DNA from: Scenedesmus sp. PABB004
Taxonomy: Eukaryota
Length of the DNA stretch: 64,000 bases
Assembly (NCBI GenBank): GCA_014905635.1
Contig: CM026548.1
Span: forward strand, 682,001-746,000
Reading direction: 5' to 3'
Numbering within the stretch: position 1 is the first letter of the stretch; the number at the start of each line of letters is the position of its first letter. Shown here piece by piece: positions 1 to 64,000 of this stretch. The notes beneath the pieces were generated by a model that was not told the DNA's origin, searched no databases, and was given only the letters and a program-made list of their open reading frames with translations. The translations under genes were made by a program, and so were the position numbers.

Positions 1-32
1 GGCCGCGGCGGCAGGCGGCGGCGGCGGCGCGC

Positions 33-3000
33 CTGCATGATGTTGGGGTGACTCAGCGCCGACGAGATGGCCGCCTCCATGATCGCCCTGCGGCGCGGCG
101 CGGCGCGGCGCGTTGGGCGAGGCGGTGGGGCGCGCGGTGCTGCAGTCGCCCGCGCAAGTCTGCCCCTGAGCGCGGAGGGGGGGGGGCAATGCAACGCCTC
201 GCTCACATCTTCTCGCGCTTCTCCTGCCCGCTCATGGCCTCCGGCAGCACGATCGTCTTGATCGCGACCACGCTGCCCTTCCACAGGCCCTTGTAGACCT
301 GCAGAGGGGACGGACACATCGCGGCGGCGGCGGGCGGGGTCGGCGCGCGCGCCGCGGCCGCGGCGGCGGGCGCGCGCCGCGGCGCGAAGGCCGCGGCGCC
401 GGCGGCGCGCGGGCGCACGGCCTGCGTGTGACCGCCCGCGCGGCGCACCTTGCCGTACGTGCCCTCGCCGAGCAGCTCGAGGCACTGGATGTGGTTCTCC
501 TCCGCGGTGGAGATGTTGGCGCGCGCGAGCTCGCGCCGCACCGCCTCGATGCGGTCTGCGCGCGGCGGTTAGGGGGCGCGCGGGTCAGCCGGCCGGCCCG
601 CCACGCAGGCGGCGGCGGCTGCGGTGCAGCGCGCGGCGCGCGGCGGCGCGGCGCGGCGCGCACCCAGCGCCATGCTGTGCCGGTTGCCCATGCCGCTGCT
701 GCCGCTGTTGGTCGCGGTGCCGCCGCTCGCCGCGGGCTGCGTGCCGACGAGCGCGGCGGCCTGGCTCTGGCAGTCGGCGATCGCCGCGAGCGCCTGGGGG
801 CTGTTCTCGCCGGGGCCGCAGGGGAAGCAGGCGATGAGGCCCGACATGCGGTAGAGCAGCGCCTCGGCGCGCGCCTTCTCCTCCTCCAGCCACGCCGTCG
901 TGCTGGCGAGCTTGTCGTTCGCCGCCTGCGCACGCAATCGCGGGGCGGGGCGGCGCGGGGCGCCGCGTGGGCCGCCGCCGCCGCACACACGCGGGCTCGC
1001 GCGCCGTGCGCCGCGCCAGCCCCCGGGTGGCCTGACGAGCCGGGCCAGCTTCTCTCAACGCACGGGCACTCCCTCGCACGCGAGCGCTCCCGTCCGAAGG
1101 TTGCTCCCCCATATATACAAACCACTACACCGCGCCGCGCACCTGCAGCTCGAGCGTGAGGCGCTCGTACTTGTCCTTGAGGTCGGCCTCCGCGGCGCGC
1201 TGCTCCGCGAGCAGGATGTAGTCGGCGCTGATGTCGTGCAGCGGGATGTCGCTCAGGAACACGCCGCTCGCCTGCGCGGGCGGGCGGCGGGCGGCGGGGC
1301 GTGTTAGTTGTTAGTTTTCGCGTTGTGTTGCGTCACGGCGACTGATGCCACGTCTGTGTGGTATTGAGGCGGGCGGCAAAGGCAGCGCGGCGGCGCCGGG
1401 GCCCTCTGCTGCCCCCTGCCCCTCCCTGCAGCGCCCCGCCGTGCCCCGTGTGCTCGCCTGCATCTCGCCGAGCCCGCGCACGCGCGGGGAGCCGAGGAAG
1501 ACGAGCACGCGGCACGGCGACGACGCGCCTGCCGGGCGGGCGGGTGGGGGGCGGGCGCGCGGGCGGCGGCACGCGCGGCGGGCGTGAGCGGCGGAGGAGC
1601 GAGGGGCCGCAACGCACGCCCCCGCGCGCGCGCGCGCGCGCGCGGGACAGAGAGGCGAGACAGGCGGCCGCGAGCGCGGAGCGGGCCCGCCGCGCGCCGC
1701 ACCCGGCAGCGTGACCTCTGTCGGCAGCATCTGTCCCTTGAGCGTGACGAGGCTCGCGCGCGCCTGCAGCACAAAGTGGTTGTTCGTGTGCAGCGCGATC
1801 GCGGCAAAGTCGAGCTGCACGTGCGCGGGGTGCTTGAACTGCACGCGGGCGGGCGCGGCGCGGGGACCGGGGCGCGCGAGTGGGCGTGGGCGCGGCGCGA
1901 GGGGGCTCAGCGCGGCGCCCGCGCGCAGCGGCCGCCGCAGCGCAGACGCCACGGCGGCCGCCGCCGCCGAGCCCTCCCGGCAGCCGCCGCCGCGCGCCCA
2001 GGGCACGGCCCCGCCCGCGCCCCCACCTTGAAGTGCTGGCGCAGGTGCTGCCCCTCGGCGAGCTCCGGCACGACGCGCGCGACGCCGGGGCCCCACTGCA
2101 GCAGCGTGAGGCCCTCGTCCATGATGAGGTGGAAGGGGTGCAGCTCGTAGAAGAGGGCCGGGGAGAGCGAGAACAGGCTCGCGCGCGCCTGCGCCGACGC
2201 GGCGCCCCAGCCGCGCAGCTGCGCCTGGTAGGGGTAGGAGAGCTTGAAGACCTGGCGGCGGCAGGGGAGGGCGGCGGCGGGGAGGGCGGGGGAGGCGGGC
2301 GGCGAGTCGGTGGGCGGCGAGCGGGCGGCGAGGGCGCGGCGCGGCGGCGAGGGCGTCGTCGGCGCTGGCGCACCTCGTGGTCGCAGTCGCCCGCCTCGCG
2401 CGAGCGCAGCAGCTCGACGCGCAGCTCGCCCTGGAGCTTGAAGTACGTCCCTGCCATGCCCCGTAGCACGCCGCGCACGATGGGCCACAGCCCCGGCCGG
2501 CTGCTGTAATAGTGCAGCACCAGGCTCTCGGGCGTCACCTGGCGCGGGGCGGCGCGGCGCGTCGGCGACGCGTGCGCGCGGCGGCAGCAGCGCGGCGGCG
2601 CCACGGGCGGCGACGCCACTGGCGGCGGCGGGCGGCCCGCCGGCGCCGCACCTCCTCGCAGCGGAACGCAGGGGCGATCATCTCGGGCCAGTGGTGGCTG
2701 AGGTGGAGGTGCAGGTTGTTCAGGTTCTGCAGGAACTCCGCCAGGTTGCTGCCCAGCACCGCCAGCAGCTTGGTGTAGCCCTGCAACGCGGCGGCGGCGG
2801 CGGCGGCGTGGGCACGGGCGCCCGGCTGCTGGCAGCCCGCGCCGCTGCTGCTGCTGGCGCCGCTGCCGCAGCTGCTGCCGCTGCGTCTGCTGCTGCCGCG
2901 CCGCTGCCACCGCTGCTGGCGCTGCCGCCCCGTGCGCATGCCAGGCCGGGGCCTGCGCACCTGGTCGCTGAGGTACTGGATGAAATAGAGGCCATACGCC

Positions 3001-3421
3001 TCCAGCGCATCGTTCACGCTCACGCCGAGGATGCCGGCGGCGGTCACAACGATGCTGCGGCGCGGCGGCGGCAACGCGGTGAGCGCGCGCGGGCCGCTGC
3101 TGCGCGCGGGCCGCTGCTGCGCGCAGGCCGCTGGTGCGCGCGCGCCGCCGGGCGCGCGCGCGCTGCCCCCGCGGCTCACTCATAGGTGACCTTGTCGGAG
3201 TAGGGGCAGGACGAGACCTGCGCGTGCGCATGCGCGCAGCGGCGGGGCGATCAGCGGCTGCGGGCGCCCGCGGCGGCGCGCGCGGCAGCGGCGCGGCGCT
3301 GCACACGGCCGCGCACCCAGGTCGCCGGCACTTGGGACGCCGTGAGCACCTCCTCCCACTTGTCGGCGCCGAAGGTGTCGGTGATGAAGGCCTGCACCGA
3401 CAGGTTGATCCAGCCCAGCAT
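33..3421 (-). CDS. H-NOX (HNOB) + PAS/HNOBA + coiled coil + Ser/Thr protein kinase fusion; partial, continues off the window start
   Basis: 13 in-phase exons: 3421-3317, 3217-3180, 3054-2961, 2780-2652, 2538-2374, 2251-2027, 1838-1703, 1528-1458, 1271-1143, 925-664, 555-449, 298-207, 87-33. sGC-like motifs MLGWIN, FLQNLNNLHLHL, MIAPAFRC, HYYSSRPGL, FYELHPFHLIMD, LKGQM, FLGSP, FLSDIPLHD, LEEEKARAEALLYRM. These are followed by kinase motifs LGEGTYGKV, VAIK and AIMEAAISSALSHPNI. Confidence 0.9.
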
Positions 3422-4309
3422 CGCGCCGGCGGCCGCGGCTGCGGCTGCGGCGACGGCGGCGCCGCCGTCGCGCGCGCGTGGGCCGCCGCGGCGCCGCCGC
3501 CGCCCCGCAGCCCGCCCCAGCGACGCCCAGGCCACCGCCCGGGCCTGCCAGCGCGCCCGGGCGGCCCGACGCGGCGGCGGCGCGGCGCACCGGCCTGCGA
3601 GGGCGACCCTGGCGACTCGGCGTAGCTCCCGGGCCCCTCCCGCTCACGTGCACGCCCCGCTGGGCGCACCGCCCGCCCGGGCACGCATGCTGCCGGTGAA
3701 GAACGCCTGGGCGGGGTCGGCTGGGCGCGGCGGGCGGCCGGGGCGGGGCTGACAGGCGGAGGTGAGCAGGTGCGCGCACGCCGCGCGGGCCGCGGGAGAG
3801 CACGACCCGGGCTGTGAGGCGGGGAGGGCGCTGCTTCTACGGCGGCGGGGGGCGTCCAGGCGCGCCAGGGCTGCGGCCGGAGATGCACGAGAGCATGTGT
3901 TGCGCCCGCGAACCCGGCATGACAAGCGCGCCCCGTCTCCGCCCGCGCGAGACAGCCCGCGACGATCAACCCGCCACGCGGAGCGCACCAGCGCGACTTG
4001 GCACCGCGCGGGGGGCCTTGGAGCAGCAGCGCCGCGCCCGGCCACCAGCGCTCCACAAGGCCCGCGTCCCGCTGTTCGGAGTGCCGTTTGCGGACATGCA
4101 ACGCGCACCCGCGCGCGCCTAGGCGCCCCGGGCTGGTGGGGCGCGGCGCCTCGGTGCGCAGCGTGCCCCGCGCGCCCCGGGGCGCGGCCGTGCAGGCTTG
4201 GCGGAGCCCGGACGCTCGCTCGCGGGCGGGCTGCGCCGCCAGAGCAGGCGCTGGCCCGGACAGCTGGCAGCCGGCTCACACGCCGCTCGTTCGCTCGCGC
4301 AGGGGCGCC

Positions 4310-5728
4310 ATGGGCGGCAAGGACGCCCGCAAGCAGCGGCCGCCGGATGAGGAGATCAGGTCAGGCGGCGCGGGGGCCGCCGCGCGCGCGCCGCGCGCCG
4401 CGGCGGGCGCAGCCTGGCGCGCCGCTGCCGCCGACCGCCGCCCGCCGCCGCGCCCGCGCGCGCAGGCGGGCGCTCTGGCGCGTCGCCGCGCGCGTGCCGT
4501 GGCCGGCCGTGCTCGCGGTGTGCCTCTACCTCCCCGGCATCGTCCTCTGGGCGGTCTACAGCCTGCGCTGCAAGGCGAGCACGTTTGTGTTCCTGACCAC
4601 CATCGCCTCTGTGAGCCAGGAGACGGTCGACGGCGTGACCAACACCGTCAACACCACGCTCATCACGCTCGCCGCGGGCGGGACGTTCATCTTTGCGCTG
4701 CTGCTCGTGCTCGCGATCGCGCGCAGCGTGCAGCGCAGCGGCCTCGCGCCCGACGCGGCCTGCCCCTGCGGTGCGCCCTGCCGCCGCCGCGCCGCCGCGC
4801 CGCTCCCTCTCTGCTCCACCCACCCTTCACCTTCCTCCCTCGCCGCCGCTCGCCGCTCGCCGCCCACCACTCACCACTCGCCACGCCGCGCCACTCACCA
4901 CGCCGCGCAGCGCGGCCAAGCCCGAGCTCGCTCTACCTGTACCGCGTGTTCAACCTAGGGTTTAACATCATCGTCTTCTTCGTAAACATGGCCATCATCC
5001 TGCTCATGATGGGCGCGTTCCTCTGGCTCGTCGTCGCGTACGCGGCAAACGTGTCGATCAAGTTTGGCGTGCGGTGCGCGCGCGCGGGCGGGCAGCGGGC
5101 GCCGGCGCGCGCCGGCGCCTGCGCCGCTTTGCCCTGCGCGCCGCGCGCCGCCCACGGCCGCACGCCGCCGCCCACGCCCACACGCCGCCACGCGCCGCAG
5201 CGACGCGGCCGAGAACGGCGTCGACCCGGTCAGCGAGTTTCAGCTCGCCAACCACAACTACACGACCGTCGTGTCGTCGTACGAGCGCCAGCTCGCGGCC
5301 GCGCCGCCGTGCGTGTCCAACGGCACGTGGCTGCGCGGCATCAACGCGAGCATACGAGGCATCCTCGCGCCGCCGCCCAACGCGACCGACGGCGCCAACA
5401 CGTTCCTCTGCCCCCAGAGCTGCCTCAACCTCGGGAGCTTCGCCACGCTCTTCAAGCTGAGCCAGAACTGCATCTGCAACGCCGCCGCGCTCTACGCGCT
5501 GCAGCAGCACAGCCTGACCGTGTCGACCGAGGCCGGCGCCGCGCTGGGCGGGTCGATCCTCATCTACCTCGCCTGCTGCTGCCTGCACGCGTACCTCATC
5601 AGCCAGCACGTCCACGCCGGCTACGATTACCGCGCAGCGAAGCAGCAGTACGCCGCGATGCTCAAGCAGCGGCGCCGCCGCGCCGGCGGCGCCGACGGCG
5701 GCGGCGGCGGCGCGCAGGGGCCGGGCGA

Positions 5729-5763
<35 letters not shown>

Positions 5764-6665
5764 GCGGCGGCGCCGTTGACGCGGCGTGGGAGACCGGCGG
5801 CGGCGACCTGGAGGCGGGCCTCGGCGGCGTGGAGCGCAGCCTCAGCCGCAGCCGCAGCCGCAGCGCCAACGGCGCGGCGGGCCGCCTCTCCGGCGACGGC
5901 GGCCCCCCGTTTGAGGCCGGCGGCGCCGCCGGCGGCGGCGCGCCAGCAGCAGCGGCGGCGGCCGTTGCCTGGCACGGCAGCGCGCGCAGCGGCCACAGCC
6001 CGCTGGGGCGGCACAGCCACCAGAGCAGCGGCGGCAGCGGCGCGGCGGCGCCCGGCCCGGGCGGCGCGCCGCAGCACGGGCGGCAGCGCAGCACGAGCGC
6101 GAGCGGCAGCAGCAGCGGCGGCGGCGGCGCGCGCGCGCCGGCGGCGTGGGCGGGCCCCAGCGCCGCGGAGCTGGCGCTGCTGGCGCGCGCGAGCCCGCAG
6201 CTGGGCGTGCCGGCGCGCCTGTCGAGCTTTGGCAGCGTCGAGGAGCACCGGCAGCACATCGACCAGCGGGCCTACCACCCAAGCGGCAGCGCGACGCTCG
6301 GCGCGCCGGGGCGCCACGGCGGCGCGCGCGCGGGCAGCGAGGGCCGCTCCAGCGCGGGCAGCATCCGTGAGCTCCTCTCGGGCGCGGTGCCGCTTGAGCC
6401 GCACGGCGGGCAGCACCTGTCGCACGGCGGCGGCGGCGCTGCAGCGCCCGGCCGGCCGGGCGGCGGGCTGCACAAGGCCAGCAGCAGCGGGGGGTCATTT
6501 GAGAGCATGATCTATCACTCCCCCCGCACCAGCGATGCCGGCGCCGCCGGCGGCAGCAGCCCCGGCGGCGCGGCGCTCGCGGGCGCCGCGGTCGCGGCGG
6601 GCGTGCTTGACCTCAGCCCCGCGGGGCTGGGCCGCCTCGCGGCGGCGGCGCCCGCGGGCTGGGGC

Positions 6666-6696
<31 letters not shown>

Positions 6697-7585
6697 GCGC
6701 GGGCCGGCCGGCCGCCGGCGGCGGCGCGCCGGCGGCGATCCTGGAGAGCTCGGGCGAGCTGCCGGGCCCGCTGGCCGCGCCCGACGGCGCCGCCGCCGGC
6801 GACACCGTGCGCAGCGCCGCGAGCGGCGCGAGCGACGGCAGCTGGACCGGCAGCGGCCGCCGGCGCAGCCACCGGCGGGGGCAGGCGTTTGACTTCAGCC
6901 GGGTGCCCGCAAACTTCCTGACGGTCGAGTGCCTGGAGGAGCAGCAGGCGCGCTCGGCGGGCGCCAGCCGGCCGTGCTCGCCGCCCGCAGGCGCCGCCGG
7001 CGGCGACGGCGGTGCCGCGCCGCCGCAGTGGCCAGACGCCCCGCAGCAGCCCTCTGCTGCTGCGGCGGCCGGCGCCGGCCGCGACGAGGCGGGACCCGCA
7101 GGCCTGGCGGCGCGGCGCCACGTCGCCCCGCCGGCGCTGCTGCAGCTGCCGGGGCAGGCGCGGTCGGTGGAGCCGTCCCCCGCCAGCCCCGGCGGCGAGC
7201 CGGCGCGCCTGCCATTTGCCTCGCCACTGCTGCCGCCGCCGGAGCAGCAGCAGCTGCTGCTGCAGCAGCAGCAGCAGCAGCTCGCGCTGCTCCTGCAGCA
7301 GGAGGAGGACGCGCAGTCGCACCGCTGGCAGCCGCACGCGGGCGCCCCGCACCACCACCGCCAGTGGAGCACGCCGAGCGCCGGCGGGTCGTCGCTGGGC
7401 GCGGCCAGCGCCGCGGGCAGCGGCGGCGCCGGCGCGTACGGCCCGCCGCCGCAGTACGGCGGCCACCACCACCAGCACGCGCACTCGGCGGCCGCGGCGG
7501 CGCCGTCGTCGTCGTACGGTGCCAACGCGTACGGCCACGCCGCCGGCTACGGCGGCCCCGCCCCCCTCGCGCCCTACCTGCCCCT

Positions 7586-7618
<33 letters not shown>

Positions 7619-8284
7619 GAGCCCCGTGAGCGGCGCGAGCCTGTTTGTCACGCCCACGGGCTCGCCCGCGCACGGTGGCGGCGGCGGCACGCCGCTCGGC
7701 ACGCCGCGCCCGGGCGGGCTGGTCGGGCTGATGCCTGGCGGGCTCGGGCTCGGCGGGCTGGGCGGGCTCGGCCTCGGCGGCGGGCCGGGCGTGCAGCCGC
7801 TGGGCGGCGCGGGCCCGAGCGCCGGCGCCGGGCTGGGCGCGCCGCCGCCCAGCCCCGGCGGGCTCGGCATGGTCGGGCTGCCGCCGGCGCCGCTGCAGGG
7901 CATCCCCGAGGCCGCCGCCAGCTACGGCGACGCCGGCGCCGGCGGCGGCGCCGAGGGCCCGTCGCAGCCGCAGGCCTACGGCGTGCCGGACGTCGCGGCG
8001 GGCTCGCCGCTGGAGCGGCGGCGCAGCGGGTACCGCAGCTCGATGCGCAAGGTGCGCGCCGCGCGCGCCGCGCGCGCTGGGTGCGCCGCGCTGCGTGCGT
8101 GCGGCCCTCGGCGCGCCGCGCCGCCCGCCCGCTCACCGCGCCGCCCGCCCGCGCCGCGCGCCAGGGCCTGCTGGCATATGACCAGTACAAGCACCGTCAG
8201 CGCTACCAGGAGCAGGTGACCGCGCCGCTCGACCCCCGCACCGAGCTGAGCCGGCGCTACCGCAACCGCGTGCCCGCGGTGTGA
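4310..8284 (+). CDS. Four-transmembrane protein (possibly PLP/M6-like) with a long low-complexity C-terminal tail
   Basis: In-phase exons 4310-4359, 4466-4770, 4911-5073, 5201-8051, 8166-8284. Four hydrophobic segments, and a Cys-rich loop with NxS/T sequons between TM3 and TM4. Confidence 0.7.
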
Positions 8285-8986
8285 CGCGCGCCGCACGCTG
8301 GACGCACGCACGGCCGCATGCGCGCCCGCCCTGGGGGCGCGCGCCGGCAGCTTTGACGAATGTTTTTGACACGTTTGATTCGTGTTTGACCCCCTGCGAG
8401 CACCTGGATTGGCGCCGCCGGCGGCAGCCAACCGCCACGACAGAACCAACCTGGAGCCCCCCGCGCCGCGCCGAGCTGGCGCCGCGCGCACAGGGGACGG
8501 CGTCCGACCGCTCTGTCTCTTTTGCGCATTCGAGAGCAGCAGGGGGCGCACCCCCCTGCGCTTGGTTCTTGAGCTTGTTTGCCGGCGGCGCGCGCAGCGC
8601 GGCTCCGAGGCTCGCGCGCGGCTGGCCGCGCCCGCGCGCCTGTGACGAGCAGCCGTTCGAGCTCCGCCGCCCGCCTGCCGCCGTGGGGCGCGTCCGTCCA
8701 GGCAGCCACAGCCGCAGCCGCGCGCAGCGTCATCAGCAGCGGCGTCACCAGCAGCGGCACCCGGCACCGGGCAGCAGCGGCGGCGGTGGTGGCTTGGTGC
8801 CGCGCCCCGCCTGTCATGCCACACCCGGCCCGCGGGGCGCGCTCAGCCGGCGCAGCGGACCGCGCAGCGGGCCTGGACGCGGCACAAGGCTCCGTTTGTT
8901 GCCCGCCCGGCTGCCGCTGCTGCCCAGATCGCGTGGCAGGCGCGCCACGCGCGCAGATCGCGTCCTGCACCCGCCATCCGCTCGCC

Positions 8987-9687
8987 ATGGCGCCCTCGTC
9001 GTCGGTGGATGGCCTGGCACACCAGCTGCGGCAGCTGGACATGGAGCAGCTCAAGGACGGCGCCAGCCAGGTGGCCGCCGAGAGTGAGTCGGCCTCCTAG
9101 AGCAGCGCCGAGGGTGGGCGGCGCCGGCGGCAGCGGCGGCGGCGCCACCGCCGCCGCTGCCGCCGCTGCTGCCGCCGGTGACGCCGTGCGACGATCGCGG
9201 CGGGGCGCCGCAGGCGAGCAGCAGCTCACCCACTTGCCCTCCACAAACTTGCCGTCCGCCCTGCAGGCATCAAGCTCGCCGCGGACATCACCGCCACCGC
9301 CGACTCTGCCATCCACAGCGCCAAGCGCACCGCGCGGTAAAAAAATCGCTCAGCGGCGCGCGCCGGCGCTCGCTCGCCGCGCCCGCCGCCCACGCGTGCC
9401 CCGCCGCGCGCCGCCGCGCCCGCGCGCAGCGTGGGGCTCAACATGGATGACTACGACCCCAACCGCGGCTGCCCCGCGGTGCTGAAGCTCTACGGCCACG
9501 TGCTGGAGAAGGGCTGGCAGGCGGGGTCGCTGCTCGGCGTCGTCGGCGGCGCGCCCGCGCTCGCGTTCCTCACGCAGCGCCGCGGCGAGGACCCGCTCGC
9601 CGACCCCGCGGGCCTGCTGCTGCGCGCGGCCGCGTACACGGCGGCCGGCGCGACGGCGCTCTCGGGTGCGCGCCGGCGGCGTGACGC

Positions 9688-9721
<34 letters not shown>

Positions 9722-10072
9722 GCCGCCCGCACACCCGCGCGCGCGCGCGCACACGCCCCCGCGCGCGCAGGCGTCGCGGGGCTGGCCAAGTTTCTCACGC
9801 TCACGCGCGAGGGCTTTGAGGACCGGGCATACCGCCTCCACTACAACCAGAGCCTGCAGCGGAACGACCGCTTCGCGCACGGGGGCATGCTCCTCGGCGT
9901 CGCGGCGGCGGCGTACCTCTACGGCACCAAGCCCAGCGCCGAGCGCGGCGTGCACCTCGCGGGCGGCGCGGCGCTCGGCACCGCGGCGGGCGTCGTCGCG
10001 CACCTGCTCACGCGCCCCGCGGCGTACCGCACGCCCAACACCATGTTTGCGGAGCTGCGCTTCTCCAGCTGA
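8987..10072 (+). CDS. DUF1757-like small membrane protein
   Basis: 4 exons from ATG 8987 to TGA 10070-10072. Motifs HVLEKGWQAGSLLG and EGFEDRAYRLHYNQ..DRF resemble DUF1757 (from memory). Confidence 0.6.
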
Positions 10073-10369
10073 GCTTCCTCCGGCTGAGCGCCGCCTCTCC
10101 GGCTGAGCGCCGCTCCGCCGTCCGCGCGGCGCGGCCGCAGCGGCCACGGCGGCGCGCGCGGCCGCGCCACGGCCGGCCAGCCGCGCGGCCGGCAGCCAGC
10201 GGGGCGTTTGCTCCCCCTCTCTCTCTCCCTCCCTCTCTCTCTCTCTCTCTCAAACGCACGCACTGCATCTGCACGGGGGCGCAGGGGCCGGGGCCGCGCG
10301 CGCACAAACGCGGCGCGGGGGAGCGGCGGCCGGCGGGCGGTGGGTCGGTCACGTTGGTCAACGCGGAGG

Positions 10370-10374
10370 TTACA
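10370..10374 (-). promoter_or_regulatory. TGTAA polyadenylation signal downstream of the AIP2-like gene
   Basis: TTACA on the + strand about 310 nt past the stop codon; TGTAA is the established chlorophyte poly(A) signal. Confidence 0.45.
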
Positions 10375-10686
10375 CACTGAGTTACCCAGTACGCCAAGAC
10401 GCGTCCTGGCGGGGACGCGGGGCAGGACGCGCAGGACGCTGACCGCTGGCCAGGACGCCGCGCCGCCCGCGGCAGCAGCTGGCTGCGCGCGCTCAGCGCC
10501 TCCGCGAACCGCGCGCCGCGGCCACGCATTTCCCACGACGATTAAAAGCGAACGCGGGCGTTGCCGCGCGGCAGCGTGCAGCGTGACCGCCGCGGCGGCG
10601 CCGCCGCTGCTCAGCGGTTGGAGTCCTGAGCGTCCCGTCCCGGGTCAGGGCGTGGGCGTCCTGGAGCACGTCCTGGGTATCACAGG

Positions 10687-12207
10687 TTACACATACATAA
10701 ACTCATTATGAGAGAGCGCTGCGGCGGCGCCCGCGGCCGCCGCCGCCTCCTCCGCGGCGCGCTCCTTGGCCGCCTCGTACACGCCGTCGTCGGTGGGAAG
10801 TTCGGCGCGGCACACCGGGCAGCTGTTGTTGCCTGCCAGCCACGGCGCCTGCACGCGGCGCGGGCGGGGCGGCGCGGGCGGTGCGGCGCGCACGTGGGCG
10901 GGCCGGACCACGCGCGCCGCGACTCGGGCGGCGGCCGCCAGCCCCCGCTCTGCCCTGCCAGCCCGCCCGCCCGCCGTCCCGCAAGCTCACCAGGCAGGGG
11001 ACGTGGAAGACGTGGCTGCACGGCAGCTGCTGCACCGCCTCGCCGGCGCCGACGCGCAGCTCCTCTGCACACACCGGGCACGCCGTGCCCGGCCCGCCCA
11101 CCGCCGCGAGCGCGGCGTCGCTGTCGAGCGCCACCACCGGCAGCGCCGCGACGGCGCGCTTCGACGCAGGCGGCCGCGCCGGCGCCGCGCCGGCGCCGGC
11201 CTCCTCCGTGATCCTGTGGGTGTGTGTGGGGGGGGGGGAGGCAGCAGCGCCGTCGGCGCGCGGCAGCACGCACGGCGGCGGCGGCGCCCACGCGCGCCGC
11301 GGGGCCCCGCACCGCGACAGCAGCGCCTCCAGCTCGGCTCGCGGGAGCTGGCCCGCCAGCGCCTCCAGCACCAGCACCTCGTCAGCGCCCGGCTGCTCCC
11401 GCCCCTCCTGCTGCTGCTGCTGCTGTCCCCGCTGCCCCCGCTGCTGCTGCTGCTGCTGCCCCTGCTGCTGCTGGGGCTCCGCGGCGCCCGCGTCCGCCTG
11501 CGTGCCGTGCCGCTGCAGCCGCAGCAGCAGCTCATCCACGCTCGGCGGCGCCCCGCCCGCGGCCGCGGCCGCCGCCGCCGCCGCCGCCGCCGCAGCAGCA
11601 GCGGGGGCCGGCACGGGGCCGTGGTCCAGCACGAGCCCGGCGTCGCTCAGGTGGCTCGGCGCGGCCGCCGGCGGCGGCAGGCCCAGCAGCAGCTCGCCGA
11701 GCGTCTGCTGCCGCGGCGCCGCCGCGCCGTCGCCGCCCTCGCCCGAGTCTTCGCCGAGGAACGCCGCCGCCGCGGCGGCGTGGCGCTGCAGCTGGGGCAG
11801 GTGCGCCTCGCGCAGGCCCGGCTCGGCGCTGGCCGCCGCCTGCGGGCGGCGGGCGTCGACGACGCGGCGCATGAGGTGAGGCGGCGGCGCACGAGGCGAG
11901 GCACGCGCCGCTGGCCACCGCGCGCGGCGCATGCATGCTGTGCACCCCCCACTCCCGCACTCACAATGGCTGCGGCGAACAGGGCCTCGCCGGCGCGCCA
12001 GGCGGGCACGGTCGTGTAGCGCGCCGCGAGCAGCTGCGCCACGCGGCCCACGAGCGCCAGCAGCGCGCGCAGCTGCGCGCCGCCGTCGCCCGCCGCCAGC
12101 GCCGGGGCGAGCGCCGCCGTCAGCGCCTGCACCGCCGGCACGAAGCTCGCGCGGCGCTCGAGCAGCGGACGCAGCGCGGCGGCGTCCGCCGCTGCGACCA
12201 TCGTCAT
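10687..12207 (-). CDS. AIP2: RING-H2 E3 ubiquitin ligase, AIP2-like
   Basis: [49 protein letters not shown]. The N-terminal [15 protein letters not shown] and the C-terminal EFMYV* match plant AIP2. Confidence 0.85.
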
Positions 12208-12735
12208 GCCGGCCGGCAGCGCGCTGGCGGTGTGCGGGGTGGGGGCGTGTGTTGTGTGTGTGAGCGAGGGAGCGCTGCGGCCGCGGCGCGCAGAAGCGCG
12301 CTGCGCCTTCGCTGCGCCGCCGCTGCGCCGCGCCTCTCAACCCGGCCCGCCGCCGCCGCGCTCCCTCTCTCTCGACCGTTGCGGATCCGGACCGCAGGAG
12401 GAGGCGGTGGTGGGCGGCGCCCCAAGGCGGGCTGGCCCGCTCTCACGCACCGGCGGGCGCAGACCTCCCTAGCGGCCCACGCGCGTCCCAGGTGCGCGAC
12501 CGGGGCGCCGTCGCCGCCAGCGCGCGCCGGGTCGGGGCGCGCGGCGTCAAACGCGCGGGCTGGCCGCGGGCAGCGGGCGCGTCGGGCCGCCTCGCCGGCG
12601 TGCCCTTCGGCCGCCAGGTCGCAGCCCACGCGGCGCCGCGCGGCGCGGCGGGGCCTGGCGGGCACGGAATTGCGGCGGGGCAGCACCCGCAAACAGCCCC
12701 GCTGCCTCGCCCCGCAGGCGCCTCGGCTCGGCTCA

Positions 12736-13065
12736 ATGGGCCGCCTCTCCCGGAGGACGATCCAATGCCGCGCCGCGCGCAAGAAGCGCGACCTGGCGCG
12801 CCTGGACGGCGGCGTTTCGGCGCGGCGGGCAGCGCAGATCACGTCGGCGACGTCGGTCGACTTTGACAAGCTCGCCCCGGAGTCGCTGCAGCGCTACCTC
12901 GCCGCGTTCCATCTCGTCGTCGGCGCGGCCGACCCGGTCGACGCGGTGTCGCAGCACTTTGCATTCCAGGAGGTCGTCGACGAGTCCAGCCTCCTCCGCG
13001 GCTTCGTCGCGGCGCTGCGCAAGGACAGCAGCAGCGACAGCAGCTGCCTCTCGTCGCGCTGCTGA
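12736..13065 (+). CDS. SAP30 Sin3-binding domain protein (AFR-like histone deacetylase complex subunit)
   Basis: Intronless ORF with VDFDKL..ESLQRY..AFHL..DAVSQHF..QEVVDESSLLRGFV, matching the SAP30 C-terminal pattern. Confidence 0.7.
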   Translation: MGRLSRRTIQCRAARKKRDLARLDGGVSARRAAQITSATSVDFDKLAPESLQRYLAAFHLVVGAADPVDAVSQHFAFQEVVDESSLLRGFVAALRKDSSSDSSCLSSRC

Positions 13066-13873
13066 GACCGACGCTGGCCGGCCCGCCGCCGCGCCGCGAC
13101 GGGCGGGGCTGGCGGGTCGCGGCGGCGGCGGCGGCGGCGGGCCCGCCGCCGCCGCCGGCGGCCGGACGGACACACCATCGGACCGAGGGCGGCCTGCCGC
13201 CTCTCCTCGCGCAGCTGCAGCCGGGCGCGCGCCCGATCGCGGGCGCCAAGGTTTTGCGCGGACCCTGAACTCAACTTGACCCGAACCAACCCCTTCTTTT
13301 GTTGCTGCTGCTGCTCGTGTTTTTGTTCGTGCGGCGCCGCGCGCGCGCGCGCGACACCGCCCGGCCAGCGCTGGGTCTGGTGCGCGCCGCGCGGCGGCCG
13401 GCGCGCGCTTGTGCGGCGCACGCGCCGCTCGCTGCACGCTGCCGCACGCCACGCGTCGTCGCGTGGCGCCCCCAGCCCGGACCCGGACCCCCCCGAAGAA
13501 GCAGAAGAAGTTCACGGTTTGTTGCTGTGTGTTTTGTCGCCCTTTTTGCGAGGAGCGTTTCGTCGTCGTCGAGGGTAAGCTCCGCCGACTGCGAGCGCGC
13601 GGTTGAGCGCCCCGCTCCGCCGCCGACCTGCCGCCGCAGCGTTCCGAGGCCGGCGCACTCCCCCAACGAGCTCCCACACCTCAGACACACACACCGCACA
13701 CACCTCCCCCGCACGCGCGCGGTCGCCTGCGCGCGGGACGAGCCACGTTGCGACGGAGCAGCACGCGCCGCAGCAGCGCGTGCTCACGGACCATGGCGGC
13801 ACCGACAGTGCCGCCCAGCCCGGGCGCGTGCTAGCGCGGGCGGCGGACCCGCAGCGTCGGCCCGTCGCCCGCG

Positions 13874-18051
<4,178 letters not shown>

Positions 18052-18512
18052 GCCGGCGTGAGGCCGCGACTGGCCAGTCGCGGGGCGTCTCTTGTGGGAG
18101 CGTTTTCTCTTACAGTCGGGTCGGCGACGGGCCGCCGCAACACACTGCGCCGTGGTGGCGCCCGCGACGGCCCTTGCTCAAGCACTTGAGCACTGCCTGC
18201 TGCTTCTTTTTGCGCCTGCTGGCGCAACACTTGCACCGCGCCGCGCGGCCTCGGCGGTGCCCTCTGACCGCTTGCTGCGAGCCCGCACACCTGTTTTTCG
18301 CCTGCCTTGAGGCGTTTTGCCCAGCGTTTTGGTTGGCGGCCGACCCCTTGCGTCGGCGTGTGCGGCTGCCTGTTCGACTGCTTTCCGGCTGTTGCGACGC
18401 ACCGCTCGGCCGCCGCCGCTGCAACGATGCCCAGGCAAGCCCAGGCAAGCCCACGCGGCAGCGCATTCCCTCCCGCCACCGCCGAGCCGCTCCACACACG
18501 CCGGCAGCCGCC

Positions 18513-19603
18513 ATGCAGCTCTCGCGCGCCGCGCAGCCCGCCCGCGCGGCCCCGGCCGCCGCGCCCCGCCCGCCCGCGCGCGCCGCTGGCCGCGCCGCCG
18601 GCCGCCTCGCCGTTCGCGCGAGCGTCGTGGAGGTGGCAGATGCCGTCGGGGCCGCCGCCGTGCCGCGTGAGCGCCGCCGCGGTCGCGTGTGGCCGGCGGC
18701 ACTCGCAGCAGTAACCCGCCGCCCGCGCTCAATCCAGCGCCCGGCAGGCGGCCGCGCCCTCGTGATCGTGGCTGCCGTTGTCGCGCCAGCAGCGACCGGG
18801 CGCGCCTGGGCGCCTCACGGCGCGCCTCACCCGCGCCGCTGCTGCTCGCCGCCGCCCCGCGCCGCGCTCAGTGTACGAGCTCGCGGGCGCGCAGGGCATT
18901 CGCGCCGCCCTGACGCCGGCGGCCGACTACTTCTCTACGCTGGGTGTGCCCGACTGGCTGGTCCACTGGGGCCACCCCGGCAACATGGTGCGCGCCCCGC
19001 GCGCGCGGCACAGCGCGCGCCGGCCCGCCGCCGCCCCCCCCCCTCGCCGCCCGCCGCCGCGCCTGCACAGCGCGCTCCGGCCCGCTGCCGCGCCGCGCCG
19101 GCCCCCCGACACGCCCGCTGCCGCGGACCAGGCGGTGGTCCTCCTTGCGATGGGTGGATATGGAAGCTACCTCGGATGGCAGATCCGCCTCTCCGACGAC
19201 GGCGACCTCGTGGCCAAGGCCAAGGACCTGCACCCCAAGCTCACGGCGGGCATGTTCTTTTTCTTCGCCCTCGGCGCGACCGGGGGCATGATGAGCCTGA
19301 TCATGCAGGGCAAGCCCATCTTTGAGAGCTCCCACGTCTGGACGGGCCTCGCCGGCCTCAGCCTGCTGTCGCTGCAGGCGATGCTGCCGCTGTTCTTCTC
19401 GGAGGGCGCCGGCGCGCGCACCGCGGTGCGGTGCGCGCCGCGCCCGCGACCGCGCCGCCGCCCGCGCCGCGCTCGCCGCCGCGGCCCGCCCGCTGAGACG
19501 CGCCCCCGCGCGGCGCGCGTAGCACGCGTACCTGGGCACGGCCATCATGGCGCTCTTCGTAGTCCACGGCGCCCTGGGGCTGCAGCTTGGGCTCAGCATC
19601 TGA
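18513..19603 (+). CDS. DUF4079-like chloroplast membrane protein
   Basis: Transit-peptide-like N-terminus, then WLVHWGHPGNM/AVVLLAMGGYG, DLHPKL, ESSHVWTG, HAYLG, ending GLQLGLSI*. Confidence 0.8.
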
Positions 19604-20261
19604 GCAGTGCGACGCCGGCGTCCGCCGACGCCGGCGGCGGCCGGCCGCCCGACGATTGGGCCCGCGCTCACCGCCGCCGCCGACGCGGCGGCGTCCGCCC
19701 CCAATGAAAGCGGCGCGCGGGCGCTCCGTGGCGCCGCTGCCGCGCTGGGGTATGTGTGTTCATCGCTTTGCCGCGCGTGGCGCGCGCATTCGCCGCCCCG
19801 CGGCCGCGCGGCACCTGGCTTCTCGCTGCTGCTGGTCCCGGCGGTGACGCAGGCACTCGCGGCCCGCCGCCGCGATCAGGCACGCCGCGCAGGCCGTGGC
19901 GTGGCGCTCGGGCAACTCACCCGCATTTTCGGCCCCTCTCCGCGGCTGCAGGCAGTGAGCAGACGCAGGGCTCTGCAGCGCGGCCCCGCCGCGGTCGCGC
20001 CCCGTCGCGGCCCCGGCCCGACCGCAGCCGCTCTATTCGTGGCCTCACCCCGCCCGCACACTCGCGGCGTCGCGGCGCCGACAGAGCTCGCCGCACCGCG
20101 GCCCAGCCGCTGGCGCGGCAGGTGGCGCGGGAGGAGCAGGCTCGCGCCCGTGCGTGCGGTCCGAGGCGTTCGTTCGGCCACGGCCGGCGCGGGCGGCGCT
20201 CGGTGCCGCGGGCGGGCGCACATTAGCGAGAGGATGCCGCGGGCCGCCTGAGCGCGCGCAC

Positions 20262-23200
20262 ATGGCCCGCACCATGGCCGCGAGCGGTCGGGCGCTGCTG
20301 GCGGCCCTGCTGCTGGCCGCAGCTGGCGCGGCGGTGAGTGCAGGCGCGCGGGCGGGCCGCACGGCTGGGCGCCCGGCCCTGGCCCACACCCGCCCGGCGC
20401 GCCCGCAGGTCGCCAGCCCCGGCCCGGCGGCGTTCGGTGATGCCTGGACCTCGGAGGCCGCCCTCAGGTGGGAGACAGCGGCCGGGGCGCGCTGGCGGGG
20501 CGCCGCGGCGCTGGGCGCGGCGGGCCCGCGCCTCCTGCCGGCCGGGCGCGCGCGGGGGGGCCTGCATTGCCCGGCCCCCGACGCCGTCCCGGCCCGCCCC
20601 GCTGCTTCGCCGCCCGCGCGCAGGCAGCGGCGGTCGCTGCTGGGCGCGACGCAGCAAATCTCGCAGTGCGAGTGGCTCTCTGGTGCGCCCGCCGCGCCAG
20701 CGGCCCGCCCGCCGCGCCCGGCGGGCGGCCGGCGGCCGGATACACCGCGGCGACGGGCCGCGGCAGCGCCCGCGCGCGCCGGCGCCGCGGGGTTGGCAAC
20801 GCTGCTGCCGAACGCCGCGCCGCTGCCGCCGCCGCCGCCGCCGCTGCAGGCGAGGGCTGCGCGCTGCACCCAGCCTACGTCACCTACACCCTCAACCACA
20901 CCGGCACCGACGTGGTGGCGTCCTACGTTGCAAACTCACTCTCCTGCGCGAGCGTGCTCGACAAGAGTGCGCTAAGCGGCGGCGGCGGCGGCGCGGCGGC
21001 GCTGCAGCGGGCGGCAGCGCGCGCCGCCGGCGCCTCCCGCGCGCGCGCGCTCACGCCCGCGCCCGCGCGCGGCCGCAGGCGCGTGCGAGGGCGCGGGCTA
21101 CTGCCACTGGGACCCCGCGTACGCGAGCGGGCAGCAGGGCTGCTTCCTGCACGACGCGGCGCTGCTGGGCCTGCAGGCGTCGTGCGTGAAGCCCGCGGCG
21201 GCGGCGCCGCTCGCGGCGCTGCAGCAGTGCATGGCCGCGCAGCGCAGCTGCCAGTGCAGCACCGCGAGCGGCGAGGCGGCGGGCGGCGCGGGCGCGTGCC
21301 TCGTGCGCCAGGCGCAGCTGCTTGCTGGCTTCAGCGGCAAGCCCAAGGTCTGCCAGTCCCTGCTCGGCTGCTGGCTCTCGGCGCTCAACGGCAGCAGCCC
21401 CGACGTCACGCAGCTCGTGGAGGTGCAGCTCGCGGTCGTGCAGCCGGCGCTCGCGGCGCTCGCGTCGCCCGCCGCCGGCGACGGCGCGGCCGCGGCCGCG
21501 GCGGCGAGCCCCGCGGGGCGCCGCCGCCGCGGCCTGCTGCAGGCGCTGCCGGCGCTGAGCGCGCCCGTCACGGACGACCCCGCGCCGACGCCGGCGCCCG
21601 TCGGCCCCGACGACATGGGCGGCCTCATGCTCGAGAGCGGCTCGTATCCGGCCGCCGGCGTCGGCGGCGGCGGCGGCGCCGCCCCGTCGCGCGCCGGCGC
21701 GGCGGCGGGCGGGCCGAGCGTGGGCATGAACGGCGTCATCCTCAGCGACGACCGCGGCGCGGCGCCGAGCCCCGTGGGCAGCCCCGTGGAGTACGGGCGC
21801 AACGTGCCGGGCCTGCAGTCGACCGGCGGCGCGGGCGGGAGCATGAACGACGCATACCAGCTCGAGAGCGGCTCCGGCGGCGACGGCGCGGCGTGGGGCG
21901 GCGACGCCGCGCCGGTCGACCCCGACGCCGTCTTTGGCGGCGGGTCGGGCGCTGGGTCCGGCGCGGGCGCCGGCGGCGCGGGCGCGGGCGCCGCGCCCGC
22001 CGACGCGGCGCCGGCCGGCGGCGACGCGCCCGCGAGCTTCTGGCGCTGCGCCGGCGCCGCGGCGGCCAAGGCCGACACGACGCGCAAGTGGGCCGACGTC
22101 GACTACAACTCCAAGTCGCTCTCGCTCGGCACGTGGGCGCGCGTCATCGCGCCGACGGCGCTCGTCGACTGGGGCGTGCAGACGCTCGAGTGCTTCAAGG
22201 CGGAGGTCGCCGCGCTGCCCGGCGGCGCGGGGCCCGACGCGGCGCGGCCCAACAAGGAGAGCGCCGAGTATGCGATCGTCGGCCTCATCCGCTCCTTCTC
22301 AGCCGCGGGCGACGCGCTGCGCGGCTTCCTGCAGGCCGCGCCCGCGGCGCGGCCGGGCACCGCGGCCGCGGGCCTGCGCCGCCTGTCGGGCGAGGTGCTG
22401 CCGGGGCAGCTCGCCGCGCTGCGGGCCAAGTACTCGCCCGGCGGGCCGTACGGCCGCGACGTGCTGCTCCAGGCCGCCGCGCTGCTGGCCGACATGCAGT
22501 GGTTCCTCGCCGACGCGGGCGGCCTGCTCGGCGGCGCGGGCGGGCCCGACGGCGTGGCGCAGGTCGTCGAGGGCGTGGCGGGGTACGTCGAGGACATGAT
22601 GCGCCGCTCGCTCTACTGGCTCTTTGCGCTCCAGTTTGGCGGCCCGCCCGCGTACCTGCCCGCGGCGCCGCCGTCGACGCCCGCGAGCGAGGCGGCGATG
22701 GCCGCGTACGACGGCCTCGCGGCGGCGGCCTTCCCCGCGCCCGCGCTCGCGGCCGACGCGCCGGCGTGGCAGCAGCTGCGCGGCATGCTCGACGCGAGCG
22801 CGGGCGCCGCGGCGGCGGCCGCCGCGGCGGCGCCCCGCGGCGGCGCGCTCTCGCCGGCGGCGCTGCTCGGCAACACCGTCGACGCGCTCGCGGCGGCGCA
22901 CGAGCAGGACTTTTGGGGCGGCGCCTGGAGCTCGCGCGCGCGGGCGCGCCGCCGGCGTCGCGCGCGCTCGCGCTGCTCGACCCCGAGCAGGCCGCGGCGC
23001 GGTGGGCGCCGCTGCGCGGCCCGCAGGTCGCGCTGCTCGGCGAGCTGCAGCGCGTCGTCGCGGCCGCGGGCGCGGGCGGGTCGGACGCCGCCGCGCTCGC
23101 GGCGCTGCCGCGGTCGCTGCGCGAGCTCGTCGCGGCGAGCCGCTCCTTCCTGGTCACCGGCACGGAGGCGCCCGACGCCGAGCGCACGCTCGTCGACGCG

Positions 23201-25453
23201 CTGAGCTACTCGGAGTGGCTCGCCGGCCTGCTGCGCCAGTGCAAGGGCAGCCCCGCGGGCCTGCCCCCGCTCGGCGCGGGCGCCGCGGCGGCGGCGGGCC
23301 TGCCGGCCACGCGCGTCGCCGCGTGCGCGGCGCTCGGGGACGAGACGCAGCGCATCGCGGCGGCCACGCTCAGCGGCGCGGGCGACGTGCTCGTGTCGAC
23401 GCTCGGCGCGCAGCTCACGCGCCAGTGGGCGTGCAACAGCGTCGCCCCGGGCGGCTGCGCGACTGCGCCGGGCTGCCAGCTCGCGCTCGCGGGCACGGTC
23501 ACGCCCGGCAGCGCGGGCGCGGCGGGCGCCGCCGCGCCGGCCGCGGCGGCGAGCGCGGAGCTCCTGCTCGGCGGCGGCGCGTCGGGCGGCCCGACGCTCG
23601 CGTGCCAGGCGACCGACGCGGCGCTCGTGCTGACCAGCTGGACCAACGCCAGCAAGTCTGCCCTCGCGGCGGGCGGCTCCTGCGAGGATTTCTTGCTCCT
23701 GCCCGACTGCGAGGCGCTGCCCGCGGCGGCGACGTGCAACAACTACGGCGCCTGCCGCTGGGAGCCCGGCGCGCAGCGCGACCTGCTGCACACCGCGGGC
23801 GGCAACGCCTCGGCCGCCGGCGGCGGCGCGGCGCCGCCGCCCGGCGCCAAGGGCGGCTGCGCGGTCGACTGGGTCGCGGTGCTCAAGAGCGGCGGCGGCG
23901 CCGCGTACGCGCCGCTTGGCAGCATGGCCAGCCTGTGTGGCGGCATCGCCGACGCGGCGACGTGCGGCGCGCAGTCTATGATCATCTCCCTCGACGCGAC
24001 CGTCGGCGCGGCGGCGCCGAGCATGGCGCGCGTGTGGGTCCCCGCGCTCGTTGTCGCGACGGTGCTCGGCCTCGTCGCCTTTGGCGCGGCCGTGCTCTGG
24101 CGGCGGCGCTCCGCGCTCGCGCGCCGCGCGGCCGAGGAGGCGGCGGCCGCCGGCGGCGGCGGCGCCGGGTCGGGCCGCGGCGGGCGCCGCGGCGCGCGCG
24201 GCGGCGCGGCGCGCGGCGACGGCGGCAAGGGCGCCAAGGGCGCCAAGGGCGGCGCCGCGGGCGGCGCCAAGAAGAAGGTCAAGCGCGCCGAGCCGGGCAG
24301 CTACAAGCCCGACCTCATGCGCGACTCGTTCACCGACTACATGCGCGCCGCGCCGCAGCAGTTCACCGCGGGCGTCGCGCTCGCGCGCGCCGCGCAGGCG
24401 GCGGGCGGGCTCGACGCCGCGCTCGCGGCGGGCGACGTCGCGGGCGGGCACGCGCTCGGCGGCGGCGGCGGCGGCGGCGCGCACGGCCAGCCGCCCGCGG
24501 CGGCGGCGGCGCACGCGCCGCCGGCCGGCGGGCTGGGCCTGGGCATGGGCGCGCCGCTCGCGGCGCCGCGCGGGCCGGGCGGGCTCGGCGTGCCGCGCGT
24601 GAGCGGCTCGCTGCCGCCGCTGCCGCCCGGCGCGCACGCCGGCGGCGGCGCGGGCGGCGGGCCGTCGGACCTGATCGACCTGCAGGGCGGCGGCGCGGCG
24701 CAGCAGCAGCAGCAGCACCACCTGCACCAGCCGCACGCGCCCGCGGGCCTCCCGTACGGCGCGGGCGGCGGGCTGTGGGGCGCGGCCGGCGGCGGCGGCG
24801 GCGGCCGCCTCAGCGGCGGCGGCCTGAGCGCGGGGCTCAGCGGCGGCCTGCTCAGCGGCGGGCTGTCCGGCGAGGTCGACCTTCTCGACACGGGCGCCAG
24901 CCTCGCGCTCACGAGCAGCCTGGGGCTGGTGAGCTCGCTGCCGCAGCACGCCAGCCTGCAGCCCGACATGGCGGCGCTGCTCGGCGCGGCGGCGGGCGCG
25001 GCGGCGCCGCTGCAGGCGCCGCACGCGGGTGGCGGCGAGCTGCGGCTCGGCCTGCCGCGCGGCGGCGGCGGCCGCCTCGGCGCGCCCGGCGCGGCGGCCG
25101 ACGGCGGCGGCTCCGGCGCGCTGCTGCTGGGCAGCCGGGCGAGCGGCGACATCGAGGACGGCGCGTCCACGCCGACCAGCAGCTGCTGCCACGACAGCGT
25201 GTGCACGTTCCGGCACGGCGCGGGCAGCAGCGTGGGCAGCGGCCCGGCGCGGCCGGGGCCGGGCAGCGCCGCGGGCAGCTGGCGCGGCGGGCCGCGGCCG
25301 CCGAGCGCCGCGCGCGGCGGCGCGAGCGCGAGCGGGCTCGCGGGCGCGCTGTCGGGCGCGCACAGCGGCGCGCTGAGCCGCAGCAGCTGGAGCAGCGCGC
25401 TCTCGACCGACATGCTCATGTCGAGCCAGCACTCGGCGGTGGTTGACCCCTGA
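20262..25453 (+). CDS. Large type I membrane protein with a Cys-rich ectodomain; function unknown
   Basis: Signal peptide (RALLAALLLAAAGAA), spliced Cys-rich exons, a single TM (VWVPALVVATVLGLVAFGAAVLW then RRR) and a Gly-rich tail. One frameshift near 22927. Confidence 0.65.
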
Positions 25454-25985
25454 GCGCTGCCCGCCAGTGGCGGCGCGGGCGCCGCCGCCGGGCCGCAGGC
25501 TGTGTACATGTTGTGTTGCTGTGTTGCTATGTGCTGCTGCTGCTGTGCCGCTCGTGCGCAACGCATGCCGCGCGCGCGCGCGCGCGCGTGCAGCTGCTGC
25601 GCGTGACTGCTGAGGAGAAGAGCAGGGGACCCTTTGGGGCGAGGGGGGCTGCGCCGCAGCATCATCACGACTGACGCGCCGCGGCGCGGGACCGACCGAC
25701 GCGGCTATCCGGGCGCGCGGGCGGGCGCGTGGCACACGCTTCCCTGACCCGCTCCTGACACACACACCACCCACCGCCCCCTTGAAACACAGGGGGCCGC
25801 CGGCTGCGAGGGGGGTGTGGGGAGGGGGGACCCCTGCTTTGCTGCGTTGGGGGCGGGGCGGAGGGATGAGGCGCGCGTCCGATGTACATCGTTGCGCGAG
25901 GCGGCGTGCAGCCTGTGCTGCGCGGCGGCCCCCCGCCGGCGCGCCGCCGCCGGCGGCGGAGCTCTATAGCCTGTTGGACTGTTGC

Positions 25986-25990
25986 TGTAA
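25986..25990 (+). promoter_or_regulatory. TGTAA polyadenylation signal
   Basis: TGTAA about 530 nt after the stop codon at 25453. Confidence 0.4.
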
Positions 25991-26386
25991 CTTGTCCTGT
26001 CCCCTGTTGCGGCGCGCCGGGAGCGTTGGGGCCAGCCCGCGTGCGACCGGCCAGGCGCGCAGCCTCGGCCGCGGCGCCGCCGCCCTCGCACGTCGTGCCG
26101 CGTCGCGCGCGCGCGTTCCGGGGCTCTAGGGGCCCGCGGAGAGCTCCCGGAAGCAGACCGGGGGCTCGGCCGCGCGGGTACGGCGCGATGACCAGCTTGT
26201 CAGTTCAGCGTGTACTCGAACGCCCGTGCGGGCGGGTCGCTCGTCCATTCAAGCTGCCGCACGCGCCACGCATCGACACTTCCATCTCACCAGCCCTCTC
26301 GGCAGCTCGCCGACCGCTAGGCGCACCACCCAGGCCGCCCGGACAAGCTCCGAAACCATCCCCGCAACGCTCGCAGCCGCACAGCC

Positions 26387-29300
26387 ATGCTGACGGCCGC
26401 GCGGCCGCTGCAGCGGCCCGCCGGGTCGCTGCGATCGCGCCGCGACTGCGCGCCCGTCTCTCGCGCCTGCGCGTCCGCGCTCGCGCCGCGCCCGGCCGTC
26501 GCGCGGCCCCACCCGGCCGCCAGGCCCCGCGCCGCCCCTCGCACGAGCACCAGCATCGCAAGCTCGTTCGTCGGCGGCGCCCAGGTGCGCGACGCGCGCC
26601 GGGCCGGGGGACGACAACCGATCGCGGCGCTCGTGCAGCGGTTCCGGCCTGCGCAGCGCGCCGCGCGGCCTGCGCGCCGTTCGCGGACGTTACCGAAACC
26701 ACACCGCTGCTGCCGCCGTCGCCTCGTCGGTCCGCAGACCGCGCCCGCCGCCAAGGCGCCGTCGCGCGGCGGCGCCGCCGAGCCCGCGCCGCCGGCGGCG
26801 GCCCGCCCGCGCGTCGTCGTGCTGGGCAGCGGCTGGGGCTCCATGTCGTTCGTCAAGGCCCTGCCTCGAGAGATTAGGTGCGGCGTTCGTCAAGGCCCTG
26901 CCCAGCGATGGCGCGCGGAGCGCACGCCGCCGAGGTGCAGCTCCGGGGTTCTCGCCGCCGGTCAAACGCGCCGACCGCGCCGCCCGCCTGGCTGTAGGGA
27001 CGCGTATGAGGTGGTCGTGGTCTCGCCGCGCAACCACTTTGTCTACACGCCGCTGCTGGTGCGCCCGCTCGCCGCGCCGCGCCGCGCCGTGCGCCGCCGC
27101 GCCGCGCCGCGCCGCGCCGCGCGCGCGCGCGCGCGCGCGCCCGTCGCTGCCGCCCGCGCGCGCCCACGGGCATGCGTGCGCGCGCAGCCCGCGGTCGCCG
27201 CCGGCACGCTGGAGGAGCAGAGCATCGTGGAGCCCGTGCGCAGCATCCTGCACGGCAAGGTGCGGGGCTGTCAGCGGCTTCTGGGGGCCCCCGTCGCGCG
27301 CGCCCTGCGCGGCCACGCACCGCCACCACGCCCACGCCCGCGCGGCCGGCGCGGCTGCCGCCGCCGCGCAGGGCACCTACTACGAGGCGTCCTGCACCGA
27401 CGTCGACCCGCGCACCAAGACGCTCACGCTCGCGTTTGCGGGCGGCGGCGCCGCCGACGCCAAGGCGCCCGCGTCGTTCAAGCTGCACTACGACCTCCTG
27501 GTCGTCGGGGTGAGCGGCGGCAGCAACGCGCGAGGCAGGCGCAGCGCGCGACACAACGATCGCCCGCCGCGCCGGCGGCCGCGGCGCCGCGCCGCGCGGG
27601 CGCCCGGCGGAGCGGGGCGGCGCGCGTCGACCCCGCGCGGCCGCGCACGCGCCGCCTGCCGCAGGTCGGCGCCTCGATCAACACCTTTGGCGTGCGCGGC
27701 GTGGAGGAGCACTGCGTGACGTTCAAGACGCTCGCCGACGCGCACGGCCTGCGCCTGCGCGTGACCGACTGCTTCGAGCGCGCCGCGCTGCCCATCGTGA
27801 GCGCGCGCGCGCGCGGCGGCGCGGGCCCGGTCGCGCGCAGTGAGCGCCGCGCCGCGCGTTGCCGGCCCGCCCGCCGACGCTGCGTCCGCGCGCGCAGACC
27901 ACCAACGCGGAGCGCGCGCAGCTGCTGTCATTTGTGGTCGTCGGCGGCGGGCCCACGGGCGTGGAGGTGGCGGCGGAGCTGCATGACATGATCCACGAGG
28001 ACCTCGCGGTGAGCGGGCCCGCGGGGTTTTACTGGGCTCAGAGTTCAGGGTTGAGGGCTTAGGGTTTAGGACTGAGCACACACACAAGGGCCGCCACGAC
28101 GACGCCTCCCGCCCCGCCCTGGTCGCCAGGCGCTGTACCCGGGGCTGCTGCCCTTTGTGAGCGTGCGCGTGGTGGAGCTGACCGACGCCATCCTCTCCAG
28201 CTACGACCGCAAGGTCGGGTCCTACGCGGCCAAGGAGTTTGAGCGCCGCGGTGCGGACGCGCGGCGGCGCGGCTCGGCGCGGTGTGCGCGCGGCCGGCCC
28301 AGGCGCGGGCTGCCAGTCAGCCAGCTCACCTCGCCGTGTGCCACGCCCCGCCGCACCGCCGCGCCGCCAGGCATTGAGCTGCTGCTCAACCACCGCGTGG
28401 TGGGCGTGGAGGCGGGCCGCCTGCTTGTGGCCGCGCCCGATGGCGCCACACGCGGGCTGCCGTTTGGCGCGGCCGTGTGGGCCACCGGCATCGCGCGGCA
28501 CCCGCTCGTCAAGGCACTGCAGTCCCGCCTGCCCGGGCAGAGCCACTCCAGGCGCGCGCGCTGCGGCGGGGCGGGCGCGGGGGCCGCCACAGCCGCGCGG
28601 GCGCGCCGCCGCGCGGGCGCGCCGCTGACGCCGCGCGGCGCGGTCCCCGGCGCGCGCGCAGGTGCCTGTACACCGACGACCACATGCGCGTGTGCGGCGC
28701 GGACGGCAGCATCTGGGCCTTTGGCGACGCGGCGACGCTGCACCGCGTGGCGCCCGCGGAGCTCGCGGACGAGCTCTGGCGCCGTGCCGACGCCAAGGTG
28801 CGGTGCGCCGGCCGCGGCCGCCGCCGCGGCACGGGCCGCCCTGCCACGCTCTGTGCGCGCTCTGCGCGGCCGCGCTCGGCACGGCGCGCGCCGCCGACAC
28901 GCGCCCACGCGCGCTCCGCGGCCGCAGGACGGCCGCGTGCCGCTGCAGGAGCTGCAGCGCCTGCTGCGCGAGGCGAGCCGGGCCGACTTCGCACTCAAGC
29001 CCCACGCCGACTACCTGGAGGCGCAGGGCAACGGCTTCCTGGCGATAGTGGCGCGCGCGCTGCGCCGCGCCAACCGCCGCGCCGCGGCCGGCAACGGCAA
29101 CGGCAACGCCAGCGTGGCCAGCGTGTCCAGCGTCGACGGTGCCGCGACGTCGAGCTCCGACGGCGGGGACGCCGCGGCGCCGCTGGGCTCGCCCGACGGC
29201 CGCCTGAGCCGCGCCGAGTTTGCGGCGGTGCTGCAGCACGTGGACGCCGGCCTGCGCACGCTGCCCGCGACCGCGCAGGTGCGCGCGCGCCGCGCCGCTC

Positions 29301-29876
29301 CGCGCCGCGCGGGGCGGCGCCCAACGCCGCGGCGCCGCGCTGGCCCTCACGCGCCCGCCCCGCCCCGCCCTGCCTTGGCGCGCAGGTCGCGGCGCAGCAG
29401 GGCGCCTACCTGGCCGACCTGCTGGCGGCGAGCTGCTTTGACGCGGCGGCCGGCCGCGTGGAGCTGCCGCGGTCCAAGGCCGCATCGCCTTTCAAGTACT
29501 TCCACAAGGGCGCGCTGTGCTACATTGGCCGCGACCGCGCGGCGATGGACGCGCCGGTGCTCGGCGCGGTCGTCGGCCCCGAGGCCGGGCTGCTCTGGCG
29601 CGGCTACGAGACGATCGCGCAGGCGCGCACAGCACGCGCAGCGCGCGCAGCGCGCGCAGCGCGCGCAGCGCGGGGCGCGGGGCTTGAGGCGCGCAGCGCA
29701 CGCAGCGCGGGGTGCTGGGCACGGTGCAGGGCGCACGGCGCGGCGGCGCGGCATGACGCGGCCCGTCCGCGCGGGGCCGCCGGCCGCTCGCGCAGATCAG
29801 CGGCCGCAACCGGACCGCTGTGGCTCTCAACTGGGTCAAGACAAAGCTCTTTGGCCGCGCCATCTCCAACGTGTGA
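26387..29876 (+). CDS. Type II NAD(P)H:quinone oxidoreductase (NDB/Nda2-like), organelle-targeted
   Basis: [75 protein letters not shown]. Has an EF-hand-like insert and an N-terminal targeting peptide. Confidence 0.92.
28030..28071 (+). repeat. Degenerate interstitial telomeric (TTTAGGG-like) repeat in an intron
   Basis: Consecutive 7-mers tactggg ctcagag ttcaggg ttgaggg cttaggg tttagga. Confidence 0.55.
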
Positions 29877-30842
29877 GGCAGAGGGGCACGGAGGGGTCGT
29901 GGTGTCGTTTGGGGAGGGGACCTGAGCAACGGGAGGGGACCTGAGCAGGGGGGGGAACAACCACCGCGGCGTGCGCGAGAACGGCGCACGCGCCGCGTCA
30001 GTCAGCCTTGCGGCTTTGCCTCTCTGTGTCCTGCCTGCATGCGTGCACTGCGTCTGCTGACGCCCGCTTTGGGGGCTAGAGAAAGGGAAAGGGAAAGGGA
30101 AAGGGCGGCGGGGACAGGGGGAGCGGGGACGGGGGCTCCGCGGAAAGGGGGGAACAAGGGGCATCAGCGGCGCCTAGCTCGACGAGCGGCGCTTTGCTGG
30201 GCGCGGGGATGGAGCGCACGGCGGGCTCGCGGGCTCTCGCACACGCACACACGTCCCCCACTGACGACTTTCCCTGCTCGCCAGGCACACGTGTGAATGT
30301 GAATGCATGCGCGTGTATCCCCGCGCGCGCCTCCTGCTGAGCTGGAGGCGCGGCGCTGCACATGTGTCCGCACCGCACTGCCGGCCGCCCGCGTGGCGCC
30401 ACCGGCTGTTTTAGATTGTGCCTGCTGACGCCCGGTGCTGCGTGAAGAGGCCACTTGCTGCATTGGGCAGAGCTTGCAGAGCAGTGCTTGCTTGTGGGGA
30501 CTGCACTCTGCGCGTGCGCGCGCTCCCTCGGTCCCGGGGAGGACCGGGCGTGGGGGTGGTTCTGGAGGGGGATGCGGGCTGGGCTGGACTTGCGTTTGTT
30601 GACGGGCACCTCAAACGGCTTGTGCCAATTGGAACAGGCTGCCCAGCACCGTCATCCTCAGGCAGGCAGCTGCCTGCAGGCTGCACGTGCGTGCGCTGCG
30701 CGCACGGGGCAGAGCACACTGGTTGCACCACACCACACGCCTTGTGTGCGGGGAGTCATGTGAAGCTTGAAGTTTCCATCTTCAAGGGGGACCTGGCGTT
30801 GGTCTGAGGCATTGGTGATGCTGAGGCGCGCACAGCACTCGA

Positions 30843-31118
30843 GGCGCCTGCTGCAGTCAGCACGGCCGACAGCTGGCGGCCCGCAGCGAGGAGACGAGTC
30901 TGAGGCGGCGCAAGACGACGTGGCGAGACGCGCAGAGGGCGCGACCCAAGCGGAAGCGAGTGGTACTTCACCAACAGCGTGCAGGAGGCCTGCTGCACGG
31001 CAGCAAGGCAGCTGGCCGGCAGCGGGCGAGACGAGTCGAGTTGAGGCGGCGGCCGATGACGACGACGCGGCGATGGCGAGACGCGCGGAGGGCGCGGCCC
31101 AAAGCGGGAGTGAGTTGT
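30843..31118. repeat. Degenerate two-unit tandem duplication (about 125-135 nt unit) in a lower-GC intergenic block
   Basis: Units at ~30843-30965 and ~30986-31118 share gagacgagtc, tgaggcggcg and tggcgagacgcgc.gagggcgcg.cccaa. Confidence 0.6.
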
Positions 31119-31300
31119 TTAACCTCACAAAACCTCACCGGCAGCAGTGCAGGATCAAATGCTCTCAACCGGCGCCCCGCGACTTGCCCGCCCCCGCATG
31201 CTCGGCTTGACCCACCACCGCCCACCTCTGCGCTGTTCTTCGCCGCCACGTGCGGCGCGGCCCCGCCCGGCCCCGCACGCGCGTGCACTCCCGCCACACG

Positions 31301-34045
31301 TCAGTGCGCCGCCGCGGCCGCGGCGCCGCCGCCCGCCGCGGCGGCCTTGCCCTCCTCCTCGCCGCCGTCGTCGGTGGAGGTGCGGTGGTACGCGCGCTGC
31401 GGCAGCGCGTCGAGGCGCAGCTGGCACGCAAAGCTGATGCCCAGGAACGCCACGCACAGCCCAAACATGCCCGCCAGCGGCACCGCCTCCACCTGCGCGG
31501 CGCGCGGGCGCGGCGCCGCGCGTGGGGCGCGCGCGCGGCGCACGCGCGCCCTCCGCCGCCGCGCCCTGCCTCCTGCCGCGCCCTCCCCCGCCGCGCCCCG
31601 CCGCCGCGCGCCCGTGTCGCGCCCGCGCCCGCGCCGCGCCCCTGTCCCCGCCGCCGCGGCGCGCACGTTGCCGAGGACGACGCAGACGAAGGCGTTGAGC
31701 GGGACGCGGAAGATGTTGATGATCGTCGCGCGCAGCTCCTCGGGCACGTAGTTGGCCCGCATCGCCATCATCGCCGGCCAGAACACGCCGACGCAGGCCT
31801 CAAACACGCAGAACGCGAGCAGCTGCGCGCGCCCGCGCCCCGTCAGCGGCGCGCCCTTGAGGCCTGGCGGCGCGCGGCGCGCGGTCGGCGTCGGCACGGC
31901 GTGCGGCGCACGGCGGCGGCGGCGGGCGCAGGCGCGGGGGCGGGCGCAGCAGCGCGGCGGGCGCGGGCGCAGCGGCGCGGGCGCGACGGCGGGCGGGCCG
32001 CACTCGGGTCCTTGCGCGTGTCGAGCGCGAGCAGCATCGGCACCGCCATCGCCGCCGCCGCGACGAGGTAGACGCCGCGCATGAAGCGCTCGGGGCGCGC
32101 GTGCTTCATCAGCACGCCTGCGCGGCGCGGCGGCGGCGGCGGCGGCCGGGTCGCGGCCCGCTCGCACCGCGCCGCACGCGCGCCGCGCCGCGCTGTGCTG
32201 TGAGCTGCGCGTCGGCGTCGCCGCGCGCGCCCCGCCGCGCTGCGCAGCTGCGGCGCTGCTGCTGCACGCCCCCCCCCCCCCTTCCACGCGCCCGCGAGGA
32301 AGCTGCCGGCCATGCAGGCGGTCATGAAGTTGACAAAGATGAGGCCGTGCTTGATGGCCTCCCCGTTTGGCGACAGCGCCATCGTCCACAGGAAGACAAA
32401 GGAGTACATGCTCGCCTCAAACAGCGACTGCATGCCGCCCAGCAGCGCGATCGCGGGGTCTGCGGCGCGGCGCGGCGGCGCGCGGGCGCGTCGGCAGGTG
32501 CGGCGCGGGCGCGGCGGCGGGCGGCAGGGCGCCGGGCGGCGGTGCGGCGCGGGCGCGGACGGCGCGGCGCGCACCCGCGCGGATGGCCTCCCACGCGCGC
32601 TCGAACTGCACGGCGATGTTCTTGCTGCCCTTGTCGCCGTAGTTCTCGGGCCACGTCGCGAGCATCACCGCGCCTGGCGGCCCGGGCGGGCGGGCCGCGG
32701 GTGGCGGGCGGCAGGCGGGTCGCGGGCGGTCAGCCGCGCGGGCCGCGGCCGGCGCGCCCCGGGGCGGCAGCGGCAGCACTAGATGCCAGCGGCGGCAGCG
32801 CTCGACGCACCGCCGGCGAGCATGAAGACGATCGCCGCGTCAAACGGCGCGACGCGGCCGAGGCCGAGCTTCTCGACGAGCGCGTCGCCGAAGAAGCCCG
32901 CCGCGATGGCCATGAGGCCATTGCCCAGGAAGACCGCCCAGGAGAAGGTCTGCCCCAGCGCTTGCTCTGCGCGGCGCGTGGCGCGGCGCGGCGCGCGTGG
33001 CTCGCACAGCACGCACAGCGTGGGCGCGCGGCTGTGATTTTGATGTTCGTTTGCGGGGCTGCGCGGCGCGTGGCGCACCCGAGAAGCCGCGGCGGAAGTG
33101 CTCCGAGACGAGCCAGCTTTCAAACGCCGAGTAGAGCAGGCTCGTCGCGACGCCGCCGAGCACGCGGCCGAGCATGAGCACGCCAAAACGCGGCGAGTGC
33201 TTGGTCACGCACGATAGGCTGTACGTCACGACGTACGCCAGCCCCGCCGTGCGGCGCCCGCTGGCGCGCGCCGCGCGGCGGGAGGGGCCGTGGCGGGAGG
33301 GACGGGCGGACGCGTGGGGCGCGCGCGGGCGGGTGCGCGCGGGCCCCCCTGGCGCCGCGCGCGGCGCGCGCGGCGGCGGCGGCGGCAGCGGCGGCGGCGG
33401 CAGCGGCGCGGCGCTCACAGCTTGTCCGCGAGCGCGCCGACAAACGTGCCGACGACCAGGCTCGACCCGAAGCCGGCGATGAAGAGCTGCCCGATCTCTG
33501 CCGGCGAGTAGCCGTACTTCTCGTACAGGGCGTAGACGTAGGGGCCCTGCAGCCAGTCGCCGACTGGGCGGCGCGCGGGCGCGGCGCGGCGCGTTGGGCG
33601 CGGCGCGGGCGCGGCGGGCGGGCGCGGGCGGCGCCGCCGGCGCGGATCGCGGCGCGGCGCGGCTGTGGAGCGACGGCCAGGGCTGCTGCGCTCAGGGCGG
33701 GCGGCGGCACGCGCCGCGCGGCGCGCAACCGCCGCTGCCGCTGCTGCGCCCGCCACGCGCGCCGCTGCCGGCGGGGAGCGTGAACTGCCGTTCCGACGCG
33801 CTGGCGGGGCACGTGGGAGCGCGAGAGCAGCGGCCCTGGCCCCCGCCGGCGTCGCTGGGCGCCGGGAGGACGGCCCATCAGCAGCACTCACGCATCTGCA
33901 GGCAATAGACGAGCAGGTAGTTGTTCCGGAACGCGCGGCTGGCGGGCGTGTCGTCCACCAGGTTGCCCACGCCTTGGCTCCACACCAGGCCCGCCACGGG
34001 CAGGCAGAGGCACGCGAACACGACCCAGTAGAACGCGTCCTCCAT
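31301..34045 (-). CDS. MOT2: Molybdate-anion transporter MOT2/MFSD5 (DUF791, MFS)
   Basis: FRNNYLLVY, GDWLQGPYVYALY, LFIAGFGSS, ATSLLYSAFESWLVSEH, WPENYG, QSLFEASMYSFVFLWT, RATIINIFRVPLN. Confidence 0.9.
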
Positions 34046-34181
34046 CGCGGCTGCGCCGTGCGGAGAGCGACGATCGACGGGCGGGCGCCTCCCCGGCGCG
34101 GGCGGACTGGCGCGGCGGCGCGGCGCGCGCGCGATCGGGCGGCGGCACGCGCGGCGGCGGGGCTCAGCGGGCGGCGGGGCT

Positions 34182-34186
34182 TTACA
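34182..34186 (-). promoter_or_regulatory. TGTAA polyadenylation signal after SF3A3
   Basis: TTACA on the + strand about 22 nt past the SF3A3 stop codon. Confidence 0.45.
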
Positions 34187-34207
34187 ACCGCCGCGCGCGC
34201 GTGCGTC

Positions 34208-37200
34208 TCAGAGCAGGCCCTGGCGCTTGAGGTCGTCGTAGACCTTGCGGCTGTAGACGTTGCCGCTGTCGTCCTCGAGCTCCTCGTCCTGCTCCGGGTT
34301 GAAGCCGCCCGTGTTGCGCTCCTGCGCGGCGGCGCGGCGGCGAGCGCCGCAGCGTGTCAAGCAGCGCGGCGTCGGCGGCGCGGCGGGCGGCGCCCGGGCG
34401 CGGCGGCGCGGGCGCGGCGGGCGCGGGGCCCGCGGCGGCAGCGCGGCAGCGCGGCGCGCCTGGATGTTGCGCCAGAGCGAGAGCGCATCCTCTATCTGTG
34501 TGACCTCGAAGAAGTCTTTGTTGTTGGGGATGCCGAGCGCCTTCATGCCGTTGACGTGGCGCCACTCCTTGAAGTGCCGCTCAAACGCGCGGCGGCCCCA
34601 GTAGCTGCGCGGCGGCACCGCGACGGCGGCGTGGGCGCGCGCGCTCACGATTGCTCCGCGCCTCCCCCGCCACCTCCCCGCCGCCTCTGCCGCCACTTCC
34701 TCCCCGCCGCCGCCGCCTCCTCCTCCTCCCCGCCGCCGCCGCTGCCTCGTGCTCGCACCTGTAGTTGCCGCAGATCTCGCATTTGAACTCCTGGTTAAGG
34801 CCGTGGAGCTTGTAGAGCCAGTAGGGGATGGGCTTGCCGTCCCAGCCGAGCGGCAGCTTCAGCGGGTTGTACACGTACTCATCCTCCTCCTCCTCCTCCT
34901 CGCCCAGCGCCTCCGCCTCGCCCTCCTCCAGCTCGGCGACCAGCTCCTCGTACGTCTGCGCGCGTCGCGGACGCGGACGCGGACGCGGACGCGGCGTGAG
35001 CGGCGGACGCGGCGGCGTGAGCGGCGGCGTGAGCGGCGGCGGGCGCGGCGGCGTGAGCGGCGGCCGCCCAGCTGCGCGCCCGGCAGCCGGCCGCGGCCGC
35101 GGCGGCGCCGCCGCGTGCCCCCCCCCCCCCACCTGCGCCTGCTTCTTCTCGACGCGGCCGCGCGTGTCGCTGATGACGTTGGCCAGCAGCTCGCCCAGCC
35201 GCGACACCTGCGCCTCCAGCTGCGCCGCCGCGAGCGCCGCCTGCGCGCGGCGGGGGCGCGGCGCGCGGGTGAGCCCGCGTCGGCGCTGGGGCCGCCGCGC
35301 CGCCGCGGCCCCGGGCGCGGCGCGGCGCGCCGTCGCACCTGCTGCTGCTGCAGCAGCTCCGCCTCGCTCTTCACAGCCGCGACCGCCTTGCCCGGCGCAA
35401 AGAGCTTGGCGTCGAGCTCCGCCAGGCTGCGCGGCGCCGGCGGCGGCGGCGCGGACCCACCCGCTCAGCAGCGCCCGCCGACCCACCCGCGCGAGGGCCG
35501 CGGCGCCACGCACGCTGCTTGCTGCCCGCCGAGGCGCCCCCAGCCGCAGCCCCGGCACACCTCTTGCCCTTGAGAGCATAGAGCCGCTCCGCGCGCTGCC
35601 GCACCGTGCCGCCGCACTTAAGGCCCAGCTGCGCCAGCTTGTCCTTCAGCTGCTCCGCGCCTGCGGGCGCGGCGCCGCGGCGCGCGGCTGAGCGCGCGCC
35701 CGCCGCCGCCGCCGCGCTCCCCCGTGCCGTCGCTGCGGCTGCTGGTGGGGGAGCGCGCGCCGCGGGGCGCGGCCCGCCGCCAGCCCCACCCGCCCCGCCC
35801 GCCCCGCCCGCCCCGCCCGCCCCGCCCGCCCCGCCCGCCCCGCCCACCCCGGCCGCCGGGCGCACCCATGGACTCCAGCTCGTCCACGCTCTCGAACGAC
35901 TCCAGGTCGCTGCTGAGCTGCGCCGCCGCGGCCTCGGCGTCGCCGCCGGGCCCGCCGACGCCCTTGTCTTCCCAGCCGGGCAGCTGCCCCGCGTCAAACG
36001 CGGCCGCGACCTCATCGCGCAGCTTGTCGAGCTGCCGCGACAGCTGGCTCAGCGGCTGCGTGCGCTCGTAAAAGCTGGTCAGGTACGCCAGCAGCGACGA
36101 GAGGTACTGCCTGCGCGGACGCGCGGGCGGGCGGGCGCGCGGGCGGGCGCGGCGCGGCGCTCGCACCGCCGCCGCCGCGCGCTGGCCGGGTCGCGCCGCC
36201 GCCGCCGCGCGCGGGCTGGCCGCGCCGCCGCGCCGCGCGGCGCGGCGCGCCTGTAGGGCTTGCCGAGCTTGAGGTGGCGCGCGATCTCGCTGAAGTCGGT
36301 CAGGCTGCCGCAGTAGTCCAGATAGTCACACTGCCGGCCAAACTTGGCGTTTGTGAACGCGCGGTGCAGGTCATGCAGGTCCAGGTACCTGCGCGCAGCC
36401 GAGGGCGGAGGGGCAGAGGGGCAGAGGGGCGCGTGGGCGCGCGCGGACACGCGCGGCGGCGCGGCACGGGGACGGCCGCGGCGCGGCTGCGGCGCCGCGC
36501 CGCGCGTCCGCGCACCGCCCGAGCGCCTCCTCGCCGCTGAAGTCGAGCTTTGGCTCCTCGGCCAGCAGGTGGCTGTCGTCCTCGGGGCCGGTGATGTCGA
36601 GGCCCGCGAAGCGGCCGTGGTACTCGCGCAGCTCCTTGAGCCGGTCATAAAACTTGCTGCGCGCGCGTGCGTGTGTGGATTTTGTGTGGGTGTTGTGTGC
36701 GGGCGTGTGTGTGAGCGTGCGTGCATGCGCGCGTGTGAGCGCCACGGATGTGAGTGGCGGCCCTCGGGCGGCGGCGCGCGGCGCCGCGGCGGGGCGCGCG
36801 CACCCGTAGACCGCGGTGGGGTTGTCCGCGCCCAGCGCCTTGATCTCCTCCTTGCGGTGCCGCGACTCGTCGGTGCCGTCGGTGTAGACGCGCACCTGCG
36901 CGCGGCGGCGGCGGCGGCGGCGGCGGGAGCACGGGGTCGCTCGGCCGCGGCGCACGCTGCCGCCGCTGCTGGCGCCGCCCGCCGCAGCCGCGGCTGCCGG
37001 GCACTGGGGCGCGCCGCCTCCTGCAGCGCCCGCGCGCGCCCTGCAGCGCCCGGCCTGCAGGCGCACCAGCTTGCGCGCGACCTCCTGCATCTCGTCGATG
37101 CGCTTGCGCACGCGGTGGTTCTGCAGCAGCTTCTCGCGGTGCGTCTTGGCCTCCTGCTCCTTGTAGTCCTTCACGATCACGCGCTCCAGGCGCTCCAGCT

Positions 37201-37350
37201 CCTCGTGCAGGCCTGGCCCGGGCGCGCGCGGGCGCGTGAGCGCGCGGCGCCCGATCTGGGGCGCGGCAGCAGCGGCGGCGGCGGCCGCGCCGCGCCGGCG
37301 CGCCGCCCCGGCGACGCACCGCGCGTCTGCTCTAGGAAGGTGGTCGCCAT
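34208..37350 (-). CDS. SF3A3: Splicing factor 3A subunit 3 (PRP9/SF3a60)
   Basis: [68 protein letters not shown], ending DLKRQGLL*. Confidence 0.95.
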
Positions 37351-37863
37351 GGCGCCGGGCGGCGCCCCCCGCCGGGCGAGCGGCCGCCGGGGAGCGCTGT
37401 GGGGAAGGGGCTGCGGGGGCTGCTGCTGATGCGCGGCTGCTGCGGCCGGGCCTGCTGCTGGCCGGGCGGGGGCGGAACAGGTGCAGTGGGTCCGCTGGCG
37501 AGAGTTGTCGCTCGGCGGCCTGGCAGAGCAGCAGCAGAGAAACCTGGCACTTGCGCCTAACACAGGCCGTCCAGCTGCCGCCCGCGTGCCCCGTGCACAC
37601 CGGGGTCGCGATCATCGCGTCCAGCATCGCGCCAGCATCGCTGCGCTCAGCACCCGCCTGCCCGTGCTGTCGATTGATTGTTGGCCGTCCACCGCCAGCC
37701 GCTGCCCGCACGCCCCGGGGGGCCTCACCCCGCTGCTCCTCAGTGCTCACGCCAGCGGTCCAGGCGCAGGCGGCGGCGGCTCGCCGCCGCGTCGGCGCGC
37801 GCGGGCGGCGGCAGCAGCGGCGCACGGCCCGCTTGCCGATCGGCTCGCGGTCGGCGGCTGGCC

Positions 37864-39433
37864 ATGTCGGCGGAGGAGTTCTCGCGCTCCGTCGCGCGCG
37901 TGGTCGCCGCGCAGCTGGCCGAGGCGACCGGCTTCGACGCCGCGCAGGTGGGGAGGGGGCGGAGGCGGCCGCCGTCGACTGGACCGGGCGGCGCAGCGCC
38001 GGCGGCGGCGCGGGACCGCCGCACACAGCGTGACCGCGCGGCGCGGCCTCCGCCGCCGCAGGACTCGGCGGTTGAGATCCTGGCCGACCTGCTGCTGCGC
38101 TACCTCGGCACCGCCGCGGCGGGCGCGCACGGCTACGCGGAGCTCGCGGGCCGCAGCACGGCCAACCTCGCGGACGTGCTGCTCTCGCTGGAAGACGTGG
38201 GCGTGACGCCCGACGACCTGCACGGCCACCTGGAGCTGCAGGCGCGTGGCGGCCCGGCAGAGCCCCCGCCGCGGCCGCGGCGCCGCCCGCCTGCCTCACC
38301 TGCGCCGCCGCTGCCGCCGCCGCCGCCCGCCGCCGTGCAGAAGGGCCAGGACGTGCCCTTCGCGCACACGCTCGCGCCCTTCCCGGTGCACTCGCAGCGC
38401 CCGCTGGCGCCGAGCTTTGCGGACACGCGCGAGCCGCACGCGGCGCACGTGCCGCCCTTCCTGCCGGCCTTCCCGACCCGCACACCTACCAGCACACCGC
38501 GGCGTACGCGGGGCACGAGGGCGACCCCCACAAGCAGCGCCAGGTGCGCGCGGCGGCGGCGGCCGGGGCCCCAGGGGCGCAGCCCGCGCGGGGGCGGGCG
38601 CGGCGAGCCCCGTGCCGCCTCCGCCCCGCCGCCGACAGAGCATGCTCGAGGCGAAGCAGAAGGCCGAGGCCGCGCTCAACAAGCTGCACCAGCGCATCAG
38701 CAGCAGGGCCGCTGCCGCGCCGGGCGCAAACCCCTTCCTCGCGCCGCCGGCGGTCGAGGCGCTGCCGCCGCCCGGCGGCGCGGGCGGCGGCGGCGACGGC
38801 GCGGCGGCGCCGCCGCCGAGCGAGCAGGCGCAGCAGCTGGCGCCGCCGGAGCAGCAGCAGCCGGAGCAGCCGGAGCAGCAGCTGCTGCCGCCGGCGGCCG
38901 TGGCGGCCGAGGAGGCGGAGGACGAGGAGGACGCCCTGTTTGAGCAGGCTGCCGTGCTCCGGGCCTTTGGCAGCGTGCTGCCGCCGGAGCTGGTGCGGTC
39001 GGCCAAGGCGGCGCGCGCGCGCGCGGCGGCGGAGGAGCTGGGCGTGGTCGAGGAGACGCCGATGGATGTCGACGGCGGCGGCGCGGGCAGCGCGTGGCTC
39101 GAGTGGAAGCCCGACGCGCAGCGGCAGCAGCAGCAGCAGGAGGGCGCGGACCAGGGCCGCGGCGCCGGCGGCGGCGAGCCGCTGAGCTTTGGGATCGACC
39201 CGCTGGCGGCGGGCCGCCGCGCGGCGCTCGCGCTCGCCAGCCGGCGCGGCCCCGCCGACGCCTACGCGGAGCGCGCGCGGGCCGCGCCGGCGGGCGCCGG
39301 CGGCGCGCGGCAGCGGCGCAGCCGGTACGACGCCGACCCGCGGGTCGTGCAGGCGGAGGGCATCCTGGGCGCGGGGCCGGAGGCCGCGTTCAACGTCTTC
39401 GGCGGCGCCGGCCTGGACGGCATGGCTGAGTGA
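37864..39433 (+). CDS. TAF8: TFIID subunit 8 (histone-fold BTP domain + TAF8 C-terminal domain)
   Basis: Histone fold (YAELAGRSTANLADV) and HVPPFLPAFP-DPHTY. One base is missing at about 38474. Confidence 0.85.
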
Positions 39434-39540
39434 GCGCGCCGGCGGGCGCGGCCCCGCCCTGGGGCAACGCGCGACGACGGCCCGCGTTTTGTGCCCCGAA
39501 CTCCGCCCGCCCACCTCCCCGGCGCCGTGCTGAGCGCTCG

Positions 39541-39873
39541 CTGCCCACACGGCCGCCAGCCACCCCGCCAGGCCCTCACCTGACGCCCCCCGTCCCGCAC
39601 GCGCCACCGCCGCCAGCTGCGCGCCAGCCGCGGAGCAGCGGCGCGCCTGCTCGCCCCTCTTCGCCGCCGCACACCGCTCGACGCGTTCGCGCAGCTCCTG
39701 CGACTGCCGCTGACCCCGGCAGCCCGCGCGGCCCGCCCCGGGACACACACGCAGCCCCCCTGCGCGGCCGGCGGCGCTCGCTGCTGGCGCCGCCGAGCGA
39801 GCCCGCGCGGCCCAGGCGGGCGCCCGCAGCCCAGTAGCGCTCACGGGAGCTTGGAGGGGAGCTGACAGCAGCC
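39541..39873. repeat. Dispersed intergenic repeat, copy 1 (possible non-autonomous element)
   Basis: Strong co-linear similarity to 51301-51628, including the identical block cgccgccgcacaccgctcgacgcgttcgcgcagc. Confidence 0.75.
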
Positions 39874-40066
39874 TGTGGCGCAGCGTGCGCGATCACGGCC
39901 TGACGTCGCCAGCGGCGCGGCGTCGGCGGCAGCGGCAGCAGCAGCGGCCCGCGGGCGCGGCAGCAGCAGCAGCAGCTCGTGACTGCACAGAACCACCAGC
40001 AGCAGCACAACCAGCAGCAGCAGACGCAGCAGGCGCTGAGCTGCCGCGCGTCGGGCGGCGGCGCGG

Positions 40067-43000
40067 ATGGACGCCGCCGCCGCCGCCGCACCGGCGCCGG
40101 CCGCCGCGCCGTCGGGCACGGCGGTCGTGCTGTTCCGCAAGGACCTGCGCCTCGACGACAACCCCGCGCTGCTGGCCGCGCTGCAGGCCGCGGAGCGCGT
40201 GGTGCGCGCGGCGCCGCGCGCTGGCCCGCTGCCCGCCGCCTTGACTCGCAGGCTGACGCGCCGCGCCGCGCCGCGCCGCCCTGTGTGCAGGTGCCCGCCT
40301 TCATCTGGGCCCCGGAGGAGGAGGGGCAGTTCCAGCCGGGGCGCTGCAGCCGCTGGTGGCTGTCGCAGAGCCTCGCCGCGCTGAGCCGCGCGCTCGCGGA
40401 GCGCGGGTCGCGCCTCGTGCTGCGCCGCGCGGCGGCGTCGGCCGACGCGCTGCTGGAGGTGCGCAGCCGCGGCGCCGGCGGGGGAGCACGGCTGCGCGCG
40501 CCTTTGCGCCCGTCGCTGGCCCAGTGACACGCCCGCCACCCGCCGCGCCAGCTCGTGGGCGAGACCGGGGCTCATTCGGTGTTCTTCAACCATCTTTATG
40601 ATCCCATCAGCCTCGTGCGAGACCACGACATGAAGCGCCGCCTCACCGCAGCCGGTGCGGCGGCGCCCGCGCCGGCGCCACGGCGCGCCGCGCCGCGCCG
40701 TGCCACCCGCGCTGGTGGCCACGCGCGCGCCGCCGCCGCCGCCCACGCGCGCCCGCGCAGGCGTCGCGGTGCGGAGCTACAACGCAGACCTGCTGCACGA
40801 GCCGTGGGACGTCGTCGGCGACGACGGGCGGCCGTTTACCACGTTTGCCAGGTTTTGGGCCCAGCTGCAGGCCATGCCGACGCCGCCGCTGCCGTTCCCG
40901 CCGCCCGCCGCGCTGCCGCCGGTCGACGCGGCGCTGCCGAGCGAGAGCGGCGCGTCGCTGGGCTTCTTCGCGTCGCCCGAGGCCGAGGCGGCGTGCGGGC
41001 ACCTCGCCAACAAGGTCCGCGCGGGCCGCAGGGCCCCCGCGGGGCCGGTGGGGAGCCGCCGCGTGCGCAGTTTGCGGTGGCGCCGCCGCGCCGCCGCGCC
41101 GCCGCGCCGCCGCGCCGCCGCGCCACCACGTCCCAGCGCCCGCGCCGGTCCGCGCGCGCGCGCAGTGGCGCCCCGGGCCGGAGGGCGCCGCCGAGCGGCT
41201 GGGCGAGTTCCTGGCGGGCCCGCTGCGGGGGTTCAGCCGCGCCAAGGCGCGCGTCGACGCTTCGGCGACGAGCCGGCTGAGCCCCTGGATACACGCCGGC
41301 GACCTCAGCGTGCGCACAATCTTCCACCGGGTGCGCGCCGCCGCCGCCGCCGCCGTGGGGCGGGGCGCTGCGGGCGCGCGCCGCAACCGACCACCCCACG
41401 CGCGTGCGCGCGCCGGCGCCGCGCGCAGGTCCGCGCGCAGCAGGCGGCGTGGGCGGCGGCGGGCGAGGACGCGGGAGGCAGCTGCGCCGCCTTCCTGCAG
41501 CAGCTGGGGTATCGGGAATACAGTCGGTACCTCAGTTTCTACTTCCCGTACCTCGCGGAGCGCCCCCTGCTCAGCCACCTGCGCTGCGTGACGTGGTCAC
41601 TCGATGCCGCGGCGTTCAAGGCGTGGCGCATGGGCATGACCGGCTGGCCGATCGTCGACGCGGCGATGAAGGAGCTGTGGTGCGGCGACCGCCCCGCCCG
41701 CGCCGCGCCCGCCGCCCGCGCCGCGCCCGCCGCCGCCGCGGGCGGCCGCGCGGCGCCCGCGCGACGCCGACCGCCCCGCCCACGCCGCGCCGACTCGCAG
41801 GAGCACGGGCTGGTGCCACAACCGCATGCGGGTCGTCGCCGGGGCCTTTGCCGTCAAGTACCTGCTGCTGCCCTGGCAGGCGCGGCGCGCGGCGCGCGGC
41901 GCGCGGCACGAGGGCGGGCGGGCGCAGGCGCCTCCGCCCGCACGCCCGGCCCATGCCGGCCCGCCCCACGCTGGCGCGCGCAGTGGGGCCTGAAGCACCT
42001 CTGGGAGCAGCTGCTCGACGCCGACCTGGAGAGCGATGCGCTGGGCTGGTGCGCTGGGTGCCCTGGGGTGCGCTGGCGCCGGACGGCCGGGACCTTGCAC
42101 GGGACGCGCGTCCTGCTGCGCCCACACGCCCACCGCACGCTGCGCCGCCGCGCATGGCACTGCGACGCCGCGCCCGCGGCCGCAGGCAGTACCTCGCCGG
42201 CTGCATGGCCGATGCGCCACCCTTTGGGCAGCTGCCTGACCTCGCGGCGGAGGCGGCGGCGTTCGACCCGCACGGCGAGTACGTGCGGCGCTGGCTGCCC
42301 GCGCTCGCGCGGCTGCCTGACGCGCACATACACGCGCCCTGGGAGGCGCCGCCGGGCGTGCTCGAGGCCGCGGACGTGGAGCTCGGCATAACGTACCCGT
42401 ACCCGCTCGTTGACCGCGACGTGAGCGGAACAGCGGCGCACGCGTCGGCGCGCGCGGGCGCGGCCATGCGCGCACCCGCCCGGCCGCACCCACCCACGCA
42501 CCCGCCCGCCCGCCCACGGTGCGCAGGAGGCCGCCGCGCGGCTGGAGCGCGTTGCGGCGCTGATCGAGCAGCAGCTGCAGGCCGGCCAGGAGGGCAGCGG
42601 CGAGGGCCGCGGCGGCGCGAGCGGTGCGAGCGGGGAGCCGTTTCGCCGGGCCACTGCGCCGCTGCAGGCCGGCAGCCGCGGCGCGGCGGTGGCGGCGGCC
42701 GCGGCGGGCGCGGCCGAGATGCGGGACGGCGGCAGCGTGCTGGCGGGGCGCGGGCCCGCGTGCGAGGCGGCCGTCGGCTGGGGCTGGCCCGGCGCGGTGG
42801 AGCCTGGCAGGGCCTGCGCGGAGCGCCAGCTCGCTGCGGCGGCGGCTGCGGCCGCCGACCCGGCGGCCGCCGCGGCCGCCGCCGCGGCGGGCCCGGGCTG
42901 GCTGCCGGCCGGCGGCGGCGGCCAGGCCCAGCACGACGACTGGGCGGCGGCGGCGCTGGAGGACGACCACCACCTGCGGGAGCGCCGGCGGCAGCGCCAC

Positions 43001-43354
43001 GCGCACCACGCGCCTGGCCGGCGGCGCCACAAGGCCGCGCGCCGCGCGGAGAGCGAGGGGAGCGAGGTCGAGAGCAGCGCGCCGCCGGCGGTCAGCGAGG
43101 GCCTGATGACAGCGTGCAGCGGCGCGGCGCCGGCGGGCAGCCCGGGGACGGACGGCGAGGAGGGCGCGTGCCTCGCTGCGGCACAGCAGCAGGAGCAGCA
43201 GCAGGCGGGCGCCGCGGCGGCGGCGCCGCCGCCGGGGCTGGAGTCCCAGCTCGCGGCGCAGCAGCTGGATTCGGAGCCGGCGCCGGAGCAGCAGCTTCAG
43301 CCCCAGGCGACGCCCGCCAGCGACGACGAGGACGCGCAGGTGGTGCCGGCGTGA
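40067..43354 (+). CDS. CPH1: Plant-type cryptochrome (pCRY/CPH1-like)
   Basis: FRKDLRLDDNPAL, FIWAPEEEGQFQPGRCSRWW, FFNHLYDPISLVRDH, TSRLSPWIH, TGWPIVDAAMKEL, LLDADLESDALGWQY. Has a C-terminal extension. Confidence 0.9.
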
Positions 43355-43616
43355 GCGCGCGTGCCGGCGCTGCCGCGGCGGGCCCGCAGTGCGGGGCCTC
43401 GGAGCGCCTGGCTTCACGTGAACGGTGGTGACGCACATCTGCCTTACTCGATCACGCGCGCAGCAGCACTAGCAGCAGGCTATCAGGGCCCGCGCGAGTC
43501 ACAGCAGTCGCAGCAGCCGCTGGAGCGCGCCGTGCCGGCGCGCCTGCCCCCCTCTCCTCGCTCTCCCCGCTCCCGCGACAGAGCTGCACCCACCCATCAG
43601 CGCGCGCCAGGCCGGC

Positions 43617-46107
43617 TCAGTCCTCTGGCACCTCGGCAAAGACGCCGCCGCGGCGGCCGCCGACGCCGCCCGGGCGCGCCTGCAGCGCGCCGCCGTGCGC
43701 GTACAGGCCCGCGCGGTGGTCCATCGCCGACAGCCCGTGCGCGCGCGCCTCCAAGAACGCGCGCAGGTCCTGCACGCGGCGCGGCGACACGCGGCGCAGC
43801 GGCGGCGGCGCTCGGCGCCGCGCCGCGCTGCCGGCGCGGCGGCGTGGGCGCGCGCGCGTCTGCGCCCCCATGGGCCCCGCACCTGCATGCGCGCGAGGTG
43901 CACGGCCTTATCATACATGTATTGCTCACGCGCCGCGGCGCCGCGCGCGTACACCACCTGCGCCCGGCGGCGGCGGCGGCGGCGGCGGCGAGGTTTTGCT
44001 TTCAGGGCTGGCTCTCAAGGGCGCACGTGGCGCGGCGGCGGCGGCGCAGCGCGAGCCGGGCGCAGGCGCGCCACCCCCGCGGCGCGGCGCCGCGCCCCCG
44101 GCGGCGCGCGCCTGCGAGCCGAGCGTGAGCGCCGTCTCGACGGCGTCGCACAGCGCGCCGGGCGCGAGCACGCCGCTGAGCGGCGCGAGGCGCCCGAGCG
44201 CCTGCTCGCTGTAGGAGAGCAGGCGCTGCGGCGGCACGAGCACGCCGCTGCCCGGGGTCACGAGCTCGTTCATGGGCGGGTGGTCCGTCGCAACCACCAC
44301 CGCGCCCACCGCACGCGCCTCGTTGAGCTGCACACGGCGCGGGCGCGGCGGCGGCGGCGGCGGCGGCGGCGGCGTTGGCGTCGGCGCGCGCGCGACGCGG
44401 GCGCCGCGGGCCGCGCGGCCGGGGGGAGGGGTGCGGCGTGCGCCCCAGCCGCGCACATAGTGTGGGAATCCGGCGCTCTCGCTGGTGCAGAGGTGCACAG
44501 CGCTCTCGACCTGGAGCCGGCGCAGGTGCTCGGGCGTGATGCGCTGCTGCTGCGCCGCCGGCCCGCCCTCGACGACCTGGGCGCGGCGGCGGCGGCGGCG
44601 GGGGTGAGGGAGCGCTCGCTGGCTGGCTCTGCCCGTGTCCGCATGTGGCGCCGCCGCCGCAGCGCGCCGCGCCGGCGGCCGCGCACCGGCGGCTGGAACA
44701 CGACGTTGGGCGCGTTGAGCGCCTCCCGCACGTCCGCCGCCTCAAACGTGCCGACGACCGTGAGCTGCGGCCACTCCGGCCGCGCGACCCAGCACTCTAG
44801 CACCGCCGCGGTGTGCTTGAGCTGCGAGCCGCCCTTCACGTGAAGGACCGACGGCGCCTGCGACGCGGCGCGCGCGAGTGTGAGCGCGAGCGCGACGGGT
44901 CGGCGGCCGGCCGCGGGGGCGCGCGCCGCCGCGGGGCGCCGCGCCGCGCCCGCACCGTGTGCGCGGCGGCGCCGGGCGGCACGTCCACGCTGGGGTCGCT
45001 CGACGTGTGCCCCACGAGCCAGACGTGCCCCCGGTAGCCGCGCTTGAGCGCGTGCCGCCGCATCAGGTCGACGCAGGCGGGCGTGCGGCAGAGGAACGCG
45101 GCCATGCGCCGGTGCAGCGCCGCGTCGGCGGCGTAGAGGCTGGGCGGGTCGACCAGCAGCAGGTGCAGCACCGCGGGGTGGTCGCTGAAGAACGACTCAT
45201 AAAGGAACGGCCCCGCGAACAGCCGCGCCGTGCGGGGGCCGCACGGGTCGGACATCGGGCCGCCGCCGCCGGGCGGCGCCGGCACGATGCGGCCGCCGGC
45301 GTGCAGGACGTACAGCGCGGCGTCGGTGCACGGCCCCGGCGCGCGGTGGCTGGCGGGGAGCATGACGTCCAGCGGCGGGCACTGCCTGCGCGCGGCGGCG
45401 GCGGCGGCCGGCGAGGCGGCGGCCGGTCGCCCGCCCGCCGGGGCGGCGGCGCGCCGCGCGGGGGCGTGTGGCGGCGGGCGGCTGCAGCCAGCGGCCGCCG
45501 CATGCAGCTGCACCCTCACGTGGCATTGACGGCGTCCTGCACCACCACCTCGCCCCGGCGATCAAGCCAGATCGCAGTCGCCTCCTCCTTGGTGCACTGC
45601 TCCACGACCAGCCGCAGCAGCCGCTCGTCCGACACGTGGACGCGGATGTTGAGCGGTGGCACGTCCAGATTCGCCCCGATTGGGCTGTCGAGGCTGCGGG
45701 GGCGCGGCGCGGCGGCGTGGGCCGCGGGCACGGCGGCTGCGGCGGCTGCGACGGGCGCCGCCACCGCGCGCTCCCCTCGGCCGGCCGCATGCTCACACGT
45801 GCACGGCTTGGAGGTAGCGGTTGGCCGAGAGCAACGCGGCGGCGCTGCAGCCGGCGAGCGCGAGCATCCAGGGCAGCAGCCGGCTCGCGGCGCGCTGCCG
45901 CGCCGCGCGCGCGCCGGCGCTCACGCGGCCCTTGGCCCTGCCGGGCGACGCCGGCGGCGAGCGCGCCGGCGACGCCGGCCTGCGCGCGGCGCGCGCGGCG
46001 GCCGGGCTGCGGTCGGGCGGCGGTCGGGCGTGCCGCAGCCGCAACCGCTGCCGGAGCTCGTGCCGTCGCCGCTGGCGCCCTGGCCCGCACCTTTGGCCGG
46101 CCATCAT
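43617..46107 (-). CDS. GT-B (GT4-like) glycosyltransferase, type II membrane protein
   Basis: N-terminal TM, then VGHTSSDP, LHVKGGSQLKHT..VLECW..RPEWPQLTVVG, HLCTSESAGFPHY/LNEARAVGA..TDHPPMNELV. Confidence 0.75.
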
Positions 46108-46488
46108 GAAGCTGCCGCGTTGCACGCGCTGCTCAAGGGCCCTGCCTCCACGGGCGCATCGCAGGCGGCGCGCAGCGGCGCTCCGCCGGCGCTGCTGCCG
46201 CGGCGCTGCGCAGCCGCGGGCCTGCTGCTGCCTGCGCAGATCGCTAGTGCGCAGCAACTGGCGACGCGATGATCGATCGCGGTGGCGCACTGCTTGTCTC
46301 GGTCGCCGGCGGGCGGCAGCAGCGCGGCAGCAGCGGTTGCGGCTGGTTGGCCCGGCGGCGGCGGCTGGACGCGCTCGTGTGGGCTGTCACGCCGGCGCAA
46401 TTTCTTGCGCGCCAACACCGCCGGCGCACCACCAAGCTGCGGTCAAGCGCTCGTCGCACGGCCCCAGAACTGAACCTCGCCCGCCGCC

Positions 46489-49400
46489 TCAGCGCCACAC
46501 GAGCGGCGGCGCCGTGCCGGCCGCCTCGGGCGCGGCCGCCGCGGACAGCCGCACGCCGCCGCCCGCGGCCGCCGACAGCGCCTCCCGCATCGCCAGCTCC
46601 TGCGACAGCGCGCCCAGCACTGCGGCGTCGAGGCCGAGCGCGCCCGCGTGCGCCTGCGCGGGCGCGCGTGGTCAGCAGCCGGCGGTCGGTCAGCGGCGGC
46701 GGAGGGGCGCGTGCCGCGCCGCACGCGCGCAGCACAGCACACAGCGCAGGGCGCGCCTGCATGATCCACAGGTCCCCCCAGATCGGCGGGTACTTGCCGC
46801 CGGGCGCGCGCTGCAGCATCTGACCCAGGAGCGCGCGCGCCTTGGTGACGGCCCACACCGCGGGGTCCTCGATGCCCGCGCCGGGCCGCAGCCACGGCGG
46901 GCGCGGCGCGGGCGCGCCCGGGGCGCGCGCGCGAGTGAGAGCGACAGCTTGGGGCCCTGCCGGCGCGCGCGCAGAGCGAGCACGCCGCCGCCGGGCGCGA
47001 CGTCGGGCGTGGCGTCCAGGTAGTGCAGCGACTGGCCCCAGTGCCTGTGCGCCGCGCCGCCGTCGGGGCCCTCCTCAAGCTCGAGCCCATCCTCCGCCCC
47101 ATCAGCGACCCGCGTGTCAACGGCCGCCGCCTCAGCGGCCGGCGCGGGCGTCGAGCTGGCGCCGCGCGCGGCGGTGGGGTGCAGGATGATGGCGGTGCAG
47201 CCCGCGGGCTCCTCGCCGTCGCCTGCTGCGGTCGCGCGGCCCGGCGCCGAGCCGGCGGCGGCCGTCGCCGCCGTGCCCCCCGCGCAGCCCGCGCCGGCCG
47301 CGCCCGCGCTCGGCTCCGCCGCGCGCCCGCCCGTGGTGAAGCCCGGCGGCGCTGCGCACGACGGCAGCGGCGGCGGGAGCGGCGCCGCTCCGCGGCGCCG
47401 GCGCCGCGCGGCCATCGGTCCGCGCCCGCCCCCGCGCCCGCTCGTGGCGCGCGCACCGCCTGCGTCGCCGCGGCACGGCGCGCGCGGCGGGCGTCGCGCG
47501 CACCCGAGGTGAGGCTGACGCCGGGGGCGAGGTGGAGGTCGAACCACAGCGCGACCGCGTTGAGCCGGCCGGCCGCCGTGACCTCCAGCTGCACCTCTGC
47601 CTCGGTCGGGTAGGGGCTGCCCGGTGGGCTGGCAAAGTCGAAGTCAAACACCTTGGCCGGCCGCGTGAGCGCCGTGTGCGGCAGGTGCGCCAGCAGCACC
47701 GGCTCCGCCTCGCCCGACCACCTGCCGCGGCGGCGGGCGACGGCGGCGGGAGCGCGTGGTGGGCGGGGCGGGCCCGCGCGCGCGCTGCGCCGGCGCCGCA
47801 CCGCGCGCACCGAAACTGCTCGAGCGCCGACAGGTCGACCCCGGCGCCGCCGAGCAGGTCGCCGGCGCCGGGCGGCAGGCGCGTCGCGACCTCGATGCCC
47901 TGCGCATACAGGCTAGCCGACGCCGGCACGAGCTGCCCGCCGTCCGACAGCAGGCGGGCCTTGATGGCCTCCAGCACGGCCAGCACCGAGTGTCCCACCA
48001 GGCCTGCGCGCGGGCCCGGGGCGCGCCGGCACGTGTGCACACATCGGCGGGCGGGGCGCCCGCGCGACCGCCGCCGCCGCCCCACGCGCGTCAGAGGCAT
48101 CACGCCCACCCACCCGCGTCGAAGACATCAAACACCACGACGTCCGCGCCAGCGTGCGGCAGGTCCCGCCCGCGCTCCAGCGCCGCCGCGTCGGCGTGGA
48201 CCACGCTCACGTCGGCCGCTGCGCCGTGCGACGCGGCGTTGCGCAGCGCCGCCGCGGCGAGCGGCGCGACGAGCTCCGCCGCGACCACGCGCGCGCGCAG
48301 CGGCGCGCCGCCCGGCGCGTCGCCGGCCGCCGCGGCCGCCGCGACGGCGAGCAGCGACAGCGCGCCGCTGCCGCAGCCGACGTCCAGCACGGTCACCTCC
48401 ACCGCCTCGCGGTGGCCGCGCCCCGCGCCGCCCTCGCCGCCGTCCCCGCCCCCGCCCGCGGCCCGCCCCTCGGCCGCCGGGCCATGCGGCGCGTGCTGTG
48501 CGAGCTTTGCGGCCGCGGCGCGCGCCATGGCCGCCTCGAGCCCCGCCGCGTACGCCGCCAGGCGGGCGCCGTCAGCGGCCATGCCAAACTGGGCGTGCGG
48601 GAAGGAGGGCTCCGCGGCAAAGAGCATGCTGTAGTCGGCCTCGCGCAGCCCAAAGGCCAGCCTGGCAGCATGCGGGCAGGGTGCGTGGTCGTGGATGGTC
48701 GGTGCGGGGTGTAGGCCTGCGCGGCGGCGCCAAACCCTGGACCGCGCACCGGACGGTGTTGTGGCTTGCGAGCAGCGGGTGCACCTCGCCCGCGGCCACC
48801 GGGACAGAGCCCTCAAACCAGCACAGCGCGGGCTGGTGCGAGGGCGGCGGCGCGCCGGGCGGCTGCGGCGGCGCCTGCCAGGGCCCTGCGGCCGCGCGGG
48901 CGCGGCGGCCGCGGGCCTCAGCGCGCGCGGCGTGAGCTCACGGCGCGCGCGCCGCTCGGCGCCGCACCCGCGGTGGTGTAGTTGATGTCGCCGTGCAGCT
49001 TGACCTCGGCCCACGCCGCGACGCCGCACCACTCGCCGCTCGTGGTCAGCTCCACGTCCAGGCTCGCGGCCGCGCTGCGGTCCGCCGCGGCCGCGCGCAT
49101 CGGCAGGTGCCACACGCGGAACGGCGCTGAGAGCGCGCGCAGCGCGGCCGGGTCGAGCGGCGCGGGCAGCGCCTGGCTCGGCGTCCACCTGGGTTGGCAG
49201 GCGGCGGGCGGCGGCGGTGGCCTGCGCGGCGCCGCGCTGGCCGCCGCCAGGCGGGGCGGGCGCAGCCGCCGCCATCGCCGGCGCGCGCGCGTGCGGCCGT
49301 GCCGCCGCGCCTGTGGCGGTCAATGGCCGTGAGGTCCAGCCGCACGCGCCGCGCGCCGACGGCCACGCGCGGCCGCGACGGCGCGGCCGCGACCGCCTGC

Positions 49401-51143
49401 GCGAGCACCGTGAGGGACGCCGGCACGAGCACCGGCTCGCCGTCGCGGCACAGCAGTGCGTCCAGCGCGTGCCCGACCGCGGGCAGCAGGCCGCCGCTCA
49501 GGATCGCGTCGTCAATGAGGTCAGCCACCAAGCAGTTGGCGGCGCGCGGCAGGTCGCACCCCAGCGCGAGCGTCGCGGGGTGCGTCGTCACGACGTTGAA
49601 CGCGCAGCCCGGCACGCCGCTCGCCGACAGCACCGCGCCGCACGCGGCCGCGAGGTGGGGGTTGCTGCGGCAGGCAGGGCGGCGGCAGCGAGCGCCGGGC
49701 GGGCGGGCGAACGGCGGCCGCTGAGGCGCGGCGGGGGCACACGCCGCGGCGCGAGCCCGCTGCCGGCAAGCGGCGGCGCGCGCTCGCCTCTCGACGCAGG
49801 TCACGTGCGCCGCGCCCGCGCGCACGGCCGCGAGCGCCAGCAGGCCAGCCTTGGCCCCCAGCAGGAGCACCCTGCGCACGGCGGCGCGGCTCGGCCCCGC
49901 TGCCCGGGCTGCACGCGGCGCGCGGGCCAGCCCCGCCGTCCGGCGCACCTGCAGGGACGGTCCGACGCGCGCACCTCGCGCACCGCCGCCGCCGTGGCCG
50001 CCGCCCACGCCGCCAGGCGCGGGCCGTCCGGCAGCTCGCGGTGCAGGTAGCGCTTGGGGCCGAGCACGTGGCACTGCGGGGCGAGGCGTCGCCGGCACGC
50101 CCGGCTGGCATCAGCCAGGCCCTGGCCTGGGCTGAGGGCTGAGCGCGCCGCGCGGCCTGGCACGTGCGCGGCCTGCGCGCGCCGCGCCTGGGTCTGCACA
50201 ACCTCGAACACCTCGCAGAGGGCCGGGTCCGCCGCCGCCACGGCCGGCGTGAGCAGCACGCGCGGCAGCTGGCCCGGCGCCGCGCCGGGCACCACGGGCG
50301 CCGCCGCCGCGTCGCCGCCGCCCTGCGCGGCGCGCAGCGCGCCTGCGGCCGGCGGCGCCCAGCCGACCGCGAAGCGCTGCCCCGGCGCCAGCAGCGCGGC
50401 GGCGGGCGCGACGCCCGGCGCGGCTGCGCCGCCGCCGCCCGTGAGCGCGGCGCGCGGCACGTTGTGGGGCGCCGCGGCGATGCGCGCGGCGACGGGCGGC
50501 GCCGGCAGCGCGCGGCGGTCGAGGCCCCGGCCGGCCAGCAGGTCGGCCGTGACGCCGCGCTGCGCCGCCTGCAGGCCGGCCGCGAGCGCCGCGCAGGCCG
50601 GGTCGGCCGCCAGCCCCGCCTCGAACGCGGCCGCGGCACCCTTGTGCTGCCCCAGACCCGCCAGCGCGCCGCCGAGGCGCAGGCAGGCCTTGGGCCAGTG
50701 CGCGTGGCGCGCGGGGCCGCCGAGGCCGGCACGCGCCGCCGCGTCGGCGACCAGCTCCACGCACCGCCGCGCGTCCCCCAGCGCCTCGGCGCAGCGCCCG
50801 AGCGCCAGCAGCGCGGCGGCGCGGTTGGAGTGCGCGACGTGGAGCTCGGGGTGCGACAGGTGCGCCGCGCGCGCGCGCTCAAACAGCTCGTCCAGCAGGC
50901 CCAGCGCGCGGGCGTGGTCGCCCTCGCGCGCCGCGGCGACCGCGGCCTGCGCGCCGGCAGCTCGCTCGCGGCGGGGCAGTGCGCGCCGCGCGCGCTGGCA
51001 CCGGCCGGCCGCGCCGCAACGAGCCGTATGCAGCTTCCGGCCGAGCCTGCGCTGCATGGGCTCCCTGTTGCCCCTCCCAACCAGGCGCCCCGCACCTTGT
51101 TCAGCGCGGCCAGCGACGCCGGCAGCGCCGCCGCGGGCGCCAT
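46489..51143 (-). CDS. TPR-repeat protein with two tandem PRMT7/PRMT9-like methyltransferase domains
   Basis: TPR motifs (HSNRAAALLALG, WPKACLRLG..AFEAGLAADP). Domain 1 has VLLLGAKAG; domain 2 has VLDVGCGSG, AVALWFDLHL and RHWGQ. One frameshift at about 46920. Confidence 0.75.
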
Positions 51144-51300
51144 GCCGCTGCCGGGCGGCGCGCGCGCTCGGGAGCAGCCTGGTTGGCTCGTTCTGGAGTC
51201 GGTGAGTGGCTGCGCCAAGCTTTCGCCGCTCCGCCGCCCCCGTGTTGCGGCGCGGTAAACCCGCCTCTCTGCGCCGCCGCGGCGAGCGTTTGCGCGCCGC

Positions 51301-51628
51301 GGCTGCCTCGCCCCGACGGCCGCCAGCAGACCCCGCCCGCACGCCGGCCCCACACCCCCTCGCCGCCAGCAGCGCGCCAGCCGCGGAGCAGCGCCGGCGC
51401 GCCCGCTCCCCCCTCTCCGCCGCCGCACACCGCTCGACGCGTTCGCGCAGCGCCTGCGATCGCTGCCGGCTCCGGTAGCCCGCACGGCCCGCTCCGGGAG
51501 ACACGCAGCCCCCTGCGCGGCCGGCGGCGCTCGCTGCTGGCGCGCCGCCGAACGCGCCCGCGCGGCCCAGGCGGGCGCCTGCAGCCCGGGAGCGCTCGCG
51601 GGCGCCTGGAGGGGTGCAGAAGGCAGCC
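51301..51628. repeat. Dispersed intergenic repeat, copy 2
   Basis: Same orientation as, and co-linear with, 39541-39873. Confidence 0.75.
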
Positions 51629-51808
51629 GCTGGCGCCGCCTGATCGCGGCCAGACCCAGCGGCGCGGCGCCGGCAGCAGCAGCCGCGAGCGGCGGCAACC
51701 GCCGCGGGCCGGCAGCGGCGGCGGTCGCCGCGCGCCACCCCGCGCCGGCGGCGGCGGCGGCGGGCGCGGCCTTCCTTCCGGCGCCGACCCGCGCGGGTCC
51801 GGCCCGGC

Positions 51809-52090
51809 ATGGCGTTCCGCGTGGAGGTCAAGCGCTGGCACGCGGTCGGCGTGTGGACGTGGGACGCGGGCGACGACCTGTGCGGCATCTGCCGCAGCGC
51901 CTTTGACGGCTGCCCGCCCGAGAGCAAGTTCCCCGGCGACGACAGCCCCGTGGTGTGGGGCACGTGCGGTCACGCGTTCCACCTCCCCTGCATCCAAAAG
52001 TGGCTCGGCGCGCAGACGGAGCAGCGCTGCCCGATGTGCCGGCGGCCCTGGGAGTTCAAGGTCGCGTCGGCCGAGGCGCCGACGCGGTGA
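51809..52090 (+). CDS. APC11: Anaphase-promoting complex subunit 11 (RING-H2)
   Basis: Intronless: WHAVGVWTWD..CGICRSAFDGC..PGDD.PVVWGTCGHAFHLPCIQKWL..CPMCRRPWEFK. Confidence 0.95.
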   Translation: MAFRVEVKRWHAVGVWTWDAGDDLCGICRSAFDGCPPESKFPGDDSPVVWGTCGHAFHLPCIQKWLGAQTEQRCPMCRRPWEFKVASAEAPTR

Positions 52091-52411
52091 CGCGCGGCGC
52101 GGCGGCGGCGGCGGCGGCGGGGCGCGTGTGCCTGCGGCGGCGCTTTGCGGCGCTCTGCGGCGGCACGGCCAGCGCGGGTTTTGGCGTCGACGGCCGTGCG
52201 CCATCTCGCCGTTGCGGGCACCGCACGACTGCATCTGATCCCCTGGCAACGACGCTGGACCCTCCTCCGGTGCGCGAGCGGCAGCAGCGGCGCGTTGCGG
52301 CGCCGGCGGCGGCCCGACACTCAAGCAGCAGTCCCCGCCGTCCAGGCCAGCGCATGCCTCGCGCTTCGCGTCTCACGCGCGCAGCTGCGGGCGGCCCCTG
52401 GTGGGCGGCAG

Positions 52412-55201
52412 ATGCGCGGCGGCGGCGCTCGAGCGTGCAGCAGCAGCGCCGCCCGCCGCTGCTCGCCCGCGCCGCGCGCCGCCCGCTCCTGGCTCTCTTC
52501 GAGGCCTTCACCGCCAGCGCTAACCGGGGCGCAGCCCTCCAGCGGCCGTGGCGCGCTGTGCGGCGCGGGCAGCGGGCGTGATGGCGTTGGCGCGACACCC
52601 GTCGGCGGCGGCGGCGCGGAGCTCACGCTGGACATCAAGGCCTGCGACAGCCCAGGGCAGGTGGCGCAGCTGCTGGAGCAGCGCGGCGGGGAGCTCAACT
52701 TCATCCACGCCGCGGCGGCGCTCACGCACGCGGCGCAGCTGGCGCGGGGCGCACCGGGCGCCCAGCAGCGGCGGCGGCGGGGGGTCTCGCCGCAACAAGG
52801 CGCCCGCAGCGCTGGCGCGCCGCCGCCGGCACCGGGCGCGGCGGCGACGGAGCTGCGCGCCGCGCTGCCGGGCCTCGCGCGCGCCGCCGCGCAGCACGCG
52901 GCCTCGTTCCAGGGCCGCCAGGTGGCCAACTGCCTGTGGGCGTGCCAGCAGCTGCTGGGCGCGCTGCAGCAGCAGCAGCAGGCCGAGGAGCAGCAGCAGC
53001 AGCAGCAGCCGCCGGCGGAGTGCTCGCCGGCGGAGGGGCAGCTGCTGGCGCTGGCGGCGCAGCTGGTGGCCCAGGCGGGCGCCTGCTGGCACCTATTCAA
53101 CGGACAGGAGCTGGCGCTGCTGCTCTGGGCAGCGACCGCCCTGCCGGAGGCACTGCCGGACACAGGCGCCGCGTGCGGCGACGCAAGCGCCGGCGCCGCG
53201 TGGGCGGGCGTGAGCCCCGCCTGGGTCGCCGCGGGCGTGCAGCAGCTGGAGCGCCAGCAGCGCCAGGGCCGGCTGCGCCTGAGGCCGCAGGAGCTGGAGA
53301 TGCTCCTGGTCGCTCTGCGGCGGCGGCGGCGGCGGCAGCAGCAGCTGCTGCTGCCGGTGCAGCTGCTGCAGGCGGCGCTCGCGGGCGTCGCGCAGCGGCC
53401 GGACCGCTGCAGCGGGCGCGACGTGGCGGGGCTGCTGCACGCGTGCGCGGCGCTGGGGCTGCGGCCGAGCGGGAACGCGCTGCCCAGGCTCGCGTCGGCG
53501 CTGGGCGCGCGGGCGCTCGCGCGGCTGGGGCCCGTGGACGTGACCAACGCGCTGTGGGCGCTGGCGGCGCTCCGCATGCGGCCGGCGAGCGAGGAGTGGG
53601 CCGCGGGCCTGCTGCGCGGCCTGCTGGCCGCGCTGGCGCGGCAGCTGCGGGAGCTGAGCGGGCCAGAGCTGGCGGTGTGCCTGTACGCGTTCGCGCGCCT
53701 GCGTGCGCGGCCGCCCCCGCGGCTGCTCGCTGCGGCGGCAGGCGGCGCCGCTGCGCGGCTGGCGCAGAGGCAGCAGCGCGAGCGAGCGCTGCTGCTCTGG
53801 GCGCTGGCGGAGCTGCGGTTCAGGCCGCCGGCGGCGGCATTGCAGGCGCAGCTGGGCGCTTTCCTGGGGCACGCGCAGGAGCAGCAGGCGCCGCAGCAGG
53901 AGCAGGAGCAGCTGATGCAGCAGCGCGCGCAGCAGCAGGCGCTGGCGCTGCACGCGCAGCACGCCGCGATGGCGGTGTGGGCGTGCGGCCGGCTGCGCTA
54001 CAGACCACCCCGGCCGCTGCTGGCCGCGCTGCTGGCGCGCAGCCACGCCCTGCTTGACCACGCGTCGGCCCAGGACCTTGCGTGCCTGGCGCACGGCCTG
54101 GCGGGCATGGCCGTCCGGCCGCCCGCGGCCTGGCTGTGCGCATTCCGTCGCCAGCTGCTGGCCGCGTGCCCGGCGGCGCCGCAGCAGGAGCAGCAAGCGG
54201 CGGGCGCCTGCGGCGGGCGCCGCGGCGGCACCCTCACTGGGCAGGGCTTGGCCATGGCGCTGTGGGGCCTGGCGCGCATGGCTGACGCCGGCGCGGCAGA
54301 CGTGGGCGCGCCCGTGGACGGCAGCCCCAGTGACGACCCCGTGCAGGCGCCGCCGGTCTCGCTGGCGGAGCTGCTCGCGGCCGCGGAGCCGCTGCTCGCG
54401 AGCAGCCCTGCGGCGGGGGGTGTCGTGCTGTGGGCGTGCCTGCGGCTGGGCCACCGGCCGGCGGCGCAGCACGTGGACGCCGCGCTGCGCGCGTTTGCTC
54501 CGCCGCCGGCGGCGACGCCGGCATCGCCGCGCCGGGGCGCGCCCGGCAAGCCGCAGCGGCGGCGGCCGGAGGCGGAGGGCTGGCGCGTGGCGCAGTCGCT
54601 CGCGCTCGTGGCGTGGGCGGTCGCGCGGCTGGGCGCGGACGCGGAGCGCAAGCTGCTGGTGCAGGCGGCGCTGCGCGCCAGCGCGCACCTGGTGCGTCGC
54701 GCGGCCGCGGCCGCGCGCCTGACCCGCCGCGCTCGCCGCGCGACTCACGCATCACTCACCGCCCCGCCGCGCTCGCAGCTGCGCTTCGCCAACACCACGG
54801 ACCTCGCCTGCCTCGCCGTGTCGCTCGCGCGCGTGGGGGCGCCGCTGCCGCCTGGCTGGCTGCTCCAGTTCCTGGCCGCCAGCCAGGCGGCGCTGCCGCG
54901 CGCCTCGGACGCCCAGCTCGCCACGCTGGCGGTGGGCGTGCAGCGCCTCGCCGCGTCGCAGCCCGGCGCGGCGCCGCCGCCGGCGGTCTGGCAGCTCGCG
55001 CTCGAGCTGGAGCTGCGCGCGCGGCGGCGGGCCGCCCAGGAGGCCGCTGAGCAAGCGGCCGAGGCAGACGCGGGGCGCGGACGCGGGGGCGATCAGGGGG
55101 AGCAGGAGGGGCAGCGGCCAGAGCCGCTGCGCGTGGTGGCGGGCGTGCTGCGGCTCTGGCGGGCGGCGGCGGTTGACCGGCAGCTGAGCCCCGCCCTGTG
55201 A
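52412..55201 (+). CDS. Octotricopeptide-repeat (OPR) organellar RNA-binding protein
   Basis: Repeated helical units (RQVANCLWA, QELALLLWA, DVTNALWALA, PELAVCLYAFARL, DLACLAHGLA) and a targeting-like N-terminus. In-frame intron at about 54692-54778. The start codon is uncertain. Confidence 0.75.
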   Translation: MRGGGARACSSSAARRCSPAPRAARSWLSSRPSPPALTGAQPSSGRGALCGAGSGRDGVGATPVGGGGAELTLDIKACDSPGQVAQLLEQRGGELNFIHAAAALTHAAQLARGAPGAQQRRRRGVSPQQGARSAGAPPPAPGAAATELRAALPGLARAAAQHAASFQGRQVANCLWACQQLLGALQQQQQAEEQQQQQQPPAECSPAEGQLLALAAQLVAQAGACWHLFNGQELALLLWAATALPEALPDTGAACGDASAGAAWAGVSPAWVAAGVQQLERQQRQGRLRLRPQELEMLLVALRRRRRRQQQLLLPVQLLQAALAGVAQRPDRCSGRDVAGLLHACAALGLRPSGNALPRLASALGARALARLGPVDVTNALWALAALRMRPASEEWAAGLLRGLLAALARQLRELSGPELAVCLYAFARLRARPPPRLLAAAAGGAAARLAQRQQRERALLLWALAELRFRPPAAALQAQLGAFLGHAQEQQAPQQEQEQLMQQRAQQQALALHAQHAAMAVWACGRLRYRPPRPLLAALLARSHALLDHASAQDLACLAHGLAGMAVRPPAAWLCAFRRQLLAACPAAPQQEQQAAGACGGRRGGTLTGQGLAMALWGLARMADAGAADVGAPVDGSPSDDPVQAPPVSLAELLAAAEPLLASSPAAGGVVLWACLRLGHRPAAQHVDAALRAFAPPPAATPASPRRGAPGKPQRRRPEAEGWRVAQSLALVAWAVARLGADAERKLLVQAALRASAHLVRRAAAAARLTRRARRATHASLTAPPRSQLRFANTTDLACLAVSLARVGAPLPPGWLLQFLAASQAALPRASDAQLATLAVGVQRLAASQPGAAPPPAVWQLALELELRARRRAAQEAAEQAAEADAGRGRGGDQGEQEGQRPEPLRVVAGVLRLWRAAAVDRQLSPAL

Positions 55202-55465
55202 CGTGTCGCCGTCTGGGCCGCAACGATCGTGCGCGCTCGCAGCAGTCGATCGCGGGCACGCGGAACCAGCGGCTGCGCCGAGACAGCGCCGGCGCGCCAC
55301 CTGTGCGCCCGTGGCGGTCGGCGATCGTCGCACCGCACCGCCTGCCGCCATGGCTGTGCATCTCCACCGGCGCGCTCCGCCCGTGCGCGTCGGCAGCGCG
55401 CCGGAAAGCGGCTGAGGCGGCGGCGCCGCGCAGCAGCGGCGCACCGCCAACGCCGCGCCAGCGCG

Positions 55466-56959
55466 ATGGAGCCGGCCGCGGTCGCGCAACTCGAGCTGGA
55501 GCAGGCCCTGGACGGTGGAGCCCCTTCCCAGCTCCTTCTCCGCACGCCTGCCAAAGACTTTGCTGCCGGTGCGGTCGGCGCGCTGGCCGCTGCCCGCCCA
55601 CCAGCCAGCCGCTCCCCACCCACCGCTCGCGCGCCGCCGCCGCCGCAGGCGCGCTCAGCGGCATGGTCGGCATTGCTGCGGGCCAGCCGCTGGACACGCT
55701 GCGCGTGCGCCTGCAGCAGCGCGGCTGCGCCGCGGCCGGCGTCGGCGGCGTGTGGCGCGCGATGGCCGCGGCCGAGGGCGTGCGCGGGCTATTTCGGGGC
55801 ATGTCCTATCCCGTCTACACGACCGCCCTGCAGGTGCGCGCTGCGAGTGCGGGGGCGGGCCAGGGCGGCGGCCGCGCGCCGAGCGGTGCGGCGCCCCGGG
55901 CCGGGCGCTGAGCCGCCCGCGCCGACGCAGAACGCGGTGACGTTTCAGGCGCAGGGCTGGTGCTCCAGGCTGCTGCAGCAGGGCGGCGCGGAGCTGGCGG
56001 GCCAGCCGGCGAGCTGGCAGGTCACGTGCGTGGCGGGCATGTTTGCGGGTGAGCGCTGCTGCCTGGCGCGCCGCCGCGCTGGCTGGCGGCGCCGAGCGGC
56101 CAGCGCCGGTGCCGACCGCGGCCGCCCGCCCGGCGTCGCAGGCGCGGTGCAGGCGGCCATCAGCTGCCCCGTGGAGCTGCTCAAGATCCGGCTGCAGCTG
56201 CAGCGCGCGCTGCCGGGCGCGGCGGGCTACGTGGGGCCCTGGGGCATGCTGCGCCGCGTGCTGGCGGCGGAGGGCCCGGCCGGGCTGTTCCGGGGATATG
56301 CCGTCACGCTCGCGCGTGACACGCCCTCCTATGGCTTGTACTTTTGCGTGCACCATTGGGGCGTCGCGGGGCTCGCGGCGGCCGCGGACGCGCTGCTCGG
56401 GTCCGCGGCGGGCGCCGGCGCGCAGTTGCGGCCGGCGCAGGCGCAAGCGCAGCAGGCGCAGCAGGCGCAAGCGCAGCAGGCGCAGCAGGCGCAGCAGGCG
56501 CAGCAGGCGCAGCAGGCGCAGCAGGCGCAGCAGGCGCCGGGCGGCGGCTCGTACGAGTCCGCGCCGGCGGTGCAGTTCCTCGCCGGCGGCATCGCCGGCG
56601 CGCTCGCGTGGGCGAGCATCTACCCGCTGGACGTGGTCAAGAGCCGCATGCAGGCGCGCACGCCGCGGCTGGACGGAGGAGCAGCGCGGCGGGGGCCCGC
56701 CGCCGCAGCTGCCGCGCCGGCGCGGCGTGCTCTGCGACGGCGCCGCGCCCACGCCCGCCGCGCGGCGGCCGCCGCGCCGCAGGCGCTGCCGCGGCGCGTG
56801 TCGCCCTACGCGAGCGCGGCGCAGTGCGCGGCGGCGAGCCTGCGCGAGGAGGGGGCCGCCGTGTTTGCGCGGGGCCTCGGCGCGACGATGGCGCGCGGCT
56901 TCGTGGTCAACGCGGCCATCTTTGCCTCCTTCGAGGCCCTCATCGCCGCGATGGCCTGA
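55466..56959 (+). CDS. Mitochondrial carrier (SLC25), basic amino acid carrier BAC2-like
   Basis: Three carrier signatures PLDTLRVR, PVELLKIR and PLDVVKSR, plus RDTPSYGLYF and ARGFVVNAAIF. Confidence 0.88.
   Translation: MEPAAVAQLELEQALDGGAPSQLLLRTPAKDFAAGAVGALAAARPPASRSPPTARAPPPPQARSAAWSALLRASRWTRCACACSSAAAPRPASAACGARWPRPRACAGYFGACPIPSTRPPCRCALRVRGRARAAAARRAVRRPGPGAEPPAPTQNAVTFQAQGWCSRLLQQGGAELAGQPASWQVTCVAGMFAGERCCLARRRAGWRRRAASAGADRGRPPGVAGAVQAAISCPVELLKIRLQLQRALPGAAGYVGPWGMLRRVLAAEGPAGLFRGYAVTLARDTPSYGLYFCVHHWGVAGLAAAADALLGSAAGAGAQLRPAQAQAQQAQQAQAQQAQQAQQAQQAQQAQQAQQAPGGGSYESAPAVQFLAGGIAGALAWASIYPLDVVKSRMQARTPRLDGGAARRGPAAAAAAPARRALRRRRAHARRAAAAAPQALPRRVSPYASAAQCAAASLREEGAAVFARGLGATMARGFVVNAAIFASFEALIAAMA
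56435..56535 (+). repeat. Coding (CAGGCGCAG)n minisatellite encoding a poly-QQA insert
   Basis: Tandem 9-nt units in frame inside the carrier gene. Confidence 0.85.
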
Positions 56960-57360
56960 CGGGTGTGCACAGGCGAGAGCGGTGCTGGTGTACAACAGCG
57001 GCGGGTCTGTACGCGAGGGACGCGGGGCTCGGCGGGGCGGCGTCGGGTGCGGCGGTCCGGCGGCGGCGGGCGGTCGGGGCTCTGCGGCGTCGCGGCGCGC
57101 AGCCGCGTGTGCGGCCTGCGCGGCCTTCGTCGCGTGAGCACACTGCCAGCGCCTGGTGAGCTCATCAGCGCGCCCCGGCCTCTCTCTCCCGAGCCCGCAG
57201 GCGGGCCCCCGCCAGTCGCGCCCGATCCCGGCGCCCTCGCTGCGCCGCGTGACCCGGATCCGGCTCAGTGACTAGGGCGCGCGCAGAGATCGGGCGGGAG
57301 ACAGCAGGCGGCGCAGCAGCGGCGGCAGCAGCGGCGGCAGCAGCAGCAGCGGCAGCAGCG

Positions 57361-59152
57361 ATGAACGACCTGCTGCCCGTGCTGAGGGACGCCGGCGGCT
57401 CGGCCGGCGGCCTGGGAGTCGGCCGGCCGCGCGACCAGTCGTCCGGCGGCGGCGCGAGCAGCAACGCGAGCCGCGACCTCGAGGCGGGCCACGGCGCGCC
57501 GGCGGCGCCTGCGCCGGCGGGGCGCGACGGCATGCAGGACTTTTTCGCCAAGACGCGCGACGTGCAGGTGCGCGCCCCCGCGCACGCACGCGCGCCGGCA
57601 GCCGCGGCGCGCGGCCGAGCGCTGCCGGCGCGCGCGGCGGCAGCGCGCCCGCCGCTGCTAGCAGCTCCCGCGCGCGCACTCACACGATCACACACGCACG
57701 CACAGGCGTCCATGGAGGCGATCCGCGAGAAGCAGCGCGACCTCTGGCGCATGCACGAGCAGGGCAAGTCGATCGTGCGCATGAAGGAAGTCACGGAGCA
57801 CAAGGCCCAGATGCAGGCGCGCACGCGGCGCCGCGCCGCGCCGTGCGTGTGGCTTTGTGCGCGCGCGCAGCCGCTCGCCCGCGGAGCGCGCTGCGGCCCC
57901 CACCGCGCCGCCGCCGCACGCGCCGCGCACGCGCCGCGCCACGCGCAGGCGGTGGCGAATGAGGTCAACGCGATCGGTCACCGCATCAAGGCCGACATCG
58001 CGGCGCTGGACGCGATGAACGACGCGGCGCTGCGCGTCAAGGGCCAGGGCGTGGGCTCCGCGAGCGAGCGCACGCGCACGTCCATCACCTCGGGTGCGCG
58101 GTGGTGCCGGCGCGCGCTGTGGCGCTTTGCTGCAGAGCGGCGCGGCGACGGGCGACGCGCGCGGGCCGCCGGCGCCGCCGCGCAGGGCTGAAGAAGAAGC
58201 TCAAAGACCTCATGGGCGAGTTCAGCGAGCTGCGGGCGCGCATCCACGAGGAGAACCGGCAGGTCGTGCAGCGCCGCGTGTACACGGTCACGGGGCAGCA
58301 GCTGCCGGAGGAGCAGATAGACCACATGATCGAGACCGGTGCGAGCGCACGGCAGCGAGTGCAGCGAACAGCGGAGCCGCAGGCACTGCCCGGCAGGCAG
58401 CAGTGACGGCTGCTGGTGCTGGTCTCCGCGCGCCGACCCTGCCGCGCCCGTGCGCACACGCGCGCCACGCGCTCGCAGGCGAGGCGGAGACCATCTTCCA
58501 GAAGGCCATCCTCGAGCAGGGCCGCGGGCGCGTGCTGGACACGCTGGCGGAGATCCAGGAGCGCAACCGCGCGGTCAAGGACCTGGAGGCGAGCCTGCTG
58601 GAGCTGCACCAGATCTTCCTGGACATGGCGGTGCTGGTGGAGGCGCAGGGCGAGATGCTGGACAACATAGAGAAGCAGGCGCGGGCCGCTGCTGCAGTGG
58701 GGCCTGGCAGCACGCCAGCGCAGCGCATCATCCGCGCATGGCGCCGCCCCGCGCTCCGCGCGCCCGCGCCCACGCCGCCGACGCCCCCGCCCTCCCTCCC
58801 CGCCGCCGCCGCAGGTGAGCCGCGCGGTCGACTACGTCGGCGGCGGCACCAAGGCGCTGGTGCAGGCCAAGACGCTGCAGAAGAGCAAGCGCAAGTGGTG
58901 CTGCTGCGCGATCGTGCTGCTGCTGGTCATCCTGGCGATTGTCATCGTCGTGGTACGCCACCGCTGTGCCGCCGCGTCGCTGGCGCCAGCCAACGCATGC
59001 GCCGCGCCCGCCGCCGCCGTCGCTGCGCGCGCGCCCCGACGCCGCGCCGCGCCGCTCTGCCCCGCGCGCGCCAGGTCGTGGTCGTTTACGTGCTGCCCAA
59101 CATCCGCGCGAAGCAGCAGCCCAAGCGCCTGCTCCTCCTGCGCCTCGCCTAG
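57361..59152 (+). CDS. SYP1-type plasma membrane syntaxin (Qa-SNARE), copy 1
   Basis: MNDLL N-peptide, [47 protein letters not shown] and a C-terminal TM. Confidence 0.92.
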
Positions 59153-59907
59153 GCGCGCCACGCTGCGGGGACCCGGGGGCGTTTCATTCTTGCGTGGGCA
59201 CACTGCCGGGGCCGGCCAGCACTGCGCCGCGCTGCAGCGGCCGCCGCCGCCGCTCCCGGGCGCGGCGCGGCGGTGGGGCTTTGGCGCGGCGGCGCTCCGT
59301 TGACTGGTCGGGCGTGCGTCCTGCGTGCGAACCGGGACCGTTCGCCCGTGCAAACTGCTGCCCGTGCGCGAACGCAGCGCGCCGCCGCCGGTCAGAGCGC
59401 AGCGCTGCTCGCTCCGCGCCCGAACGCCCAAGCGCGCGTGCTGAGGCCGTCGCGACGCGCGTGGCACGCACACGGGCGCAGCCGCTCCGCCTGCACGTGC
59501 TGCGGCGAGCGGGCGGGGCGAGGTGCGCGGCGGCGGTCGATGCCGAGCCCCCGGCGCGCCCCCGGTGCCGTCGGCAACGCTCTGTCCACCTTCGCGCTGC
59601 TCTGCCGCTCCTCCATCCGCAGCGCACGCCAGCCGGCCAGTCAGCGGCGCCCTGAGCTCCTGCCAACCCCGCTGCCGCCGCCCGCTGTCGCAGGGCCGCG
59701 CCAGCACCGGCCGGCCGGCGCGCTCCCCAGGCCGCGCCAGGCAGCTCCCCTGAGGGTGGTGTGGCCCCTGTGGCAGCCACGCAGGGCGACCTCCGGCGGC
59801 GGGCGGGCGGCGGCTGGGGCGCGCGGCGGCGCCGCGCCGCGCCGCGCGTGCGCGCGCGCGCATCAGCAGCAGCGGCGGCGGCGGCGGCGGCGGCGGCAGC
59901 AGGCGTG

Positions 59908-61353
59908 ATGAACGACCTGCTGTTCGCGGTCAAGGGCGCCGAGCCGGCGCGCGCGCCGCGCGGCGCGCCCCTGCCCTCGCGCGCGGCGGCGTACGACATC
60001 GAGGCTGGCTTCACCGCCGGCGCGCAGCCCGCGCCGGGCGCCGGCGCGCCCGGCGACAAGGGCCGCGACATGGAGCAGTTCTTCGGCGCCGTGGACGAGC
60101 TCAAGCGGGAGATGGGCGAGATTAAAGCCCGCCAGCGCGCCATCCAGCACCTGCATGAGCGCGGCAAGAGCATGGTGCGGCAGAAGGAGGTGCAGCAGCA
60201 CCGCGACGAGATGCAGGTGCGGCGGCGCGGGGCGTCGGCCAGGCAGCGCGCCGGCGGCAGCACCGCGCGGCACGGCTCGGCCCGGCGGCTGGCGCGCGCG
60301 GCCAGCCCTGAGCTCGACGCTCGCCCCCGGCCGCCGCCGCTGGCAGGCGATCATCAACGAGGTCAGCGCCGCCGCGCACCGCGCCAAGGCAAAGATCGAC
60401 GCCCTCGACAAGCTCAACGCCGCCGCGCTGGCCAAGAAGGGCCAGGGCGCGGGCTCCGCAAGCGAGCGCACGCGCACGTCCATCACCTCGGGTGCGCGTC
60501 GCGCGGCGGCACGCTGTGGCGCTTTGCTGCAGAGCGGCGCGGCGACGGGCGACGCACGCGGGCCCCGCCGGCGCCGCCGCGCAGGGCTGAAGAAGAAGCT
60601 CAAAGACCTCATGGGCGAGTTCAGCGAGCTGCGGGCGCGCATCCACGAGGAGAACCGGCAGGTCGTGCAGCGCCGCGTGTACACGGTCACGGGGCAGCAG
60701 CTGCCGGAGGAGCAGATTGACCACATGATCGAGACCGGTGCGAGCGCACGGCAGCGAGTGCAGCGAACAGCGGAGCCGCAGGCACTGCCCGGCAGGCAGC
60801 AGTGACGGCTGCTGGTGCTGGTCTCCGCGCGCCGACCCTGCCGCGCCCGTGCGCACACGCGCGCCACGCGCTCGCAGGCGAGGCGGAGACCATCTTCCAG
60901 AAGGCCATCCTCGAGCAGGGCCGCGGGCGCGTGCTGGACACGCTGGCGGAGATCCAGGAGCGCAACCGCGCGGTCAAGGACCTGGAGGCGAGCCTGCTGG
61001 AGCTGCACCAGATCTTCCTGGACATGGCGGTGCTGGTGGAGGCGCAGGGCGAGATGCTGGACAACATAGAGAAGCAGGCGCGGGCCGCTGCTGCAGTGGG
61101 CCGGGCGCACCAGCCCCGCAGCCAGCCGTCCGGCGTCGGTTGTCTGCGGTTGACCTCCTCCCCCAACCGCCGCCGCCGCGCGCAGGTGTCGCGCAGCGTG
61201 GAGTTTGTGCAGAGCGGCACGACCGCGCTGGCGGAGGCCAAGACGCTGCAGAAGAAGACGCGCAAGTGGATGTGCTGCGCGATCGTGCTGCTGCTCGTGA
61301 CGGCGGCCGTCATCGTGGTGGTCGTTGTCAAGCCCTGGCAGATGGTCAAGTGA
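59908..61353 (+). CDS. SYP1-type plasma membrane syntaxin (Qa-SNARE), copy 2
   Basis: Same motifs as copy 1; ends [19 protein letters not shown]. Confidence 0.92.
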
Positions 61354-61594
61354 GGCCTGGACCGGGGCAGGAAGCCGTCTGTGGCCGTGACCGCAGCCTG
61401 CGCGGCGGCGTGCCCGCGCGAGCGGGCGAACGGGCAGGCACGGCGCGCCGGAACCGCCGCCGAGCCTTGGTTTTTGCGCCCCGTTCCCGTCTCCAGCGTC
61501 ACCGCAGGCGCCAGCGCCGTGCGTGACAGGCGCCGCAGTGCGCCGGACACGCCGCAGTGCGCCGCCCGCTCGAACGCACCCGCCGCTGCTCGCG

Positions 61595-64000
61595 ATGGCG
61601 CCGGCAACGCTGCTGGCGGCGGCGCTGCTCGTGCTGTTCGCGATCGCCGCCGACTCCCTGGACAACGGGCTGGGCAGGCGGCCGCCCATGGGGGTGCGTG
61701 GAGTGAGCGGCCGGGCCACGCCGCTCGCCACGCGCCGCTGCTCCTAACCCGCCACCTGCTCGCCCGCGCGCACGTCCGCAGTGGAACACCTGGAACGCCT
61801 TTGGCTGCGACAGTGAGCCCGCCGCCGACCCGCTAGCGCCCCGCCGGCCAGCTCCCAGTGCGCAGAGCCGCGCGCTGCCGCCGGCCCGCCGCTCACGCAC
61901 GCCCGGCGCCCGCCGCCCGCCGCCCGCCGCCCCGGCAGTCAACGAGGACCTCGTGTACACCGCCGCGGGGAAGCTGGTGGAGCACGGCCTCGCGGACGCA
62001 GGCTACACGTACTTGAACATCGACGGTGCGCACGCGACGCCTGCGCGCGACGCGCACAGCACGCAGCGCGCCCCCCGGCGAGCCCCCGCGCCCCCGCGCC
62101 GCGCCGCAGACTGCTGGGCGGCGCGCGCGCGCGGCCCCGACGGCGCCCTCGTGCCCGACCCCGCCAAGTTCCCAGCCGGCATGGCCGCGGTCGCCTCGGT
62201 CGTGCACGGCAAGGGGCTGCGCTTCGGGATCTACGCCGACGCCGGCCTCTTCACCTGCGCCGGCTTCCCGGGCAGCCGGTGCGGCGCCCGCGCGCCCGCC
62301 CAGCTCCGCGCCGACCGCCCTGCCGCCCCGTGAGCCGCCGCCGCCGCCGCTGTGGCGGCGTCCACACAGCTTCCACGAACTCGGCGACGCGGCGCTGTTT
62401 GCGGGGTGGGGCGTTGACTATCTGAAGTACGACAACTGCTTCGCAGCGTCGCTGGACGTGCGGGCCCGCTACGAGGCGATGCGCGACGCGCTCAACGCGA
62501 CGGGGCGCCCCATCCTGTGAGCGCGCCGGCGGGCGCCGGCGACCGGCGCCTGCCGCTGCCGGCGCGCGCCCCGGCCGCCGCCGCAGCGCCGCCGACGCGC
62601 CCGGGTGCGCCCGCCCGCCCGCCCGGCCGCGCGCAGCTTCAGCATGTGTGAGTGGGGCGTGAACGAGCCCTGGGCCTGGGCGCGCGGCGCAGCCAACAGC
62701 TGGCGCACGGACGCCGACATCAGCCCCACCTGGGATTCGGTGCTGCGCAGCCTCGACAACGGAGCGGCGGGGCTCGCCAAGGCGCGCCGCGCGCCGTCGC
62801 CGCGCAGCGCCGGCGCGCCTGCCGCGCAGCGCCGGCGCACGCCCGCCGTCGGCGCGCGCGCGCACGCGCGCCCAGAGGCCGGACGCGCCGCGCGGCCGCC
62901 GCCCGCCCCGCAGTTTGCTGGCCCGGGCGGCTGGAACGACCCAGACATGCTCGAGGCGAGCGCCGAGCGGCGAGCGCTGCGCGCCGCGCGCCAGGGGGCT
63001 GCTCTGAGCGCGGCGCCGCCGCCGCCGCCGCCGCCCTTGCCCTTGCCCGGCACGCGGCGCGCAGGTCGGCAACGGGCTGCTCACCCCCGCGCAGCAGCGG
63101 TCCCACTTTGCGCTCTGGGCGCTCGTCAAGGCGCCGCTGCTGATCGGCGCCGACCTGGCGCACCTCGACGACACCAGCCTCAGCATCCTGCTCGCACACG
63201 AGGTGGGGAGGGCCTCGCGGGCCGTGCTACGCTTGCGGCGCACGGGCAGACAGCACACGCGCCGCGGCGGCGCGGCGCGGCTGCGCACGGAGCGGCCGCC
63301 GGCCCCCCGCACCTCGCACGTGCCCTCAGGTCATCGCCATCAATCAGGACAGCCTCGGCGTCGCGGGGGACATCATCTGGAAGGTGCGGGCGCGCGCCGC
63401 GCTGCCGCCGCCGCCGCCGCCGCGGGCGCTCCGCGCCCGCACCTGCCCGCGAGCCTCCGCCGCCGCCGCCGCGCGCCGCGCAGGAGGGCCCTGCCGAGGT
63501 GTGGGCCGCGCCGCTCGCGGGCGGCGGCTGCGCGGTGGTGCTGTTCAACCGCCACCACGCGGGCAACCCGGTGGAGATCAGCGTCACCTGGGCCCAGCTC
63601 GGCCTCGTCGGCGGCCGCGGCGGGCACCCCGGCGCGGCCGCCAAGCCGCCGCGCGTGCGGGCGCGCGTGCGCGACCTGTTTGCCCGCCGCGACCTGGGCG
63701 TGTTCGAGGGCGGCTACACAGCCAGGGTCGCAAACTACGACGTCGCCGTGCTGCGCGTCGAGCCCGAGTCGCGGCCGAGCGGCGGCGCCGGCGGGCCGCT
63801 CGCGGCCGCGTGGCGGCGCGCGCGCGCCGCAGCGTGCGCGATGCTCGGCGCGGCGCGCTGCGGCGGCGGCGCGGCGGCGGCGGGCGCGGACGACGGCGAC
63901 GCGGCGGGCTGGCGGCCGTGGCACGGCGCCGAGGCGGCGGCGGTGCAGGCGCGCGCGCGCGAGGCGGCGGCGGCGGCGGCAGCACGCGCGCGGCCGGCGG
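61595..64000 (+). CDS. Secreted alpha-galactosidase (GH27); partial, runs off the window end
   Basis: Signal peptide, LDNGLG..PPMGWNTWN, LNIDDCW, WGVDYLKYDNC, FSMCEWG, SWRTDADI, WNDPDMLEVGN. Confidence 0.93.

Follow-up and report, generated by a model that had tools for sequence, protein, structure and literature searches.

A predicted one-component heme gas-sensor kinase in the green alga Scenedesmus sp. PABB004, joining a guanylate-cyclase-type sensor module to a Ser/Thr kinase

Positions 33–3421 on the minus strand of the window, the 64,000-nucleotide stretch of contig CM026548.1 that was analyzed, contain the 5′ half of a single nuclear gene from Scenedesmus sp. PABB004, a chlorophycean alga. 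The original prediction described 13 phase-consistent exons here, and a gene model rebuilt from the window reproduces them: read from 3421 to 33, they comprise 1608 nt and 536 codons with no stop. Their translation (536 residues) is identical to residues 1–536 of P0001, a deposited Scenedesmus sp. PABB004 protein of 1037 residues named "Gucy1b1", which runs 501 further residues past the window edge. The 12 complete introns are 99–217 nt long, with AG acceptors in 12/12 and GT donors in 11/12, the remaining donor (after position 1458) being GC. GC also serves as the donor of exon 13, at the edge of the window. A tblastn comparison of 178 proteins with the window detected no further kinase, cyclase or sensor copy outside positions 1–3600.

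The first nine exons, all on the minus strand, encode most of a putative heme sensor module of the soluble guanylate cyclase (sGC) type. Exon 1 (3317–3421) begins with the start codon at 3421–3419, the first ATG in frame past the upstream stop (ORF 3251–3643), and provides the first 35 residues of the H-NOX domain; scanned alone, it matches HNOB profile positions 2–30 with an E-value of 0.0087. The H-NOX domain continues through exon 2 (3180–3217), which has only 38 nt, is needed for the frame and is present in P0001, and exon 3 (2961–3054), which matches HNOB positions 49–77. Exon 4 (2652–2780; HNOB positions 80–123, E = 6.7e-10) carries the putative proximal heme ligand, His103, whose codon lies at 2711–2709 as counted from the exon coordinates. 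The end of the H-NOX domain, including the YxSxR motif (residues 132–136) and the distal residue Ile142, is in exon 5 (2374–2538; HNOB positions 126–159, E = 2.3e-8). Exon 6 (2027–2251) covers the inter-domain stretch and the start of the HNOBA/PAS region (HNOBA positions 2–50, E = 1.6e-5). The PAS core in exon 7 (1703–1838) aligns with sGC beta-1 and corresponds to strands in the AF2 model (residues 251–313, pLDDT ∼90). Exon 8 (1458–1528), also PAS, is followed by the sole complete GC-AG intron of the gene (donor gcgagc), and the residue count across this join agrees with sGC beta-1. The PAS region ends, and the coiled coil starts, in exon 9 (1143–1271; HNOBA positions 146–187, E = 1.9e-6). 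When the exons were scanned singly against Pfam, 6 of 12 pieces matched HNOB or HNOBA, and the HNOB matches in exons 1, 3, 4 and 5 are collinear.

The sensor meets a kinase at the next junction. Exon 10 (664–925) contains the end of the coiled coil (LLYRM, residues 387–391), the motif SGLIACFP and a low-complexity linker. Intron 10 (556–663), a GT-AG intron of 108 nt exactly as predicted originally, carries an in-frame TAA at 571–569, so the fusion requires splicing; its removal joins position 664 to 555 and thereby the sensor to the kinase. Exon 11 (449–555) encodes a conserved pre-kinase helix (RIEAVRREL) and the Gly-rich loop GEGTYGKV. The β3 strand with the catalytic Lys501 (VAIK) is in exon 12 (207–298), and exon 13 (33–87) contributes the αC helix with Glu516 as well as HPNI, before the gene leaves the window. 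All N-lobe elements that had been read from the window are thus present in exons 11–13. Scanned alone, the three kinase exons gave no Pfam match, and neither did the unspliced frame at 203–568, because these pieces are too short or interrupted; the kinase identity of exons 11–13 is taken from the full-length protein P0001.

The TAA in intron 10 is where a sensor-only protein would end if two genes had been wrongly merged, with a separate kinase gene downstream, and the deposited protein is itself a prediction. However, exon 11 has no in-frame ATG and the only methionine before the Lys strand lies past the Gly loop (ORF 203–568), which makes separate genes unlikely. The donor and acceptor of intron 10 also resemble those of the other introns in the gene, and the donor hexamer GTGCGC is identical at five other donors. 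The 664/555 join is based on the deposited predicted protein, in which it is present, and on orthologues, whose sequences continue across the equivalent point. Two records derived from transcripts, P0003 (766 aa) and P0179 (958 aa, labelled complete), each encode sensor and kinase in a single unbroken ORF, which bears out the expectation that they form one chain. P0009 likewise contains sensor, linker and kinase in one uninterrupted ORF of 1063 aa on a contig of 4179 bases. The motifs flanking the linker, including SGLIACFP and the pre-kinase helix, are conserved across the fusions. We consider a merger of two genes very improbable.

This architecture recurs in other chlorophycean algae. Our own Pfam scans found sensor and kinase domains together in 11 database proteins. 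HNOB, HNOBA and a kinase domain are combined in ten (P0001, P0003, P0009, P0010, P0011, P0034, P0035, P0074, P0179 and P0180), and P0013, which is truncated at the N-terminus, has HNOBA and a kinase domain. Sources of the fusions include Chlamydomonas sp. UWO 241, Haematococcus lacustris, an MMETSP transcript and a EukProt transcript record. A full-text literature search returned no paper describing an H-NOX-kinase fusion. The suggestion that no protein of this architecture has been characterized therefore stands as regards the literature; the protein itself had been deposited before, with precomputed domains in public databases, and is thus uncharacterized rather than unseen. In a metagenome scan with P0001, tblastn matched only the kinase part at four loci, with the sensor on 0/4; these matches say nothing about the fusion. 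The ESM Atlas gave kinase clusters only, none with HNOB among the clusters listed, which at most hints that no large cluster of this architecture exists there.

The full-length protein consists, in order, of an H-NOX domain, an HNOBA/PAS region, a coiled coil ending in LLYRM, a low-complexity linker and a complete Ser/Thr kinase domain of the TKL type. HNOB (PF07700) matches residues 3–158 over profile positions 2–158 of 163 with 145.3 bits (gathering cut-off 25.5), and HNOBA (PF07701) scores 106.1 bits (cut-off 23.4) between the H-NOX and output domains. The output domain matches PK_Tyr_Ser-Thr (PF07714) with 137.8 bits (cut-off 23.1) and, marginally lower, Pkinase (PF00069) with 136.9 bits (cut-off 31.7). 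The C-lobe beyond the window, which the original prediction left to the adjoining sequence, contains HSDLKARN, DFG and APE, and no Guanylate_cyc domain trails the kinase. At E≤0.001, the Pfam scan gave no match to Guanylate_cyc (PF00211) in P0001, P0003, P0009 or P0010; the same scan detected PF00211 in cyclase relatives. Judged by its domains, P0001 lacks the cyclase, and the deposited name "Gucy1b1" (guanylate cyclase beta-1) is thus a misnomer, wrong in function. Naming of this kind would inflate counts of guanylate cyclases in algae.

The sensor module aligns with human sGC beta-1 (6jt0_B) over residues 1–391 of the query and 1–397 of the chain (E = 2.8e-55). The alignment ends at LLYRM, beyond which a cyclase domain would be expected, in keeping with the boundary first proposed. 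His103 is aligned with His105 of sGC beta-1, Y132/S134/R136 with Y135/S137/R139, and Ile142 with Ile145. Across 26 sensors linked to a kinase or a cyclase, His103, YxSxR and Pro116 hardly vary, as would be expected if selection maintained heme binding. Among the fusions, the proximal histidine is kept in 10/10 rows covering it and YxSxR in 9/10. The residue aligned with sGC beta-1 Ile145, which we take from the H-NOX literature to be the relevant distal-pocket position, is a tyrosine in O2-binding H-NOX proteins and an isoleucine in P0001. It is Ile or Leu, not Tyr, in 10/10 fusion rows, and the lack of a distal-pocket tyrosine is associated with signaling by NO rather than O2 in the excerpted text of PMC4053784. 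These residues argue against O2 sensing in the manner of the atypical animal sGCs, an alternative suggested by the ties of green-algal H-NOX cyclases, such as CYG12, to hypoxia responses (PMC8728061) and one that we regard as quite improbable compared to an NO/CO sensor. Excerpts of the same source state that two Chlamydomonas sGCs, CYG12 and CYG56, did not respond to NO in vitro and that CO activates a third, CYG11 (PMC8728061). Thus, NO is not a safe choice of ligand for algal H-NOX modules.

In the AF2 model, the blocks of the H-NOX and PAS regions mostly have pLDDT values of 75–93 (∼90 for the PAS-like fold), and a single long helix extends over residues 339–397. Two copies of residues 195–400 were submitted to a homodimer test, in which the best of three controls scored 0.00. 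The pair scored 0.47, with runs agreeing on at least 63% of contacts and a partner pLDDT of at least 77; since sGC PAS/coiled-coil dimers have been solved, the predictor may have reproduced a known structure, and this pass is a sign of likeness only. Of proteins solved as one-chain pairs, 21 of 30 attained the mark, compared with 0 of 23 single-chain structures. Among eukaryotic proteins it was reached by 17/29, but by only 1/7 of those with no older solved relative.

The linker after the coiled coil is modeled with pLDDT below 50 over residues 397–410, 412–451 and 460–472, and the distance from coiled coil to kinase ranges from ∼30 to >200 residues among relatives. A segment of such low confidence and variable length makes a rigid coupling of helix to enzyme, as in sGC, doubtful for the modeled protein. 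The predicted disorder also argues against tight allosteric coupling, and would fit a real module with no role in gas sensing, one that is heme-free, reports heme or redox state, binds another PAS ligand or acts as a dimerization scaffold. A similar coiled coil is found behind unrelated sensors in the kinase family, where dimerization alone could be its function, and two of the three Chlamydomonas sGCs studied gave no NO response in vitro, as stated in an excerpt of PMC8728061. Such a role is at odds with the near-invariant heme-pocket residues, which are retained in 9–10 of 10 fusion rows; we judge it unlikely, while giving it real weight.

The kinase motifs of P0001 start at residues 481 (GEGTYGKV), 498 (VAIK), 652 (HSDLKARN), 678 (DFG) and 704 (APE). 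Its closest solved relatives are MLK4 (4uya, E = 5.4e-28), MLK1 (4uy9/3dtc), TAK1, ZAK and DLK, with E-values up to ∼1e-20. The domain therefore appears TKL-like, in agreement with the original prediction, its assignment as a MAP3K being one of likeness to the MLK-type MAP3Ks only. AF2 confidence is mostly 66–96 for blocks of the C-lobe and only 52–64 for the N-lobe, which contains an insert of 58 residues (537–594) of low confidence. This insert, together with the replacement of the HRD arginine (HSD in P0001 and most relatives, HGD in two), could point to a pseudokinase or scaffold that signals by binding and not by phosphorylation. However, the Gly loop, Lys501, Glu516, the catalytic Asp and Asn of HSDLKARN, DFG and APE are kept in all complete relatives, with Lys501 and Glu516 nearly invariant. 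By its motifs P0001 is a non-RD kinase, still within the kinase superfamily, and non-RD kinases are normally active. We regard a pseudokinase or scaffold as very improbable.

The reading that we favor, at a probability of roughly 0.7, is a one-component heme gas-sensor kinase, an NO/CO-sensing homodimer in which the ligand alters kinase activity. Heme binding, the ligand, the homodimer and the regulation of the kinase are the parts that we infer, next to a computed gene model, architecture, set of residues, recurrence and fused ORFs in transcript records of relatives. Residues 1–391 make up an sGC beta-type sensor module of H-NOX, HNOBA/PAS and signaling coiled coil, followed after LLYRM by a short conserved motif, a variable linker predicted to be disordered, a conserved helix and a Ser/Thr kinase of the TKL/MLK-like type with an HSD motif and the full set of catalytic residues. 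The H-NOX domain would bind ferrous heme and sense NO or CO rather than O2, and the protein would dimerize through its PAS and coiled-coil regions. Ligand binding could then change the geometry of the dimer, as in sGC, and alter the activity of the kinase, so that a gas signal would be converted directly into phosphorylation without cGMP. By analogy with sGC, the ligand might activate the kinase, but the sign is a guess.

In a tree of 36 sensor modules, all kinase-linked sensors fall into one clade with the algal cyclase sensors (support 100/100), and P0001 lies within a clade of five rows, all kinase-linked (98/97). The kinase-linked sensors form three supported groups and one long branch, on a backbone without resolution; an AU test of their single origin (p = 0.083) speaks neither for nor against it. 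The coiled coil has a wider distribution. Thirteen members of the kinase family with no match to the sensor module align to P0001 from residue 355 or 362 to 398, and Pfam scans of 10 of these 13 detected neither HNOB nor HNOBA. Two members of the family, P0046 and P0059, have a CHASE domain. Most likely, the fusion arose through a swap of domains between two parents, directly after the coiled coil that they share; the parents would be a green-algal sGC and a member of the algal receptor-type TKL kinase family.

We propose tentatively, at somewhat less than even odds, that these proteins form a family of chlorophycean kinases acting as direct heme-NO/CO receptors and that the coiled coil is a general plug-in connector in green algae, through which H-NOX/PAS, CHASE and other sensors would drive the same Ser/Thr kinase, parallel to its use with cyclases. 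On this view, the sGC sensor module would switch a TKL kinase within one polypeptide, and gas signaling would bypass cGMP altogether. NO perception in the green lineage is unsettled. In the excerpted text of PMC8728061, a survey of >1000 green-lineage species gave none with the full NO/cGMP cascade, and algal guanylate cyclases have yet to be tied directly to NO. The fusion is a concrete candidate for a cGMP-independent receptor in algae. For the mechanism of sGC, it further amounts to a natural experiment, in which the same transducer is followed by a flexible linker and an unrelated enzyme, and can serve to test what the transducer transmits.

Several known systems share parts of this architecture. 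The algal receptor-type kinases P0046, P0059 (both CHASE) and P0026 (the Raphidocelis membrane protein Rsub_01082) have the same kinase domain (∼46–54% identity) and the pre-kinase helix in common with the fusion, most with a similar coiled coil just upstream; in contrast, they carry CHASE, an extracellular region or an unassigned sensor part, and none has H-NOX or HNOBA. MLK4, MLK1, TAK1, ZAK and DLK resemble the fusion in the catalytic domain, whereas these MLK/TKL MAP3Ks have other N-terminal regulatory domains and the algal kinase has the HSD motif and a long N-lobe insert. HRI is a eukaryotic Ser/Thr kinase regulated via bound heme (PMC9520036) and has been linked to nitric oxide (PMC5312282). 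HRI comes from another kinase family and binds heme through a region unrelated to H-NOX, the resemblance being functional only, without homology. In the beta-type sGCs (human 6jt0_B and Chlamydomonas CHLRE_16g649050v5, P0014), the H-NOX, HNOBA/PAS and coiled-coil regions are collinear with residues 1–391 of the fusion, and the proximal His, YxSxR, the non-polar distal position and the end point LLY(R/S)(M/V) are shared; sensors of Volvocales sGCs are 51–55% identical to the sensor module of the fusion. Instead of the class III cyclase domain, the fusion has a linker and a protein kinase, and its output therefore cannot be cGMP. H-NOX proteins regulate histidine kinase activity (PMC4436077), and the bacterial HnoX/HnoK pair is similar in that a heme H-NOX sensor controls a kinase, as we suggest for the fusion. 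The bacterial pair consists of separate proteins, with a histidine kinase followed by a phosphorelay, whereas in the algal protein a single chain contains the sensor, a PAS/coiled-coil transducer of the sGC type and a eukaryotic Ser/Thr kinase (TKL).

Within the window, the gene runs on the minus strand between 3421 and 33, and this part was rebuilt as 13 exons, which together give 1608 coding bases (536 codons) without a stop. This model agrees exactly with the coordinates of the original prediction, including the 664/555 join by which a heme-based sensor was proposed, from sequence alone, to continue into a kinase. AG is present at all 12 acceptors and GT at the donors of 11 of the 12 complete introns, six of these donors being GTGCGC. 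GC donors occur twice, at intron 8 (after 1458) and at the window-edge donor after 33. The introns range from 99 to 217 nt; introns 8 (1272–1457, minus strand) and 9 have the lowest G+C of the gene (73% and 76%, compared to 80–90% in the others). Since G+C in the window is 73–83% in every 2-kb step, long spurious ORFs arise in all six frames and ORF length alone is uninformative.

The join between the two halves depends on intron 10 (663–556, minus strand, 108 nt), whose removal keeps the frame. A TAA at 571–569 lies inside this intron, so an unspliced message would terminate there. A separate kinase gene starting at exon 11 is unlikely. This exon lacks an ATG, and the sole methionine before the catalytic-lysine strand in its frame (ORF 203..568) is located 3′ of the glycine loop; such a gene would thus be devoid of the ATP-binding loop.

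Upstream of the gene start, the plus strand between 3750 and 5800 contains long open frames with hydrophobic, membrane-like stretches, which may represent a divergently transcribed neighbor. The sole tRNA detected by ARAGORN in the 64 kb is a tRNA-Leu (CAG) on the plus strand (24775–24872), whose length of 98 bases points to either an intron or an extended variable arm.

A query with exon 10 among longer proteins retrieved a 1037-residue GenBank protein, "Gucy1b1 [Scenedesmus sp. PABB004]" (P0001), with 100% identity, and the spliced 536-residue model is identical, letter for letter, to its residues 1–536. The C-terminal half, beyond the window, was taken from this deposited protein. Pfam scans of single exons matched the H-NOX heme domain profile (HNOB) in exons 1, 3, 4 and 5 (profile positions 2–30, 49–77, 80–123 and 126–159, respectively) and the PAS profile of soluble guanylate cyclases (sGCs), HNOBA, in exons 6 and 9 (2–50 and 146–187). 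The kinase exons, scanned singly, gave no match, the pieces being too short to score. In full-length P0001, Pfam detects HNOB (E = 2e-42), HNOBA (E = 2.4e-30), PK_Tyr_Ser-Thr (E = 5.4e-40) and Pkinase (E = 1.1e-39), with no match to Guanylate_cyc. The deposited name therefore wrongly implies a guanylate cyclase subunit, as P0001 has no cyclase domain.

Among solved structures, residues 1–391 of P0001 align with residues 1–397 of human sGC β1 (6jt0_B; E = 2.8e-55). The alignment stops at LLYRM (LLYSV in sGC β1), the final turn ahead of the cyclase domain. His103 of P0001 aligns with the proximal His105, and Y132, S134 and R136 with the YxSxR motif. The counterpart of Ile142 is Ile145 of sGC β1, at the distal-pocket position that holds a tyrosine in O2-binding H-NOX proteins. 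The same distal-tyrosine argument has been made for Acanthamoeba (PMC4053784). The kinase contains GEGTYGKV, VAIK, HSDLKARN, DFG and APE motifs, and its closest solved relatives are MLK4, MLK1, TAK1, ZAK and DLK; judged by these features, it is a complete, non-RD, TKL/MAP3K-like kinase. Both the heme ligands and the kinase catalytic residues are intact in P0001 and conserved among its relatives. About 240 low-complexity residues follow the kinase. An AF2 model of P0001, built on a 26-sequence alignment (mean pLDDT 61.8, pTM 0.36), predicts the H-NOX and PAS domains with confidence and has one helix spanning 339–397, a low-confidence segment at 397–472, a moderately confident kinase N-lobe and a mostly confident C-lobe, with a disordered insert (537–594) and a disordered tail from 836 on.

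The fusion recurs in other algae. HNOB, HNOBA and a kinase were found together by Pfam in P0001, P0003, P0009, P0010, P0011, P0034, P0035, P0074 (start of the kinase only), P0179 and P0180; with the N-truncated P0013 (HNOBA and kinase), the scans give 11 sensor-kinase proteins in all. In addition, the alignments of two truncated models, P0017 and P0045, reach into the start of the kinase. Scenedesmus sp. PABB004 is a chlorophycean of the order Sphaeropleales, while P0034 and P0180 are hypothetical proteins of Chlamydomonas sp. UWO 241 and of Haematococcus lacustris (order Chlamydomonadales), respectively; at least two chlorophycean orders conserve the architecture. P0003 (71% identity to P0001) is an ORF on a EukProt transcript record, P0179 is an MMETSP transcript ORF labeled complete, and P0009, with 1063 residues encoded by a contig of 4179 bases, is thus one uninterrupted ORF. 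Given the 12 introns within the first 536 codons of the Scenedesmus gene, such uninterrupted sensor-to-kinase ORFs are good evidence for a fused mature message. On either side of the variable linker the fusions share a conserved block: the coiled coil is followed by (R)MSGL(I/L)ACFP, and (R/V)IEAVRR precedes the kinase. P0011, P0017, P0034, P0035 and P0045 lack exactly 14 residues of the coiled coil (about 365–378 in P0001), equal to two heptads, which leaves the register of the helix intact.

The nearest cyclase-type relatives of the P0001 sensor are Volvocales sGCs (51–55% identity), including CHLRE_16g649050v5 (P0014) of Chlamydomonas reinhardtii. A maximum-likelihood tree was computed for 36 sensor modules, of which 11 are linked to kinases, 23 to cyclases and one to a PDE, with one of unassigned output, leaving aside P0143 and five fragments of <100 aligned residues, with three animal-type sGCs as the outgroup. 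All algal-type sensors form one clade outside the outgroup (100/100). P0001 belongs to a five-member clade that is entirely kinase-linked (98/97), and there are two more supported kinase-linked clades of three sequences each, one of which includes P0113, to which no output domain is assigned. P0074 forms a long branch, and the backbone lacks resolution. A tree constrained to unite the 11 kinase-linked sequences and P0113 (12 in all) is worse by 5.09 log-likelihood units (AU p = 0.083), so that a single origin of kinase-linked sensors is neither shown nor excluded. Other outputs also occur: P0173 (1507 aa) combines HNOB and HNOBA with PDEase_I in a Pfam scan, and the precomputed domains of diatom P0194 and P0195 are HNOB, HNOBA, Guanylate_cyc and PDEase_I.

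The kinase half belongs to a larger algal TKL family, whose members often have an sGC-like coiled coil immediately ahead of the kinase. Among the best 150 representatives, many align to P0001 only from about 356 or 440 onward, and 13 members align to its coiled coil (355/362–398). A match to the sensor module was found in none of these 13, and HNOB and HNOBA were absent from all 10 scanned by Pfam. Ahead of the coiled coil, the N-terminal modules seen among P0046, P0059, P0026, P0087 and other relatives include CHASE (P0046 and P0059), a membrane receptor-like region and Lipase_3; P0026, from Raphidocelis, resembles a membrane receptor kinase. One of the 13, P0050, shares 49% identity with P0001 across 45 residues. 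Counted on the alignments over the last 17 positions to LLYRM, P0001 matches P0014 at 12 and P0050 at 8. Up to LLYRM P0001 is closer to cyclases, and beyond it resembles kinases only. This is most simply read as a swap that took place where a coiled coil common to both parent families ends.

In the proposed mechanism, the ferrous heme of the H-NOX domain would bind NO or CO, and the ligand-induced change would travel via a PAS/coiled-coil dimer to alter kinase activity, with phosphorylation rather than cGMP as the output. Modeling supports homodimerization of residues 195–400, with a score of 0.47 (best control 0.00), contact agreement between runs of 63% or more and pLDDT no lower than 77, a pass that may reflect memory of known structures because sGC PAS/coiled-coil dimers are already solved. 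Of 30 proteins whose solved structure is a pair of one chain, 21 reached the mark, compared to none of 23 single chains; for eukaryotic proteins the figure was 17 of 29, yet only one of the seven without an older solved relative. The long, variable linker, predicted to be disordered, weighs against straightforward reuse of the sGC mechanism. So do the reported ligand responses of Chlamydomonas sGCs, where two of the three studied did not respond to NO in vitro and one is CO-responsive (PMC8728061), and the ligand is therefore given here as NO or CO.

The originally predicted sensor-kinase gene is confirmed, and its interpretation as a fusion is supported at the level of architecture by the gene model, domains and recurrence. 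The proteins are already public with precomputed domains, labeled as hypothetical or, for P0001, as a guanylate cyclase subunit. No published H-NOX-protein-kinase fusion was found in the full-text literature, whose coverage leaves out most subscription journals, and a brief mention elsewhere is possible. The closest published statements found are that the H-NOX proteins of Acanthamoeba are not fused to cyclases (PMC4053784) and that the sGCs of choanoflagellates follow the canonical three-domain layout (bioRxiv 10.1101/2022.02.14.480389), along with descriptions of the sGCs of Chlamydomonas (PMC4620153, PMC8728061). The fusion is a new, uncharacterized variant of both H-NOX signaling and sensor-coupled kinases, with a putative function as a gas-sensing kinase.
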